From assembly GCA_040285825.1 (NCBI GenBank), contig JAUPSS010000014.1, forward strand, positions 128,337 through 192,336: a stretch of DNA of 64,000 bases. The letters are read 5' to 3'. The DNA is from Eukaryota sp. TZLM1-RC. Lineage: Eukaryota; Protista; Metamonada: BaSk clade. Shown here piece by piece: positions 1 to 64,000 of the stretch. Each line of letters begins with the position of its first letter. Within the stretch, counting starts at the first letter, position 1. A model generated the notes under the pieces. That model made no database searches and was not told where the DNA came from. It saw only the letters and a program-made list of their open reading frames with translations. The translations under genes and the position numbers were made by a program.

Positions 1-212
1 TGTAAAGAGAAGAACTAACAGAAATTTCAACAGATTGTTTTGGCAAAATAGAATTGTGTTTTTTATTGTTAAGGGGATGTTGAAGATGGTTTCTGATGCT
101 TTGCTTTCTCTTGAATCTCACTATGAGAGAGTTGCATCTAGTTTTTGTGTTTTGGGAGAGATGGATTTTTTGGATGTTGATTTATAGGTGTTTAATAAAA
201 TTGATAAAAAAA
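1..212 (+). mobile_element. 3' end of CRE-type non-LTR retrotransposon (family B)
   Basis: Encodes VKRRTNRNFNRLFWQNRIV...MDFLDVDL*, nearly identical to the C-terminus of the element at 31540; followed by an A-rich tail. Confidence 0.85.
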
Positions 213-223
213 GTACTTTCAAA

Positions 224-934
224 ATGTCAAGATTCAAAAATGGTTCTCCTCTCCTCAGTATGAATGCTTCTTCCTCAGCACTATCTTACAGTGCATACTC
301 TTCACCTTCTGTGAAAAGAGAGATGGTGAGTGCCTTTAAACTCGCTGAATCTGATGTTCAATCTGCAGCAAATAGACTTGCTAACCTTCGTCATAAGGAA
401 CAAAAGCTCCAATCAGAAACCCAAAAACGTCAAAATCATTGTATACGGAAAATTCATTCAAAACAAAAAGTAATGGAGCAGCAGCTGTTGAAATCACAAA
501 GAACTAGTCAATCCACCGAATCTGAGAAACTCTTAACTTCCAAATTACGTGCTGAACGCTTAAATCGCCAACGTAAGATTAAGCAACAGCAGCAAGAAAG
601 GTTGGAGAAAGCTCGAATCAATGCTCAGAAAATAAAGAATGAATCAAGAAAATGTGATGAAATTAAACTGAAATCCAAGTCTGAGGCTGCTGAAATTGCT
701 CGAAAAAAAAAGGAAAAAGTGGAGAAAGAAAAACTAGATTTTAAAAACAAACTGTTGGAAGAGCAACAAAGACAAGAACTGATTCAAATAGCTTATAATG
801 TGGAAGAAATTAATAGACTCGATCTTGAAAGAGAGGAATTGTCCAGTAGTTGTCGAGTTTTAGAGTCTGAGGCTAATGAAATAAGTGATAGAATTAATCA
901 CAATCTTGGTCTTTGTGAGTCTCTGTCGATTTGA
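224..934 (+). CDS. Hypothetical coiled-coil protein
   Basis: Open frame from the first ATG at 224; K/E/Q/R-rich helical composition; no recognisable motif. Confidence 0.6.
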   Translation: MSRFKNGSPLLSMNASSSALSYSAYSSPSVKREMVSAFKLAESDVQSAANRLANLRHKEQKLQSETQKRQNHCIRKIHSKQKVMEQQLLKSQRTSQSTESEKLLTSKLRAERLNRQRKIKQQQQERLEKARINAQKIKNESRKCDEIKLKSKSEAAEIARKKKEKVEKEKLDFKNKLLEEQQRQELIQIAYNVEEINRLDLEREELSSSCRVLESEANEISDRINHNLGLCESLSI

Positions 935-1779
935 TTGAAGTTTTGATTGGTGGAATTATTAGTACTATCGTTGTAGTTTTTGTATCATAATGTGTAAATG
1001 TATTTTTTCCATTAATTTTTAATTAATTTGATTTTTCCTCCGAGAAAACCAATTCATTTCTGTTTCAATGCTTATGGATAATAAACATTTGAAATCCTGA
1101 AAATACTTTATGATTAACACTATCAGATTTAAAGCACACCATTGTCTAGTTAACTAGTAAATTAATTAGAATTAGCAGGCTCGTAATTATTCTTTTATAA
1201 TTCAAGCATTCCACATTGAAGCTGAAGTGAACATAATGTCCAATCTTTATTATGATTGCTTCTTTTCGTGTAAATTTCGGATTTCAATTGTTTAAGTTGA
1301 ATATGAAACCAACAGATAAAATGAAAGCTATAAATTTCTCAATTTGAAGCTATAGGCCTTGATTCAATGAAAGAGTACACTTTGAAGGTATTTTGGTGTC
1401 ATTTTTCCTATCAAAAACACTGAATTTGGCAGAAAACACCACTGTTCATCACCAGTTGAACTGCACTCAGTTGCCCAAGACAGTATGTGTTCTAGTGCTA
1501 AATGAAATAATGAATTCATTACCCCACGCATAGTGGATATTGTGAAAGTAATATAGATATAGCTACACAACACAACAAGAAAAATTGTGGTGTGTTTTTT
1601 AAGTGTACCTGATTTGCCTTCATCGTTTACAGAGATTCACAACTCAGTAGATGCATTGCCTTATTTTGAACCAACTAATGATTGTTTTTGTCCATGTTTA
1701 AACACAAATTAATAATGTGATTCACTTTAGAAGTTGAGACCTTTGAGGTAAATCAAAATACAATTCATTCAAATCTTCA

Positions 1780-3213
1780 ATGTCAAGAGAACCTAGCTCT
1801 GACGAGTTTGTGGTTAACGATATCACCTCATTTGTTGGACCCTTTGAGCGTGCTCTCATCACACATGATGAATCTGTTGCAGCAAGAGCGGCAAAAACCG
1901 TTTTTGCTCATCGTAAGAAGCTTTCGGTACATCTTGTCCAGCGTATCATTACTTCTATCCACACAAGACCAACCCCAACAATAGAATCTCTCACCTCCAT
2001 ACTGGATCGAATGAGCGACTCCTCAACAGACCTACCAATGTCCTCAGAGGAGCTTCCCCCCGTTAACAGACGCTCATTCACCGATCTTCTCTCTCTTCTT
2101 CTCGTATCTCTCTACTGTTCATCCAATCCTCCCCCTTCATCGATCCTTCTTGAACTGGTCGACCTTATCAAATCCTCGATTTCGATGTACTACCATGTCC
2201 GTGAAGTCATTCCTATCATTGGACATCTTCATTTTTCTCTTTTTAGACTATACTCCCTTTCTGGAACTTCCTTTTCTGATATCAAAAACTCTCTTATGGT
2301 CAGTTATCGCCACTCGGTTCACTCACAGGATCCTTTCAGTCAAGCAGTTTTGATTAACTCAATACTATACTCAATGCTTCAATCAATCGAAATCAGTCAA
2401 ATGCAGAAATTTATTGATCATGTCAACTTCCCTTTGGGATCTTTCCCTTCCCAAGATGCAAGGTACTTTTATTATCGTTCATTTGTCGCTCTCGCCACCT
2501 TGGACTATTCAGAAGCCTTAAACAACTCACTTTCTGCTTTGAGAAAAGCTCCTTCCAAAGCCTTGGCGTTTAGAGTTAATGCCCAAAAAATCTCTATTCT
2601 TTCTCAACTATCCATAGGAGAAACCCCTTCGAGAGTGCTCTTCAGGGACCCTGATATGAAGGCAGCTCTTTATCCTTATTTATGTTTGGTAAAGGCTGTC
2701 CGTAACGGATCAGTAGAAGTGTTTAAGCAAGTAGTGGGTGAATATCAGACAAGATTTGAAAAGGATAAAGTCTTACCTCTTGTTTTGAGGTTGAGGTCTT
2801 CTGTTGTTAGATTAGGATTGAAGAATGTGTTTATGGCGTATAACAAGATCTCTATAACTGAATTGAAAACTTTATTAGGTCTTGGTGATTATTCAAATGC
2901 TCATATTGAAGGTATTGTCGCAAAGGCCATTAGGGATGGTGTTGTTGCTGGAAAACTAAATGAGGGGTATTTCACAAGGGAGAAGGAGTATGGTGAAGGA
3001 AAACTTGATTACGACACTCTTGCCACCAGAATCGCCTTTGCCATTGCCTTACATCAAGATGCGAAGAAGTCCATGAGGTACACTGCTGGTGTTGAAGCAG
3101 AAGAGCTGGATCTTGAAGAAATAGAAAAAGAAAGAAAAGCCGAACAGGAAGCACGGAAGCATGCAGAGGCTAGTGGTGGAAGCTACTCTGAACCTAGTGG
3201 TGGCGGATGGTAG
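1780..3213 (+). CDS. RPN3: 26S proteasome lid subunit Rpn3/PSMD3
   Basis: ARYFYY, ALRKAP, GETPSR.LF, LRLRSSV.R.GL, EGIVAKAIRDGV and K.MRY motifs typical of Rpn3 (PCI domain). Confidence 0.93.
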   Translation: MSREPSSDEFVVNDITSFVGPFERALITHDESVAARAAKTVFAHRKKLSVHLVQRIITSIHTRPTPTIESLTSILDRMSDSSTDLPMSSEELPPVNRRSFTDLLSLLLVSLYCSSNPPPSSILLELVDLIKSSISMYYHVREVIPIIGHLHFSLFRLYSLSGTSFSDIKNSLMVSYRHSVHSQDPFSQAVLINSILYSMLQSIEISQMQKFIDHVNFPLGSFPSQDARYFYYRSFVALATLDYSEALNNSLSALRKAPSKALAFRVNAQKISILSQLSIGETPSRVLFRDPDMKAALYPYLCLVKAVRNGSVEVFKQVVGEYQTRFEKDKVLPLVLRLRSSVVRLGLKNVFMAYNKISITELKTLLGLGDYSNAHIEGIVAKAIRDGVVAGKLNEGYFTREKEYGEGKLDYDTLATRIAFAIALHQDAKKSMRYTAGVEAEELDLEEIEKERKAEQEARKHAEASGGSYSEPSGGGW

Positions 3214-3594
3214 ACTTTGTAGATAATAAAATATGGATTGGGATGTTTGGTCAAAATAAGCATGAGATTAGTAAAATATGGTGAAGAGATTTTATTTGGA
3301 TTTCCAGAGGAGTTATCATTAGATACTGGCATTAGATCAATTCAGCTCTGCATAGCATCCGCAACAATAGAAAAAAATTGGTTCAGCAATGATTGGTATA
3401 ATCTGATTGAGATAATGAAGAATCTTTTGAACATCATCTAGCAATAATAACTACAACTTGCAATTAAAGATTGTTTGAAATGAAGATTAATTGTGAATAT
3501 TGAAAGATTTATTACAAGCATTTAATTTAATTCATACCAAACAATATTTTCTATATATTGAACTTCAATACTTGACAAAAGAGCTCAGAACTAA

Positions 3595-3741
3595 ATTCAT
3601 TGAACCAAGGTTTCCTCTACAAAAACTTGATCTGCATGCTGTCTCGCTAAAGCTTCTGATATGCGATTCAAAAACCAAGGTAATCTATTAATATTGACAA
3701 ATTGAATTCGAGAGCGCAGCAAAAAGATATCAAATCTTTTC
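3595..3741 (-). mobile_element. Short 3' fragment of CRE-type retrotransposon (family A)
   Basis: Nucleotide similarity to 8590-8735 and 43120-43265. Confidence 0.75.
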
Positions 3742-3916
3742 CCCAAACAATTTAATAATGATAAAAGAACTTTTTAATGCATTTTCTGTTGATCTAGGAG
3801 TCATATCAGTGATGAAAAAATCCAGTCGATCACTTTACGTTCGCTGTCGGGAAGAGAATGAAGTTGCCATTTTTTGTAAATCATTCAATCAAACCATTCA
3901 TTCAAACCATTTTCCC

Positions 3917-4468
3917 ATGGCTGAATTCGATCCTGCTAAACCCATAAACTTCCAAGAGTTTACCGCAATGGTCCATGAATATCATGCTGTGTTTTCCAAA
4001 CAACAACCAGCACTTTTTGAACGACTAGGACCTCCACCTTCTTTAGCTGAAATGCCTCCAAAAGCTCACATCAAACAGGAGCCTCGTGAACCACATACCA
4101 TGCAAGCCTCAGAAATAACAGAAGTTCCCGTTGAGGAACCTCAGCTTATGGAACCACCCACACCCATTAATGCAACTAGGAGGATTTTTATTAGCAATCT
4201 CTTAGACGAGGATTTGCTTAAAGGTACACTTTTCGCGGAATTTAAACCTAAATTTATAAAAGATTTTTCAGCTTTTGGTGAGATTGAAGATATCAATGTG
4301 GAAATGAAAGGAGATTCCAGGGTATTAGACATTACTTATTCCAACGAACAAGAAGCAGGCAGAGCTTTTCATCATTACAGTGGGAAGGTTGTTGATGGCA
4401 AAGTTGTTGAGGTCACATTTGAAGAGGTTGAATCTGATTATGAATCTGAGGTTGAAATGGAACAATAA
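3917..4468 (+). CDS. Protein with a C-terminal RRM/UHM-like domain (splicing-factor-like)
   Basis: IFISNLL...FSAFGEIEDINV...ITYSNEQEAGRAF...GKVVDGKVVEVTF is an RRM/UHM pattern; start is uncertain (3758 or 3917). Confidence 0.65.
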   Translation: MAEFDPAKPINFQEFTAMVHEYHAVFSKQQPALFERLGPPPSLAEMPPKAHIKQEPREPHTMQASEITEVPVEEPQLMEPPTPINATRRIFISNLLDEDLLKGTLFAEFKPKFIKDFSAFGEIEDINVEMKGDSRVLDITYSNEQEAGRAFHHYSGKVVDGKVVEVTFEEVESDYESEVEMEQ

Positions 4469-4555
4469 ATGTGAAATATTAATTAAAATTTAAGTTAGTG
4501 ATATTTATAGCAGAAATGAGAGTTACATAAAACTAAAATACTAAATAAATAAAGC

Positions 4556-5521
4556 TTACTGAAGTTTGATCAATTCAAGGGAAAATTCAAGATCAGCATT
4601 GGGAGGGATTACTGGGGGAGCACCAGATGTACCATAACCAAGAGAAGCAGGAATAGTAATGGTTCTCTTGCCTCCCAATTTCATATTGTGGAGACCCAAT
4701 TCCATACCACGGATAACTTGGCCTTGTCCAACACTAAAGGTAAATGGCTTCTTTTTCGTCTTATCAAAGACTTTGCCATTGCTCACGAGGCGTCCTGTGT
4801 ATTTGATGGAAACCTTGGCACCTTTACGAACTTTGGGACCATTTCCAGCTTCGGTTTCTTCGATTTTGACTCCTTGATGTGTAAAGACGTTGTTGTTGTG
4901 GGTAGTTGGAGCTTCATCGGTAGAAGTGGCCTGTTTTTCCTTCTTCTTCTTATCTTTTTTCGGTTTGGTAGGTTCAGCTTCTTGGGGTTTGTCTGATTCT
5001 TCCTTGGATAACTTCTTTTCTGGAACAGAAGAAGAAGTCTTCCTCTTTTTACCAGCAGACATTTCTTCAACATCATTATCGACTTGTTCTTCATCGGAGA
5101 GCTCTTCGATGACGTCTTCTTGTTGACTTTCTTCATCTGAGACATCATCGCCAAGCAAACCTGCTTCATAGAGATAGTCCTCCATGTCAGAATCATCACC
5201 TTCCTGGACATCGTGAATACAACCATGTACTGTAACATCATAGCTGCCGTTGATATGGCGAAGAGTGAAATCTGAACCGGGGGGAAGAACAATGTCAAAG
5301 CCAGTTTGCTCGGTGACGCCTGGCCTCAAAACGCACAAAGAGAATACCTTCTCTTCATACTCAATTTGGAGGAGAACAGGTTCAGAGTCAGGTTTGCGTG
5401 CCTCTTCAGCATTCTTGTATGCAATGGTGGCGCTACAGAGCTGAAGAGAAACGTCTTCAGGAACTTCTTGGGCAAACTCTCCGGAAGGGACAACGTTGAC
5501 GGCAAAGTATGAAGAAGTCAT
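4556..5521 (-). CDS. Nucleoplasmin-like FKBP peptidyl-prolyl isomerase (Fpr3/Fpr4/FKBP39 type)
   Basis: N-terminal NPL domain, acidic then basic linker, C-terminal FKBP (YTGRL..GKVFD, VIRGMELG, GYG..GAPPVIPPNADLEF). Start at 5521 preferred over 5563. Confidence 0.9.
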   Translation of the reverse strand: MTSSYFAVNVVPSGEFAQEVPEDVSLQLCSATIAYKNAEEARKPDSEPVLLQIEYEEKVFSLCVLRPGVTEQTGFDIVLPPGSDFTLRHINGSYDVTVHGCIHDVQEGDDSDMEDYLYEAGLLGDDVSDEESQQEDVIEELSDEEQVDNDVEEMSAGKKRKTSSSVPEKKLSKEESDKPQEAEPTKPKKDKKKKEKQATSTDEAPTTHNNNVFTHQGVKIEETEAGNGPKVRKGAKVSIKYTGRLVSNGKVFDKTKKKPFTFSVGQGQVIRGMELGLHNMKLGGKRTITIPASLGYGTSGAPPVIPPNADLEFSLELIKLQ

Positions 5522-5859
5522 GTGAGGAGTAATTCGAATGGAACAAATTCTTTTGAGTTTCATTCAGATTTGCTGTGCATTCGCCTTTTTTAACTTGCCA
5601 TTGAAAATCACATTGGAACTTCCAATTCATTCCATCTTTTGGAGTAAAATTTCGTCATTATCTTGAAGTAGCTCTTACGTTATTGTGGGGTTCGCATGGA
5701 CCATCAATCATTTATAAACGGAAAAATAAGAAACAGGGGTTTATTAGAAGGAACGGAAAAAATCAGAGAAAAGTAAATCTCTTTCTAGACAAACAAGTGA
5801 TAAAGTGGCATGACATAAAACAGTAAACTTATAATTATCTATTTGCAATTGCTATAGGC

Positions 5860-8530
5860 CTAGACTACCTCCTTTTTTTCTGCGTCTTCTTCAGAGCTTA
5901 TCTAAATTCATTATTTTCATATAACGTTGGTAGGCAGTTGTGTCCTTCACAGATTCTTACAATTGGGTAGTATGAATTCATGTGAACCATGAAATACTCG
6001 CTTGGCCGTTGAAGACATTTAAAATGGCATTAACTGAAGGTTTGCCGGCATTAGTGGCACTAAAAGCATTTAGAATGTGTTCCGGCAATGAGGATAAACA
6101 AAACCTAATTAAATGAATAGATCTTTTCAATTGAGACCAGGTGATCGGGCTTTTATCAGGAGAGAACTTTTGGTAAAAAGTTTTTTAACAATATGCGGGC
6201 CAAAGAAGTGTCCATGTAGTTTGTTAAGAGTTTCTCGTTATACGAAAGCTCTGGAGCCAACTTCTGGTTTATAATTCGGTTCAAAAGGATAAGCATTGGG
6301 CAGGTTCAGTTCCGGGACAGAGTTCCATTTGTCTTCAGTATGAGCAGACAAATTCGTTAGGAAAAATATATGATCTGAAACATCAGGTTGATCAGGTTTT
6401 GGACACCGAATTTGCAAAATTTCATTAAGCAATAATTTTGAAACATCAGAGCCAAATGCAGGATCGTAAAAAGTCGCGTTGAAAGATTTCTTGTATTTGA
6501 AATCACTAATGTAAAATAGACAGGTATCAGGGTCAGTGTTTTCTACTTCTATATACAATGGGTCTTCGACTATTGCGTGGAATATTTCTTCTTCAGGGCA
6601 ATTGGGAAAGCCATGAGCGGTTTGACATGGAAAGGGCAGTGAGCAGCAATCTGGGTTATAGTAGGAGGCCCTCTCCAAGGAAGAGGCGGAACGGAGTCTG
6701 GTTGGAAAATCTCTGTATTGTTCTTCAGTGTCTAAACAAAGAGCTTTATAAAAGGGAGTTTTAACGTCTTCAATAGTAATTGAAGATTTTACTTTAACGC
6801 TTTTTGTTTAAGCACTTCTAATTTTTCTCTGTTTCTTCTGTTCGGGTTTCGTCGCCTCTTCTGGCAGGAATCTCGGTAAATAATCGGCCCAATAATTATT
6901 TAGTCCATCTTCATGAACACAGTCAAATGAAAATGATTGTAGTACTGGAATCCAACGAAATACGACACGATTATTTTCGGGACATGAGAGCAATTGGAAC
7001 TGGTTTTTGTAGTCACAAAACATTGTCAAATGCTGGGTCTGTAGGAATGAGGACAAGTTAATTTGATTGAAAGTCGTAACAATAGCAAATAGCTTTTTTT
7101 GTATTGTTGCCCAACGTTGTTGCACGGGAGTTGATATTTTTGAGTAATTTGATAATCTGTTAAATGTTGGATACGTAAAATCACGTGTGATGACGTTGCA
7201 ATAGTTTAAATTCTGTTATTGTTGATTAATAAAGCTTTTCCATTGGTCACTGCAGTGGAACCCAACAATAACGTTATTGTCCTTGACCCTGTACCAGTCC
7301 ATGTACCGTCACTGTTCTTGTTCCTGCCCTTGGTAAGGCCGTTAGATGCGTCCTGTCGACAATCCCTATCTAACCTCGCTGTTTGAGGAAGATGTCTGTA
7401 TGTTTTTGAGCAACTTTGAAGCGTATCAGTCTGTGACTGATTGCAAGTGTTTTCGCTAAGACTCTCCGTAGATCTTCATATTTTGAAGTCCCTGAACAAT
7501 TTTCTCTCCTATTAAGCTTTCAACGAGACCGTCTCTCAATTGAAAATGAACGTAAATATTACAAGTGCCAGAAAAAGAATGAACGATTACTCAAAAGCTT
7601 CCTGAAGGTGAAGGAAAAGGCTAACTGTTTCGCCATTCCAAATTCTGTGTTTATGAAACAAGTTGCCGCTGGTATTACTTCCTAAAAAACCTGCTGAATC
7701 CCTTGTCTCTCTTATCAATAACCAATTGATTCCTGATTTCAAAACTCTTGTGCAGGTCTCTACTGAAGAAATTGTTGATCATGATAGATCTAAAGTTTAG
7801 TCAGGTTCCATGTATACTACAAATACCCGTTCAGCAGCCAGAAATACAGATATTGCTGCCAAAACTTGCTCTAAATGTCATAAGCCAACTCATTTTACTG
7901 TTAATTGCCCCTTCCGCGATAATAGTGTTTAGAATTACACCGCCAAAAGATCCGCCAACGTTCACAGTGTTATAGAAATGAAACAGGTGAACACTGTTCT
8001 TTGGGCTGTCAATGAAATTGATACCAAATGCTGTTCTGATTCATGCCTTGGTGACGTGTTGAATGTTTACGATAGTGATTCCCCAAAAGAAGAGTTGTAT
8101 GAAGTTGTATCCAATCCTTTAACAAAGGATGTGTCATCATCAAAGAGGAGACGTGAAACAGGGGTAGTGTTAGATGTGGGATAACATCAAATTACGTGTG
8201 ATGACGTGGCAATAGTTTATATTCTGTTTTTGTTAATTGATAAATCTTTTCCTTTGATCATTGCAGTGGAACCCAACAAATCGAAGCAACGTGACATTTG
8301 GACAGAGAAAATTTTGGTTCAGAAAAAGTCAATTCCTATCAAACAATACTGGCCATGTCATTTTGTGAGGCATCAGTAAACACGAAAATGTTTGAGTTGG
8401 TGTCAGGGAGTTCCAGAGACGTACTTTCAATGATCATTTTCATAATGTTGTGAAAACTTTTTTTTGAGTTTCATTTAATGAGATCTGCTTTGGGTTACTT
8501 TTCATCAGTTCGGGTAGTGGTACAAGTATA
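5860..8530 (-). mobile_element. Decayed Ty3/Gypsy pol remnant (RNase H to integrase C-terminus), interrupted by an LTR element
   Basis: SLELPDTNSNIFVFTDAS (~8370-8420), QQRWATIQKKLFAI...NYWADYL (6808-7125) and VKDTTAYQRY (~5930) all parallel the pol at 25693-27969. Confidence 0.8.
7158..8278 (+). mobile_element. Non-autonomous gag-only LTR retroelement (~1.1 kb)
   Basis: Direct repeats 7158-7267 and 8168-8278 (TGTT...AACA), 4-bp TSD AATC, purine tract GAAACAGGGGTAG before the 3' LTR, decayed gag with the knuckle CSKCHKPTHFTVNC (~7867-7910). Confidence 0.88.
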
Positions 8531-8559
8531 ATTCAATTTATTGAATTTGCACACTTGAT

Positions 8560-11500
8560 TAAATTAAATCATAACTAATGGGACGACTATCATTAAACCA
8601 AGATTTCCTCTACAAAATCTTGATTTGCTTGCTGTCTAGCTAAAGCTTCTCTAATTCGATTGAAAAACCGCGGTAATCTATTAATAATGGCAAATTGAAT
8701 CCGTGAACGCCATAGAAAAATATCAAATCTTTTCATTGTTTTTTCTTTCACCATTTTTTGGAAGTCATCCAAAAAAGTTTCTGCTTCAACTGATAATCTT
8801 CCATTTATCGAAAATGGGAAAGCAATAAAAACCAGCTGTGTATTTCTATCGACATTTGCATCTTCAATTTCTTTATCATATTTTCTATGTTTTTCCTTTG
8901 CTTTAAAATCCAGAGCAGCCACAGGATTAAGTTTTCTTCTGTGAACCAAAGTATCGTTTGCAACATTACATGAGACAAAGTCAACAATAGCTTCAGAATT
9001 ATCAATCCAATCACAGTATACATCACCTCTATCATCAGAACCAAAATAATTCAGAGAAAGTGTTTCCTTCAGCAGGGGCTCTTTGATACACGATATCATT
9101 GCAGTTTGTGCCATATTGAAAACAGTGTATCTAACAGCATCATGTAATGAAGAACGATAAGTTATCAATTTAGAGCAATTTAGAGCATGGCGCAAAGTGA
9201 GTTGAGGTGAATTCGAACAAATACATTTTTCTTTTGATAATAATTGGTTAATGGGGATGTTCAAATATAATCTCATTTTTGTTACAAATGCTTCATTAGT
9301 GGCACACAATCCAAATCTTCGTGGTACAATGGTTACAAAAAGTGAAGAATCTGACGCCTTGTTTTCACAAACACCCTTTTCCAATAACAATGAGTGAAGA
9401 TCTTGATTTAAAACAGCCGAGCTGCAAATATTATTATAAAGATCTTTTTCATACATTCCAGTCAATCTTTTCTGTAATGTTCGAAGAGTGTACTTCAAAT
9501 TTAATACATTTTTTTCTGGAATATTGCCATTGAATGATTGGGGAAAACATCGACCCCATTTTTCTACATCAATTCTTGAAATTTCTTCATTTAATGCAAA
9601 AACTGTGGAACTTTGCGTTGTCATCAATAAATCTTCCCAATCTGCAAATCTTTCGAAAACTCAAAGATTGCATTTCTGCATCCACCAACAAAAGCACACG
9701 AGGTAAGAATAGAAGCCTTCGTCCACCCTAAACCACCATAATGTGGACTAAGGTAAGCATGATCTGGAATTTGAAACATTTTACATCCCAGTAATTGAGA
9801 CAGAACTTTTGCACGTAACTCATTAAACTTTTGAGCCAAAGGTCTAGTGACGAGAGGATTTGTAGATCGAAATATATGATTAAAATTGGAACTAAAACAC
9901 AGTCTTGTAATGGTAAATTTGATGTGTTTTTTTATATCTAAATTCATCATTCGGTCAATTTTGTCAGAAATTGAGTTCAACTTTTCAAACAATTTTTTGG
10001 TAATTTCATCATTATTTCCTAAAAACGAACCCAAATGACGAATAGCATCAATTGGATATAATTTGGCTTGAATTTCAATATCATCAATAATTGTGGAAAC
10101 TGGAGAATTCGATAACAAAACACATTTAAGTAAATTAAGTCGGAGACCAATTTTGGTAAATAATTCTTTAAAACATACAGTTGCTTTTTTCACAATATTT
10201 AAATCACCAATAAGCACAACATCATCCATATATGCAATCATTTTTAGTGAAGGAAACATCTCTTGAATTTGCAGTAGAATAGGATGGATGGCCAAACAAA
10301 ACAAAAGAGGTCCTAACGGATCTCCTTGCTTTACGCCACTTGATGAACTCAAAATGTTGTTACCAAAATGTAAATTAGAATATGTGCAATAAGTTGATTG
10401 AAAATATGGTATTAATTCCGGCATATATTGCAATAGAGCACCATGGATACTGCGACGACTTAGTGAATTGAAAGCATTACTAAAATCCAATGACATGCAA
10501 ACATTGAATTCATTTTGACGAAATAAGACATCAGTAGCAAAAATCGCTGAAATCGTGGTACAAGTTCAATACTTACTGCGGAAAGCTAATTTCGGACACA
10601 GTCAATTGCTCCTATGAATGAGCATAATTTGCAAACTATGGTTGGCAAATCTAAAATAGCAAAATACTCCGCAGATGAGAGAAATTTTCACCCATCAGTT
10701 GAACCAAGCAAGTCAGCAGCATCGGGTTTGGGCAAATTTCCAATACCTTTGTAATCGGAATAGTCACGAATCAATTAAGGAAGCCTTTTCAGGGGTATAT
10801 ACCTGGTGAATTGGTGATGAGAATAGGCCATCGTATGGACTGCAATTGGACTAATTCCGGAAGGCTTAGTATCACTACCAGGCTTCATGAAAGCAATAAG
10901 GCGTGTAGCAGTAAGCTCAGGGGGAGGAACAACTTTCAGTGAAACCAATTGTTGAAAATAAAAAGCTAAATCATCTGCAATTTCAGGTGTCTTGTCGCAA
11001 GCGGTTTTTGAAATATCAAGAGAAATTCCTGATAGTCCAGCGGCTTTACCATTTGGTAATTTTTTAATTAAAGCGGGAACTTCAGAAGCATTAATTGGAT
11101 TATTAGTCCAAAACTCACAAATATTGGGTTTTGGACAAACAAAATTTTCTTCAGGATGGAGCTTCTTAAATTTATCAACTGTATCAAGAGTTGGTTTAGC
11201 AATATCAGAGAAAACAAATGACTGAAGTCCGGCACCGTACCTTCTTCGAAGACATAGTTTTTTTTAATTGTTTGACTTTTTGCATCAGGTTAGACAGCAT
11301 TTTTGTTGACAAAAGATTTTTTTTGCAAAAAACTTTCCAAAAACTACTTATGTCCCATTCATTTTTCTTCAACTTACTTGTAAATAAACGAAGTTGAACA
11401 GACAATGGAATTGAAAAAGCAGGACTGACTTCAATAGGAATCTTGACTGGAGGTCTTAGAGTAACTTTTGCTTTACAGAATCGACAAAAAGGCAATGGTC

Positions 11501-12270
11501 TACCGTGATTGCCTTCATTAATGGATTTCTGGCAAAAGCGACATGTATTCACATTAAAATTTGAATCATTGTGGCTTGAAGCAGAAATTTCACGATTACC
11601 AGACAACTGAAAATTTTCGGACAATGATACTTCAAAACTTTTTGCATTGTGATTACTAGCTTGAAGTTTTGCATTGTTGGAATCAAGAAAACAACTGTTA
11701 AGCACGTGGTTAGCTGATTGGAATTTTAAAGCATTAATTTTATTTTCTTTACAAGTCCTTGAATTATGACCACTAATTCCGCAAATTGAACATTTTGGTC
11801 TTGATCTAGTTTTTCAAGTAATTAAGTTATTTGATTGCTTGTCTATTGCATTAGAAGAAGAGCAATTTTGTCGAATGGGAGAACGAAATGCAATATTACT
11901 ATTCTGAGGCTTCATAATTGTTTTCGGCAAAAGAGAATTTTGCTGTTGTGCAGGAAGTTTGCACCTCGCAAGAGAATGAATACTACGGCGTGGAGTAGCC
12001 AGACTAGCATTTGGACAATTTCTTGAAGTTTCAAAATTTTCAAAAAAAATTAGAAGAAAATTTTTTGCGGGCAAAAATGAAGAGGAAAAAGGGTCTGTAG
12101 AAGGGGGGATGAAAAGGGTCCAGATAATTCGACAATAGAACGACATTTAAATGATGCATCGTCATCCCAATCATCAGGACTGACATCAACATCCATAATG
12201 CAACCCACTGGAACCGCAAAGGATGCGAAAAAGTTGAAGACAATGGAGAGGGGGAGAAAAAAATTCATCT
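8560..12270 (-). mobile_element. Near full-length, frameshifted CRE-type non-LTR retrotransposon (family A)
   Basis: N-terminal CSICGISGHNSRTC knuckle and CRFC..CRFC; RT (LDFSNAFN, GVKQGDPLGP, YMDD); C-terminal CxC..H..C, HDAVR, RGD and K..KY RLE motifs. The 5' boundary is approximate. Confidence 0.88.
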
Positions 12271-12429
12271 TCTTGAATCTGAAATTTAACTGGAATAAAT
12301 TGATAAGTAGGAAATCATTGGTTTTAACAGACCTAGTCTCTTCAAGGTGTCACATTCAATAATAATACTTTTCTCACAGAATAAAAGGCAAAGTCTAAAA
12401 TCAACACGAAACGATCAGTTTTACTTGAC

Positions 12430-13060
12430 CTAAATGCGAAATTTTCACTGGCCACTTGCGTCTCTATTGTTCACCATGTTCAAGGCTTAGAAGAGTCGTT
12501 TCCTGGGCAACAGTCAGGTTAACCTTCTTCACCTACTTCTTGGAGATGTAAGAAAAGCTTGCACCAGTATTAACTATTCAATGTATAGAATGCTGTTTGA
12601 CTTAGTAAAACTCTTCAAATATAATAAGCTTTTATTCATAGGCTTGTTCAGTTCTTTGTACTGATATGAAATCTTGGATTTATTAGCAATAATGTAACAG
12701 GCAGAAAATTTAATTTTCGCAATGTATAATGTATTCAGCTTCTCTGGCACAGAACACTTGGTAAATTAATCAGCGTTAAAATTATTCAAAACTATATCAG
12801 ATTATTTTCCACAGTCAGCGGCTACAAGGACGATATCAGAATCGAAATTTGGAACTAACTCCATTCAGCGAGAAATCATTTATCGCTTTCCCTTCGGTTT
12901 CCCTTAAGTTTAGTAACCTAAAATTTTTTTTAACATCAAAAGTCATACTGTGACTTAAATTCAGAGTTTATTTTTCTCTAGCAGCTTGACAGGCTCTCAC
13001 GTCATTTGCTAATCAGCGTTTAAAGACGACAATGAACATTTGTACAACATCTCCCACCCA
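12430..13060 (-). pseudogene. Possible highly decayed Fanzor/TnpB-like relic
   Basis: Ordered RuvC-like fragments: IVLVAADCGK*SDI (~12805-12835), ILVQAFLTS (~12545-12570) and NNRDASG (~12450-12470). Confidence 0.35.
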
Positions 13061-13499
13061 TTTGACTTTGTTGATTGAATGTTTGTTCTGAGGAAAGAAA
13101 CTAAAGGAAGAAAATTAGATGTAGTCCCTCATCAAAATGCTTCAAATTTCAGTATTCTTTCTACTTTGTTTACATTTTTGACAATGTTAAATATCCTTCG
13201 TCAAAGGTTCTTTTTTATTTAACTCTTTAAAAAACAGTTCTTGATTAATCAAAACATTTGACACACAATTTGATTAAAAAGACACCAAATACAGTCAAAT
13301 GATCTGTTTAAAACTAATTTAATAATAAAGATAAGAATTGATAAAAAGAAAATTAGCAGTGTCAGAAGAATAATAAAGGAAATTGTAGATACCTATATTT
13401 CTCATTAAAGGGGTCGTTGATTTACATCTAGATAGTCACGGAAAATCTCAAACAAAAATCTGAAACAAGGGTAGCTAACCCACCATGGGAAACATAATA

Positions 13500-14370
13500 A
13501 TTCATCTAGATACACAGTCTTAATTAGTTTTACAGATTGAATTGAAACTTGATTAAGAAATTGCTGGAGCTAAGGAAGAAACCAACAAAGTTCTGTCATA
13601 AGACTTAACAAATTGGGTGAATTTTGAACAAGGAACGTTGATTCAGTGAAATTGATAGGAACATTACCGTCATTAATTCCTTCAATTTTGGTTATGGTAT
13701 TTCAATATTAACACACCTCCACAAATCTCTTTGAAATTTAACAAGGGATTGGAATAACGGGATTCCTCCTTCTAATATTGTACCTGATATTCCACGAGAT
13801 TTGACCTTCAGCTTTTTTAAAGATACCAGATAGCTTAAATCAATAACGTCAATGCAAAGATGACTGAGCACAAATTTTACTAGTGAGGGGGGGGGGGATT
13901 GTTCTAAATTGGATGAGTAAGCAAGTTTTAGACATTTGATGTTTGATTTATGTGCCAGGTTTATGGACCTCTCACCATTACAAGACTCTGCACCGAGCTT
14001 AACAACTTCAACATTATGGAGAAATGAGAATAATTGTGGATAATAATCAACCCCATCATAATAAACATCAAGTTTTTTAATTCCAGAATTAATTACTTTA
14101 GGACCATTATAATCAGTAGATAATCGTTATTGTAAAACACAAATATTTCCATTGAAATTTCAATCTTGAGGATCTTTTAAAAATTCATAACTATTAATCA
14201 CTTCTTCATCATTTAAAGCCAGTCTTTGACCACTTGGACATTTGGTATAAAATCTGGCTTTTGCATAATGAAAATCAGCAAAAAGTTTTTTACATATTGG
14301 AGATAATTGAAGTCTTGGTGCCCTTAGGCTTATATAATATGAATAGAAAATAAATCAACTTTTCCTCATT
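13500..14370 (-). pseudogene. Decayed leucine-rich-repeat-like ORF
   Basis: Broken reading such as IKCLKL, LVKFVLSHL.IDVIDLSYLVSLKKLKV and PKLKEL, with stops and frameshifts. Confidence 0.3.
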
Positions 14371-14489
14371 GACTTTTCTTTACTACAATAGACTTTAGGC
14401 AACAATAATTATTGGCCATTTTAAAGTCAAAAGGTATACCGCAAATAACTTCAGTACTCAACAAAAAACCAGCAAACCGGATATGTTGA

Positions 14490-15330
14490 TTATGTCAGAC
14501 ATCTCCCAAAGAAACTTTGACCTTACTCGTTCATTACCAAACATGCAGCAACAGGAACAACAACAAGACATAGAAACGCATAAAAAAGAGGGTAACGAGC
14601 TAACGGACCCGAATCCCACCTTCCCCTCCCCAAAAGTTAATGATGAAAGAGCGGACGAGGTCCCTCCTTCTTCAGTTATAAAAGAGGTTACGAAAACGAC
14701 CTCGGTTCCCTCTCCCCTCAAGAATATAGAATTACCCACGGATGTAATGAAAACGGACCCGGCTTCCTCTTCCTTCGAGAAAAAGAGATTTGTCGACGAT
14801 GGTAACGAGAACGTACCTTGCTCCCTCTCCCCTTCAAAATGGGGAACCTGTTGTTAAGGTAACGAATGAAAATCCCACCTTAAACAAGTCGACCCCCTTA
14901 GCAGAGTATGATAAATTTTATGCTCAACTAGATGACAAGGGAAAAGATGACTCCAGTGATGGATTCTACAAACTCCTAACAAGGACGCGGAGCCTTACCT
15001 CGAATCAATGGACTTGTATACATTCGAGCAGCTCCCTCCTTTATGGAGCCAAACACAAAAAAAGTCGACTACATGCGAGGTTACGAGAAAAGACTCCACC
15101 TCCACTATTATTGTACTACAATGCACAGATACGGCCCTTGCTTCCCTGGGTATGACTCGTCGATTGTATGGACCACAAGTTCATCGTCAAGGATTTCAGA
15201 CAGTACAGATGTTGTCTTACTCATTGCATGTACAAATTCAATATTGGAACAACAAGAATTCCCATCATTTTCAGTTGGCAAATTTCATCCTTTGGATTTT
15301 ATGTGCTCGTATCAAATTTTTCACCAGCAA
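14490..15330 (+). pseudogene. Frameshifted Pro/Ser-rich ORF of unknown, probably mobile-element, origin
   Basis: Overlapping ORFs 14483-14857, 14790-15155 and 15043-15333 with higher GC than the flanks; no diagnostic motif. Confidence 0.25.
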
Positions 15331-15377
15331 TGAAGAATGTTTAACGAGTCATTATTATAATTTCAACAAAAGACAAA

Positions 15378-15468
15378 ACCTGAACCTCCAAAATTATGAA
15401 CCTGAACCGACCCTGAACCTTGAACCTAGGTTGGAAACCTGAACCGAACCGAACCTTGAACAGTCCTA
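15378..15468 (-). repeat. DNA-transposon (hAT-like) terminus with GAACC subterminal repeats
   Basis: About eight (G)AACC units ending in TTGAACAGTCCTA (TAGGACTGTTCAA on the minus strand); no partner end found. Confidence 0.45.
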
Positions 15469-16750
15469 CTAAATTGACAAATTGAACACTAATCACTGGA
15501 TATACACATTTTACCCACAACATGAGAAAATTTAAACAATGTAAATTTCACGAAATCATGTAAAGGACATGTACCTCTGTTTTTGAACGGTTTTGGTTCA
15601 ATACCTGAAAAAGAATTCAATCGATTGGGGAATTTCAATAATTCTGAACTATTTAAAGAGAGGTGAGTCATTCCAACAACTGAAATCATATTTGTGCGAT
15701 ATCCACCATACCGAATTAGATCTGGTTCTAAATCGGATCGAGAATCGGGATCAGCTTCGGACAAACCTGGAGAAGACATGTTCAACATCGAAAGTGTGAT
15801 AATGACGGGCCATTGGTAGAGTTGTGTGAGGGAGGTTGTATATCTTCATTGGTGGAGGCGAGTTCCATGGTTGTTGAAAAGGGGGTGTGGCAACTATAAG
15901 ACGGAGTTGACAGGGCAGTGTTTGAATAATATGAAAACGGTGCACAAAACAACAGATCTGTAGATGAGCTTGATAAATCTTGAGAATGGTGTTCTGTTGG
16001 GGAGCAGGATAAGGTAAAACAATCAGGAGTAAACTTATCACGATCATCGTCGTGAGTCATTGAGATTCTAAAATTCAAGAAATTCCCAAAAATATTGAAT
16101 CCAAGCATTCTGTTCTCGTGAAATGGAAAGTTTTTCGCTTTGCTGGAATAAGTAGACTGACAATTAGCCCACCAATTTGTAACTTCCATACAGTTGGCAA
16201 TCTCAGAATTTGGAAAATGATTTGAAAAGGCTTCTATCGTTCAAGTCATCAGTCTTCATTCACTGTTGTTTTCCAGAATTCAATGCTCCTAGAACTAGAA
16301 ATTGCAAAACTTATAGGAGAAATAGACTTGTATTATATTATATTCAAGGGTATGGTTAAATAAATGCATGGCATTATAATATAGCTAAAATGAAAAACTA
16401 AATAATAAAAATACAAAATCTATATTTTCATTCCCCAAATGAGCCAAATAGAATTCACTGGAAGTTTGTTTTTCATTAAACCGACCAATAGATACCAGAG
16501 CAGACGATAACAAGGGAACAATACCTTTAAAAATTGAAAAGGCAATCTTGTTCTGCCAAAACATTTTGTCAAAAACTGTTCATGTAAGCTGTTTCAAAAT
16601 TTCAACAAAAACGTCCAAGAAAGATAAAGCACCTGGTCCAAGGAAGCCATGCAGGCACAATGCAAACAGACAAAGAGCACGATGAGTATGTAATTGAGTA
16701 TTCAAGGACAGCAACTTTATATTGTAGTTCTTTCAGCAACATTGATTATA

Positions 16751-17656
16751 ATGGATATCATTCGAGGCCAGCTTGTCTCTCTCCTTGTCACTACCACTTC
16801 TTCAGTCAACCAGGCCCTCAATCAGTATCATGGACTCACGATCCCAGCCATTCAGTCGTTTTTTGGCTATTTGTCATTGGCATTGCTTTCGTTCCCTGCT
16901 TACAGAAAGCAAGTTAGAAATTCCAACAGATCTCTCAAATGGCGTATTTACTTCTTATATACTATATTTGATGTCTTGGCAACGTACATTGTAGTTCTCG
17001 CCTACAGGTTTGGGACAATTTCATCCATCATGTTGTTAGATTGCTTTTCTCTTTTCATTTGTTTGTTTATGGGTTACTTTCTACTTAATCTAAAAGCACT
17101 CAAAACCCACTATTTAGGTATCTTTATTGCAATGTTTGGAATGGTAATCTTAATCTCATCAGATACTACCTCACAAAGTGGGAGCCATCCTTTATTGGGT
17201 GATCTCTTAGCTCTTTCTTCTGCCACTATACTAGGTCTTTGTAACGTCTTCCAAGAAATGTTCTTGGTAAATGCTTCTCCTCAAGAGTTTTGCTTTTCTA
17301 TTGGAGTTTCTGGTTTTCTGATTTCTGGTCTGATCACGTGCCTTTTTGAGCTACCTTTTGTGTCATCATTAGGATCTCTTCCTGTAGTTAGTCTTTTACT
17401 GTTATTTTCAATATCATTTGGGTCAACTTATTTACTTGTCCCTCTCATCATTTCTTCAAGGGGTGCCACTTTCTTCAATATTGCTTTACTTTCAAGTGAT
17501 TGTTTTGCAGTTTTTTCTGATTTTATAATATTTGGAAAAGATTTTAGAATGGTTTCAATATTTAGTTTAGTTTGCATTATCATCGGATTGTACATTTACT
17601 TACTAAGACCTCTCCAAAAAAGGGAAAACAAGGAAACAATACCGCTATTAAGGTGA
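16751..17656 (+). CDS. SLC35F-family (DMT superfamily) solute carrier
   Basis: GQLVSLL, FDVLATYIVVLAYRF..ISSIMLLDCFS, GDLLAL.SA...CNVFQE and ATFFNIALLSSD motifs; about 10 TM segments. Confidence 0.88.
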   Translation: MDIIRGQLVSLLVTTTSSVNQALNQYHGLTIPAIQSFFGYLSLALLSFPAYRKQVRNSNRSLKWRIYFLYTIFDVLATYIVVLAYRFGTISSIMLLDCFSLFICLFMGYFLLNLKALKTHYLGIFIAMFGMVILISSDTTSQSGSHPLLGDLLALSSATILGLCNVFQEMFLVNASPQEFCFSIGVSGFLISGLITCLFELPFVSSLGSLPVVSLLLLFSISFGSTYLLVPLIISSRGATFFNIALLSSDCFAVFSDFIIFGKDFRMVSIFSLVCIIIGLYIYLLRPLQKRENKETIPLLR

Positions 17657-17660
17657 TTAA

Positions 17661-18743
17661 TTACGTGTAAATTGAACTGAATACTTTAGCATTTGGTAAA
17701 TCAACAAATTCTGCTGCAAATACCAAATGTGAGCAATTTTCTTTTAAAAAGGGATATTCTGAAATTAAAATTGATAATAAAGACCACTGAGAATCCGTGT
17801 AATTTTCGGGATCATTACTAACTAAATAGGTCACAAATTTGATTAATAATTCGTTATTAGGGCAAGGGACAAGTAAATGATGGAAAAAAGAGAAAAAAGT
17901 GCCTAAAAGAGAAGAGATTTTGGAAAAAGGCAGGTTTAATAATTGTTGTAGTAGAATTTGTTTCATTAAATTTGTAAAATGATCTTGATTTGAAAGCAAT
18001 TCACAGAGATTATCGACAAGTTTGTAATCAAAGTCAGTGATGGAATCAATCAAATAGGAGTGGATGATTGTACCGGCAACTAACATAATCAGATCATAAT
18101 CAATCAAATTCGATTGCAGAATCTGGTTCAATAACGACCTACCCTTGACATTTTGAAGTAATAACTTGATGACACTTGAATCAATCAAAAAATCTTGACC
18201 ATTCTTGACTTTAATTAGAGGTAATTTCAATTGTTTTGCAATGTTTGTGATAACTTTATTCCTTTTATCAACCATATCCAATTCAATTAAATCCTGTAAT
18301 TCAATCAAATAGTCATGAATTTTCTCAATCAAAATAACCGTCCCAGACCAAGTTCGAAGAGAAACCTTCTCACTGGTGATATTGGGAACATTCACTGTGG
18401 GTCTTGCTTTGTTACCAGCCAAAGGAACACATCCTAGAGTTTTGGGTGGAAGATTAACGTATTGAATGGGAGTAGAGGGCTTGGAGGGCTTGTAAACTGA
18501 CTGTGGAGTGGGTTTGGGTACGGGTTTGGAATGAATGAAGTAGAAGTCTTCTTGATATGGGTCATTCATCACAACAGTAGAGGAACGGGAAGAGAGAAGG
18601 AACTGGTAGTCCTGTGGAGTGAAGAGAGAAGGCGTGGTCCGTGGACGTTGAAGAGGCTTGGGTTGACTAGATTGAGATGTAAAAGATGCCTCAAAATCGG
18701 TTGCAGAAACAGCATCGAGAGGTATAGAAGGGAGATCTTGCAT
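17661..18743 (-). CDS. PAT1: Pat1-like mRNA decapping activator (divergent)
   Basis: FTPQDYQFL...NDPYQEDFYF, LG.V.....ARP, LIEKIHDYLIELQD and KGRSLL match Pat1 conserved blocks. Confidence 0.7.
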   Translation of the reverse strand: MQDLPSIPLDAVSATDFEASFTSQSSQPKPLQRPRTTPSLFTPQDYQFLLSSRSSTVVMNDPYQEDFYFIHSKPVPKPTPQSVYKPSKPSTPIQYVNLPPKTLGCVPLAGNKARPTVNVPNITSEKVSLRTWSGTVILIEKIHDYLIELQDLIELDMVDKRNKVITNIAKQLKLPLIKVKNGQDFLIDSSVIKLLLQNVKGRSLLNQILQSNLIDYDLIMLVAGTIIHSYLIDSITDFDYKLVDNLCELLSNQDHFTNLMKQILLQQLLNLPFSKISSLLGTFFSFFHHLLVPCPNNELLIKFVTYLVSNDPENYTDSQWSLLSILISEYPFLKENCSHLVFAAEFVDLPNAKVFSSIYT

Positions 18744-18959
18744 AATGGTAGGTGATATGAATGAATGCTCAGATCCAACTATTGAATTAGCGAGGATTAT
18801 TGGAACCTTTTAATTTATTGAACATCCGCCCTTAACAAAATAAACTCATAACAAATGGGACGAAATTCATTGAACCAAGATTTCCTCTACAAAATCATAC
18901 ATTCTCATTAAAATCAATTAAATCAGAAAAAAATCTATTTAATAAATTTTGTATTCAAC

Positions 18960-19650
18960 TATGATGAAGCCTTTGTAACAAAACTGAGATTGTCACTGAA
19001 TGTCCTTGTTGACCACCTTCTAAAAAAACAAATATCTATTAGTTCTAATTCTTGTTAGATCAGCTTACATCATGCTTTAGATTGTCCCAAATTGATAACT
19101 TATCGTTGTTCATTAAATGATTCTGTCAGGGACACTGTTTTTAATATGGCAAGAAATGCAATAATCTCATGTATTAAGGGGCCTTTCCTTTGAGAAACAA
19201 TGTCATTAAACAAATTTGGTTTTGATGACAGAGGTGATATCTTTTGTGATTGGATAGATAACCTTGAAGTTATTACGGTTTTTGTCTTCTGTAAGGTTGC
19301 AATCGACACTTTGGTTCAAAGAAGGAAACTTAATTCTGTAGATGCTCTGGAATTTTAAGCAAAAGAAAAACATAGAAAATACGACAAAGATATTGAAGAA
19401 GCTAATGCTGATAGAAACAGACCGCTTGTTTTTATTGATTTTCCATTTTCTATAAACGGAAGACTATAAGTAGAAGCAGGAACTTGTTGATAGAAAAAAC
19501 AATGAAGAGATTTGATGTCTTTTGTGGCGATCACGAATTCAATTTGCTATAATTATGAGATTGCCTCGGTTGTTTTATGAAATAAAAGAAGCAATGGCGA
19601 GAAAATAAGCAGATCAGTATTTGGGAGAGGAATTAGTTCTGATTTAATTT
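18960..19650 (+). mobile_element. Decayed 3' part of CRE family A
   Basis: Similar to the reverse complement of 8590-9300; a further ~45-bp opposite-strand scrap lies at 18853-18897. Confidence 0.8.
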
Positions 19651-19663
19651 TATCAAGTGTTGT

Positions 19664-20765
19664 TGTTGTTGTTGAACTTAAATTGAATTAGTAGGTCTCT
19701 TTGTATTTTGACTGATGACGTGATACTCGTTTATGAATCAGTTTTATTAATAAACTTAGATTTCTCTTTCTCCTTCGTGTGTTCATCTGCCTAACGGCAT
19801 CAATAATTGTTGGCCCTTCTTATTTCAGATGATTGATCCCGATGTCAACATCCCGTCTCTTTCTTCCATGAAAGTTGAAAGTGTTCTTCTGTTCCTACAG
19901 GAGTGGAAGATCTATTCTTCAGTGACTCTTGAGAAGGAGCTTGTTCCAGCAAGACTCTTGGTCGATTCTTTTCTGTTAGAGTCCCTATCTCTCCAGAAAT
20001 CCGACGTCTCATCCAGTGACGATGTTCTTCTCAGACATCTACAATCTGTCGTATCGTTCGCCACGTACGAAGATTTTAGTCTGGCTATGTCAGAACTGAA
20101 GCTTGATGTCCGTATTGGTGACGTCCGAGAACGTATGTCCTGTTACCTGCGACGTTTCCTCCAGGTAAACAGTAGGGCTTCCGGACTGAAGTTGCCAGAC
20201 ATAGCTTTTCTGAACCGATTTGCCAGAAGAATTCTTCCCGTAGGTCTTCAACGTTCTGTGCTAGCGAGAATTCGAGATGATGTCTTTTCAGATCTTCACT
20301 CCCTTGTCGAAACCACTACTGATGAGCTGTTGAACTGTTCCAGGGTTGAATCATGGAATCGTGGTTCCAAAACCTCAATTAGTGAGGTGGAACGTACGGC
20401 TGGCACTAAGACGGGGTCCTTTTGGCGCTCTCAAGATTTGAAAAATTAATCGTGCTTAAAGTGCCACAGGCCTGGGCAAATCTCCCGTGGTTGTCCAAAT
20501 AGAATCAAACATGAGGTGAATTATGTGTGTCATACCAACGATGCACCGAAGAATTAAACAAACCCCATATCTTCCCTCTATTGAGCCAGTACTGTATTTG
20601 TCCTCAGAAAAATGGGAAAAAGTAGTGTTGTTGTTGAATTTAAATTGAATTAGTAGGTCTCTTTGTATTTTGACTGATGACGTGATACTCGTTTATGAAT
20701 CAGTTTTTATAAATAAACTTAGATTTCTCTCTTTCCTTCGTGTGTTCACCTGCCTATCGGCATCA
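19664..20765 (+). mobile_element. Non-autonomous gag-only LTR retroelement (~1.1 kb)
   Basis: LTRs 19664-19802 and 20626-20765 (TGTTG...CGGCATCA), 4-bp TSD TTGT, gag-like ORF 19829-20449 followed by CLKCHRPGQISRGC, PPT AGAAAAATGGGAAAAAGTAG. Confidence 0.92.
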
Positions 20766-21214
20766 TTGTAGTTCAATACAAATGTGTTTTTATCTATTAT
20801 GCTAAATTTCAAATATACAAAGTACACCTTTTAACAGTTAATCACTTTGTTCTGTTTCACTCATTAACCACCCTACTTCTGACTTATGAACACTTCCACA
20901 AACATAATATAAGTATTTCGAGGTTCTTCGAAAACCTCACATCAGTCTCATTCTTGGGAATTACAAGTGTATGTGATGCCCATATGAGATCAGCGGTGCC
21001 TAAAGAAAGTGGTGGATATGAAGGAGGTCAATATTTTTTTCTGCGGTTCAGTGTTCAGCAATTTGGTGATTAGATGTGTCTGTATAAGTATTTCTATTAT
21101 TTATAAAATCAGATGTTGCTTTTGAAACTCTATATTGATTTATAACTTTTGAGAAACAAGTTTCTGGACAAATAAACTAATTTGAAAAATTAATCGCACC
21201 TCACTGAGTTTGAT

Positions 21215-22403
21215 CATACATGGAAAATACACAAATTTGTCTCTGAAAAATACAAAAATACAAAAATAATACAGAAATACAATTGAAAATACAGACCTTG
21301 TTTGAGCAAAACACATAAAAAAGTTCGATAGAAAGAGCAACAATTCTGGCCATTAACTCAGCGGCAGCTGCTGCCTCACCCTAGAGAACGGAACCCAGCA
21401 AAAAGGAATAGCCATTTGTCGAAAGGATAATGTTGTATAAAGGCTCCATTGTAGTGGAATACCCATCATACTGATTTCCACCCCAAATAAAAGAATAGAA
21501 GGGACAAGTTTTCTTTCTACATTGGTCATTACTTTACTAGCAACAAAAGGAATGTATTTTCTTGACAATGAATGTCTGTTTAATCCAGTACAATCTTTTG
21601 AGACGTCGTTTCTTCTGTGAACATCAGCAAACAATTGAATGGCATATTTTCATTGAGGATTGTCCAAAACTGAGTGAGGAGTTGCAATCGTTGTAAAAGC
21701 AACGGCGAAAGCATTTCCCACTTCGACTTTCCACTGACGTTGAGGAAAAAATAATTTTGCTTCTTGCTCTTCATCATCAACATCGTCAGATGCGTGTGTT
21801 GGCTGATATGTGATGTCTCTAATCAGTGAATTTCGAGCTGTTTGTGCAGCTGTCCTTGATTCTTTCGCCTTTTCCTTCTTGGCGATAAAGGCCTTTAATG
21901 AATTCAGTTCTTTAGTGCCAGTGTATCCTTTGCAAGTGAGAAGATGTTCAGAGGAAGAGCGAGTTGTGTTGCGGTTAAAAAATATTAAAGCATATCCAAA
22001 GCAGTACAAGTCACATTGAGAAGAGGTTTTCGTGTTGCGTGATGCAACCATATCCCAGAGAGGATTTTTTGTTGTGGTAACTTTTATGGTAAAGTCACTG
22101 GGAGAAAACTTGGGTGATGGAGAGTAGTCAGAAGGAGAAGATGATGCCATAGATAGGAATTTTTGAATGACGAATTTAAATAACGAACAAAGGTCATAAC
22201 ACACTGGAATCGTTGAAATAGATAATTGTGTTATTGTTAGCGACTATAACGCAAGTTTCAATGGGTGACCTACAAGCTCTAACAATTCTAGATAACGCTA
22301 CAAAAATACAGAAATACAAGCATTTTTAGGACTCTGAAAAATACAAAAATACACAAAAATACAAAAATATAAAAATACAGTGTATTTGTATTTTCCATGT
22401 ATG
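21215..22403 (-). mobile_element. Internally deleted hAT-like DNA transposon
   Basis: 17-bp TIR CATACATGGAAAATACA / TGTATTTTCCATGTATG, 7-bp TSD GTTTGAT, AAAATAC subterminal repeats, BED-finger-like ORF 21650-22204 and a TLSF-DKW-like first catalytic motif. Confidence 0.85.
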
Positions 22404-22952
22404 GTTTGATTGAGTGGTCGAACTCTTTGGAACATAAGATTATTATATAATTTTTATATCAATTTAGAATTTAAAATTCATTAAACTCTACATAACTAGG
22501 TATTCGTAGATAGACCATCATCATGTTGTGAATTTTTTTATAATTCTTCTAAATTGTCACAAAGTCAATTTTTTTGAGACAGAATGAAACATTATCAATT
22601 TTCAGTTAATATAGAAATGTCCAGACCAAAAAGAAAAAAAAGGTCAAAGTCAATGATTCAATCAATGAATTATGGTTGATAATGTTTGAACATATCTTGA
22701 TCGATCAAATTTGATTGTTCTGGCGTCTTTGCATTCGCCCATCATCACTCAATGAAACTTTTGTGCCAGTATTGAATACATCAAAATCTACAAACTTGTT
22801 CAATCAGTTGTATGATTTACATTTGTTTCCCATAATCTATGAATCAAATTTTCTAAAGAAAATCTTTCTTTGTAATCTTGATCTCACAATTGTGAAACAT
22901 TAGTTTAGTAGGAAAGATTTCAAAAAATCAATATTACTGAATTTATTATAAA

Positions 22953-24326
22953 TTATTCAGGTAATAGAAGATAATCAGCACCTTCTACCTCTGAATTAAG
23001 AGCTGTAGATTTAATTTTCATAAATAAAACTAATATAGCTGCAATGATTAAAAATGCAGAATAGCTAAAAATTACAAATAACTCATCAACTTTGAAATAC
23101 GACTGCACAACTGAGCTACTACCCAAAACAAACATCTGAGCCAGAACACAGCCTGCATTTAAAAGTGCATAATAAGTTCCAGTATCCTTTTTAACAATTA
23201 GAGGAAGGATATCAAATGGCAAAACATTAATTGCACAAAAGGAAAGTCCAACTGCTACAAATGAACCATAATGGAGGTAGTCGTGAGTAAAGAAGTAAGG
23301 TATGATTAGACCTGCTGCTCCCAACAACTGAGCCAATGAGTACAAGACTTTATGACCAAATAGCTTTGTGAGCAAAGGACAACCGACTGACATTATAAAC
23401 GACCCAATTGACATAAGAGTTAAAGCAAAAGAACCTTTTTTCATACCAATAGCTTCAGTAATTAATACCTGGAATGGGAAGAATCCTGCCCAAGATAAGA
23501 GAAATACTAATCCTAAAAGTCGAACGGAAGGTGTCGACTTTTTGATTGCAGTAATTAACTGGTTAAGCATGACCATAAATCCTGATTGAGAATCACCTTC
23601 TGTATTATCTTTTTTAATGGGTTTTTCTTTACCGACAATAAACGAAGGAATTGAAACGAAAATTACACCAATCGCAGAAGCAGAAAAGACTAATAACATG
23701 GTAGTTTCGAAATCAGTTAATGTAACTGACAACAGTGTCTCTTGTTCTTCTTTATTTGATTGAAAAATAAGGAAATTTGTTACTACTTGAGCAGAAGAAA
23801 CACATAGCCCACAAACAGATTGAGCTCTTGTCTGTTCAGTGGCAGAGTCATGGCTCAATCTGGAAACAACATCAGTAACCAATGCACGAGAAGGGGTCTG
23901 GAGAGTATTGAGACCAATGTTAAGGAACCACAGACCAGCTACTACGATAATGACAGCGGCGAGGTGACTTAGGTAGTGGGAGGCGAAAGGATAGGTGCAT
24001 CCAACAGTGATGAGGGAGAAAGAGGTGATGAGCGAACCAGCAAGGATGAATGGTCTTCTTCGGCCCCAGGAGGCTTTGCATTTATCAGAGAGAGCTCCCA
24101 TCATTGGGTTGACAATAAAACCAGAGAGTGGTCCAGCAAGGAAAACGAGAGAGGAGACTAGTTCGGACAGGTTGAGATGATTACGGAGAAATGGCATCAG
24201 AAAAGCAAACTCAACTGCATAACCGATCTGCAGTCCTAACTGAGAAAAATTGAGGGCAAGAAGAAAGGCAAGGGAAAGCTTACGGGGTTTTGGGACCGCT
24301 GTGTTTATAAGTTCTTGTTCAGACAT
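22953..24326 (-). CDS. Sucrose/H+ symporter-like MFS transporter (SUC/SLC45)
   Basis: GLQIGYAVE, LAGPLSGFIVNP.MGALSDKC...WGRRRPFI, QTPSRALVTD and WAGFFPF; 12 TM segments. Confidence 0.9.
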   Translation of the reverse strand: MSEQELINTAVPKPRKLSLAFLLALNFSQLGLQIGYAVEFAFLMPFLRNHLNLSELVSSLVFLAGPLSGFIVNPMMGALSDKCKASWGRRRPFILAGSLITSFSLITVGCTYPFASHYLSHLAAVIIVVAGLWFLNIGLNTLQTPSRALVTDVVSRLSHDSATEQTRAQSVCGLCVSSAQVVTNFLIFQSNKEEQETLLSVTLTDFETTMLLVFSASAIGVIFVSIPSFIVGKEKPIKKDNTEGDSQSGFMVMLNQLITAIKKSTPSVRLLGLVFLLSWAGFFPFQVLITEAIGMKKGSFALTLMSIGSFIMSVGCPLLTKLFGHKVLYSLAQLLGAAGLIIPYFFTHDYLHYGSFVAVGLSFCAINVLPFDILPLIVKKDTGTYYALLNAGCVLAQMFVLGSSSVVQSYFKVDELFVIFSYSAFLIIAAILVLFMKIKSTALNSEVEGADYLLLPE

Positions 24327-24399
24327 CGGCTAATAGCAAACTAAAGTCAAACAGTAGTACCCGTTGATATAGATAATAAAGATGACTAATTTCTATAAA

Positions 24400-25556
24400 A
24401 TTTCGTTTAAAATCATCTTATGGTGTGAAACAAGGTGATCCTTTAGGGTCTATTCTTTTGGTTAGCTATCCACGAAATTTTAAATATCATTAAGCAAAAA
24501 TCCCTTCTCTGAAAATAGTTGCTTACATGAATGAAATATCCCTGCTTGGTTCATTTACTACAATTGGTTGCTTAAGAAATTGCCGATTCATATGAAAATA
24601 TTGAATTTCATCTTATTGCGAGCCAATGCCTCCTGATTGGTTCTTTTCCTCAGGATTTTGCGGTAAATGATTCTGTTATCCCTTTTACTAACCATAGTAG
24701 TGAAGCTTTTGAATTTCTTGGTTGCTGGTTGGGAAATGTGCCTCAAATTCAGAATGAATTACAAGCTATTCTGGAGAAAACGAAAATTGAACTTGATTCA
24801 ATTTCGTCCTTAGATTTAGAAAAACATATTAAATTTTTTAAGGCTAAAATTCGCTTAACTGGAAGAATAACCCACATTTTGAGATCTTGTGCTCCTGAGA
24901 TCGCATAAGATTTTGTCGTTCCCTTAATTCATTGAGAATGGAATTTTTTGCTGATTTATTGGATGCAGAAAAAGGAATGTTGAAAAATCTCTTATTTTCT
25001 GCAGCAACATTTGGTGATTTTGGATTTACTAAATCTTCTATTTTGTGTCAATCAGCTTTTTGCGGTGGATGTAAGAGTTTTATTTATGAATTTTCTCGCA
25101 GATTCCCTGAAAATTCTCATCTTTTAGTTTCCACTTGCAGTCCATATTTGAATGAGTTATCTTGTGAACTTGATAGATTGCCGCCACAAATCTGGACCAA
25201 ATGTTGTCCCCAATCAATTCAAGAAATTCCGAAGCGATCTCTTTTTAATTTGCAGTTCTGCTGTAAAAAGCTTCAACAAAAATTTTCAAAGATTTTTGAA
25301 AGCTTGAATTTTGATGTTAGACTTGGCTTGGCCAAGAAAAAGAATCCCGCTTTTGCAAATCTTTTACAAGATATGTGTCATAGTACATCTTCTGCCTTAG
25401 TTACAACCATTCCTCAAGTTTATGGCACTCTCTTAACTGATTCTGCCTGGACTTTGAATATGAGATTTCGTTCCTTTATCTGGCTAGATAGTTTACCCCA
25501 CAAGTGAATTTGTAAATGTTCTTGAAAGATTTCAATTACTCATTTGTTAAATTATA
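24400..25556 (+). mobile_element. Decayed CRE family B fragment (RT to zinc knuckle), truncated at a Gypsy LTR
   Basis: Colinear with the reverse complement of 32160-33320; many stops. Confidence 0.85.
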
Positions 25557-25692
25557 TGATGCCGTCTGTGTCATATGATAACAAAGAGTAAGGATAATTT
25601 ATTAGAATTTCACCAGCCCTTATAAAGGCCATCACTAGTGAACTATACTATATAAATACAAATGTACTAGACTAATTGTCCACAGTACAACA
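25557..25692 (-). repeat. 3' LTR of the Gypsy element (136 bp)
   Basis: Minus strand reads TGTTG...CGGCATCA, preceded by the PPT GAGAGGGAAAAGGTAG, whose TAG is the pol stop codon. Confidence 0.8.
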
Positions 25693-28600
25693 CTACCTTT
25701 TCCCTCTCTTAGATCTCGAACGAGAGCTACGAGTACTGACTGCGGGGGAATTAGTCTTAGATTTGGAATTAGAAGATGCCTTCCGTTTCCTGGTAGTGTG
25801 AGGACTAATAGAGCGCAAATATGTTTGATATGCCTCAGTGCTTTTGACGTCAGCAACTGGGACAGACGAAGTCTCGCCACCATACCAAACTGCGGTACAA
25901 TAAGGAACTTTATTGTTGTTCGAATCTACGTAATCAAAGTGATCTATAATTTTAACGATTACAGATTCTTCCATATCGCCAGCAGCAATATTCTTATGCC
26001 AATCAAGATCTTCTTTAGGGAAGTCTGAAAGGTATAGTTTACAATGATTTATACTTGCCGTAAACATCGAACCAGTGACGAGATTCTTGAGTAATAAACT
26101 TTTATTGGATTTCACTTCTTCAACGGGAAAAGGGCCAGCGAAGCAACCATGGAGTTTACCATTAGTCTTTAATCGCAAAACTAAGTCACCTTTATTAAAA
26201 GGGTTCCTATGTTTGTTAAGTTCAGGCAGTTGTTGAGCTTGCCTGAGCTCTGCCTCTTCTCTCTTCTTTGAAATCCTTTCAAGTTTTGCTTCAAGATCTT
26301 TAACAAAGGGAATATTAACATTAGCTGATTTTATTAGTTCAAACATATTACTAGGATCAGCTCTAGGGCTGTGGTCGCTACCAAACATTAAATTGTAGGG
26401 CGAATGACCAGTAACTCTACTAATAGTTGAATTGATTTGAAGTTGTACAATTGGGATATATTCACTCCAATTGCTATAAGCGCCAGAGTCCACCAAAATC
26501 TTTCTTAGACTTTGTAAAATGTCTCTGTGTCGTCCTTCTACTAAACCATTGCTTTGTGAAAAGCTAGTCAGTGAACGACTTACTTCAATGTTTAATAAAT
26601 CGCATAACCCTTTGAATATGGCATTTGCAAATTCAATATCATTGTCACTATGAATCAACAGTGGGATACCAAAAATTGATACTACACTCCATAGGAGGTG
26701 ATTGGTTGCCTCCACTGCATTCAATTCCTTTACAGGGCAAATGATCGTATACCTAGTGAACGAATCTACAAAAACTATTAAATATTTGAATCCATTATCA
26801 TCTAGTTGTAATGGTCCAAAAGTATCTGCGTTTAATCGTGCAAAAGGTCGATCAGCCCAAAGAGAGCCAGATGATTCAATGACTTTTTTAGGCACATGTG
26901 CCGTCTTTTGACATGCTGGGAATCTCTTAATATGATTAATCATGTCTTTGCGCATGTCGGGCCAAAAGTAATCACTATTGAGTAATTTCTTTACACTAGT
27001 CGTCACACTATGATGGCCAACATTTGCATGTCCATGAATGATAGTTAAAGTCTGCTTCTTTAAACTATCTGGGATAACAATCTTCCCACGATTGTTGGTA
27101 TAAAATTGAATATCTGAATTATAATTGTAATCGTTATAATAATCAGGATTTGAATCAACATCTATAAGTTGTTCTTGCCTAATTTTTGAGATACAAGTGT
27201 CAAATAAATCAAATTTAGTATCCTCAACTGCTTCTTTCAGTGCAGATAAGCTATTGATCGTGGGTAGCTCAATTGTGGACGGTTGAGTAATATCATCCCT
27301 TAACAAATTAACTCTAGTTAATAAATTTAAATAGGGTAATTGTTCTTCAACTCTGTGAGGTGCCAAGTTTCTCACTTGTTGGACTCGAGGAGTTTTGGGT
27401 TTGGTATCAACCAATCTAGACAACATGTCTGCCCAATAATTCTCCTCGCCTGCAGTGTGGACTACATCAAAATTGAATTCTGACAATATTGGTAGCCACC
27501 TCTTCACAATTCTATTCTTTTCAGGAGCTGATATGAGGTATGCTAAATTTCTATGATCAGTGAAAATAGTTAATTTCCTCGAAATTAAATAATTTTCTAA
27601 ACTACTGTCAGTGAGAATTAGTAAAATTGCATACAACTCTTTCTGAAGTACAGACCAATTCTTTTGTGAAGTTGATAATAATCTGCTAAAGAAGGCAATA
27701 GGTACAACCTTTCTCTTGATTAGCGGTGTCGTAGGATCTTTAGGTGGGTTAACTTCTTGCCAAATTACTCCACCTACAGCCACATCAGACGCATCAGCAC
27801 TTATTAAAATATGCTTGTCTTCTGAGGGCAATTCAAGAGGGATATTTGCTTTAATAAGATTTATAATCTTACCAAAAGCCTCGTCATGATCAGAAGTCCA
27901 CTTGATTTTTGACGGTTTGTTTCTGGTTAGTTTGTTGATTGGTTCTATCAAGTCAGACAAATTTGGCAACCAGTCACGTATATAATTGATCGAACCTATA
28001 AAACTCCTAACTTCAGGTAATGTCCTGAGTTTGGGTAGGTTGATCAGTCCCTCGATCCTAGATTCATCTATATAACGGGTTTTGTTTACAAAAATACTAC
28101 CTAGAATTTTTTATTTCGTGTCTGCAAGTGGTAAAGCTACACTTGGGTAGGCCGGGGTTAACTCTAAAACGTTTGGCGCGTTCTAGGACCGTACCTACTC
28201 TAGATAGAAATTCATCCAGGGTCGAAGCTACTATTATTATATCATCGATATAAATAAATACGCCCTCAGAATCAAATATTTCCATCATCATGTTTTAGAA
28301 GACTGCAGGGACGTTCTTCAAACCAAAACAAGCCCTTTTAAAACTGATCGACATCCCGGGAATTGATACGGTAGTTTTATCAATATCCTCTTCTGCAATT
28401 TTGAGCTGCCAAAATGCCTTAGGTAAATCTAGAGTTGCTGTATAATTAGCTTTACTTAAAAACTCCAAAATGTCGCTAATCCTGGGCAAATTTGCCTCTA
28501 CAGGTTTAGTTAAATCATTTACTCCACCAATACCACTAAAATCGCCAGTTAATCGTGGTTTCCTGTGATCAGGGTAAATCACAAGACAGATGGGACTACT

Positions 28601-28741
28601 GAATTGACACTTTGCGGGCACAGCAAATCCATTACGGATCAATTCGTTAAAAATTTCCTCGGCTACCCGTTGTTTTTCTGGGTTTAATCTTCGAGGTTTC
28701 TTTTTGACGATCTTACTTTCGTCGTAAAATGGAATGGTCAT

Positions 28742-29321
28742 TTTTTTTTCATTTATTTTTATTCAACAACAAATATGAAATACACAATTAAAACTCCACA
28801 TCCTCAAAACCTGCCTCCCCTACATCAACACAATTAATTGCTAAAGATTCAGAAAATTTCCCAAAAGAAGATAGTGAATCAGAAATTAGTTTTACCATTC
28901 CCTTAAAAATAAAAAATACAATCCTGTTTTGCCAGTAAACACGATTGAAAATTCTTCCAGTTCTTTCCTTTACAACAACAACAAAATCCTCAAGGAAAGC
29001 CATAGCAGCCTTACCTAGAGATCCAAGCAAAGAAATAACAAATGGACATAAATTATATTGGGCATGGGAATTTTCATTAACCGAGGATTCGCATATTTAG
29101 CAATTTTATATTTTTCGCCTGCAAAAAGAGGATTATTTACATCCGAGTTGATGAGATGTTTGTCAGAGGAATTACAAGGGTCAATAGACATGGCGTCCAA
29201 AATAGTAAAACTACCATTTAAACCAGGAATAACTAGATCACCTCTAGTCAGACCCATAGAAGCTCTGTTGTAACGCGTACTATCAATATTGGGATCATCA
29301 AGAATTAATTTTGATAACAGC
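28742..29321 (-). mobile_element. 5'-truncated CRE-type insertion inside Gypsy pol
   Basis: RLE C-terminus (RGDLVIPG, RIFNRVYWQNRIVF), poly(A) tail, 11-bp TSD GGAATGGTCAT at 28731-28741 and 29322-29332. Confidence 0.9.
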
Positions 29322-31499
29322 GGAATGGTCATCGACTGACAATCTATTCCATCCGGGTGAGGTAGCCCACTGAACACATCTCTGTATTCTTCTAGTAGCA
29401 AGACTAGGCGTTCCTCGTCCCTAATGTCATCCAGGCATATTCTACAGCCCAACTCATCTAAATAATGTTTGAATGTGGAGTGCCCAATACTATTACCTAA
29501 TATAGTTTTATTCTCTATTAAATCAATACAATTAACAGGTTGACAGATTCTGTCATCAAACTCACATTCTGCATTCAAGATGGTGCGATGTTCGCGGTCT
29601 AAACTAATATTAATACCGTGCTCCGTGCGCAGCCCTAAGGTTTGTAAAAGGTCTCTTCCAATCAAAAAATTATTGGTACCAGCTATGATCTGGAATTCGA
29701 TCCTTAAATACACTTGAGTGGCCAAGCTACCCACATTGAGAGCAAGAACACCATTTGCACTTCCTAGGGTCGTGGAGGGAATACCATTTGCCGATAAATA
29801 TTCGACGGATTTATTCTCGTCAATTGTCATTCGACATTTTAAGGCTAGATCCATCGATAATGCTGAGAATGCAGCTCCATTATCGATTTTGCCTTGTAAT
29901 TCCACGTTATTTATTGAGCAGGTCAACCAAAGTTCCCCGTTAGAACTTACTTGGTCTCCTGTCACCCTGGATAGTCTAACACTGTCGATAGAACCCACAG
30001 GATTGGAGGACTCTCTAAATCTTTTTAATGGATTTAGGTGTTTATAATTCGAGTCAATTTTGCTCGTTCTGCTAATAGAATTGCACGAATTATTAGTAAG
30101 ATTAAGAGATGAATATTCATCTGATTTATTAACTACGTTACCACGTTTACTACCATCTCCTCCTCTTCGTTTCTTACTTCCGGGTCTGCCAACGACGGAG
30201 AAGCATTTTTCTTCAGCATGTTTATCTGTATTACAGATGCCGCACCATTGCCCAGATGGGGTTTGCTTGGGATGATGTTTACCTCTACCGCCACCTCTAG
30301 ATCCTCTAGGATGACCTCTGGAGGGACCTCTTGACTGGCTAGGTCCTCTGAACGAAGGTTTATTCCCAAATAATATTTTAACATTGGACAGTTCCAAATT
30401 GTGGTATTGTGTCATCTGTTGGGTAAAGGCTTGCCCTAAATCGTATATCGCATTCACTAAGTTCCCTAACATTTTTCCTTCCTGGCGGAAATTCGTCAAT
30501 CCAAATTGCATATGTATTGACAAGTTGGTTGTTAGTCTTCTTATTGATCTTCTGTAGAATAAATCTAGCAGGGTAAACGATTGAGGGTTGACCGTCTTAT
30601 GATATAAACGAATTGTTGGATGAAAGTGTTCCAAATTACCTCCGCAGATTTGCGACTAATCTCGGGTGGTTTTGTGGCTGATATAGCAGCACGAACTTCA
30701 GAAATTGTTCTGTATTGGGTGCTAAATAGCAAAAATTCCCAAATCTCGTGGTCGGTTGCATTCCTATCTAAAGGTTCTTTGCGACCTCCAAGACGAGTTT
30801 TCCATTGGTCCATAACTGTGCCCTCGATCATTTCGCTCAAATATAAAGGGTCGACTTCATAAAACATCGAACGTACGAAATCAAATTCGTGGATTGGCTC
30901 CCCATATTTGGTGATCGGCTGAAAAGGTCTAATAGGTGCATCTCGGTCCCTTTTGGTTTTAGCCCAATTCGCAAAATTTACCACAAAATCGAAAATTTTC
31001 TTGGAATCAAAACCATCATCCAGTTTCTTTAGTTGTCTTTTCCTTTCTTCTATTTTCTTGATGAGCTTTTCTTCATCAGTGAATGGTTTAGTGTATACAC
31101 CAGAGGAAAGAACTAAAGGGTCTTTTGGTATGTTAGTTGAAGGACTACTAGCTACCAAGGGAATAGTGGGAGGGACAGGAGTACTCTGTCCAGAAGCTTG
31201 TGCAGATGATGGTCTTCTTCCTAGATACGGTGCTACTGAAGGAGTCGAGAATAACAATTGATTTGCTTCTTCAGATGGTAGCATCTCGCTCAAGTCTAGG
31301 ATTTGGCGATGTTTGGGTGGATCATCCTGCTCAGGCAACTTCTGAGTATCAGGTTTGAGAGTAGCCCAATCTGGGTAGCCCAATCCAGTTGGTCTCCATC
31401 TTTCTGCAGTTTGATATAAAGAAGCCGAAGCTTATTTCACAAAGCTAAATAAAACCAAGGAGCTGCTGAACAACACTTATCGGTTTTTTAATCAATCTA

Positions 31500-34250
31500 A
31501 GTTTATTAACTTTTTTTTAAATTTAATTTTATTCTAAACCTATAAATCAACATCTAAAAAATCCATCTCTCCCAAAACAAAAACACTAGATGAAACTCTC
31601 TCATAGTGAGATCCAAGAGAAAGCAAAGCATCAGAAACCATCTTCAACATCCCCTTAAAAATAGAAAACACAATTCTATTTTGCCAAAACAATCTGTTGA
31701 AATTTCTGCCAGTTCTTCTCTTTACAATCATTTCAAAATCATCCAAAAAACGTAAAGCAGTTGGTGCAAGTGAACCAAAAAGGGAAAATACAAATGGATA
31801 CAAATTGTATTTTGCATGCTGTAGACTGGCCAATTTGGACAAAGGTTCATTGTATTTTCTGAATTTAAAATTTTCAGCATTTGAAAGGGGATTATGAATT
31901 TCAGAATTAACAAGCCTTTCATTTGAGGCATTACAAGGATCAACAGACATTACATCCAATAAAATGAAGCTTCCATCTAATCCAGGTAATATGACATCAC
32001 CTCTATTATTCTTATGAAAATCATTTTCAGCATCAAACAGATTTGACAACAAAGGTTCCAAGAAGGATTCAATTCTATGAGATTTACACATACAATATAA
32101 CTGGTCTCTTACAGCATCATGAACCTTGCTTCTAAAAGTAATAAAATGTTTACAATTTAACAAATGAGTAGTTGTAATTTCTCGAGAACATTTACAAATT
32201 AAATTATGAGGTAAATTATCAGGCCAGATGAAGGAACGAAATCTCATATTCAGAGTCCAAGCAGAATCGGATAAGAGAGTACCATAAACTTGTGGAATTG
32301 TTGTTACTAAGGCAGAAGAAGTACTGTCACACATATCTTGTAAAAGATTTGCAAAAGCGGGATTCTTTTTCTTGGGCAAGCCAAGTCTAACATCAAAATC
32401 CAAGCTTTCAAAAATCTTTGACAATTTTTGTTGAAGCTTTTTACAGCAAAAGTGTAAATTAAATGGAGATCGGTTTGGAATTTCTTGAATTGATTGAGGA
32501 AAACATTTGGTCCAAATTTGTGGCGGTAATTTTTCAAGTTCACAAGATAACTCATACAAATAGGGACTACAATTGGGGACTAACAGATGAGAATCATCAG
32601 GAAATCGACGAGAAAATTCATAAATAAATTTTTGCCACCACCCAAGAATGCTGATTGACACAAAATTGAAGATTTAGTAAAACCAATACCACCCAAATTT
32701 GCTGAAGAAAATAAATGGCTTTTCAACATTCCTGGTTCTACATCCAATAAATCAGCAAAAAATTCTGTTCTCAATGAATTAAAAGAACGACAAAAATCTA
32801 ATGCTATGGAAGGAGCACAAGATCTCAAAATGTGGGTTATTCTCCCAGTGTAGCAAATTTTAAGCATGAAAAATTTAATATGCTTTTCTATATCTAAAGA
32901 AGAAATTGAATCAAGTTCAATTTTCATTTTTTCCAAAATAACTTGCAATTCATTCTGAATTTGAGGCACATTTCCTAACCAACAACCAAGGAACTTAAAA
33001 AGCATCACTACTATAATTAGTAAAAGGGACAATAGAATCGTTTATCACGAGGTCTTGAGCAGAAGAGCCAATCAGAAGGCATTTGCTGGCATTAAGATGA
33101 AGCCCAATATTTTCATATGAATCGGCAATTTCTTGAGCAACCAATTCTAGTAAATCAAATGAACCAATCAAGGATATATCATCCATATAAGCAACTATTT
33201 TTATAGAAGGGTATTTTTGCTTAATGATATTTAAAGTTTTGTGAATAGCTAAACAAAACAATAATGGGCCTAAAGGATCTCCCTGCTTCACTCCAGAAGA
33301 TGATTTAAGACCAAATGAATTAAAAATTAAATCTGATTCTTTCCCATAAAAATGGTAGAAAAAACTCGATAGCTCAGGAAAATCAGATTTAAAAACTTCA
33401 AAAATTGCTTCTCGCTTTACAGAATTAAAAGCATTTTTAAAGTCAAGATTAAAAATAAAATTATTTTCCTCTGCATTAAAAAAGGTATCAGAGGCAATAG
33501 CAGCAACAGAAGCACCATCAATTGTTTTGATTCCAAATTGATGAGGATTCAAAAATGTAGAAGCTTTGTCTTTGACACGATCGAAGACAATTGATGCTAG
33601 CAAACGAGAAAGAGATTCACCAACAGCAATTGGGTGTATTCCATCAGGTTTAATTCCGTTTCCAGGCTTTACTAAAGCAATCAGACGTGCTGCGAGTAAT
33701 TCAAATGGAGGATTAATTTTCAAAACAATCAATTGTTGAAAATAGTGGGCTAGATCATCAGCAATTTCGGGAGCACTGGAACACGCTATTTTTAACAGAT
33801 CAAAAGAAATTCCAGATGGGCCTGCTGCTTTCCCCTTTGGCAATTTTTGAATAGCTTTAAGAACTTCAATTGCAGTAATAGGATTTTCAATCCAAAAAGG
33901 ACACACTTCAGGCTTGCTGCACTTGAAATTTTCTTGAGGATGCAACTTTTGAAGTTTTTCAAGGGTATCAGAGTTTGCATCAGCCAAAGAAGAGGAAAAC
34001 AAAGACTGCTTTGCGGCACCATAACGACCACGTAAGCACAATTTACGGCAAATTTTTGATTTTACAATTTTTCTATTTCCAAATTTTTTTCTTAAAACAA
34101 TTTTTGTTTTTTCTAGCAAAATATTTCCAGAAGGATGAAATATTCCACTTATTATTTTTCAATTCAGAAGTAAAATTTCTCATTTCCATTGAGAAGTTTA
34201 TTAACTATACGAATTTTTCAAATGGTGATTTTTTGCGGTTTGTGTTGACC
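31500..34250 (-). mobile_element. CRE-type non-LTR retrotransposon (family B), 5'-truncated, two frameshifts
   Basis: RT (PIAVGE, LDFKNAFN, GVKQGDPLGP, YMDD) and RLE (CKC..HLLNC, HDAVRD, RGD, KFRKY) across ORFs 32995-34119, 32580-33032 and 31540-32661. Confidence 0.92.
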
Positions 34251-34259
34251 CAATAGGCA

Positions 34260-35281
34260 AAACAATATATAGTCGGCAAATTAAAGTGGAAGTTGAGTCG
34301 AGACGTGTCTCTGGAAATTATGATTTTCATAATTATGTAAGGAAAAGAAAATATAATGTCCATAGAAAAGGAAATACACAGCAAAGACTACGGTTATTAG
34401 TGAATGAACAGCCCAACTAACGAGATCCTGATAAAAATTGCTTTTTGTAGCCATTAATCCCGACCACAGCAATCTTTGTGGTTGGACTACTGATTGTTTC
34501 CGAAATTATGCACATATTTTTGAGTGTTTTGGCTTGATGATAAAACCAAAAGAACGAAAATCAAATCATTCTCCTCATCTAACTCAAGCAATTTCTAATA
34601 CTTATTCCGCTCAGAGTTCCAAGAGTATCTGATTGAAGTAAGTTTACCTTATGTTGATGAATTTGAGGAAAGCACTGAATAATCTTCAATCATGTGTGGA
34701 AACATGCAGGGTGGTGGAAGAAAAAGACTTAGAAGAAATAAGTTTGACTTTTTCATACGAAGACAAAAAAGTCTGACTAGTTTTATTAACAAAATTAAAC
34801 GCTTGTCTGAAGGAAAAAACACTATAATCCTGTTCGGTAATGGCGGCGGTGGTCCATGTTGTCAAGCTGTGAAATCCCCCAGGAAGAAATTTCTCAAACA
34901 AATCCAAAAAGACTTTAAAAAACATCAAAGTGAGGGACGAGTTTATGACCTCAGCAAAAGTGAATTGCTGTAAGGTCTTTCATAGAAAGATATATCATGA
35001 TGACAGAAGGGTAAATAACGCTAAGTTCGGTCGCCCTCGGTGGCAGACCAACTGGTCTAGGGACATCTCAGCCTCTAGAAATCAGCTGGAGATTGCAATT
35101 AGTGAGTATTTCACTGGTACCAGGCCAGAACCATTCAGAAGGCCAAGGCGTGTGAGACGTCTAAGAAGACAACAGTAGCTGTTTTAATCAACGTATTTCC
35201 AAGGTGTTTAGTGTATACTAACCCTTGGTGTTGAGAAGTTTACACAATTATTAGGGATATTTATTCAATATTCACTCTGTA
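34260..35281 (+). mobile_element. Fanzor relic (C-terminal half) with a putative element right end
   Basis: FVAINPDHSNL (RuvC-I-like), KFDFFIRRQKS...IILFGNG, DEFMTS (RuvC-II), WSRDISASRN (RuvC-III), RPEPF; downstream hairpin and CACTCTG-TA terminus. Confidence 0.75.
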
Positions 35282-35334
35282 TGAAATTCTCAGAATCAAA
35301 GACAGAACAATTCTCGGATTCACACATCCAAAAA

Positions 35335-35670
35335 TTCTCATGCCTAATATAATTTATGTCCCATTGTGTTTTTCATTGCTTGGATCTTTAGGTAAGGCTG
35401 CTATAGCTTTCCTCGACAATTTTGACGTAATTGTAAAGAAGAGAACTGGAAGAATTTTCAATCGTGTTTACTGGCAAAACGGTATTGTATTTGCTATTTT
35501 TAAGGGAATGGTGAAAAAAATTTCTGATTCACTCTATTCTTTCGGGAAAAAATTTTGAATCGTTAGTAATTAATTGTTTCGGTGTAGGGAAGGCAGATTT
35601 TGAGGTTGTGGAGCTCAAGTTGTGTATTTGATGATTTTTTATTCATTATTCGATAAATAAATAAAAATAA
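35335..35670 (+). mobile_element. 3' fragment of a CRE-type element
   Basis: GSLGKAAIAFL...RIFNRVYWQN, same subfamily as the 28742-29321 insert; A-rich tail. Confidence 0.8.
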
Positions 35671-35744
35671 ATTCGAGCATCCTCTGTTCTTTCCAATGTT
35701 TTCGAACACTTCTGACTCAATGGCCTACAGTTAGACAGACCTTT

Positions 35745-35745
35745 T

Positions 35746-35780
<35 letters not shown>

Positions 35781-35781
35781 T
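35745..35781. repeat. (TTTA)n microsatellite
   Basis: About 9 perfect units, seen directly. Confidence 0.9.
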
Positions 35782-36054
35782 GGAATCTTTCTGAGTTGTT
35801 CTTTCAGGAAGTTCTCATTTGTTATCCTTAATGTCTCTGTCAATAATGCTTATTAGAACTGTTTCAAATGATAATAAATTGACTGTTTCCCGACCATTAT
35901 ATCCTACAATGAATTGTTTTCATTCAGAAGCATTAACTAGTCAATAACTGTTTTATGTGATGGAGAATTTCTGAAAGTATTTCCACATTGTGTCTAATTT
36001 ATTCTAATAGCAATTTGTAAGAAAATGATAATCAATACAATACAAATTTATTAA

Positions 36055-39000
36055 CTAAACACTGTGCTCTTCGTCTTCATCTTGTTTTGGTCTAACAAAC
36101 ACAACATAGATGCAAACAGCACAAGCCAAGAGCACAAACAACAACACTGCAACACTGACCAAAAATAGTGGTGAATTGACTGAAAAGAATGCACTGCCAT
36201 CAAAGGTAAAAGAAGCTGGCTGCCAATTGAAGCTTTCCTTTAACGAAAAGGACATTCCCTTTTTGGGCAACGACTCCTTCAAACTAATCGAAACCTCATC
36301 TCGGTCCAAGGTGCATTTCTTCAAAAGTTCGACTTCTTCAATCTCCACAATATCACTACAAGTAACTTCAATTGCTGTAGGAGTGAGAACACCATCAAAA
36401 AGCACCTTGATGAGCAAGGTATCCGAATAATAGGTTGCATCCACGACAGAGCTAACACTTTTGCAATAAGAATGCGGTATATGATCGGGACACTGGTCGA
36501 GGTTGTAGGTCTCGTGGTTTGCAGCAAAAGAGCTGGTACCTGAAGAATTGAATTTGACAATCAAGGGATATATTGACCAGAAATCCATGGAGTCCTGCAG
36601 CATTATAGAGTCAAAGTGAACCTCTTGACCTTTCCAGAGCCAGTATACATCCAATGAATCTCTTGAATCAAGATCACTTTGCAAATTAAGTTCAATAAGT
36701 GAATTGGAGTTGACTGGAAAGAAATAAACACAAGAGGCTAGATCACCCTGACTGTTTGAAACTTCAAAATCACCTTTAGTCTTGTCAATTACTGAATCAG
36801 TACAGACTGGGCTTGTACAATACTCCTTGTCTACATGTGGAGGACAATTGTCCCGATCAAAGTTGGAATATGAAACCTCAAAAGATAGTTCATTGTCACT
36901 TTGAGGGACTGAGATTACCAGCGGATGTAATGAGTACGCAAGATAATTAGAAACTGAGGTGATTCGGTCAAACAATAGATATTGGTCATCCCATCTCCAC
37001 AAAACATCAAGATGACCTACCTTCATGTTGATATCGGTAATGTTCAATTCAATTACGTGGTTGTCTAACAAGGGCAATACCCATGCACACTGCTCTACGC
37101 CAACTTTCACAGAGAAATTATACGTGAAATGATCACTGAGGTCCACATCTCCTCTACATGTAATTTCCTCTATTTCAGCAGGAATGTATTGATAGTCCAC
37201 TGAAAAGGAAGTTCCAGATGTGACTATTGAAGACACTTTGATTTCCTTAGTTGTCTCATGGGTACGGTTAGCAGAGGTATGAATGAGATCAATTTCTACA
37301 GGAGAATCATCACGTTCAACAATAGATATAAAATCATCGTTATTGACACTAATGGCCCTGATAGACAACAATAGTGAGTAATCCGGCACCGAAGGGAAAA
37401 GCCATTCAAAAGAGCAGCTGGTACTGTTGCCGGCAACACTCAAGGAGCCATTCAAATTATCAATAACATGTTGCTGTTGACAATTCAGATCCGTGTCTTC
37501 ATCAACCAAGTCCAATGAATAGCTCAATGTGAATGAGGAAAGGGGACTTGTGGAAACAAAAACAATAGACAATTGGTTGGCTGAGGTAACGGAGACATTA
37601 TCTTGGGTGACGTTGAAGGTTTGAAGAAAGAGTTCATCATCTGATTCCTCAATCACTTGAATAAGATCACCATCATGTAACACAATGTTGGTGAGATTGA
37701 GGGTTAATGAATCCTCTGGAGTAGGCAAGGTCCAATCACACAAATTGTGTCCATTAGACTTAATTGTGAACGAATCCTGAGATTTCTCCAAGACAATTCC
37801 TGGTTTACAAGTAGGCAATGGATCCTCTTCATCTTCTATATACCCACGACAATACTCAGAAGGAATATCAGGAGTACATTCATCTCTATGTACGTTGTGG
37901 TAACTCGCCTCAAAGGCAGAGTCATCAGATGCAGACACAAAGTGGAGGGATAGAGGGTGGAGTGAGTAAAACACCTCATGAGATGATGAACTGCTAATAC
38001 GTTGTAGAAGAAGGTAGTGATTGTCTCTCCATTTCCAATTAATGTCAACGTAGTCTCCCTCTTGAAGTTCAATGTCTGTAACATGAAGTTCAATAAGATG
38101 AGACTCTTCAAGAGGCATCTTCCAAGTGCAGTCAGCTACTCCAGCTGACTTAAAGGAGCCATCTGGCTCAGAGAGCTCTGTAAGAGCATCACACGTGGGC
38201 AATGGATCGTCTTCATCTTCTATATACCCACGGCAATACTCAGAAGGAATATCAGGAGTACATTCATCTCTATGTACGTTGTGGTAACTCGCCTCAAAGG
38301 CAGAGTCATCAGATGCAGACACAAAGTGGAGGGATAGAGGGTGGAGTGAGTAAAACACCTCATGAGATGATGAACTGCTAATACGTTGTAAAAGGAGGTA
38401 GTGATTGTCTCGCCATTTCCAATTAATGTCAACGTAGTCTCCCTCTTGAAGTTCAATGTCTGTAACATGAAGTTCAATAAGATGAGACTCTTCAAGAGGC
38501 ATCTTCCAAGTGCAGTCAGCTACTCCAGCTGACGCAAAGGAGCCATCTGGCTCAGAGAGCTCTGTAAGAGCATCACACGTGGGCAATGGATCCTCTTCAT
38601 CTTCTATATACCCACGACAATACTCAGAAGGAATTTCAGGAGTACATTCATCTCTATGTACGTTGTGGTAACTCGCCTCAAAGGCAGAGTCATCAGATGC
38701 AGACACAAAGTGGAGGGATAGAGGGTGGAGTGAGTAAAACACCTCATGAGATGATGAACTGCTAATACGTTGTAAAAGGAGGTAGTGATTGTCTCGCCAT
38801 TTCCAATTAATGTCAACGTAGTCTCCCTCTTGAAGTTCAATGTCTGTAACATGAAGTTCAATAAGATGAGACTCTTCAAGAGGCATCTTCCAAGTGCAGT
38901 CAGCTACTCCAGCTGACTTAAAGGAGCCATCTGGCTCAGAGAGCTCTGTAAGAGCATCACACGTGGGCAATGGATCGTCTTCATCTTCTATATACCCACG

Positions 39001-41181
39001 GCAATACTCAGAAGGAATATCAGGAGTACATTCATCTCTATGTACGTTGTGGTAACTCGCCTCAAAGGCAGAGTCATCAGATGCAGACACAAAGTGGAGG
39101 GATAGAGGGTGGAGTGAGTAAAACACCTCATGAGATGATGAACTGCTAATACGTTGTAAAAGGAGGTAGTGATTGTCTCTCCATTTCCAATTAATGTCAA
39201 CGTAGTCTCCCTCTTGAAGTTCAATGTCTGTAACATGAAGTTCAATAAGATGAGACTCTTCAAGAGGCATCTTCCAAGTGCAGTCAGCTACTCCAGCTGA
39301 CGTAAAGGAGCCATCTGGCTCAGAGAGCTCTGTAAGAGCATCACACGTGGGCAATGGATCGTCTTCATCTTCTATATACCCACGGCAATACTCAGAAGGA
39401 ATATCAGGAGTACATTCATCTCTATGTACGTTGTGGTAACTCGCCTCAAAGGCAGAGTCATCAGATGCAGACACAAAGTGAAGGGATAGAGGGTGGAGTG
39501 AGTAAAACACCTCATGAGATGATGAACTGCTAATACGTTGTAAAAGGAGGTAGTGATTGTCTCGCCATTTCCAATTAATGTCAACGTAGTCTCCCTCTTG
39601 AAGTTCAATGTCTGTAACATGAAGTTCAATAAGATGAGACTCTTCAAGAGGCATCTTCCAAGTGCAGTCAGCTACTCCAGCTGACGCAAAGGAGCCATCT
39701 GGCTCAGAGAGCTCTGTAAGAGCATCACACGTGGGCAATGGATCCTCTTCATCTTCTATATACCCACGACAATACTCAGAAGGAATTTCAGGAGTACATT
39801 CATCTCTATGTACGTTGTGGTAACTCGCCTCAAAGGCAGAGTCATCAGATGCAGACACAAAGTGGAGGGATAGAGGGTGGAGTGAGTAAAACACCTCATG
39901 AGATGATGAACTGCTAATACGTTGTAAAAGGAGGTAGTGATTGTCTCGCCATTTCCAATTAATGTCAACGTAGTCTCCCTCTTGAAGTTCAATGTCTGTA
40001 ACATGAAGTTCAATAAGATGAGACTCTTCAAGAGGCATCTTCCAAGTGCAGTCAGCTACTCCAGCTGACGCAAAGGAGCCATCTGGCTCAGAGAGCTCTG
40101 TAAGAGCATCACACGTGGGCAATGGATCCTCTTCATCTTCTATATACCCACGACAATACTCAGAAGGAATATCAGGAGTACATTCATCTCTATGTACGTT
40201 GTGGTAACTCGCCTCAAAGGCAGAGTCATCAGATGCAGACACAAAGTGGAGGGATAGAGGGTGGAGTGAGTAAAACACCTCATGAGATGATGAACTGCTA
40301 ATACGTTGTAAAAGGAGGTAGTGATTGTCTCGCCATTTCCAATTAATGTCAACGTAGTCTCCCTCTTGAAGTTCAATGTCTGTAACATGAAGTTCAATAA
40401 GATGAGACTCTTCAAGAGGCATCTTCCAAGTGCAGTCAGCTACTCCAGCTGACGCAAAGGAGCCATCTGGCTCAGAGAGCTCTGTAAGAGCATCACACGT
40501 GGGCAATGGATCCTCTTCATCTTCTATATACCCACGACAATACTCAGAAGGAATTTCAGGAGTACATTCATCTCTATGTACGTTGTGGTAACTCGCCTCA
40601 AAGGCAGAGTCATCAGATGCAGACACAAAGTGGAGGGATAGAGGGTGGAGTGAGTAAAACACCTCATGAGATGATGAACTGCTAATACGTTGTAGAAGAA
40701 GGTAGTGATTGTCTCGCCATTTCCAATTAATGTCAACGTAGTCTCCCTCTTGAAGTTCAATGTCTGTAACATGAAGTTCAATAAGATGAGACTCTTCAAG
40801 AGGCATCTTCCAAGTGCAGTCAGCTACTCCAGCTGACGTAAAGGAGCCATTTGGCTCAGAGAGTTCTGTAAGAGCATCACAGTTCGAAATGAAACCCTTT
40901 GACTCTACCAAATTGAAGCCAGAAAGCTTCTTGGAAAAACGCAAGTTATGCGTCTCTAACCATTCAAGGAAAGCAGGTTCTGCATAAACAAGGCTGTGTG
41001 TCCCTGAATACCCCCCAAGCTGGAAACTGTTTGGTGGAGGAGCTTCATCTATTTCAGAAACAAGTTTCCAGTCTATAAGAAGACTATGCTGAAAGCCAGC
41101 AACATAACCAAGAAGTAAAACAATGAATAAGTGATTCAAACGCATTGAGAAAAGATAAGAAAATGTCGAATGATTGAACAT
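36055..41181 (-). CDS. Large type-I membrane protein with tandem CUB-like domains
   Basis: Signal peptide (MRLNHLFIVLLLGYVAG), repeated C...G.F......C.W......I.L....I.L..GD....L.F.S...F...Y CUB-like pattern, C-terminal TM helix and short acidic tail. Confidence 0.85.
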   Translation of the reverse strand: MFNHSTFSYLFSMRLNHLFIVLLLGYVAGFQHSLLIDWKLVSEIDEAPPPNSFQLGGYSGTHSLVYAEPAFLEWLETHNLRFSKKLSGFNLVESKGFISNCDALTELSEPNGSFTSAGVADCTWKMPLEESHLIELHVTDIELQEGDYVDINWKWRDNHYLLLQRISSSSSHEVFYSLHPLSLHFVSASDDSAFEASYHNVHRDECTPEIPSEYCRGYIEDEEDPLPTCDALTELSEPDGSFASAGVADCTWKMPLEESHLIELHVTDIELQEGDYVDINWKWRDNHYLLLQRISSSSSHEVFYSLHPLSLHFVSASDDSAFEASYHNVHRDECTPDIPSEYCRGYIEDEEDPLPTCDALTELSEPDGSFASAGVADCTWKMPLEESHLIELHVTDIELQEGDYVDINWKWRDNHYLLLQRISSSSSHEVFYSLHPLSLHFVSASDDSAFEASYHNVHRDECTPEIPSEYCRGYIEDEEDPLPTCDALTELSEPDGSFASAGVADCTWKMPLEESHLIELHVTDIELQEGDYVDINWKWRDNHYLLLQRISSSSSHEVFYSLHPLSLHFVSASDDSAFEASYHNVHRDECTPDIPSEYCRGYIEDEDDPLPTCDALTELSEPDGSFTSAGVADCTWKMPLEESHLIELHVTDIELQEGDYVDINWKWRDNHYLLLQRISSSSSHEVFYSLHPLSLHFVSASDDSAFEASYHNVHRDECTPDIPSEYCRGYIEDEDDPLPTCDALTELSEPDGSFKSAGVADCTWKMPLEESHLIELHVTDIELQEGDYVDINWKWRDNHYLLLQRISSSSSHEVFYSLHPLSLHFVSASDDSAFEASYHNVHRDECTPEIPSEYCRGYIEDEEDPLPTCDALTELSEPDGSFASAGVADCTWKMPLEESHLIELHVTDIELQEGDYVDINWKWRDNHYLLLQRISSSSSHEVFYSLHPLSLHFVSASDDSAFEASYHNVHRDECTPDIPSEYCRGYIEDEDDPLPTCDALTELSEPDGSFKSAGVADCTWKMPLEESHLIELHVTDIELQEGDYVDINWKWRDNHYLLLQRISSSSSHEVFYSLHPLSLHFVSASDDSAFEASYHNVHRDECTPDIPSEYCRGYIEDEEDPLPTCKPGIVLEKSQDSFTIKSNGHNLCDWTLPTPEDSLTLNLTNIVLHDGDLIQVIEESDDELFLQTFNVTQDNVSVTSANQLSIVFVSTSPLSSFTLSYSLDLVDEDTDLNCQQQHVIDNLNGSLSVAGNSTSCSFEWLFPSVPDYSLLLSIRAISVNNDDFISIVERDDSPVEIDLIHTSANRTHETTKEIKVSSIVTSGTSFSVDYQYIPAEIEEITCRGDVDLSDHFTYNFSVKVGVEQCAWVLPLLDNHVIELNITDINMKVGHLDVLWRWDDQYLLFDRITSVSNYLAYSLHPLVISVPQSDNELSFEVSYSNFDRDNCPPHVDKEYCTSPVCTDSVIDKTKGDFEVSNSQGDLASCVYFFPVNSNSLIELNLQSDLDSRDSLDVYWLWKGQEVHFDSIMLQDSMDFWSIYPLIVKFNSSGTSSFAANHETYNLDQCPDHIPHSYCKSVSSVVDATYYSDTLLIKVLFDGVLTPTAIEVTCSDIVEIEEVELLKKCTLDRDEVSISLKESLPKKGMSFSLKESFNWQPASFTFDGSAFFSVNSPLFLVSVAVLLFVLLACAVCIYVVFVRPKQDEDEEHSV
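37811..40882 (-). repeat. Eight near-identical 384-bp (128-aa) coding tandem repeats
   Basis: Alternative-frame ORFs recur exactly every 384 bp (37836 to 40524); only a few variable positions per unit. Confidence 0.95.
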
Positions 41182-41808
41182 TTCTGACCTTTATCTTGAA
41201 GCTGTCTTTATCAAACCTAACTGATTTTTCATTATCTCTAAGCTGAAATTCTCTTCAACAGGCTTTCCCACTAGTTGGGAGTTTGTGAGCTAACAATCAC
41301 TATGGATTCAATAAATACTTAAAAGGACTCAAAACCACAATTCTGAAAGCAATTTTTAACATTAAATACCATAAAAATAATTAGAGCAAGTAGTGAATTA
41401 TACTTAATGGTTGATTAATCAACCAAGCTGAAAAGTAGTATTATGTTTATAGATCTTATGTTTCTGATAATATCAATAAGGATGATACACAAATTCAGAA
41501 ACCAAAGCAAAATTGGAAGTCGAATAAGGATCGCTAATACTAAACCACGCCCTAGTCTCGGCCTGCTGCACTGCTTAGAGAGTGAATGTCTATTGCGATA
41601 GGGACGCAAATAGTGCTCTGAACATATACAGAATTATGTCAATTGTAGAACAACAGTTCTGTAACCGTTATCAAGTGTAGAAATGATTGGTTAAGGTTTA
41701 ATAAAGTTTACCAGCACGGATAGAAACGAGAATTCTTTGAATGTCACATTGTGCATTAAGGATAAATCAATTAATTAAAGTCAAAATTACAAATACAAGT
41801 ATTTACAT

Positions 41809-42939
41809 TTATTTTTCACAGCACAAGACTAGGTTGAATTCACAGTCTCCGGCAACAATTTCAAGGCTATCTTCAACAGAAACAAATGCATTACCAACGG
41901 AAACCTCCTGATTGTTAACCTTTCCTGATCCGGAAAGAGCAAGCAATATGGTGACGTTACCCTTGATTGTAACATTCTCTGTTTGATTGGCTAGAAGGTC
42001 TACTAATACAACTTGACAAAAACTAAAATCAAAAGGCGGTTCAAACAACGTGATTCCCCTTGACTTTTGTTGACCACAGCTCAGCACGGGGTCACTGGGA
42101 TTATTATTACAAAGAACGATGGATAATGCCTCTTTATCTATAAACTTTGGCGTTAACCCTGCTCTAATGACATTGTCAGATGGAGTCATCACCTCTATAC
42201 ACGTTCCATGGAGATATGCATGAATGGACTCTGGGGGAAGGAAGAGCGACTGGCGGGGTGGAAGAGTCCATATTGAGAGGAAAAAGGGAGAAAAGATGGT
42301 GGCATCAGAAGGATATTGTTGGTAGAGAGAAGTGAAAGTAGAGAAGGCTAGGGTAAATGAAGAATCCTTTGGCTCGGTGTTTGGCTCGGTGTTTCCATTA
42401 GTCAAGGTTTCCTTCACACAGTAGGAGATCTGATGGGGGGTTAGAGTGAGCAGTGAGATGTAGGCCTCACTGGTGCTGGTGGCATCTTTGAGCACGAGGG
42501 AAGAAAGCCATGGTAAGGAGGAAAGAAGGGTTTGGACTTCTGAGAAGGGACGAAACCCAGCCATACAGGTAAAGTCAGTTATTGTGACTATCATTTCCGG
42601 CTTGTCGTTAGGATCTGGATAAAGAGAGGGGTAGCGGAGATGAAGAGAGGCAGCTAGTTCACGTTTAGGGTGGATTTGAATTGATAATGGAAGGTCAACG
42701 TCGAGAATTTTGAAGAGAAAGGACAGATCTCGGCCCAAGTAAGACTTGAGGGGTAACGGTTCCTCGTTCTTAGAACAAACAAGGTGAGATGGTCCATTGA
42801 GATGAGTACCTATCCATAGCTCTGAATAGTGGACAGAGGGGTAGATTGTAGTCGATGATTCAGCTAGTCTGGCCACAAGAGACTTCAAACCACAAGGACC
42901 CCATAGATACTCTTTAAGGGCGTAACTCAGTGGTTTCAT
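41809..42939 (-). CDS. MPI: Mannose-6-phosphate isomerase, type I
   Basis: Y.WG, SELWIGTH, FLFKILDV..PLSIQIHP, YPDPN.KPEM, HAYLHG.CIEVM..SDNVIRAGLTPK. Confidence 0.93.
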   Translation of the reverse strand: MKPLSYALKEYLWGPCGLKSLVARLAESSTTIYPSVHYSELWIGTHLNGPSHLVCSKNEEPLPLKSYLGRDLSFLFKILDVDLPLSIQIHPKRELAASLHLRYPSLYPDPNDKPEMIVTITDFTCMAGFRPFSEVQTLLSSLPWLSSLVLKDATSTSEAYISLLTLTPHQISYCVKETLTNGNTEPNTEPKDSSFTLAFSTFTSLYQQYPSDATIFSPFFLSIWTLPPRQSLFLPPESIHAYLHGTCIEVMTPSDNVIRAGLTPKFIDKEALSIVLCNNNPSDPVLSCGQQKSRGITLFEPPFDFSFCQVVLVDLLANQTENVTIKGNVTILLALSGSGKVNNQEVSVGNAFVSVEDSLEIVAGDCEFNLVLCCEK

Positions 42940-43064
42940 ATCAATGATTGCATAATATAAAGAGAGGTGAAAAATATTGATACTGTTTGTGAGAACTGTA
43001 AAGAGGTCAAGAGAGGTCAACCAAATAAAAAACTAGTGTTATAACTTTTAGAGATAAACCAATA

Positions 43065-44690
43065 TCTATTGATTGAACTTGCACACTTAATAAAATTAAT
43101 TCATAACTAATGGGACGAAATTCATTGAACCAAAATTTCCTCTACAAAATCTTGATCTGCTTGCTGTCTAGCTAAAGCTTCTCTAATTCGATTGAAAAAC
43201 CGAGGTAATCTATTTATAATGGCAAATTGAATCCGAGAGCGCCATAAAAAAATATCAAATCTTTTCATTGTTTTTTCTTCAACCAATTTTTGGAAATTAT
43301 TCAAAAAAGTTCTGGTTCTGCTGATAGTCTTTCGTTTATCGAAAATGGAGCAGCAATAGAAACCAGTGGTGTATTTCTATCAGCGTTAGCTTTTTCGATC
43401 TTTTTGTGATATTTTCTATGTTTTTCTTTAGCTTTAAATTCAAGAGCATCTACAGGATTAGGTTTCCTTCTTTGAACTAAAGTGTCATTTGCAACATTAG
43501 ATGAGACAAAGTCAACAACAGCTTCAGAGTTATCAATCCAATCACCGTAAACATCACCTCTATCATCAGAACCAAAATTATTCAATGACAGTGTTTCTTT
43601 CAGCAGAGGTTCTTTGATACACGAAATTCTTGCAGTTTGTGACATATTAAAAACAGTGTCTCTAACAGCATCATGTAATGAAGAACAATAAGTTATCAAT
43701 TTCGAACAATTCAGAGCATGTCGCAAAGTGAGCTGAAGTGAATTCATACAAATACATTTTTCTTTTGATAATAATTGATTAATGGGGATCAATCCGTTCG
43801 TGATGTGACATATGAGATGTTTAGGTGTTACAATTTTAGTTGCAAAGTAGAACCGTTGTTGAAGCATTATCGTGATAATAATCTGTTTAATTCACGTCGA
43901 GGTGATTTTGTGGATTCCTCTCAAGTTGTTGTTGATTTTACTACAGTTGATCCCTTTGCTTTTATTTATCGTGATGATGTTTTACTTAGTACTAATGGTC
44001 ATTTCAACAAGGCTGAAGATCGTAAAAGAGATAAATATACTGAAATATTAAATGATTTAAATAAGAATCTTTACTCGAAGTTTTCGTTTGTTCCTTTTGC
44101 CTTTTCGTTTTTTGGCAACATTGGACAGTCCGCCTTGAATTTTATCAATGATTTTGGTAATTTATGTCGTTCAAGTGGTAAGAATTTTGCAGGGAATTTA
44201 TGGAAGAATCGTATCATTTTCGCCTTGTACAGAAGTGTTCCCAAGTACTTGAGTTTAATGATGTCCAAGCTGTATAAGGATTCATCAAGATTTGGCGTGG
44301 AAAATTTTGTTTCTTATGTGTTTTAGTTTGTTTTGTTATGTTATGTTACTTTTTTTTAATTAATGGGGATATTCCATTATAATCTCATTTTTGTTACAAA
44401 TGCTTCATTAGTGGCACACAATCCAAATCTTCGTGGTACAATGGTTACAAACAGTGAAGAATCTGACGACTTAATTTCACAAACACCCTTTTCCAATAAC
44501 AATGAGTGAAGATCTTGATTTAAAACAGCCGAGTTGCATATATTATTATAAAGATCATTTTCATACATTCCAGTCAATCGTTTCTGTAATGTTCGAAGAG
44601 TGTATTTTAAATTTAAAAAATTCTTTTCTGGAATATTGCCATTGAATGATTGGGGAACGCATCGACTCCATTTTTCTACATCAATTTTTT
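43065..44690 (-). mobile_element. 5'-truncated CRE family A copy, interrupted
   Basis: Colinear with 8540-9575, split at 43790-44358 by another element. Confidence 0.88.
43790..44358 (+). mobile_element. 5'-truncated CRE-type element (third family) nested in antisense
   Basis: RLE motifs (EPLL, RRGD, VDFTTVDP, KRDKY, PFAFSFFG); 12-bp TSD ATTAATGGGGAT at 43778-43789 and 44359-44370. Confidence 0.88.
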
Positions 44691-44746
44691 AAAGATTCAT
44701 TTCAATGTGTTTCAATTTTGTAAATTGAATGAATTTATTAAACAAC

Positions 44747-44829
44747 TTATAAATCTACATCTCAATAATCCATCTCTTCCAAAACAAAACAACTAGATGC
44801 AACTCTTTCATAGTGAAATTCAAGAGAAA
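44747..44829 (-). mobile_element. Very short CRE family B 3' scrap
   Basis: Similar to 31540-31622. Confidence 0.6.
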
Positions 44830-45067
44830 CGGTTCTATCAATGCTTATTTGTTTTGCTCACCAAACCGTGACATAGTTTGCTTCAATAGCCACAGCACCT
44901 TGTTTAACATATTGTATAACATCACTACGTTAATCAAAACTTATTTGGATCATTAAACAGGACGTGAATTTTCCCTTACATCAATTCACACTTTGTTTGA
45001 ATATTATCCAGCCCACCCAACCATATCAACTGGTTTCCAGGATTTGACATTACTTTACTGATAATCA

Positions 45068-45860
45068 ATGTCTGAATTTGAACAAACTTATGTTCATGAA
45101 ATATATGATGAGATCTCTCTCCATTTCTCTGCAACTCGATTCAGCATATGGCCTCTAGTCAAACGATTTATTGAACCCCTCCCCTCTCACTCTCTTGTAT
45201 CAGACATAGGTTGTGGTAATGGTAAAAACCTAATAGCAAGTGCCTTACAAAATCACATTGCATTCGGTTGTGATATCTCCATAGAACTTTGCCGACTAGC
45301 ACTAACTTCCATACAAAACAGACAGCTTGTAGTAGATGTTTTTCATGCAGATGGATTAATTACTCCTTTTAAATCAAATATATTTGTTTGTCCTGTTACT
45401 CTTTTTCTTATCTCAGGATGCCACTCTCTCCATTGCGGTTATTCATCACTTTTCGACACTTGATAGACGTACTGCAGCCCTTCAAGAACTTCACAGGATA
45501 ACCAAGCCAAAAGGTAAAGTTTTAGTTTCAGTATGGGCTTATGGACAACCCAAAATGAGCAAATGGAAACCAATCAAATTTGATGACAATCAACCCAGCC
45601 ATGATGACGTAACCTCTGAAGAAACTCAAGACTTCATCGTGCCCTGGCATTTAAGGAAGGATCTGACCCATAAAGAAAGCAGGGAGAAGGGAGCAAAGTC
45701 ATTAGGGAGAGATGATAGAGGAGATGTTATTCATGGACGGTATTATTACTTGTTCAAGCAGGGAGAATTGGATGAACTATTTGAAAAAGTTGGGTTTAGC
45801 ATAGTGGAAAGCTATTTTGAATGTGATAATTACGTCGTAATTGGTGAAAAATCGGAGTAA
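45068..45860 (+). CDS. TRM9: Trm9/ALKBH8-type tRNA methyltransferase; exons 45068-45385 and 45417-45860
   Basis: EQTYVHEIYDEI..HFS.TR..WP, DIGCGNGK, SIAVIHH, VPW and RYYYLF..GEL. Removing the GT..AG intron 45386-45416 restores SNIF-DATLSIAVIHH. Confidence 0.9.
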
Positions 45861-45911
45861 CTATTATTTAATTAAAACAATTCAAATTCTATTTCTTTTT
45901 TAGAGCTTTAC

Positions 45912-46661
45912 TTACATGTTGAATAACAAAACTATAATAACAACCATTAATAAACAAATACAACACAACCTTCCTCTTTCTTTATGCTTTACAAGCTTAC
46001 TCAACTGTTTGTTGGTCTTATCCAGAAGAAGCCTTGTTCTTGACATATTCTCATCAAGATCATCTAGCATATAAGCCTGATCATCAAGTTCGTATTGAAT
46101 CTCTCTTCCCATGTCATGTAGTGTCCTAACAGATGTTCCTAATTGTTGTAGAGTGGAGTCTTCCTGTTGTTTAATGGTTGATTGTCGTTGTTTCTCCATA
46201 TTAGTTATAAATTCATCATTTTCACGTTCATCCTCATGCTTGAGCCATTCAGAACCCGTCCTTACTGCTTCCTGCCGTTGTCGACGGTCAGATTCAAGCT
46301 TCTTGGCTTCGGCTCGTTGTTCTTCCAAGTATTTGTCTAGTCTGTCTTTGGCTGTGGATAACTGATGTTCTAGTCGTTCAATTTGGTTATTAACAGATAC
46401 TACAAAAGACTTGCGTTCACTTAATATATCATGAGTAATTGAAGGAAAGCGGGACAAGTCAGCAGAGACGATGTCGTTTGTCTGTTGAAGCACTTCTACA
46501 TCTTCTTGACACGACTCTATTATTGAACGCAGACGTTTAAGTGGTGGAGAAAGATCTGACGTTGGTGTAACAGAAAGGGTTTCAGAAAGGGAATGTGCAG
46601 ATTCAATAGCACTTTGTACTTCTTCTTTAACAAGGTCAAAAGGGTCTGTTTTAGAGTCCAT
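45912..46661 (-). CDS. STX6: Syntaxin-6/Tlg1-like Qc-SNARE
   Basis: DPFDLVKEEVQ N-terminus, SNARE motif (L..MG.EI..ELDDQ..MLDDLD), C-terminal TM anchor. Confidence 0.88.
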   Translation of the reverse strand: MDSKTDPFDLVKEEVQSAIESAHSLSETLSVTPTSDLSPPLKRLRSIIESCQEDVEVLQQTNDIVSADLSRFPSITHDILSERKSFVVSVNNQIERLEHQLSTAKDRLDKYLEEQRAEAKKLESDRRQRQEAVRTGSEWLKHEDERENDEFITNMEKQRQSTIKQQEDSTLQQLGTSVRTLHDMGREIQYELDDQAYMLDDLDENMSRTRLLLDKTNKQLSKLVKHKERGRLCCICLLMVVIIVLLFNM

Positions 46662-46673
46662 TATAAGAAATAT

Positions 46674-47230
46674 TGTTTACAATAATGGAATAAGTGACCT
46701 CTAAAAAAGGATTGGGTTTTATGGAGGTAGATTTTTCTTTCCTTGGCACTCTGTAGATATAACGTTTTATCTCCATAATTTGAATGTTCCAACTCATTTA
46801 TTGAAACATTTTTATGACTCTGAGGTCCTGAGGGGTTCAGAATTTCTGCTATTGACTGCATTCATCATGAGTCCTTGACCCGTATATTTAAGCGCGGTTC
46901 GTGCCCCTTTTTTTAGTTTTCATTAAAAACTTTGTGCTACTCTCAATCAAGACGTTCCCAAGAGAACCATGAAAATTTCTCGCAAGGAAGATTTCAAAAA
47001 AATAGATTATCACAGTATCAAGACCTCCATCAATTTTCAGGCTGGTTGTTTCTTGAGATACGCTGCCACTATTTTGGTTTTGGAGTATTCAAACAGATAA
47101 AGTTTTTTCAATAATAATTGTTCGCTTGGAATATTTGAAAACTATTTCAATTCTGTGATGAAAGTTTCATTATAGGCTAACAATCAACTGAATTTTGGAA
47201 AGTTTGTTTACAGTCATTCTGGCACAAATT
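46674..47230 (-). pseudogene. Decayed Fanzor 3' relic with right-end motif
   Basis: Terminal motif similar to 49327 and 60203; remnants GLM-CSQ*QKF* and NVSIN...GDKTLYLQ parallel HGL.C..C...W and N.S.N...RP.YL. Confidence 0.5.
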
Positions 47231-47636
47231 AGGGAGTAATTGCCATTATGAAAATTCATTGTAGATTTCAACACAAAATGATCGTTAATTGATTTTGACA
47301 ATTAATATAAGGTGATTAGATGATTGGGTGATTGTTCTGACATTGTCTACATCATATTAAAAAACCACACAGTTTATCTCTATCACATTTTACAACTTGT
47401 TCTCACCAAAACAATGTAGATTCGAAAAAAAATTCAAGATCTTTTCGGTCACTTTCGTCTTTCTTATAAAACAAGCCAAGAAAGACATGAAGTTGTCCAT
47501 TGCAAGAGCCACATGTGCGCATTTTGAAGTAGGTTTATTTACAAGGGACTGATAACAAGATCAACAGCTATGAGGCCAAAAGATAACCCTGCAATTAGAT
47601 ATTCATTAAAAAAAGATTCAGTAATGTCGAATCAAC

Positions 47637-48629
47637 ATGGAACAGGACAGCCCAGTCCATTGTCTGTCCGCCCGACGCAAAGTCATCAAGAAAATTGAAA
47701 TCAGTGAACCAAGAACACACGTTAAACAGCCACCTGCATTTCCGATATATCAAAACACTGTGGTAAGATTTCAAGGGAAAATAATAATCAGTGACGTCGA
47801 CTCATCAAATGTAAAGATGGTTTGTACGGCCATCATCAGTCCGCCCGACGCAAAATCATCACACTAGCAACAGCGAATGAAACATACAATGATTGTCATG
47901 AGGAAGAACACCTTAAAAATACTTTTTTCCACATCACCAATGTTGAGGACAAAAAGACGTCCACGAACGACTACTCCTAGACGTAGATTCCGTCCTGTTG
48001 GACAGTCTGATGTTGAGAATTCTGACAACTCAGATCATGAACAACACCAAACACCATTTCGCCATCGAATAAAGTCAATATCCTCTTACGGACCCCTATC
48101 CCCTGATTCCACGGTCTCAAATCCCAACAATTCCACAAGCACACTTTCCTTTACTCGATTCTCCTCTGCTATAGAATCTCTCGACAGCCCTGCTTCCAAG
48201 CCTCCTTCACCACCACAAATACAAGAAGCTAAGCACGTGGAAGCAAGACAAAGTCTTAAACCTCCACTTCATCCCTCTCCATGTCCCAAATGTCAACAAC
48301 TACAGCAAACCCATGATGTGGTGACCAGTTTGGCAAAGAATGAAATTACCTCACTAAAATCACAGAATGTAGCACTCTCAAGCATTTCTAAGCAATGTTT
48401 ATCCTTGGTTAAAAAAGTAATGACCGACCGAGATGGCATTGAAGCACGGTTGCCAACTGACGAGGAATCAAGGAGTGAACTAGTTGAGTCTTTAGATTCA
48501 TTAAGAAAGTCAATTAAGGAAGAATCACTTTCCCAATCATTGTTGGAGGTTCAAAATATTCAAATCACTTCAATGGAAAGCGAAATTAAACGGTTGCGCA
48601 CAATTTTAGCCGAGTTGGTTGGTAGTTGA
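47637..48629 (+). CDS. Hypothetical Ser/Pro-rich plus coiled-coil protein; 5' structure uncertain
   Basis: ORF 47877-48629 is preceded in frame by 47637-47867 across one TAG; a 23-nt internal duplication and possible tiny introns are present. Confidence 0.5.
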
Positions 48630-48720
48630 ATCTTGACAATTAATTTATTTTTGTTATTTTGTATTATAGATCTTTTTTTGAAATTATCAAGTTTTAATTT
48701 TAAAAACTTTTCCAAATAAT

Positions 48721-49314
48721 TTAAATGTTTTTATTCTCAGCAGCCATTAAAAACCTTTTTACTTTTGGTATTTTATCATACTCAAAGGTTATTCCCTTCT
48801 CAGACAATATAGAAGTAAGTTCATTTTTCACTTCCTCTGATCTTTCCTCAGTACATTCGCATTCAATTCCATAGTGGCTGTAACCTGGAAAAGTTACATC
48901 ATCAACTTCAATCTTTTCCTTCAAAACATTCTCATATATTCTTCTAACATTAGTGAATGAACCAAGAGATAACATTGTATGAGCAGAAACATCAGGAATA
49001 TGGTTTTGTATGAAAGAATCTGCCTTCATAAGTGGAGGGTTTTCCAAGTAATTGGTTGCCTCACTTGATAGTATGACAGACTCAAACTCCTGGGATCTCA
49101 TTATACCCCCTTCGAAGGTTGTTCCCTTCTTTATGGTTAGGAAAGCTGTTGATTCTTTTGTTGAATCATCTACTTCGATGCGCAGTCGAATTAGCTGGTC
49201 TCCAGCCTTGAAAAAGTGGTTAGTCTGTGATACGGTTTTGTTTGGCTTAGGAAGAACTGCAAGAAGTTTTACAAAGTCATCTTTGTTGATAGAAAGCTTA
49301 AGTTCTATTTCCAT
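48721..49314 (-). CDS. CYTH/triphosphate tunnel metalloenzyme
   Basis: N-terminal EIELK (ExExK), Q.NHFF, IRLR, LTIK, GSF.N.R, IEVD and IECE. Confidence 0.88.
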   Translation of the reverse strand: MEIELKLSINKDDFVKLLAVLPKPNKTVSQTNHFFKAGDQLIRLRIEVDDSTKESTAFLTIKKGTTFEGGIMRSQEFESVILSSEATNYLENPPLMKADSFIQNHIPDVSAHTMLSLGSFTNVRRIYENVLKEKIEVDDVTFPGYSHYGIECECTEERSEEVKNELTSILSEKGITFEYDKIPKVKRFLMAAENKNI

Positions 49315-49326
49315 TGTTAAAGAGCT

Positions 49327-50100
49327 TGCCTATAACTATGGAATAAGTGTCCTCTTTACACCAATGTAGAAGGGTGAGTTTTTTTGGAATATTTTCTCAA
49401 ACCTGCACATGATTTTCACCTGATGAAGTACATGTGACGACTTTATTCTGCTTTAGTGTACTTTGAAAATTTATTATTAATAGAGTTGCGCTATTTTTCC
49501 AGTTTTACTTATCCAATTTGTTTAGAAAGGGTCAATGTCGCATGCTATGTTTGACAAACAAAAATACACCTCAACCCTGCTAGTAGATTTGCCATTTTTA
49601 GATACACTTATACCCCAAAAATTGCTCAGCTCCTCTTGTTTGCAATAGTTGTTTTTCTTTTTCTTTATTTTTACAGTGGTTTTGTCTGTATTGGTTCAAG
49701 CACATAGTGTCCATGCATTGCCGCCGAGTGCACTCATCAATTCAGGCCTTTTATCATTTTTTTGTCAAACCTTTTCCTTTAGTGGCTGCTTTGATTTTAG
49801 TTTGTATTTAATTCTATCATCTTAATTATCCAAGTACATTGAGTAATCAATGTCTTGGGGGATATTCATTTCTCGAGGTGCTTCACTTCTTGATGACCTA
49901 TCAGTGATTGTATTAATTAATTATTGTTTATATCCACCCATTGGTGTTGAGTTACATAAAATTCGTTATCCAAGACATCAATCACCTTGTTACTAGAGCT
50001 GCTTATTCTTATGAAAGCGACAATTGTACACTGTATTCTTTCAAATTTGTTACTTTTTGACTCAAATCTTTGGTTTTTTTAACTGTCTGACTTTTATATC
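49327..50100 (-). pseudogene. Internally deleted Fanzor relic, same family as 60203-63660
   Basis: QRFESKSNKFERI vs QRFESKSSKFKRI; RSEAPREMNIPQDIDYS vs RGEVPQEINIPHEIDYS; TKGKGL..IDE; shared ~55-nt terminal motif. Confidence 0.8.
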
Positions 50101-50289
50101 CATTTGTCCAGCAAAATAGAGTAAATCAAATGTCCACCAATAAATTAGTGAAAACAAAGTTAAATAAAATGTATTTGTTCAAAAAACCACACATAACAAC
50201 CCACCTGAAAAACACCGACCATTCAAAAAAATCTATACAAGAAAAACTAAATCCAGAACAATCAAATCAACATAATCAATCAAATAAAG

Positions 50290-50913
50290 CTAATCTTCTC
50301 CTCCTTGCTCCCACCAATCTTTCATCCCTAACCCAGTCTCTGCTATTGAAGCAGTGACCGAAATAGCAGATCTAGGCGCTTCCTCTTCTAATGGTTCAAT
50401 TACCATATTACCTGTTGGTTTTACTTTTGGTTTCGACATGGGGAAAGAAACATTGGTGATCCGAGTTGTGATTGGATGACCAACATCAATAGGGAGTTCA
50501 ATCTCATCTTCGGCGTTGAACGTCCAAACCCACAGATTGTCAATCTCATCAAAGAATGTATCTGGCATCATGTTTGATGGGGGTATTTGAATTTCATCAA
50601 AGAAACCGAGAGAGACAGTTAGGCCATCATCCTTGGAAGATGACAAAACTCTTCCAGTGACAATTTCTCCAACAACGGGCTGCCAAACCAGGATTTTGAA
50701 CTGAACCCAAGAAAAAGATTCACCTTTACCAGGAAAGATAAATGGATCACTCATTTCTAATAATTCCCAGAGGGAGATGCAGAGACCGTGATTAGACAGA
50801 ACCTTGCCAGAATAACGAGAATTTATAGAGTCTTCTATAGCATTATCAAGTTTTTGATTAAATTTATGAGGAGGTATAGCAACACAGTCTCTCACAGTTG
50901 TGAGGATAAACAT
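50290..50913 (-). CDS. RPC25: RNA polymerase III subunit Rpc25/RPC8
   Basis: MFIL....D.V.IPP..F, GLCISLW, P.VGEI.TG, SLGFFDEI.IP, WVW and GLG...WW. Confidence 0.92.
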   Translation of the reverse strand: MFILTTVRDCVAIPPHKFNQKLDNAIEDSINSRYSGKVLSNHGLCISLWELLEMSDPFIFPGKGESFSWVQFKILVWQPVVGEIVTGRVLSSSKDDGLTVSLGFFDEIQIPPSNMMPDTFFDEIDNLWVWTFNAEDEIELPIDVGHPITTRITNVSFPMSKPKVKPTGNMVIEPLEEEAPRSAISVTASIAETGLGMKDWWEQGGED

Positions 50914-51092
50914 GAAGAAAAAGGAAGTTGAGTGATGTGCTATTTGGGTGGGGGGTTAGGGTGGATTGTTCAGTAGTAAATTGCTTTCTTAAATTGAGGC
51001 AAGGATTACCATGCTTGTCTCTCCAGGATTTCTACTGCAAAGATACCTTTGGTTCTCTTCTTCTCGAAAGTAGTTCAGTTATTGTTTTCATC

Positions 51093-53741
51093 ATGGAATC
51101 CCTCCACATACAATCTCCATTCACTCCGTCTCATTATGATCTTGATCTCACGTTACACTACAATAATGCAAAGGACATGAGCTTCTCAGCATCTCTTTCC
51201 ATCCTCGGTTATCTCTCTGAACCCTCCACTCAACTCATATTCCACTCAGTTAACCACACAGTCGATATCACTTCATCATCAATCACACCCACTTCTGGTA
51301 AGTCGATCCCTCTCCTCAGTTGCATACCCAACTCCTCCACCGAGACGATCCTACTAGTGTTTGCTGAAGAAGTTCCTCCCTCTGAATGCAAGATTTCCCT
51401 GCACTACACTGGCCCAATCACTTCTGATATGAGAGGCATCTATGCTTCCACCCAAACTGACTCAAAGGGTCACAACCACCCTTTACCTGCCATTCTCACT
51501 CAATTCGAACCCTGTGATAGTAGAAGATTAGTCATTTCCCTAGATCAACCTAGTTCAAAGTCATCATTCAAGCTTTCCCTGCACAACATTCCTTTAGGAT
51601 TCACGGCCTTGTCCAACACTAACATTGAACGCAAAAGTAAGAATGATTATAGCCAATCAATTGTATTTGAGCCTACCCCTATCATGTCCACATATCTCTT
51701 TGCTTTCTTTGTAGGTTTGGTTGATAAGATTAGCACACACACTGATGATGGTACTTTGGTCTCTTTGTATGTCCCTTGTGGAAAAGAAAGTGAAGGTAGT
51801 TTTGGGTTGAAGGTGGCCAAGGATTGTTTAGGTTATTTCTCCAATCATTTTGATTACCCTTATTAGCTACCCAAACTTGACCATGTTTCCGTTCAACTCT
51901 TTTCAGCAGGAGCAATGGAAAACCTAGGAATGGCAACCTATAGAGACTCGAAGATTCTTCATGACGATACTCTTCCGTTTGATGATAAAGCTGCCGTAGC
52001 TAGAGTCGTGGTGCACGAGACGGCCCACCATTGGATGGGAAATCTTGTAACCCTAAGCGATTGGTCTTTGCTGTTTTTGAATGAAGGATTTGCGAGGTTT
52101 CTGGAATACATGACTGTCAGTGAGCTTTACCCTGAACTCAATCAATCACTCAATTATTTGATTGATTGTCGACATTCCGCTTTGTTTACTGATGGTCTTG
52201 ATAATACACATTCCTTGTCAGTCGAGGTTGAGAGCGTTGGTGAAGTAGAGCAGATCTTTAGTCCTTTGAGTTACTCAAAAGGGAGTAATCTTTTGTACAT
52301 GATTCAACAGTTTGTAGGAAAAGATTATTTTAAAAGAAATGTGCAAAATTATGTGAAATTATTTGAGTTTTCTAATGCAAATGATAAGGATCTTTTCAAT
52401 TGTTTGAAACAAGGAGCTCAAGGAGATTTTGGTGAAAATTTTGATGCGATTATCGAAAATTTCGTCAATGTTCCTGGTTTTCCTTATGTTTATGTCGACA
52501 TTCTTAATCAATCTAGCAATCAAATCAGCTTCCTTTGTCGACAATACCAGTTCAAAACCTTCAATCAAAGTCGTATTCACGACACTTTATGGACTTTTCC
52601 CCTTAAAGTTGATCTACTCTGTCCCAACCACGGCAACCACCAAGAAGATTTTTTAATTAAAGAATTTGAACAAGTCTTAACAATCTCAAAGCATTGCAAT
52701 TGCCCGAGCTTGACTGTATTAATAAATTCAAAAGGGGACACGTTCTGCAGGTCATTTCTCCATAATTCTGACCTAAGATCACGTCAGCGGTTTGTAGGCA
52801 ATCAAAATTTGATTGATGACGCAACAAAGATTGTTTTGTTATCTGATGTCCTTTCTTTTGCCACAAATTCTACTATTTCTTTAGGCGAATTGATACAATT
52901 TATCTGCAGTTTTTCCAATTCCAAGAGCTCAATGGTTTGGAAAATGCTAGCAATGTGTTTTGATTTATTATTAATTCCTTCTAGTGAGAAGTGTTTGGAA
53001 TTCTTGGAGATACACGTCATCAATCCACTCTTGATTAACCTGTTGCCAAATGATTTTGACTTTAAGAATTTTGGTAACTTGGATCCTCAATTTATCAAGT
53101 ATTTGTTGATTATTGCTAGAGATTTAAACTCAATCGTTTTGAAGCACTTTTTTGAGAAGTTTTCACAATCAAATTCATTGCTCAATCAATCTTTCAATCA
53201 AATGTTGTCGATGATTCACCCAGAACTTTTCCCAGTTTTTTTAAGTATTTTACCACAATATTTGGATAATTCTGATGTCTTTCATTTATTTATTGATTTC
53301 TTTAATGAAACTGAACACCCTACTCACAGGAAAAGTATCACTAAAGCAATAGGTAGATTAAAAGGTGATCACCTATCAAAAGCTCTTGATTGGGGGTTGT
53401 TAACTGTCAGAACCAACGATCTTGGTTTCCTTTTAAGTTCAGCTTCTGATACCAACCCTAACATCACATGGAATTTCTTCATCGGTCATTTTGAAGAATT
53501 AAGGTCTAAAAGTGGAGGTTTAATGTTATTTGGAAATTTAATAAAGGCTGCTGCTTCTGGATTCAAAAGCCAAGAAGGAGTTTCAAAACTTGTTGAGCTG
53601 TTGTCCACACACGATGACGTGTCAATAGTTAAACCTCTCAAGATAGCCTTAGAAAGGGTCCGAGGTAGGGTCTGTGTCTGTGGGAAACGATTTCAACTTG
53701 ATAGTTTCATTACAAGTTGGTTGGAAATAACCGACATTTAG
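51093..53741 (+). CDS. M1 (puromycin-sensitive-like) aminopeptidase with one in-frame TAG at 51864-51866
   Basis: TQFEP, TPIMSTYL, PY*LPKLD, GAMEN, HETAH-X18-E and YSKG; both ORF halves share one frame. Confidence 0.88.
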
Positions 53742-53807
53742 TGTTGATTTGGTAACTCAAAATATGCATGTTTCTATCCATTCTAAATAAATCTTAATTC
53801 CAACACT

Positions 53808-55109
53808 CTAAACTTTTTTTCCCACACTCGCTGATCGTTGCAGTACCATTGGTCTACAATTATCATGAATATGAGAGTACCTAATCCTGTACATCTTCAG
53901 AGCACTGGTCACATCCCTATCCCAATAGACGCCACATTCACTGTTTTGACAGTGTAGCAGTCCATGGCATGGGGCTAGTTTGACATTGCCTATTTGTTGA
54001 AGTTCTTGAATTTTGTTAACATTTTGAATAGAATCAACTTCATAATCCTGGTTTTCAGTCACTCGCAAGTCATTCTTTAACCTCTTCTTCTTACGTTTGA
54101 ATCTTTTATAGGCATTTGGATCTTTGACCTTTACGTCGAATTTTGGTATCTCCTTTGTGATGATCCTCAGCACAAGCAGCACATCTCTTACTGGTACGAT
54201 ACTCGTCTACCAAGTATACTTTTATACCAGCTTTTCTCAGAATTTTTCTTAGCCCCACACCTTTTATTGTGCTTGCTTTAGCTTTACGATTGGTCTTAGT
54301 GTCCCAATCACCAAAACCAATTACAATATTTTGGACATCATCCTTCAACTTAGCGTTGTTTGAATGAATGCTTGCCATAAATGATAGAGTGACTTTTCAA
54401 AGAGGGCAATTTTAAACTGTTTGATGTTATGTTTAGCCAAATAGTCTGGTTGATAAATTTTCAGGCAATTATCAAAATTATAGATCATTGAAAGTTCATG
54501 TGGAAATAAACGAACAAAAGTATCTGAAAAATCATCAGATGAAAGAAAGCAGATTATAATCAGTGGAAGCCACAAAAATGAGTTTCTGTTTGTTAATTAA
54601 TTTTGAAACCTTTGAGTGAAATTCCGCAATGACCACACAGATAAGTGTGATTGCATCTCTTCTAAATGAAACTTCATGTGGCTTTGAGAAAATCTTTGTC
54701 TTTTGATTCTCAATTTCCTTAATGTGGCCTACTGTTGTTAATTTTTGTTCTAAAAAATAAATCTTGGCATCAATTTCTGATCTTTTAGAATTAGTAATTG
54801 AATTGACAACAATTTGATTGTCTTTTTTAACTAATGTTGTTTTTGAGTTGTCTTTTTGATACTCAAAAGTGACCAAATATCTTCTAACATTTCTAATGAT
54901 TTAAGATCATTAATTTGCTCGGTAGTTTCATCCATATGTAGATCTTCATGTGGAAAAGACTCAATAATAGAATCTCGTGGGTCAGTCTCAAATGGCTCTG
55001 AAGTCATACGAGGTTTTCTAGTCTTTGGAGCAACATTAGAAGCTCTACCTCTAGAATTTGTTTTATGTTTGGTAGTATCAGAAGTAGTTGATTTACGTTT
55101 AGGTGACAT
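53808..55109 (-). mobile_element. Internally deleted Fanzor element: basic N-terminus, PolB-exonuclease-like region, Fanzor C-terminus
   Basis: IGFGDW, KG.GLRK.LRKAG..VYLVDEYRTSKRCAAC, HGLLHC...C...WDRDVTSA and RP.VL.R; upstream MSPKRKS and FPHELSMIYNF..CLKIYQPDYLAKHNIKQF. Confidence 0.85.
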
Positions 55110-55423
55110 AAACGTTTATCAATAGTGAAGGGATAAATGATATTGAACACTAACATTTAGTTTAGTATTAAATGCAAACGTTGCGAGGTTTTTACAAAGG
55201 TTATTACGAAGGTTGTTACGAAGCTATAAAGTATATAACGAACTTTAAATAAAGTTCTTTCAAAATTTAATAACAAAATATGAGTTAAAACATACATAAG
55301 ATCAATAAAAGATATCAGTTAATTTAATATTTTGGTATCAATAATAAGATAAATTAAATTTTGGTTTTATCAATATCTACGTTGATATATATATCACTTT
55401 AAAAAATTGAAAAGAAAATGAAT

Positions 55424-56134
55424 TTATTCTATTTTGCTTAATTTATCATTATTTACAATTTCACAATTAGATTTGGATTCAGTTTTCAAGGTTTGAACGT
55501 GATAAATACTCGCATTCAAATCTTCCGCATCCTTCTCTGTCATCTTCAACAATGGTGGTAATGATGGGATAGTCAATGAAGTTTGGTAGCAGAAATACAT
55601 GATCACAATGGAGAACACTGAACATATGAAAAGAAGCAGGGGCAATGGTTGTAGTAGTGACTTCCATAAAGGAGTACACCATGAACGGACACGCTGAAAC
55701 TCCGAGAACAGAAGGCTTGGACACAATTGACATGTCTTCTTTACACAATAAAGACCTCCACAGAACCTATCGTCAACACATGAGGCACCAATAAAAGGAT
55801 GTTGTTTGATAGGTAAACATTCTCCATGGTCACTACAGAATTCGTTTATGTTACAAGAATATGATAAGTACCGATCAGAAGGTCGATTCGGTTGACAAGT
55901 TGCTTCTTCACAATCAGAATTGACTAATGCTGTATCATCACCCGTCCTTAACATAGAGGAGATCCCTGTAGTGCCTGGGACACACTTACTACATAGATAA
56001 AAATCAGAGTGTTTATCTCGCCGGACACCAACGCGGTTTAAAGGACACATGTGATTTGTATCTGCCACAGGCTGATCTCGGTATGCAGCATTTGTTATAA
56101 CAAGAAGCAATAAAACGGGAAAGAGGATTGGCAT
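55424..56134 (-). CDS. Cys-rich single-pass membrane protein
   Basis: Signal peptide MPILFPVLLLLVITNA, a Cys-rich ectodomain and a hydrophobic TM segment. Confidence 0.7.
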   Translation of the reverse strand: MPILFPVLLLLVITNAAYRDQPVADTNHMCPLNRVGVRRDKHSDFYLCSKCVPGTTGISSMLRTGDDTALVNSDCEEATCQPNRPSDRYLSYSCNINEFCSDHGECLPIKQHPFIGASCVDDRFCGGLYCVKKTCQLCPSLLFSEFQRVRSWCTPLWKSLLQPLPLLLFICSVFSIVIMYFCYQTSLTIPSLPPLLKMTEKDAEDLNASIYHVQTLKTESKSNCEIVNNDKLSKIE

Positions 56135-56150
56135 TTTTTGAACCAACACG

Positions 56151-57452
56151 ATGCGGGAGATTGTCACCATTTCTCTTGGCAGTACAGCGAATAGAACCAC
56201 TGCGTTGTGTGCTCAACAACTAACATCATTGAGCTCTGATGAACTTGCCTTAGAAAGGTTCTACTCTAAAAGGGACTTAGACCATTGTCATTCTCTTTAC
56301 GTTGACCACTCCTCGTCTCTTGGTCCATTCTCTTTATCATCCACTTTTGACCTTGAATCTAGCACGGAATCATCCGAAACCATTTCATTCTCCCCTCCAC
56401 GCTCATCATGGCTTTCTCTCTTCCCCTCAAGACCAGCCCGTCTCTTTCCCTTCTCGGGATGGCTTCACCGGGGTGCCTTTGATCGTTATTCTTATGGTAC
56501 CGCTTCTATGGAAGACTCTTATTTCTCCAATGATCTCATTGATTCTATACGTACCCTCATTGAACGTTGTGACTGTCCTTCTTCTGCTGTCTTCAATTCC
56601 AGTACTGGTGGATGGGCAGGAGTTTGTGGATGCTTACTGCCCCTAGTCGAGGAAGATTTTGGTTTAAAGTCTTCAGTTTTCTTGATTGATGACGTGGGGT
56701 CTTGTGAAGTCAACGGATTGGTGACAACTGCTCTTGCCTATTCTGAACTCAGCAAAGAGGCTGACGTAATTCCTTTGATGGTTCAAAAACAAGCAGAAAA
56801 GGTCACAAATAGTATTGACCTTCAAGGACTTGCTGATTTGAATACATGTGAAGCGAATTCTTTTATATTTTCTAATTTCATCACAAATTTATTAAAACCT
56901 CTAGTGCAAAATTCCAAATTAAATCTTCCTTATTTTTTGAATCAACTTAATTTAAATTCCAGAAACATTTTTGGTAGTAAATGTATTCTTTCTAAAAAAG
57001 GATTAACACTAAAAGAACTGAAAGAGGAAACATTTGGACTTTCTAGTCTTTATTTTGATCTACTAGGTCAGAATTCTGATGACCAATCAAATGATGATGA
57101 TTTTCTTGGTAATTCTGAGCTTTTGGTAGCAAGTGGCGTGGTACCTAGCTATGAATTTTATGAAACTTTACAATCCAAATTAAAACCCAAATCAGTTTTG
57201 TACTTATCTAAATATTCAAATAGTTTACCTAATTCTTGTCTGTCACCTAAAATAGAAACAAATTCTGATGACGTGTGCACTGTTTCGGAATTGGCTAATT
57301 ATGGACCGATCCAATCACATTTGATTGATATTTTTGACCGTTTTTCATCCTTGAAACGTCATCATTTTGCTGGTGATGATCATATTCCAGCTAATTCAGA
57401 TTGGGACGACTTTAAAGAAAGAATCCAATTATTAAAAGAAAATTATCAATAA
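56151..57452 (+). CDS. Misato/Dml1 tubulin-like protein
   Basis: MREIVTISLG..AN start, D.IR..IERCD and GGWAG, without canonical tubulin conservation. Confidence 0.75.
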   Translation: MREIVTISLGSTANRTTALCAQQLTSLSSDELALERFYSKRDLDHCHSLYVDHSSSLGPFSLSSTFDLESSTESSETISFSPPRSSWLSLFPSRPARLFPFSGWLHRGAFDRYSYGTASMEDSYFSNDLIDSIRTLIERCDCPSSAVFNSSTGGWAGVCGCLLPLVEEDFGLKSSVFLIDDVGSCEVNGLVTTALAYSELSKEADVIPLMVQKQAEKVTNSIDLQGLADLNTCEANSFIFSNFITNLLKPLVQNSKLNLPYFLNQLNLNSRNIFGSKCILSKKGLTLKELKEETFGLSSLYFDLLGQNSDDQSNDDDFLGNSELLVASGVVPSYEFYETLQSKLKPKSVLYLSKYSNSLPNSCLSPKIETNSDDVCTVSELANYGPIQSHLIDIFDRFSSLKRHHFAGDDHIPANSDWDDFKERIQLLKENYQ

Positions 57453-57513
57453 ATTTTCTTTATTTTCTTCAATGAGCAAATAGTGATTCTAAATAAATGA
57501 GTTTTTATTCAAA

Positions 57514-58527
57514 TTATTCATTCATTTTATTAAAAATTAATTCCTTAATACAAGACTCTACAATTCCATTATTCAAATCCCTTTTGTACCTTTCTAAGCA
57601 ATGATTTCTACCTTCTGTTATCCACTCAATGTCATCCAACTCTGCATCCATAAAAACAAGTGGCAGAGCAGGAGCGGGAGAAAGCCAAGAAGGTTTATCA
57701 ACAGTTTTGGTGACGTTTAACAGGTCAACAATAAAGGAAACTGGTTTATAACCCTTTCCTATTTCGGAAAGTACAGTAATCATGTATCTAATCTGATTGT
57801 GTAGAAATGCATTTCCTTTGATAACAACCATGTGGAACTGTGGTGAAGTTGGAAAGCGTTTGTCCATCTTCTCAAATTGAATACTAATAATGGTTCTATT
57901 GTAATGATCCAATGATGAATCCCTCTTGCAAAAGTTTCTGAAATCATGAGTTCCAATCAAGAAACTGCTAGCTTCCTGCATAAGATCAACATTCATATCA
58001 GATGTATCCAGGAAATACGCATAGGTTCTCCCCTTGCAGTCGAATCGAGGGGAAAAGGTCTCTGGCACGTGAGAATAAGCCAACACTCTAATATCAGAAG
58101 GCAGGTGAGAATTGAGCATTGGTAGATAGGCCAACTCTACAACAGACCGTCTCTTTGCTGGTGGAGAGTGGTGTGTTGTGTTTAGTCGACTACGCACATT
58201 AACTGTGACTATTTGGCAAGTTGCTGAGACTCCAGCATCAGTCCTGCCACAACAAACCCAACCAACAGCGTCTCTGTCCATACTAGGGATGAGACCAGAT
58301 GTGTAGAGAGCTTTTGTAAATACTTGTTGTATGGTTTGGTCTACTTTGTTTTGAACTTGAAGTCCATGGTAACGCGTTCCTAAATAGGCAATTTTAAAAG
58401 CTACTTTGCGAAGAGGCAATGAGCTGAACTTAGATGGATCCAAAGGTTTGGGAAGCCTCTCTAGTGGGCCAAAGGTATCTTTGTATTGTTGGACAATTGA
58501 TGCTAACTCTTCATATGTAGGTTTCAT
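57514..58527 (-). CDS. PUS3: TruA-family tRNA pseudouridine(38/39) synthase (Pus3/Deg1-like)
   Basis: VAFKIAYLG..YHG, CGRTDAGVSA, LN..LP.DIR, F.PRFDC..R.Y.Y, GTHDFRNFCK and FLHNQIR. Confidence 0.9.
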   Translation of the reverse strand: MKPTYEELASIVQQYKDTFGPLERLPKPLDPSKFSSLPLRKVAFKIAYLGTRYHGLQVQNKVDQTIQQVFTKALYTSGLIPSMDRDAVGWVCCGRTDAGVSATCQIVTVNVRSRLNTTHHSPPAKRRSVVELAYLPMLNSHLPSDIRVLAYSHVPETFSPRFDCKGRTYAYFLDTSDMNVDLMQEASSFLIGTHDFRNFCKRDSSLDHYNRTIISIQFEKMDKRFPTSPQFHMVVIKGNAFLHNQIRYMITVLSEIGKGYKPVSFIVDLLNVTKTVDKPSWLSPAPALPLVFMDAELDDIEWITEGRNHCLERYKRDLNNGIVESCIKELIFNKMNE

Positions 58528-58809
58528 TGTTGCTGATGCTGTGATGTTTATACCCGCTATGATGTGGAGAGATTGAATCTATCTGTAAAAGATTAACTAG
58601 AACTTGGTAAGTAAATTGCTTCTAAAATTATTTTATATGCCATTATCTTGGCAGAGTATTGGGGGGGGGGGAGTTAAGTGTATATTACAAAGAAAATAGC
58701 AAACCAGCTGTCAAATAAACAATCAAAAAAACAACCAATGCCGAAATTGACAAAATTAAAAAATCTACCTAAATTAAAAATAAAATAAAAAAATACGACA
58801 ATCGACAAC

Positions 58810-60186
58810 TCAACGTCCTGGACGACCTCTAGATTTGTTTTTACATGCAGAACAGACAGATTCTCTAGTTTTCAACCCTAAATTATAAAAACTCTGTAAA
58901 ATAAATTCCTGCTCCAAAGTACTGGCCATTGAAGCATTTTCAGAGGCTTTTCTTAATTCATTCCTTTCTTTTTCTAAATCCAAATAACTTGAAAGTAACG
59001 TATTATACTTAGTTATTACTTCTTTCAGTTTCTCTTTATTAGTTTGGTAAGCAGAACAGACTTTTCCATATTTGATTTCCAATTGGTCAAAATTTGGATT
59101 TGAATTTTGTTGTTTTCCATTGTTTACATCAGTAATTTTCTGCTTTAATTGTTCATTTTCCTTTGATAAATCGTTGTTAGTCTTTTTTAATAATTCTATT
59201 TGATCCAAATATTCAGAATTTTGGACAATAGACTGTTCATATCTGACTTCCAGATCATCAAGGTCACGTGATAAACGGTCAAAAACCTCTTGATTAATTG
59301 AATCATATTGAACTTCCGTCTGCAACTCTTGATGAACACCACGTTTTTTTGATTTATATTGAAACAAATCAATTTCAGATTCTAAATTATGTTTTTCAAA
59401 AACTAAATTGTCAATTTTTTCCTTTAATAAATCTATTTCGCTTTCATAACCAAATTTTTCTTCACTTGTCAATCGGTCAACAGAAATCTCATGACATCGA
59501 CAATTATTGAGCTGATCTTCTAGAATATTGACCTTTTCAACAAGCGACTGATTGATTGATTCAAGTTGCTCGTTGGTGTTGTTCATCTCCTGTATATCAC
59601 TTTGAGCTTTATTAAAAGCCTTCTTCAACTCCTCGTGATCTCTAATCGTCACTGACATGTCAAACACTTGTTCTCTTAAATTTTTAACAGACTTTTTTAA
59701 TGGTCTGAGTTCAAGAACCTCACTTTCAAGATTAATACGCTTTTCCCTTTCACTTCTTAACATTTCTGTTAATGAATCGATTTCTTTGTTCTCCAATACC
59801 CTGGTTTGTGACTTGACAAGCATAGACTTGGTCAGAGGAGGAGATTGTTGAAAGGAGAGGTTTGAACAACGAGGAAGAGAAGGAGAGGAGGGGAGGGAGA
59901 CCGGAGAATCAGCAGGTTGAAGAAAGGACATGAGGGAAGCTTGAACATCAGAGGGTAAAGTTAAGATGTGACTGATGTTGGTGTGCTTTAAAGGTCCATT
60001 GATTGCAGTATGGAGAAGAGCGACAGCCAATGTGTAGGAATCATCAACATTATGTGGTGGTGTTGAAGAGGGATCAACTTTGCTCCATATAGAATTTAAA
60101 ATACTTGGATGTAGAAGATCATCAAGAGAATGTATTGTATGTGAGGTTTCTATAGAATTTATCCATATCAAGAGATGAGAAGACAT
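58810..60186 (-). CDS. Hook-like coiled-coil adaptor
   Basis: N-terminal L.WI.S CH-like domain ending I.TL...VQ..LM, long coiled coil, C-terminal EQEFI.QSFYNLG Hook-like motif. Confidence 0.65.
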   Translation of the reverse strand: MSSHLLIWINSIETSHTIHSLDDLLHPSILNSIWSKVDPSSTPPHNVDDSYTLAVALLHTAINGPLKHTNISHILTLPSDVQASLMSFLQPADSPVSLPSSPSLPRCSNLSFQQSPPLTKSMLVKSQTRVLENKEIDSLTEMLRSEREKRINLESEVLELRPLKKSVKNLREQVFDMSVTIRDHEELKKAFNKAQSDIQEMNNTNEQLESINQSLVEKVNILEDQLNNCRCHEISVDRLTSEEKFGYESEIDLLKEKIDNLVFEKHNLESEIDLFQYKSKKRGVHQELQTEVQYDSINQEVFDRLSRDLDDLEVRYEQSIVQNSEYLDQIELLKKTNNDLSKENEQLKQKITDVNNGKQQNSNPNFDQLEIKYGKVCSAYQTNKEKLKEVITKYNTLLSSYLDLEKERNELRKASENASMASTLEQEFILQSFYNLGLKTRESVCSACKNKSRGRPGR

Positions 60187-62247
60187 TCATTCATACAGAT
60201 GATGTCTACAACTAAGAAATAGGTGTCCTTTTTACACTGATGTGGAGGGACTGAGTTTTTGAGAGGTGGAAGATTTTCTTCTTGATACCGTTTTCTTTGA
60301 ACCTTCAAGGTATCTCCACCTTTTACATGTGCTTCCATCACTACCAACATATTCAGCGAAGCATTTCGATCTCTATTCCACAAACTTTCGCATGATTTAC
60401 ACATGGTAAGCCCGTGACGAATAGACATCTCATGCCTCTTCCATGGCCTAGGATTTCTGCACCATCGGAATGCTTCAACTGTTTTCTCCGCTTTCTTACA
60501 ATTGAAACAACATCAACTGGTTCGAAACTCATCAATCAAACAGACCTTATAACCAGCCTTTTTAAATAAAATTCTCAAACCTTTTCCTTTGGTAGGTTCT
60601 TTGAATTTCATGTGTTTTCGTTGTTCTCAGTCTCCAATTCCGATAACTACTTGGCTGGGATCACCAATTACTGATTTGAATCTCTGAATCATCTTTGCCT
60701 CAGATCTTGTGCGATTAATCTCAGCCCACCATCTTAGTTTCCTAAATATTTCTTGATAATAGACTTGACCAACAATACTATTCACATAATTCTTTTGTTT
60801 AATATACTCCATAAATCTATCAAACCTGCAGTTTTTGAAATTGAATTGGGATAAAGTCGCTTCCCATTCTGCTACAGATTTAGTTTTTGTTCATTGTTTC
60901 TCAAATTAAATGAGTAATCAATTTCGTGGGGAATATTGATTTCTTGAGGTACTTCACCTCTTAATAAACTAATTGTTCTTTCAGTCATTTGATTAATTAT
61001 ACTGCTGCTTAAATCCATCCTTTGTTGTTTCTCTTCAGATGGTTCATAATTGGATAGATCAATCACTCTACCAGAAGAGTTACTTATTGTGATAAGAGTG
61101 TCATTACGTATGATGTCTCTTATTCTTTTGAATTTGGAACTTTTCGATTCAAATCTTTGTTTTTATTGAGTGTACCTGAAATGAACATACTAATCTCTCT
61201 CAGGTTTTTTGAATGAGTCATTCTAGTAGCTAAATTGGCAGAAAAATAGAGTAGATCAGATTTACCTGGATTAGCAGCAGCAAGGGTCATATCATGAAAT
61301 TGAGAAGGATTGACATCATGGTCATCGATTTGTCTCCTACTTTCAATTCTTTTCCAGCTACCTAATTTCGTCTCAAGTCCATTCTAGATTGAATGAACGT
61401 TATTGCTACTCAATCAGTCTTTATGCTAGAGATGATGTACTTTGAACTTTCTAAATCAACTTGTGTTTTTGTGTTTTTTATCTCGTCCATTTTCAAATAG
61501 GTGTTCCAAAGATCCAAATCAGCAGCTTGATCATTACATTGATAAGACGACCTTTGACCAAGAATGTCCGTGAATTCGCCAAAGTACAAGTCCAATAAAC
61601 TTGTCTTGTCAATTCTAATATATGATGGAATACAAGAATTCTTCAAAGGCAGAGCATAAAAGAGTTTGCTCTTCTCAACTTCTGAATAGTTATTAATACA
61701 CAACAATGCTCTCAAACACAAACTTGATTTTGACAGAAAAATCTTTGAATATTTTTCCCTTTTAGTAGTAGGAAGTAAATGAGGGATACGGGTCATTAAT
61801 TAAAAGCGAACTAATCGACGAGACTTTTTTTTCTCATTTCAGATGTTTCACCATCAATAATTCTACATCCTTCTAGAAGTACAGATTTAATTGTACTAAT
61901 AAATGATGAAAAGTTTTTCTTATTCTGCTGTTTCAGAACGTTATTGTTTCTTTTTAGATTATAGAATACATCACCAAACCAATCCAAGTAATCAAGGTAA
62001 TGCTCTTGGATGGTATTTTAAAATTTGCAATCAGTTTGTCAATTGTGTAATACAAAATATTACTTATGCCTTGTTTTAATAAAACTTTTGTTTTTAAAAT
62101 GTTGGTGATAGAATTCCAACAATGGCGCAGAACGAAGATTTTGTAAAGATTTTGTTTTTGTTCTTGGGCTAAGGGAACTTTCCTCCTCACTTTGAGATGT
62201 CACCACAAGAAAAGCGTCACGAAATAATTGCTTTTCAATTTTGGTAA

Positions 62248-62898
62248 CCTTTGAGTCTGATGGTGTAATCAAAGTTGTTGAAGTTGTCACTGTTGATGTT
62301 TGTAAGGATTCAGCAATTGATTTTGCCGATAAAGATGAAACTCCGCTCTGCTTTGCTGAAAAGAGCCAAATCAAAAAGTGCAATGAACCCTTATCTCAGC
62401 TAGGATGTGTTGAGCATGTCAAGTATCAGCTGGTTCCATTTATTTGCTGTTTCTCTTTTTGGTGACATTGGAATTTCTGGCATTAAATTTCTCAAAGGTT
62501 TCAGAAGTTTATTAAAAGAAAGAACGGTAAAAGAATGGAACTTTAATTTCTGGCACAACAGAATTGTTTTCAGTATACTTAAAGCAATTCCCGAAATGAT
62601 AACCAAAGCACTGTTACAATTAGGTATAGAATACGAGAATCGCGCATTGAAAAGTTTTGATGATGATGATGCTTGTATTGAGGAAATTGAGTTCTAGTGA
62701 TGCTGTTAGGCAAATGAACACACGAAAGAAAGTGAGTAATCAAAGTTTATTAATAAAACTGATTCATAGACGAGTATCACGTCATCAGTCGAAATACAAC
62801 GAAACCTACTAAATCAATTTAAGTTCAACATCAACACTAGTATTTTTGTTTAATGTTTTGTTAGCGTTGAAAACAGAAAAGTGCGTAAGTAAAACAAC
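62248..62898 (+). mobile_element. 5'-truncated CRE-type element (fourth family) inserted in the Fanzor ORF
   Basis: VTVDVC, SLFGDIG and FWHNRIVFSILK RLE tail; flanked by TTTTGGTAA at 62239-62247 and 62899-62907. Confidence 0.8.
62698..62836 (-). repeat. Solo LTR of the 19664 family
   Basis: Similar to the reverse complement of 19664-19802 over 139 bp; 4-bp TSD CTAG on both sides. Confidence 0.9.
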
Positions 62899-63714
62899 TT
62901 TTGGTAAAATATTATTAGAGTGTAAGTCAAGAAGATGCAAATAATAACCACAAATGAATTCTAAACCAACAATAGAAATTTCCTGACACCTAATTACTGC
63001 CTCATCGATCACTTCAATCATTTTCGGATCTCTGATGACATTTTTTAGACTGTCCCTTTAACCATCATAAAATTTATGTTTAACAGTTTCCATAAATTGG
63101 TCATTGTTGAAGAAAATAAATAATTTCATGGTTAAATCTGTATCCCCCAGACAATAAACTGCTACTGCAGTTCTTCTTTGGGATAAGAAAAATCTGAGAA
63201 GGAATCATCTCCTTGAACCTTCCAATACGTTGCAATATACTGAGGCTCAAGGTCAATTTTATTTTCCATTAATAGAATTTTAGAAACTGTGTTTAGTTTG
63301 CGTGGTTCATAATAATTTCTGTAAATACTAAAAGTATTAACAACAAATCGACCAGCAATAAATAGCTTCAAGTGTTTGTGATTCAATTCTATTAAATTTG
63401 TAGTATAGAATTGAATTCATTCACTAGCATCGATTTCATCTTTAAAAAAGTCCTCATTTTCAGAACGTTTCATAAAATGTGGGGTGCTAAATTGGACAAT
63501 ACTGAAACCACATATTATATGAGATTGTAAGTTTCTAGTAATTGTTTAAATGAACTTAGCAACTCATTTTCGGAGGAATGATGATAAATCTTGGTTCTCT
63601 AAGATAAGATCTGAACAACAAATAGCCAAAAATAATAATGACCCTTTATTCGAAAATGCAATTCTAGATGAAAACAGTCAAAATTAAAAAATAATCAGAA
63701 TAAAATTTTAATTT

Positions 63715-64000
63715 CAATTAGCCTCAGGAAACAGACACTGTTATTAGTACAGGGTTTAGTGTTAATCTGGCCACCCCAACAAGAACGTTTTTAGACAAAC
63801 TGTCCAAAAGTGATTTTTACTGGGTCAAAATGAGAAAGAACCATATAAATCATGTCCAGAGTTGTTCAATTTGTCAAAAAACGGCTCCAGTAAAAAGATC
63901 TAAAACACCTTCCACAGGATCTCTATGGGCAGATCGTCCGTTTGTAAGATTGAAAGTCGATACAATTGGACCCCTGAACACCGACAACGAAGGAAACAAA
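63715..64000 (+). mobile_element. Ty3/Gypsy integrase fragment running off the window
   Basis: DFYWVKMRK...CSICQKTAP...GSLWADRPF.RL.VDTIGPL, paralleling the integrase at ~26800-27000. Confidence 0.85.

Follow-up and report, generated by a model that had tools for sequence, protein, structure and literature searches.

A repeated Skoliomonas element in which a polymerase-type proofreading exonuclease precedes a Fanzor1 nuclease, very likely within a single gene

Fanzors are eukaryotic RNA-guided nucleases that are being developed as compact genome editors, and their natural role in the transposons of eukaryotes is still unclear. The Fanzor1 proteins SpuFz1, PpFz1 and GtFz1 are eukaryotic homologues of TnpB and, like the element described here, they contain a RuvC triad and a zinc ribbon. 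Engineered exonuclease fusions have become an established way of altering editing outcomes, and in the laboratory such fusions impaired one Fanzor, MmeFz2 (PMC12923547), so a benefit of tethering is not a given. A natural fusion to an exonuclease, a polymerase or a protease is not mentioned in the main Fanzor papers (PMC10432273, PMC10530073, PMC10711439, PMC3627910), nor is an exonuclease fusion mentioned in a paper on TnpB diversity (PMC10691335), and titles and abstracts dealing with Fanzor and exonuclease, Ulp1, DEDD or Metamonada revealed nothing alike; the coverage of the literature was incomplete, and this is an absence of evidence only. Within the limits of such a search, no description of the natural combination of an exonuclease with a Fanzor came to light.

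The combination was found in the genome of Skoliomonas sp. TZLM1-RC (GCA_040285825.1), a strain that was characterised together with other isolates when the anaerobic metamonad genus Skoliomonas was described (PMC11603281). The window, by which we mean the whole stretch of 64,000 nucleotides that was analysed, corresponds to positions 128337-192336 of contig JAUPSS010000014.1. Its minus strand harbours, between 63586 and 60187, the relic of an Exo-Fanzor gene that is a member of a repeated element family, referred to as family A below. The features of this copy and of its immediate surroundings are listed here in window coordinates.

63830-64000, plus strand: remnant of an LTR-retrotransposon integrase, outside the element, which marks the cut-off
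63518-63598, minus strand: exonuclease segment before ExoII, with the E.ELL..F motif helix at its end (from translation)
63420-63545, minus strand: ExoII segment in a different frame, degenerate, GFSIVQFS as compared to GFNILKFD in sister copies (from copy alignment)
63417-63419, minus strand: in-frame TGA stop within the exonuclease
63165-63416, minus strand: middle of the exonuclease, AGRFVV ... KLNTVSKILL, an 84-residue piece that served as the query of the searches
63061-63204, minus strand: ExoIII segment, YCLGDTD and the following helix, in a third frame (the equivalent residues of the L004 copy align to ExoIII of Pol delta)
63058-63060, minus strand: TAA stop, at a spot where sister copies have a Tyr codon
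62896-63057, minus strand: conserved linker from the exonuclease to the Fanzor core, in the frame of ExoIII, homologous across families A and B
62252-62895, plus strand: fragment of a LINE (non-LTR) element in the opposite orientation, which interrupts the gene (blastn to the LINE in L001 13491-13964; ORF 62407-62697)
60188-62247, minus strand: Fanzor1 core with many stops and shifts (blastn, 86% to L005 12329-14426)
60630-60632, minus strand: RuvC-I Asp
60528-60530, minus strand: RuvC-II Glu
60369-60371, minus strand: RuvC-III Asp
60187-60235, minus strand: conserved 3' end of the element, followed by host ORF 58810-60186 (ATG at 60186)

The original prediction had read exonuclease blocks on the minus strand across two frameshifts and a stop, and translation of 63598-62812 confirmed this reading. 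The first frameshift separates the segment before ExoII (63518-63598) from the ExoII segment (63420-63545), and the second lies between the middle of the exonuclease (63165-63416) and the ExoIII segment (63061-63204). The prediction also placed a single TAA at 63058-63060 with the same frame continuing behind it, and this held as well, with the frame that carries ExoIII reading on past the stop through 63057-62812. The label that had been given to the residues at this position, the Fanzor N-terminus, was imprecise. When compared to an ordinary Fanzor-type protein of 591 residues, canonical Fanzor1 homology starts about 110 residues past ExoIII, and the TAA consequently falls in a linker and not in the Fanzor N-terminus proper; in the window, the canonical N-terminal homology begins near 62100.

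Homology to family A starts at 63586 (blastn against L001, L002, L004, L005 and L011), which is the 5' cut-off of the window copy, and ExoI is missing because this cut-off lies downstream of it. A candidate ExoI near 63910-63950 was ruled out, as this stretch is the antisense of the retrotransposon integrase remnant, the core of which is read in ORFs of the opposite strand (L003 5884-6357). The ExoII motif has Ser in place of its Asn and its Asp. A LINE-free version is represented by one public read-contig that joins 62243 to 62903; the two public sequencing runs, which stem from one sample, are stored as contigs and include none recorded as RNA, show further copies. The window copy is thus a dead relic, which lacks its 5' part, contains an inserted LINE fragment, has lost its ExoII catalytic residues and is interrupted by several stops and frameshifts. 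As a separate observation, the window copy (63586) and the copy at L004 (9882-9887), located 60 kb apart on one contig, are truncated at a nearly identical internal position, and they have no common flank either upstream or downstream. Coincidence, a fragile site or the spread of an already shortened copy are all conceivable here.

The window alone could not prove the presence of an exonuclease, because its pieces, which are short and decayed, match nothing in Pfam or in the PDB when searched singly. A language-model feature search of the ESM Atlas assigned the 84-residue piece to DNA_pol_B_exo1 clusters (0.95, 178 shared features, 19/30 matches). A HMMER search with the same piece against 1.8 billion representative proteins retrieved only P0001 and P0002, which are 72-73% identical to it and both originate from assembly GCA_040285825.1. 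No polymerase was retrieved among these 1.8 billion proteins at E values up to 0.001, which argues against a recent origin of the exonuclease from a polymerase gene of the host or a virus.

The identity of the domain rests on the sister copies, which are 86-91% identical in DNA to the exonuclease stretch of the window, exceed the gathering cut-off of Pfam DNA_pol_B_exo1 (PF03104, 23 bits) and match Pol delta. The scores are 57.5 bits for P0126, 57.3 for the 648-codon frame of L009, 32.7 for P0002 and 26.3 for an ORF of L001, and the two best matches (E about 2e-15, the better one 1.7e-15) extend from model position 63/64 to 240 of 242. The L004 frame matches residues 307-463 of yeast Pol delta (3iay) with an E value of 2.7e-9, and further structure matches include human Pol delta, E. 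coli Pol II and herpesvirus polymerases. The ExoI motif (DxE) is found as FDIE in L001, L002, L005 and P0126, ExoII (Nx(2-3)[FY]D; NILKFD in sister copies) is present in L001, L002, L004, L005 and P0126 and aligns to the Pol delta motif, and ExoIII (Yx(3)D) is read as YCLxD in the window, L001, L004, L005 and P0126, with His replacing the Tyr in L002. By our own count, 113 residues separate ExoI from ExoII in family A and 117 separate ExoII from ExoIII; the Exo motif spacing of Pol delta is roughly 86 and 113, which is close to these values. The statistical support for ExoI is limited to its coverage by the Pfam match, since the ExoI piece of P0004 alone gave no match in the PDB, and AlphaFold2 models calculated without alignments provided no fold evidence of our own (mean pLDDT of 29 and 36 for P0004 and the 340-codon frame of L004). 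The polymerase palm, fingers and thumb domains are absent after the exonuclease, where the Pfam and PDB matches end behind ExoIII and are followed by the linker and Fanzor. These findings establish that the sister copies contain a PolB-type, Pol delta-like 3'-5' proofreading exonuclease domain without a polymerase, while its activity and substrate are inferred from the motifs only.

The C-terminal half of the family A element is a complete Fanzor1, for which RNA-guided cleavage and an omegaRNA are inferred. The C-terminal frame of L005 matches PpFz1 (Parasitella Fanzor1, 9cf0) and SpuFz1 (Spizellomyces Fanzor1, 8gkh) with E values of 3.2e-22 and 1.1e-18, respectively, and scores 30.1 bits against Pfam Cas12f1-like_TNB (PF07282), above the cut-off of 26.3. 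Among Fanzor-type proteins, this L005 frame shares 50-57% identity with metagenomic ones and 48% with those of the chytrid Batrachochytrium. The C-terminal piece of the window gives a weak Cas12f1-like_TNB match, and its matches in the PDB are only SpuFz1 and PpFz1. The RuvC Asp-Glu-Asp triad and a C4 zinc ribbon between RuvC-II and RuvC-III are present in both the window and L005 when aligned to PpFz1 and SpuFz1, the zinc ribbon being readable in the window, where the stop of the gene lies at 60168-60170, and a WNRD motif is common to the C-terminal half of the element and the Fanzor1 proteins.

Other Fanzor sequences were noticed in the same genome. L001 4083-5996 (minus strand) holds a Fanzor of ordinary length that belongs to another family, in two ORFs of 299 and 318 residues and without a noticed exonuclease domain, which indicates that ordinary Fanzors are also present in TZLM1-RC. 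More divergent Fanzor relics occur in the window at 49311-50086 (minus strand) and at 54190-54264; short stretches of them are 68-77% identical to family A in DNA.

The comparison of copies included the window and ten further loci that were reached through annotated protein fragments, and together they provide 12 family A places, two of which are in L007; one copy of a second family, family B, is also part of the set. According to protein searches, the TZLM1-RC genome contains at least about 25 annotated fragments or copies of family A. The copies compared are 86-96% identical in DNA and reside beside unrelated host genes. The order of exonuclease and then Fanzor is observed in 8 of the 12 places, at unrelated host positions, and the remaining four are truncated within the Fanzor part. 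The recurrence bears on the possibility that a Fanzor element landed by chance in or beside a family-B polymerase pseudogene of the host or of a giant virus. Taken alone, the window could be read in this way, as it presents a single broken copy beside other transposon debris. The junction recurs, however, in eight places next to different host genes and once more in family B, and no polymerase palm or fingers sequence is found on either side of it. Segmental duplication of a single locus does not rescue the explanation, because the flanks of the copies differ, and a chance arrangement is all but excluded.

The fullest copy is L005 (9977-14431), which spans about 4.45 kb without a large insertion. 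A single frame path can be followed in it, which opens with the ATG at 10001, ends with the stop at 14381-14383 and covers approximately 1,460 codons that are interrupted by three point stops and two frameshifts, and it encodes, in this order, an unknown N-terminal domain, a putative Ulp1/C48-like protease, the PolB-type exonuclease and Fanzor1. Two of the three stops align unambiguously with L009, where they are sense codons (AGA and TAT); the third sits at a frameshift, where L009 reads AAA. An alternative genetic code as the source of the in-frame stops was ruled out on the basis of the two unambiguous positions. Stop-free frames that connect the exonuclease with the Fanzor part have a length of 340 codons in L004, 450 in P0126 and 648 in L009, and the last of these includes the protease, ExoI to ExoIII and the linker, up to the first canonical Fanzor1 homology. 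At the other end of the protein, P0004 is an open frame of 491 residues that contains the N-terminus, the protease and ExoI, and in L001 the protease shares its frame with the exonuclease, interrupted only by one stop behind FDIE.

An intact gene was found in none of the 12 family A places, and a full-length protein is not predicted in the databases, although the length filter of the protein searches excludes proteins of about 1,460 residues. When family A copies are compared with each other, most pairs have a dN/dS of about 0.4-0.65 in the exonuclease (range 0.37-1.0), and the RuvC part has 0.13-0.47. These values are compatible with constraint on both the exonuclease and RuvC in an active lineage, the signal of which is weakened by the neutral decay of copies once they have been inserted.

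The protease domain of family A, which lies upstream of the exonuclease in the same frame, is less firmly identified. An ORF of L001 matches Pfam C48 with only 18 bits (E 0.0027), a weak score below the cut-off of 20.7, and P0004 has no Pfam C48 match. In the ESM Atlas, 28/30 matches fall in Peptidase_C48 (features 0.95), a structure search with the Atlas's own model against C48 clusters gave a TM of 0.65, and the motifs HW, FD and Q..DCG, which would correspond to a His-Asp-Cys triad and the Gln of the oxyanion hole, can be seen by eye. We regard the domain as a putative Ulp1/C48-like cysteine protease, which Pfam does not confirm above its cut-off. The N-terminal region of about 190 residues has no recognisable relatives, and a basic linker that resembles a nuclear localisation signal connects the protease to the exonuclease.

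Family B provides an independent view of the same architecture. Its element occupies L009 4369-7133, just upstream of the family A copy of that locus, and its product, P0127, has 503 residues and begins directly with ExoI (FDLE), without a protease domain. P0127 scores 34.4 bits with DNA_pol_B_exo1, above the cut-off of 23, its ExoIII reads YGLYD and all three Exo motifs are kept. The C-terminus is a Fanzor that is 30% identical to that of family A (E 1e-18). The two families are colinear over their whole length, and they align over 374 residues with 21% identity (E 2e-9), from before ExoII, across the junction and into the N-terminal region of Fanzor. The same order and a homology that spans the junction, at only 21-30% identity, imply that the fusion of exonuclease and Fanzor predates the split between families A and B, and the retention of this order together with the Exo catalytic motifs further implies that the fusion is old and has been kept by selection. 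Three frameshifts and one stop make the family B copy itself a pseudogene.

A different feature of family B is found at the RuvC-III position, where Asn occupies the place of the catalytic Asp (FNRNK) and the three Exo motifs are intact. Family B is possibly a cleavage-altered Fanzor which relies on its exonuclease.

The main competing view of the junction holds that exonuclease and Fanzor are two adjacent, separately translated genes of one mobile element, and that their continuity is an accident of decay. Stops or frameshifts do occur somewhere in every copy, and the genome annotation divides each copy into several small genes, both of which would agree with this view. Against it, the frames of 340, 450 and 648 codons mentioned above extend from ExoIII into the Fanzor part in three independent copies, there is no intergenic spacer, families A and B align straight over the junction, and both of the unambiguously aligned stops of L005 are sense codons in L009. 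We consider the two-gene explanation very unlikely. The domain identities, their order in a single frame and the conservation of exonuclease and Fanzor, without the protease, in the divergent family B are shown, and the best overall explanation, which has been inferred from sequence without RNA data and in which we place high confidence, is that a single gene of about 1,460 codons makes up nearly the whole element. Present-day production of the fusion protein is not established, as all of the compared copies are broken and there are no RNA data.

Viewed against these results, the central inference of the original prediction, namely that the ancestral element encoded one Exo-Fanzor protein, is supported by the order of domains in 8 of 12 places, by the open frames and by family B. 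Its assignment of the exonuclease blocks to ExoII-ExoIII of Pol delta and PolB holds by way of the sister copies, the ExoII of the window itself being degenerate; likewise, the Pfam DNA_pol_B_exo1 search that it proposed gave nothing with the short window pieces, and the sister copies pass the cut-off. It had also proposed a search for intact copies with the exonuclease and RuvC in one ORF, of which there are none among the 12 places, and long open frames nevertheless cross the junction. The absence of an upstream exonuclease domain from family members would have refuted it, and every copy that reaches that far has the exonuclease. The claim has to be extended by the in-frame N-terminal Ulp1-like protease of family A, and the remark that such an architecture was not known to have been described is consistent with the Fanzor literature that was searched, incomplete as it was.

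Regarding function, a mechanism may be proposed in which Fanzor, guided by an omegaRNA derived from the 3' end of the element, would cut the target DNA, and the tethered exonuclease would then shorten the 3' ends that are produced. Such trimming could block precise re-ligation and bias repair towards copying of the element-bearing template, or it might process the ends in some other way. The putative protease could strip SUMO-like modifiers off proteins of repair or chromatin in the vicinity of the break; alternatively, it may cleave the polyprotein.

It is also possible that the fusion is real, but that the exonuclease serves as a nucleic-acid-binding scaffold, an omegaRNA trimmer or a transposition factor instead of trimming the cut. 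The dN/dS of the exonuclease (about 0.5) exceeds that of RuvC, and DEDD-type nucleases are known accessory proteins of P and piggyBac transposons (as cited in PMC3627910), both of which speak for a role of this kind. A separate transposase gene is absent from the 4.45 kb unit, and something else must therefore move the element. On the other hand, both families retain the catalytic residues (Asp, Glu, Asp, Tyr and Asp) in spite of an identity of 21%, which favours catalysis over mere binding, and the closest relatives of the domain are DNA proofreading domains rather than RNA exonucleases.

A separate set of observations concerns the 3' ends of the elements, which are constant, as opposed to the 5' ends, which are variably truncated. 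In all 13 copies and remnants, the conserved 3' end (...TCTGTTTCA in most copies) is located where an annotated host gene of the same strand begins, and it abuts the ATG in 11 of them; the ATG follows four bases later in the window copy and thirteen bases later in L004. The 3' ends are positioned as follows.

Window: 60187 and 49315
L001: 15977
L002: 19681
L004: 14082
L005: 14423
L006: 9903
L007: 8130 and 2752
L008: about 8268
L009: 11061
L010: 7418
L011: 7931

The divergent relic at 49311-50086 ends at the ATG of ORF 48721-49314, and a solo remnant of about 40 bases that resembles the 3' end of the element is found at 46662-46701 on the minus strand of the window, directly before the ATG of ORF 45912-46661. 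A short GTGT...ACAC inverted repeat is visible in the conserved 3' end. The idea that the 3' end motif is a general promoter of this genome was rejected, as most genes of the window are without it. Two readings are suggested by the constant 3' ends at the start of host genes: the element may insert at position -1 of start codons, or it may persist only at sites to which its end contributes a promoter or leader. The guide RNA might then begin with the first codons of the host gene, a suggestion for which there are no expression data. The surrounding genes also include unusual content, in particular an open frame of 1,708 residues with abundant CUB-domain matches at 36055-41181 (minus strand of the window), which is unusual for a metamonad, and a hybrid histidine kinase at L003 898-3235, past the end of the window, which is unusual for the lineage.

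A bolder reading, to be regarded as speculative, would combine all of the above: the elements would encode natural multi-enzyme RNA-guided nucleases, each with a Fanzor in permanent union with a proofreading-type exonuclease and, in one family, with a SUMO-type protease, whose extra domains would act on the cut ends and on nearby repair factors and thereby decide the course of repair, with insertion or survival exactly at position -1 of start codons, a 3' end that acts as promoter or leader and host first codons that serve as the guide.

If a Fanzor has indeed been joined to a DNA end-trimming enzyme in both families, the Skoliomonas lineage would offer the first sign that evolution has coupled guided cutting to end processing. 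The natural fusion would represent a ready design to be compared with engineered exonuclease fusions, the results of which were mixed, and it would provide a handle on the purpose of Fanzor cuts, such as homing or repair bias, in a deep-branching protist. The placement at start codons, if confirmed, bears on how elements choose their sites or survive at them.

With respect to known systems, the Exo-Fanzor gene of Skoliomonas resembles Fanzor1 in being multi-copy and situated among transposon debris, and differs from it by approximately 450 (family B) to 850 (family A) additional N-terminal residues, which are enzymatic. With the PolB proofreading domains of Pol delta, Pol II and herpesvirus Pol it has the ExoI DxE, ExoII NxxxFD and ExoIII YxxxD motifs in common, but the polymerase domain is absent and the N-terminal domain of polymerases nearly so, the fusion partner is a nuclease, and the identity to any polymerase is about 30% at best. 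Accessory enzymes of these two types are also carried by other mobile elements, which have classical transposases (PMC3627910), whereas in Skoliomonas they are fused to an RNA-guided nuclease. A parallel in principle is provided by engineered fusions of TREX2 or T5 exonuclease to Cas9, Cas12 or Fanzor (PMC12923547), in which a non-specific exonuclease is likewise tethered to a programmable nuclease in order to alter the outcome at the cut. These constructs are man-made and employ other exonuclease families, whereas the Skoliomonas fusion is natural, old and derived from a polymerase proofreading domain.
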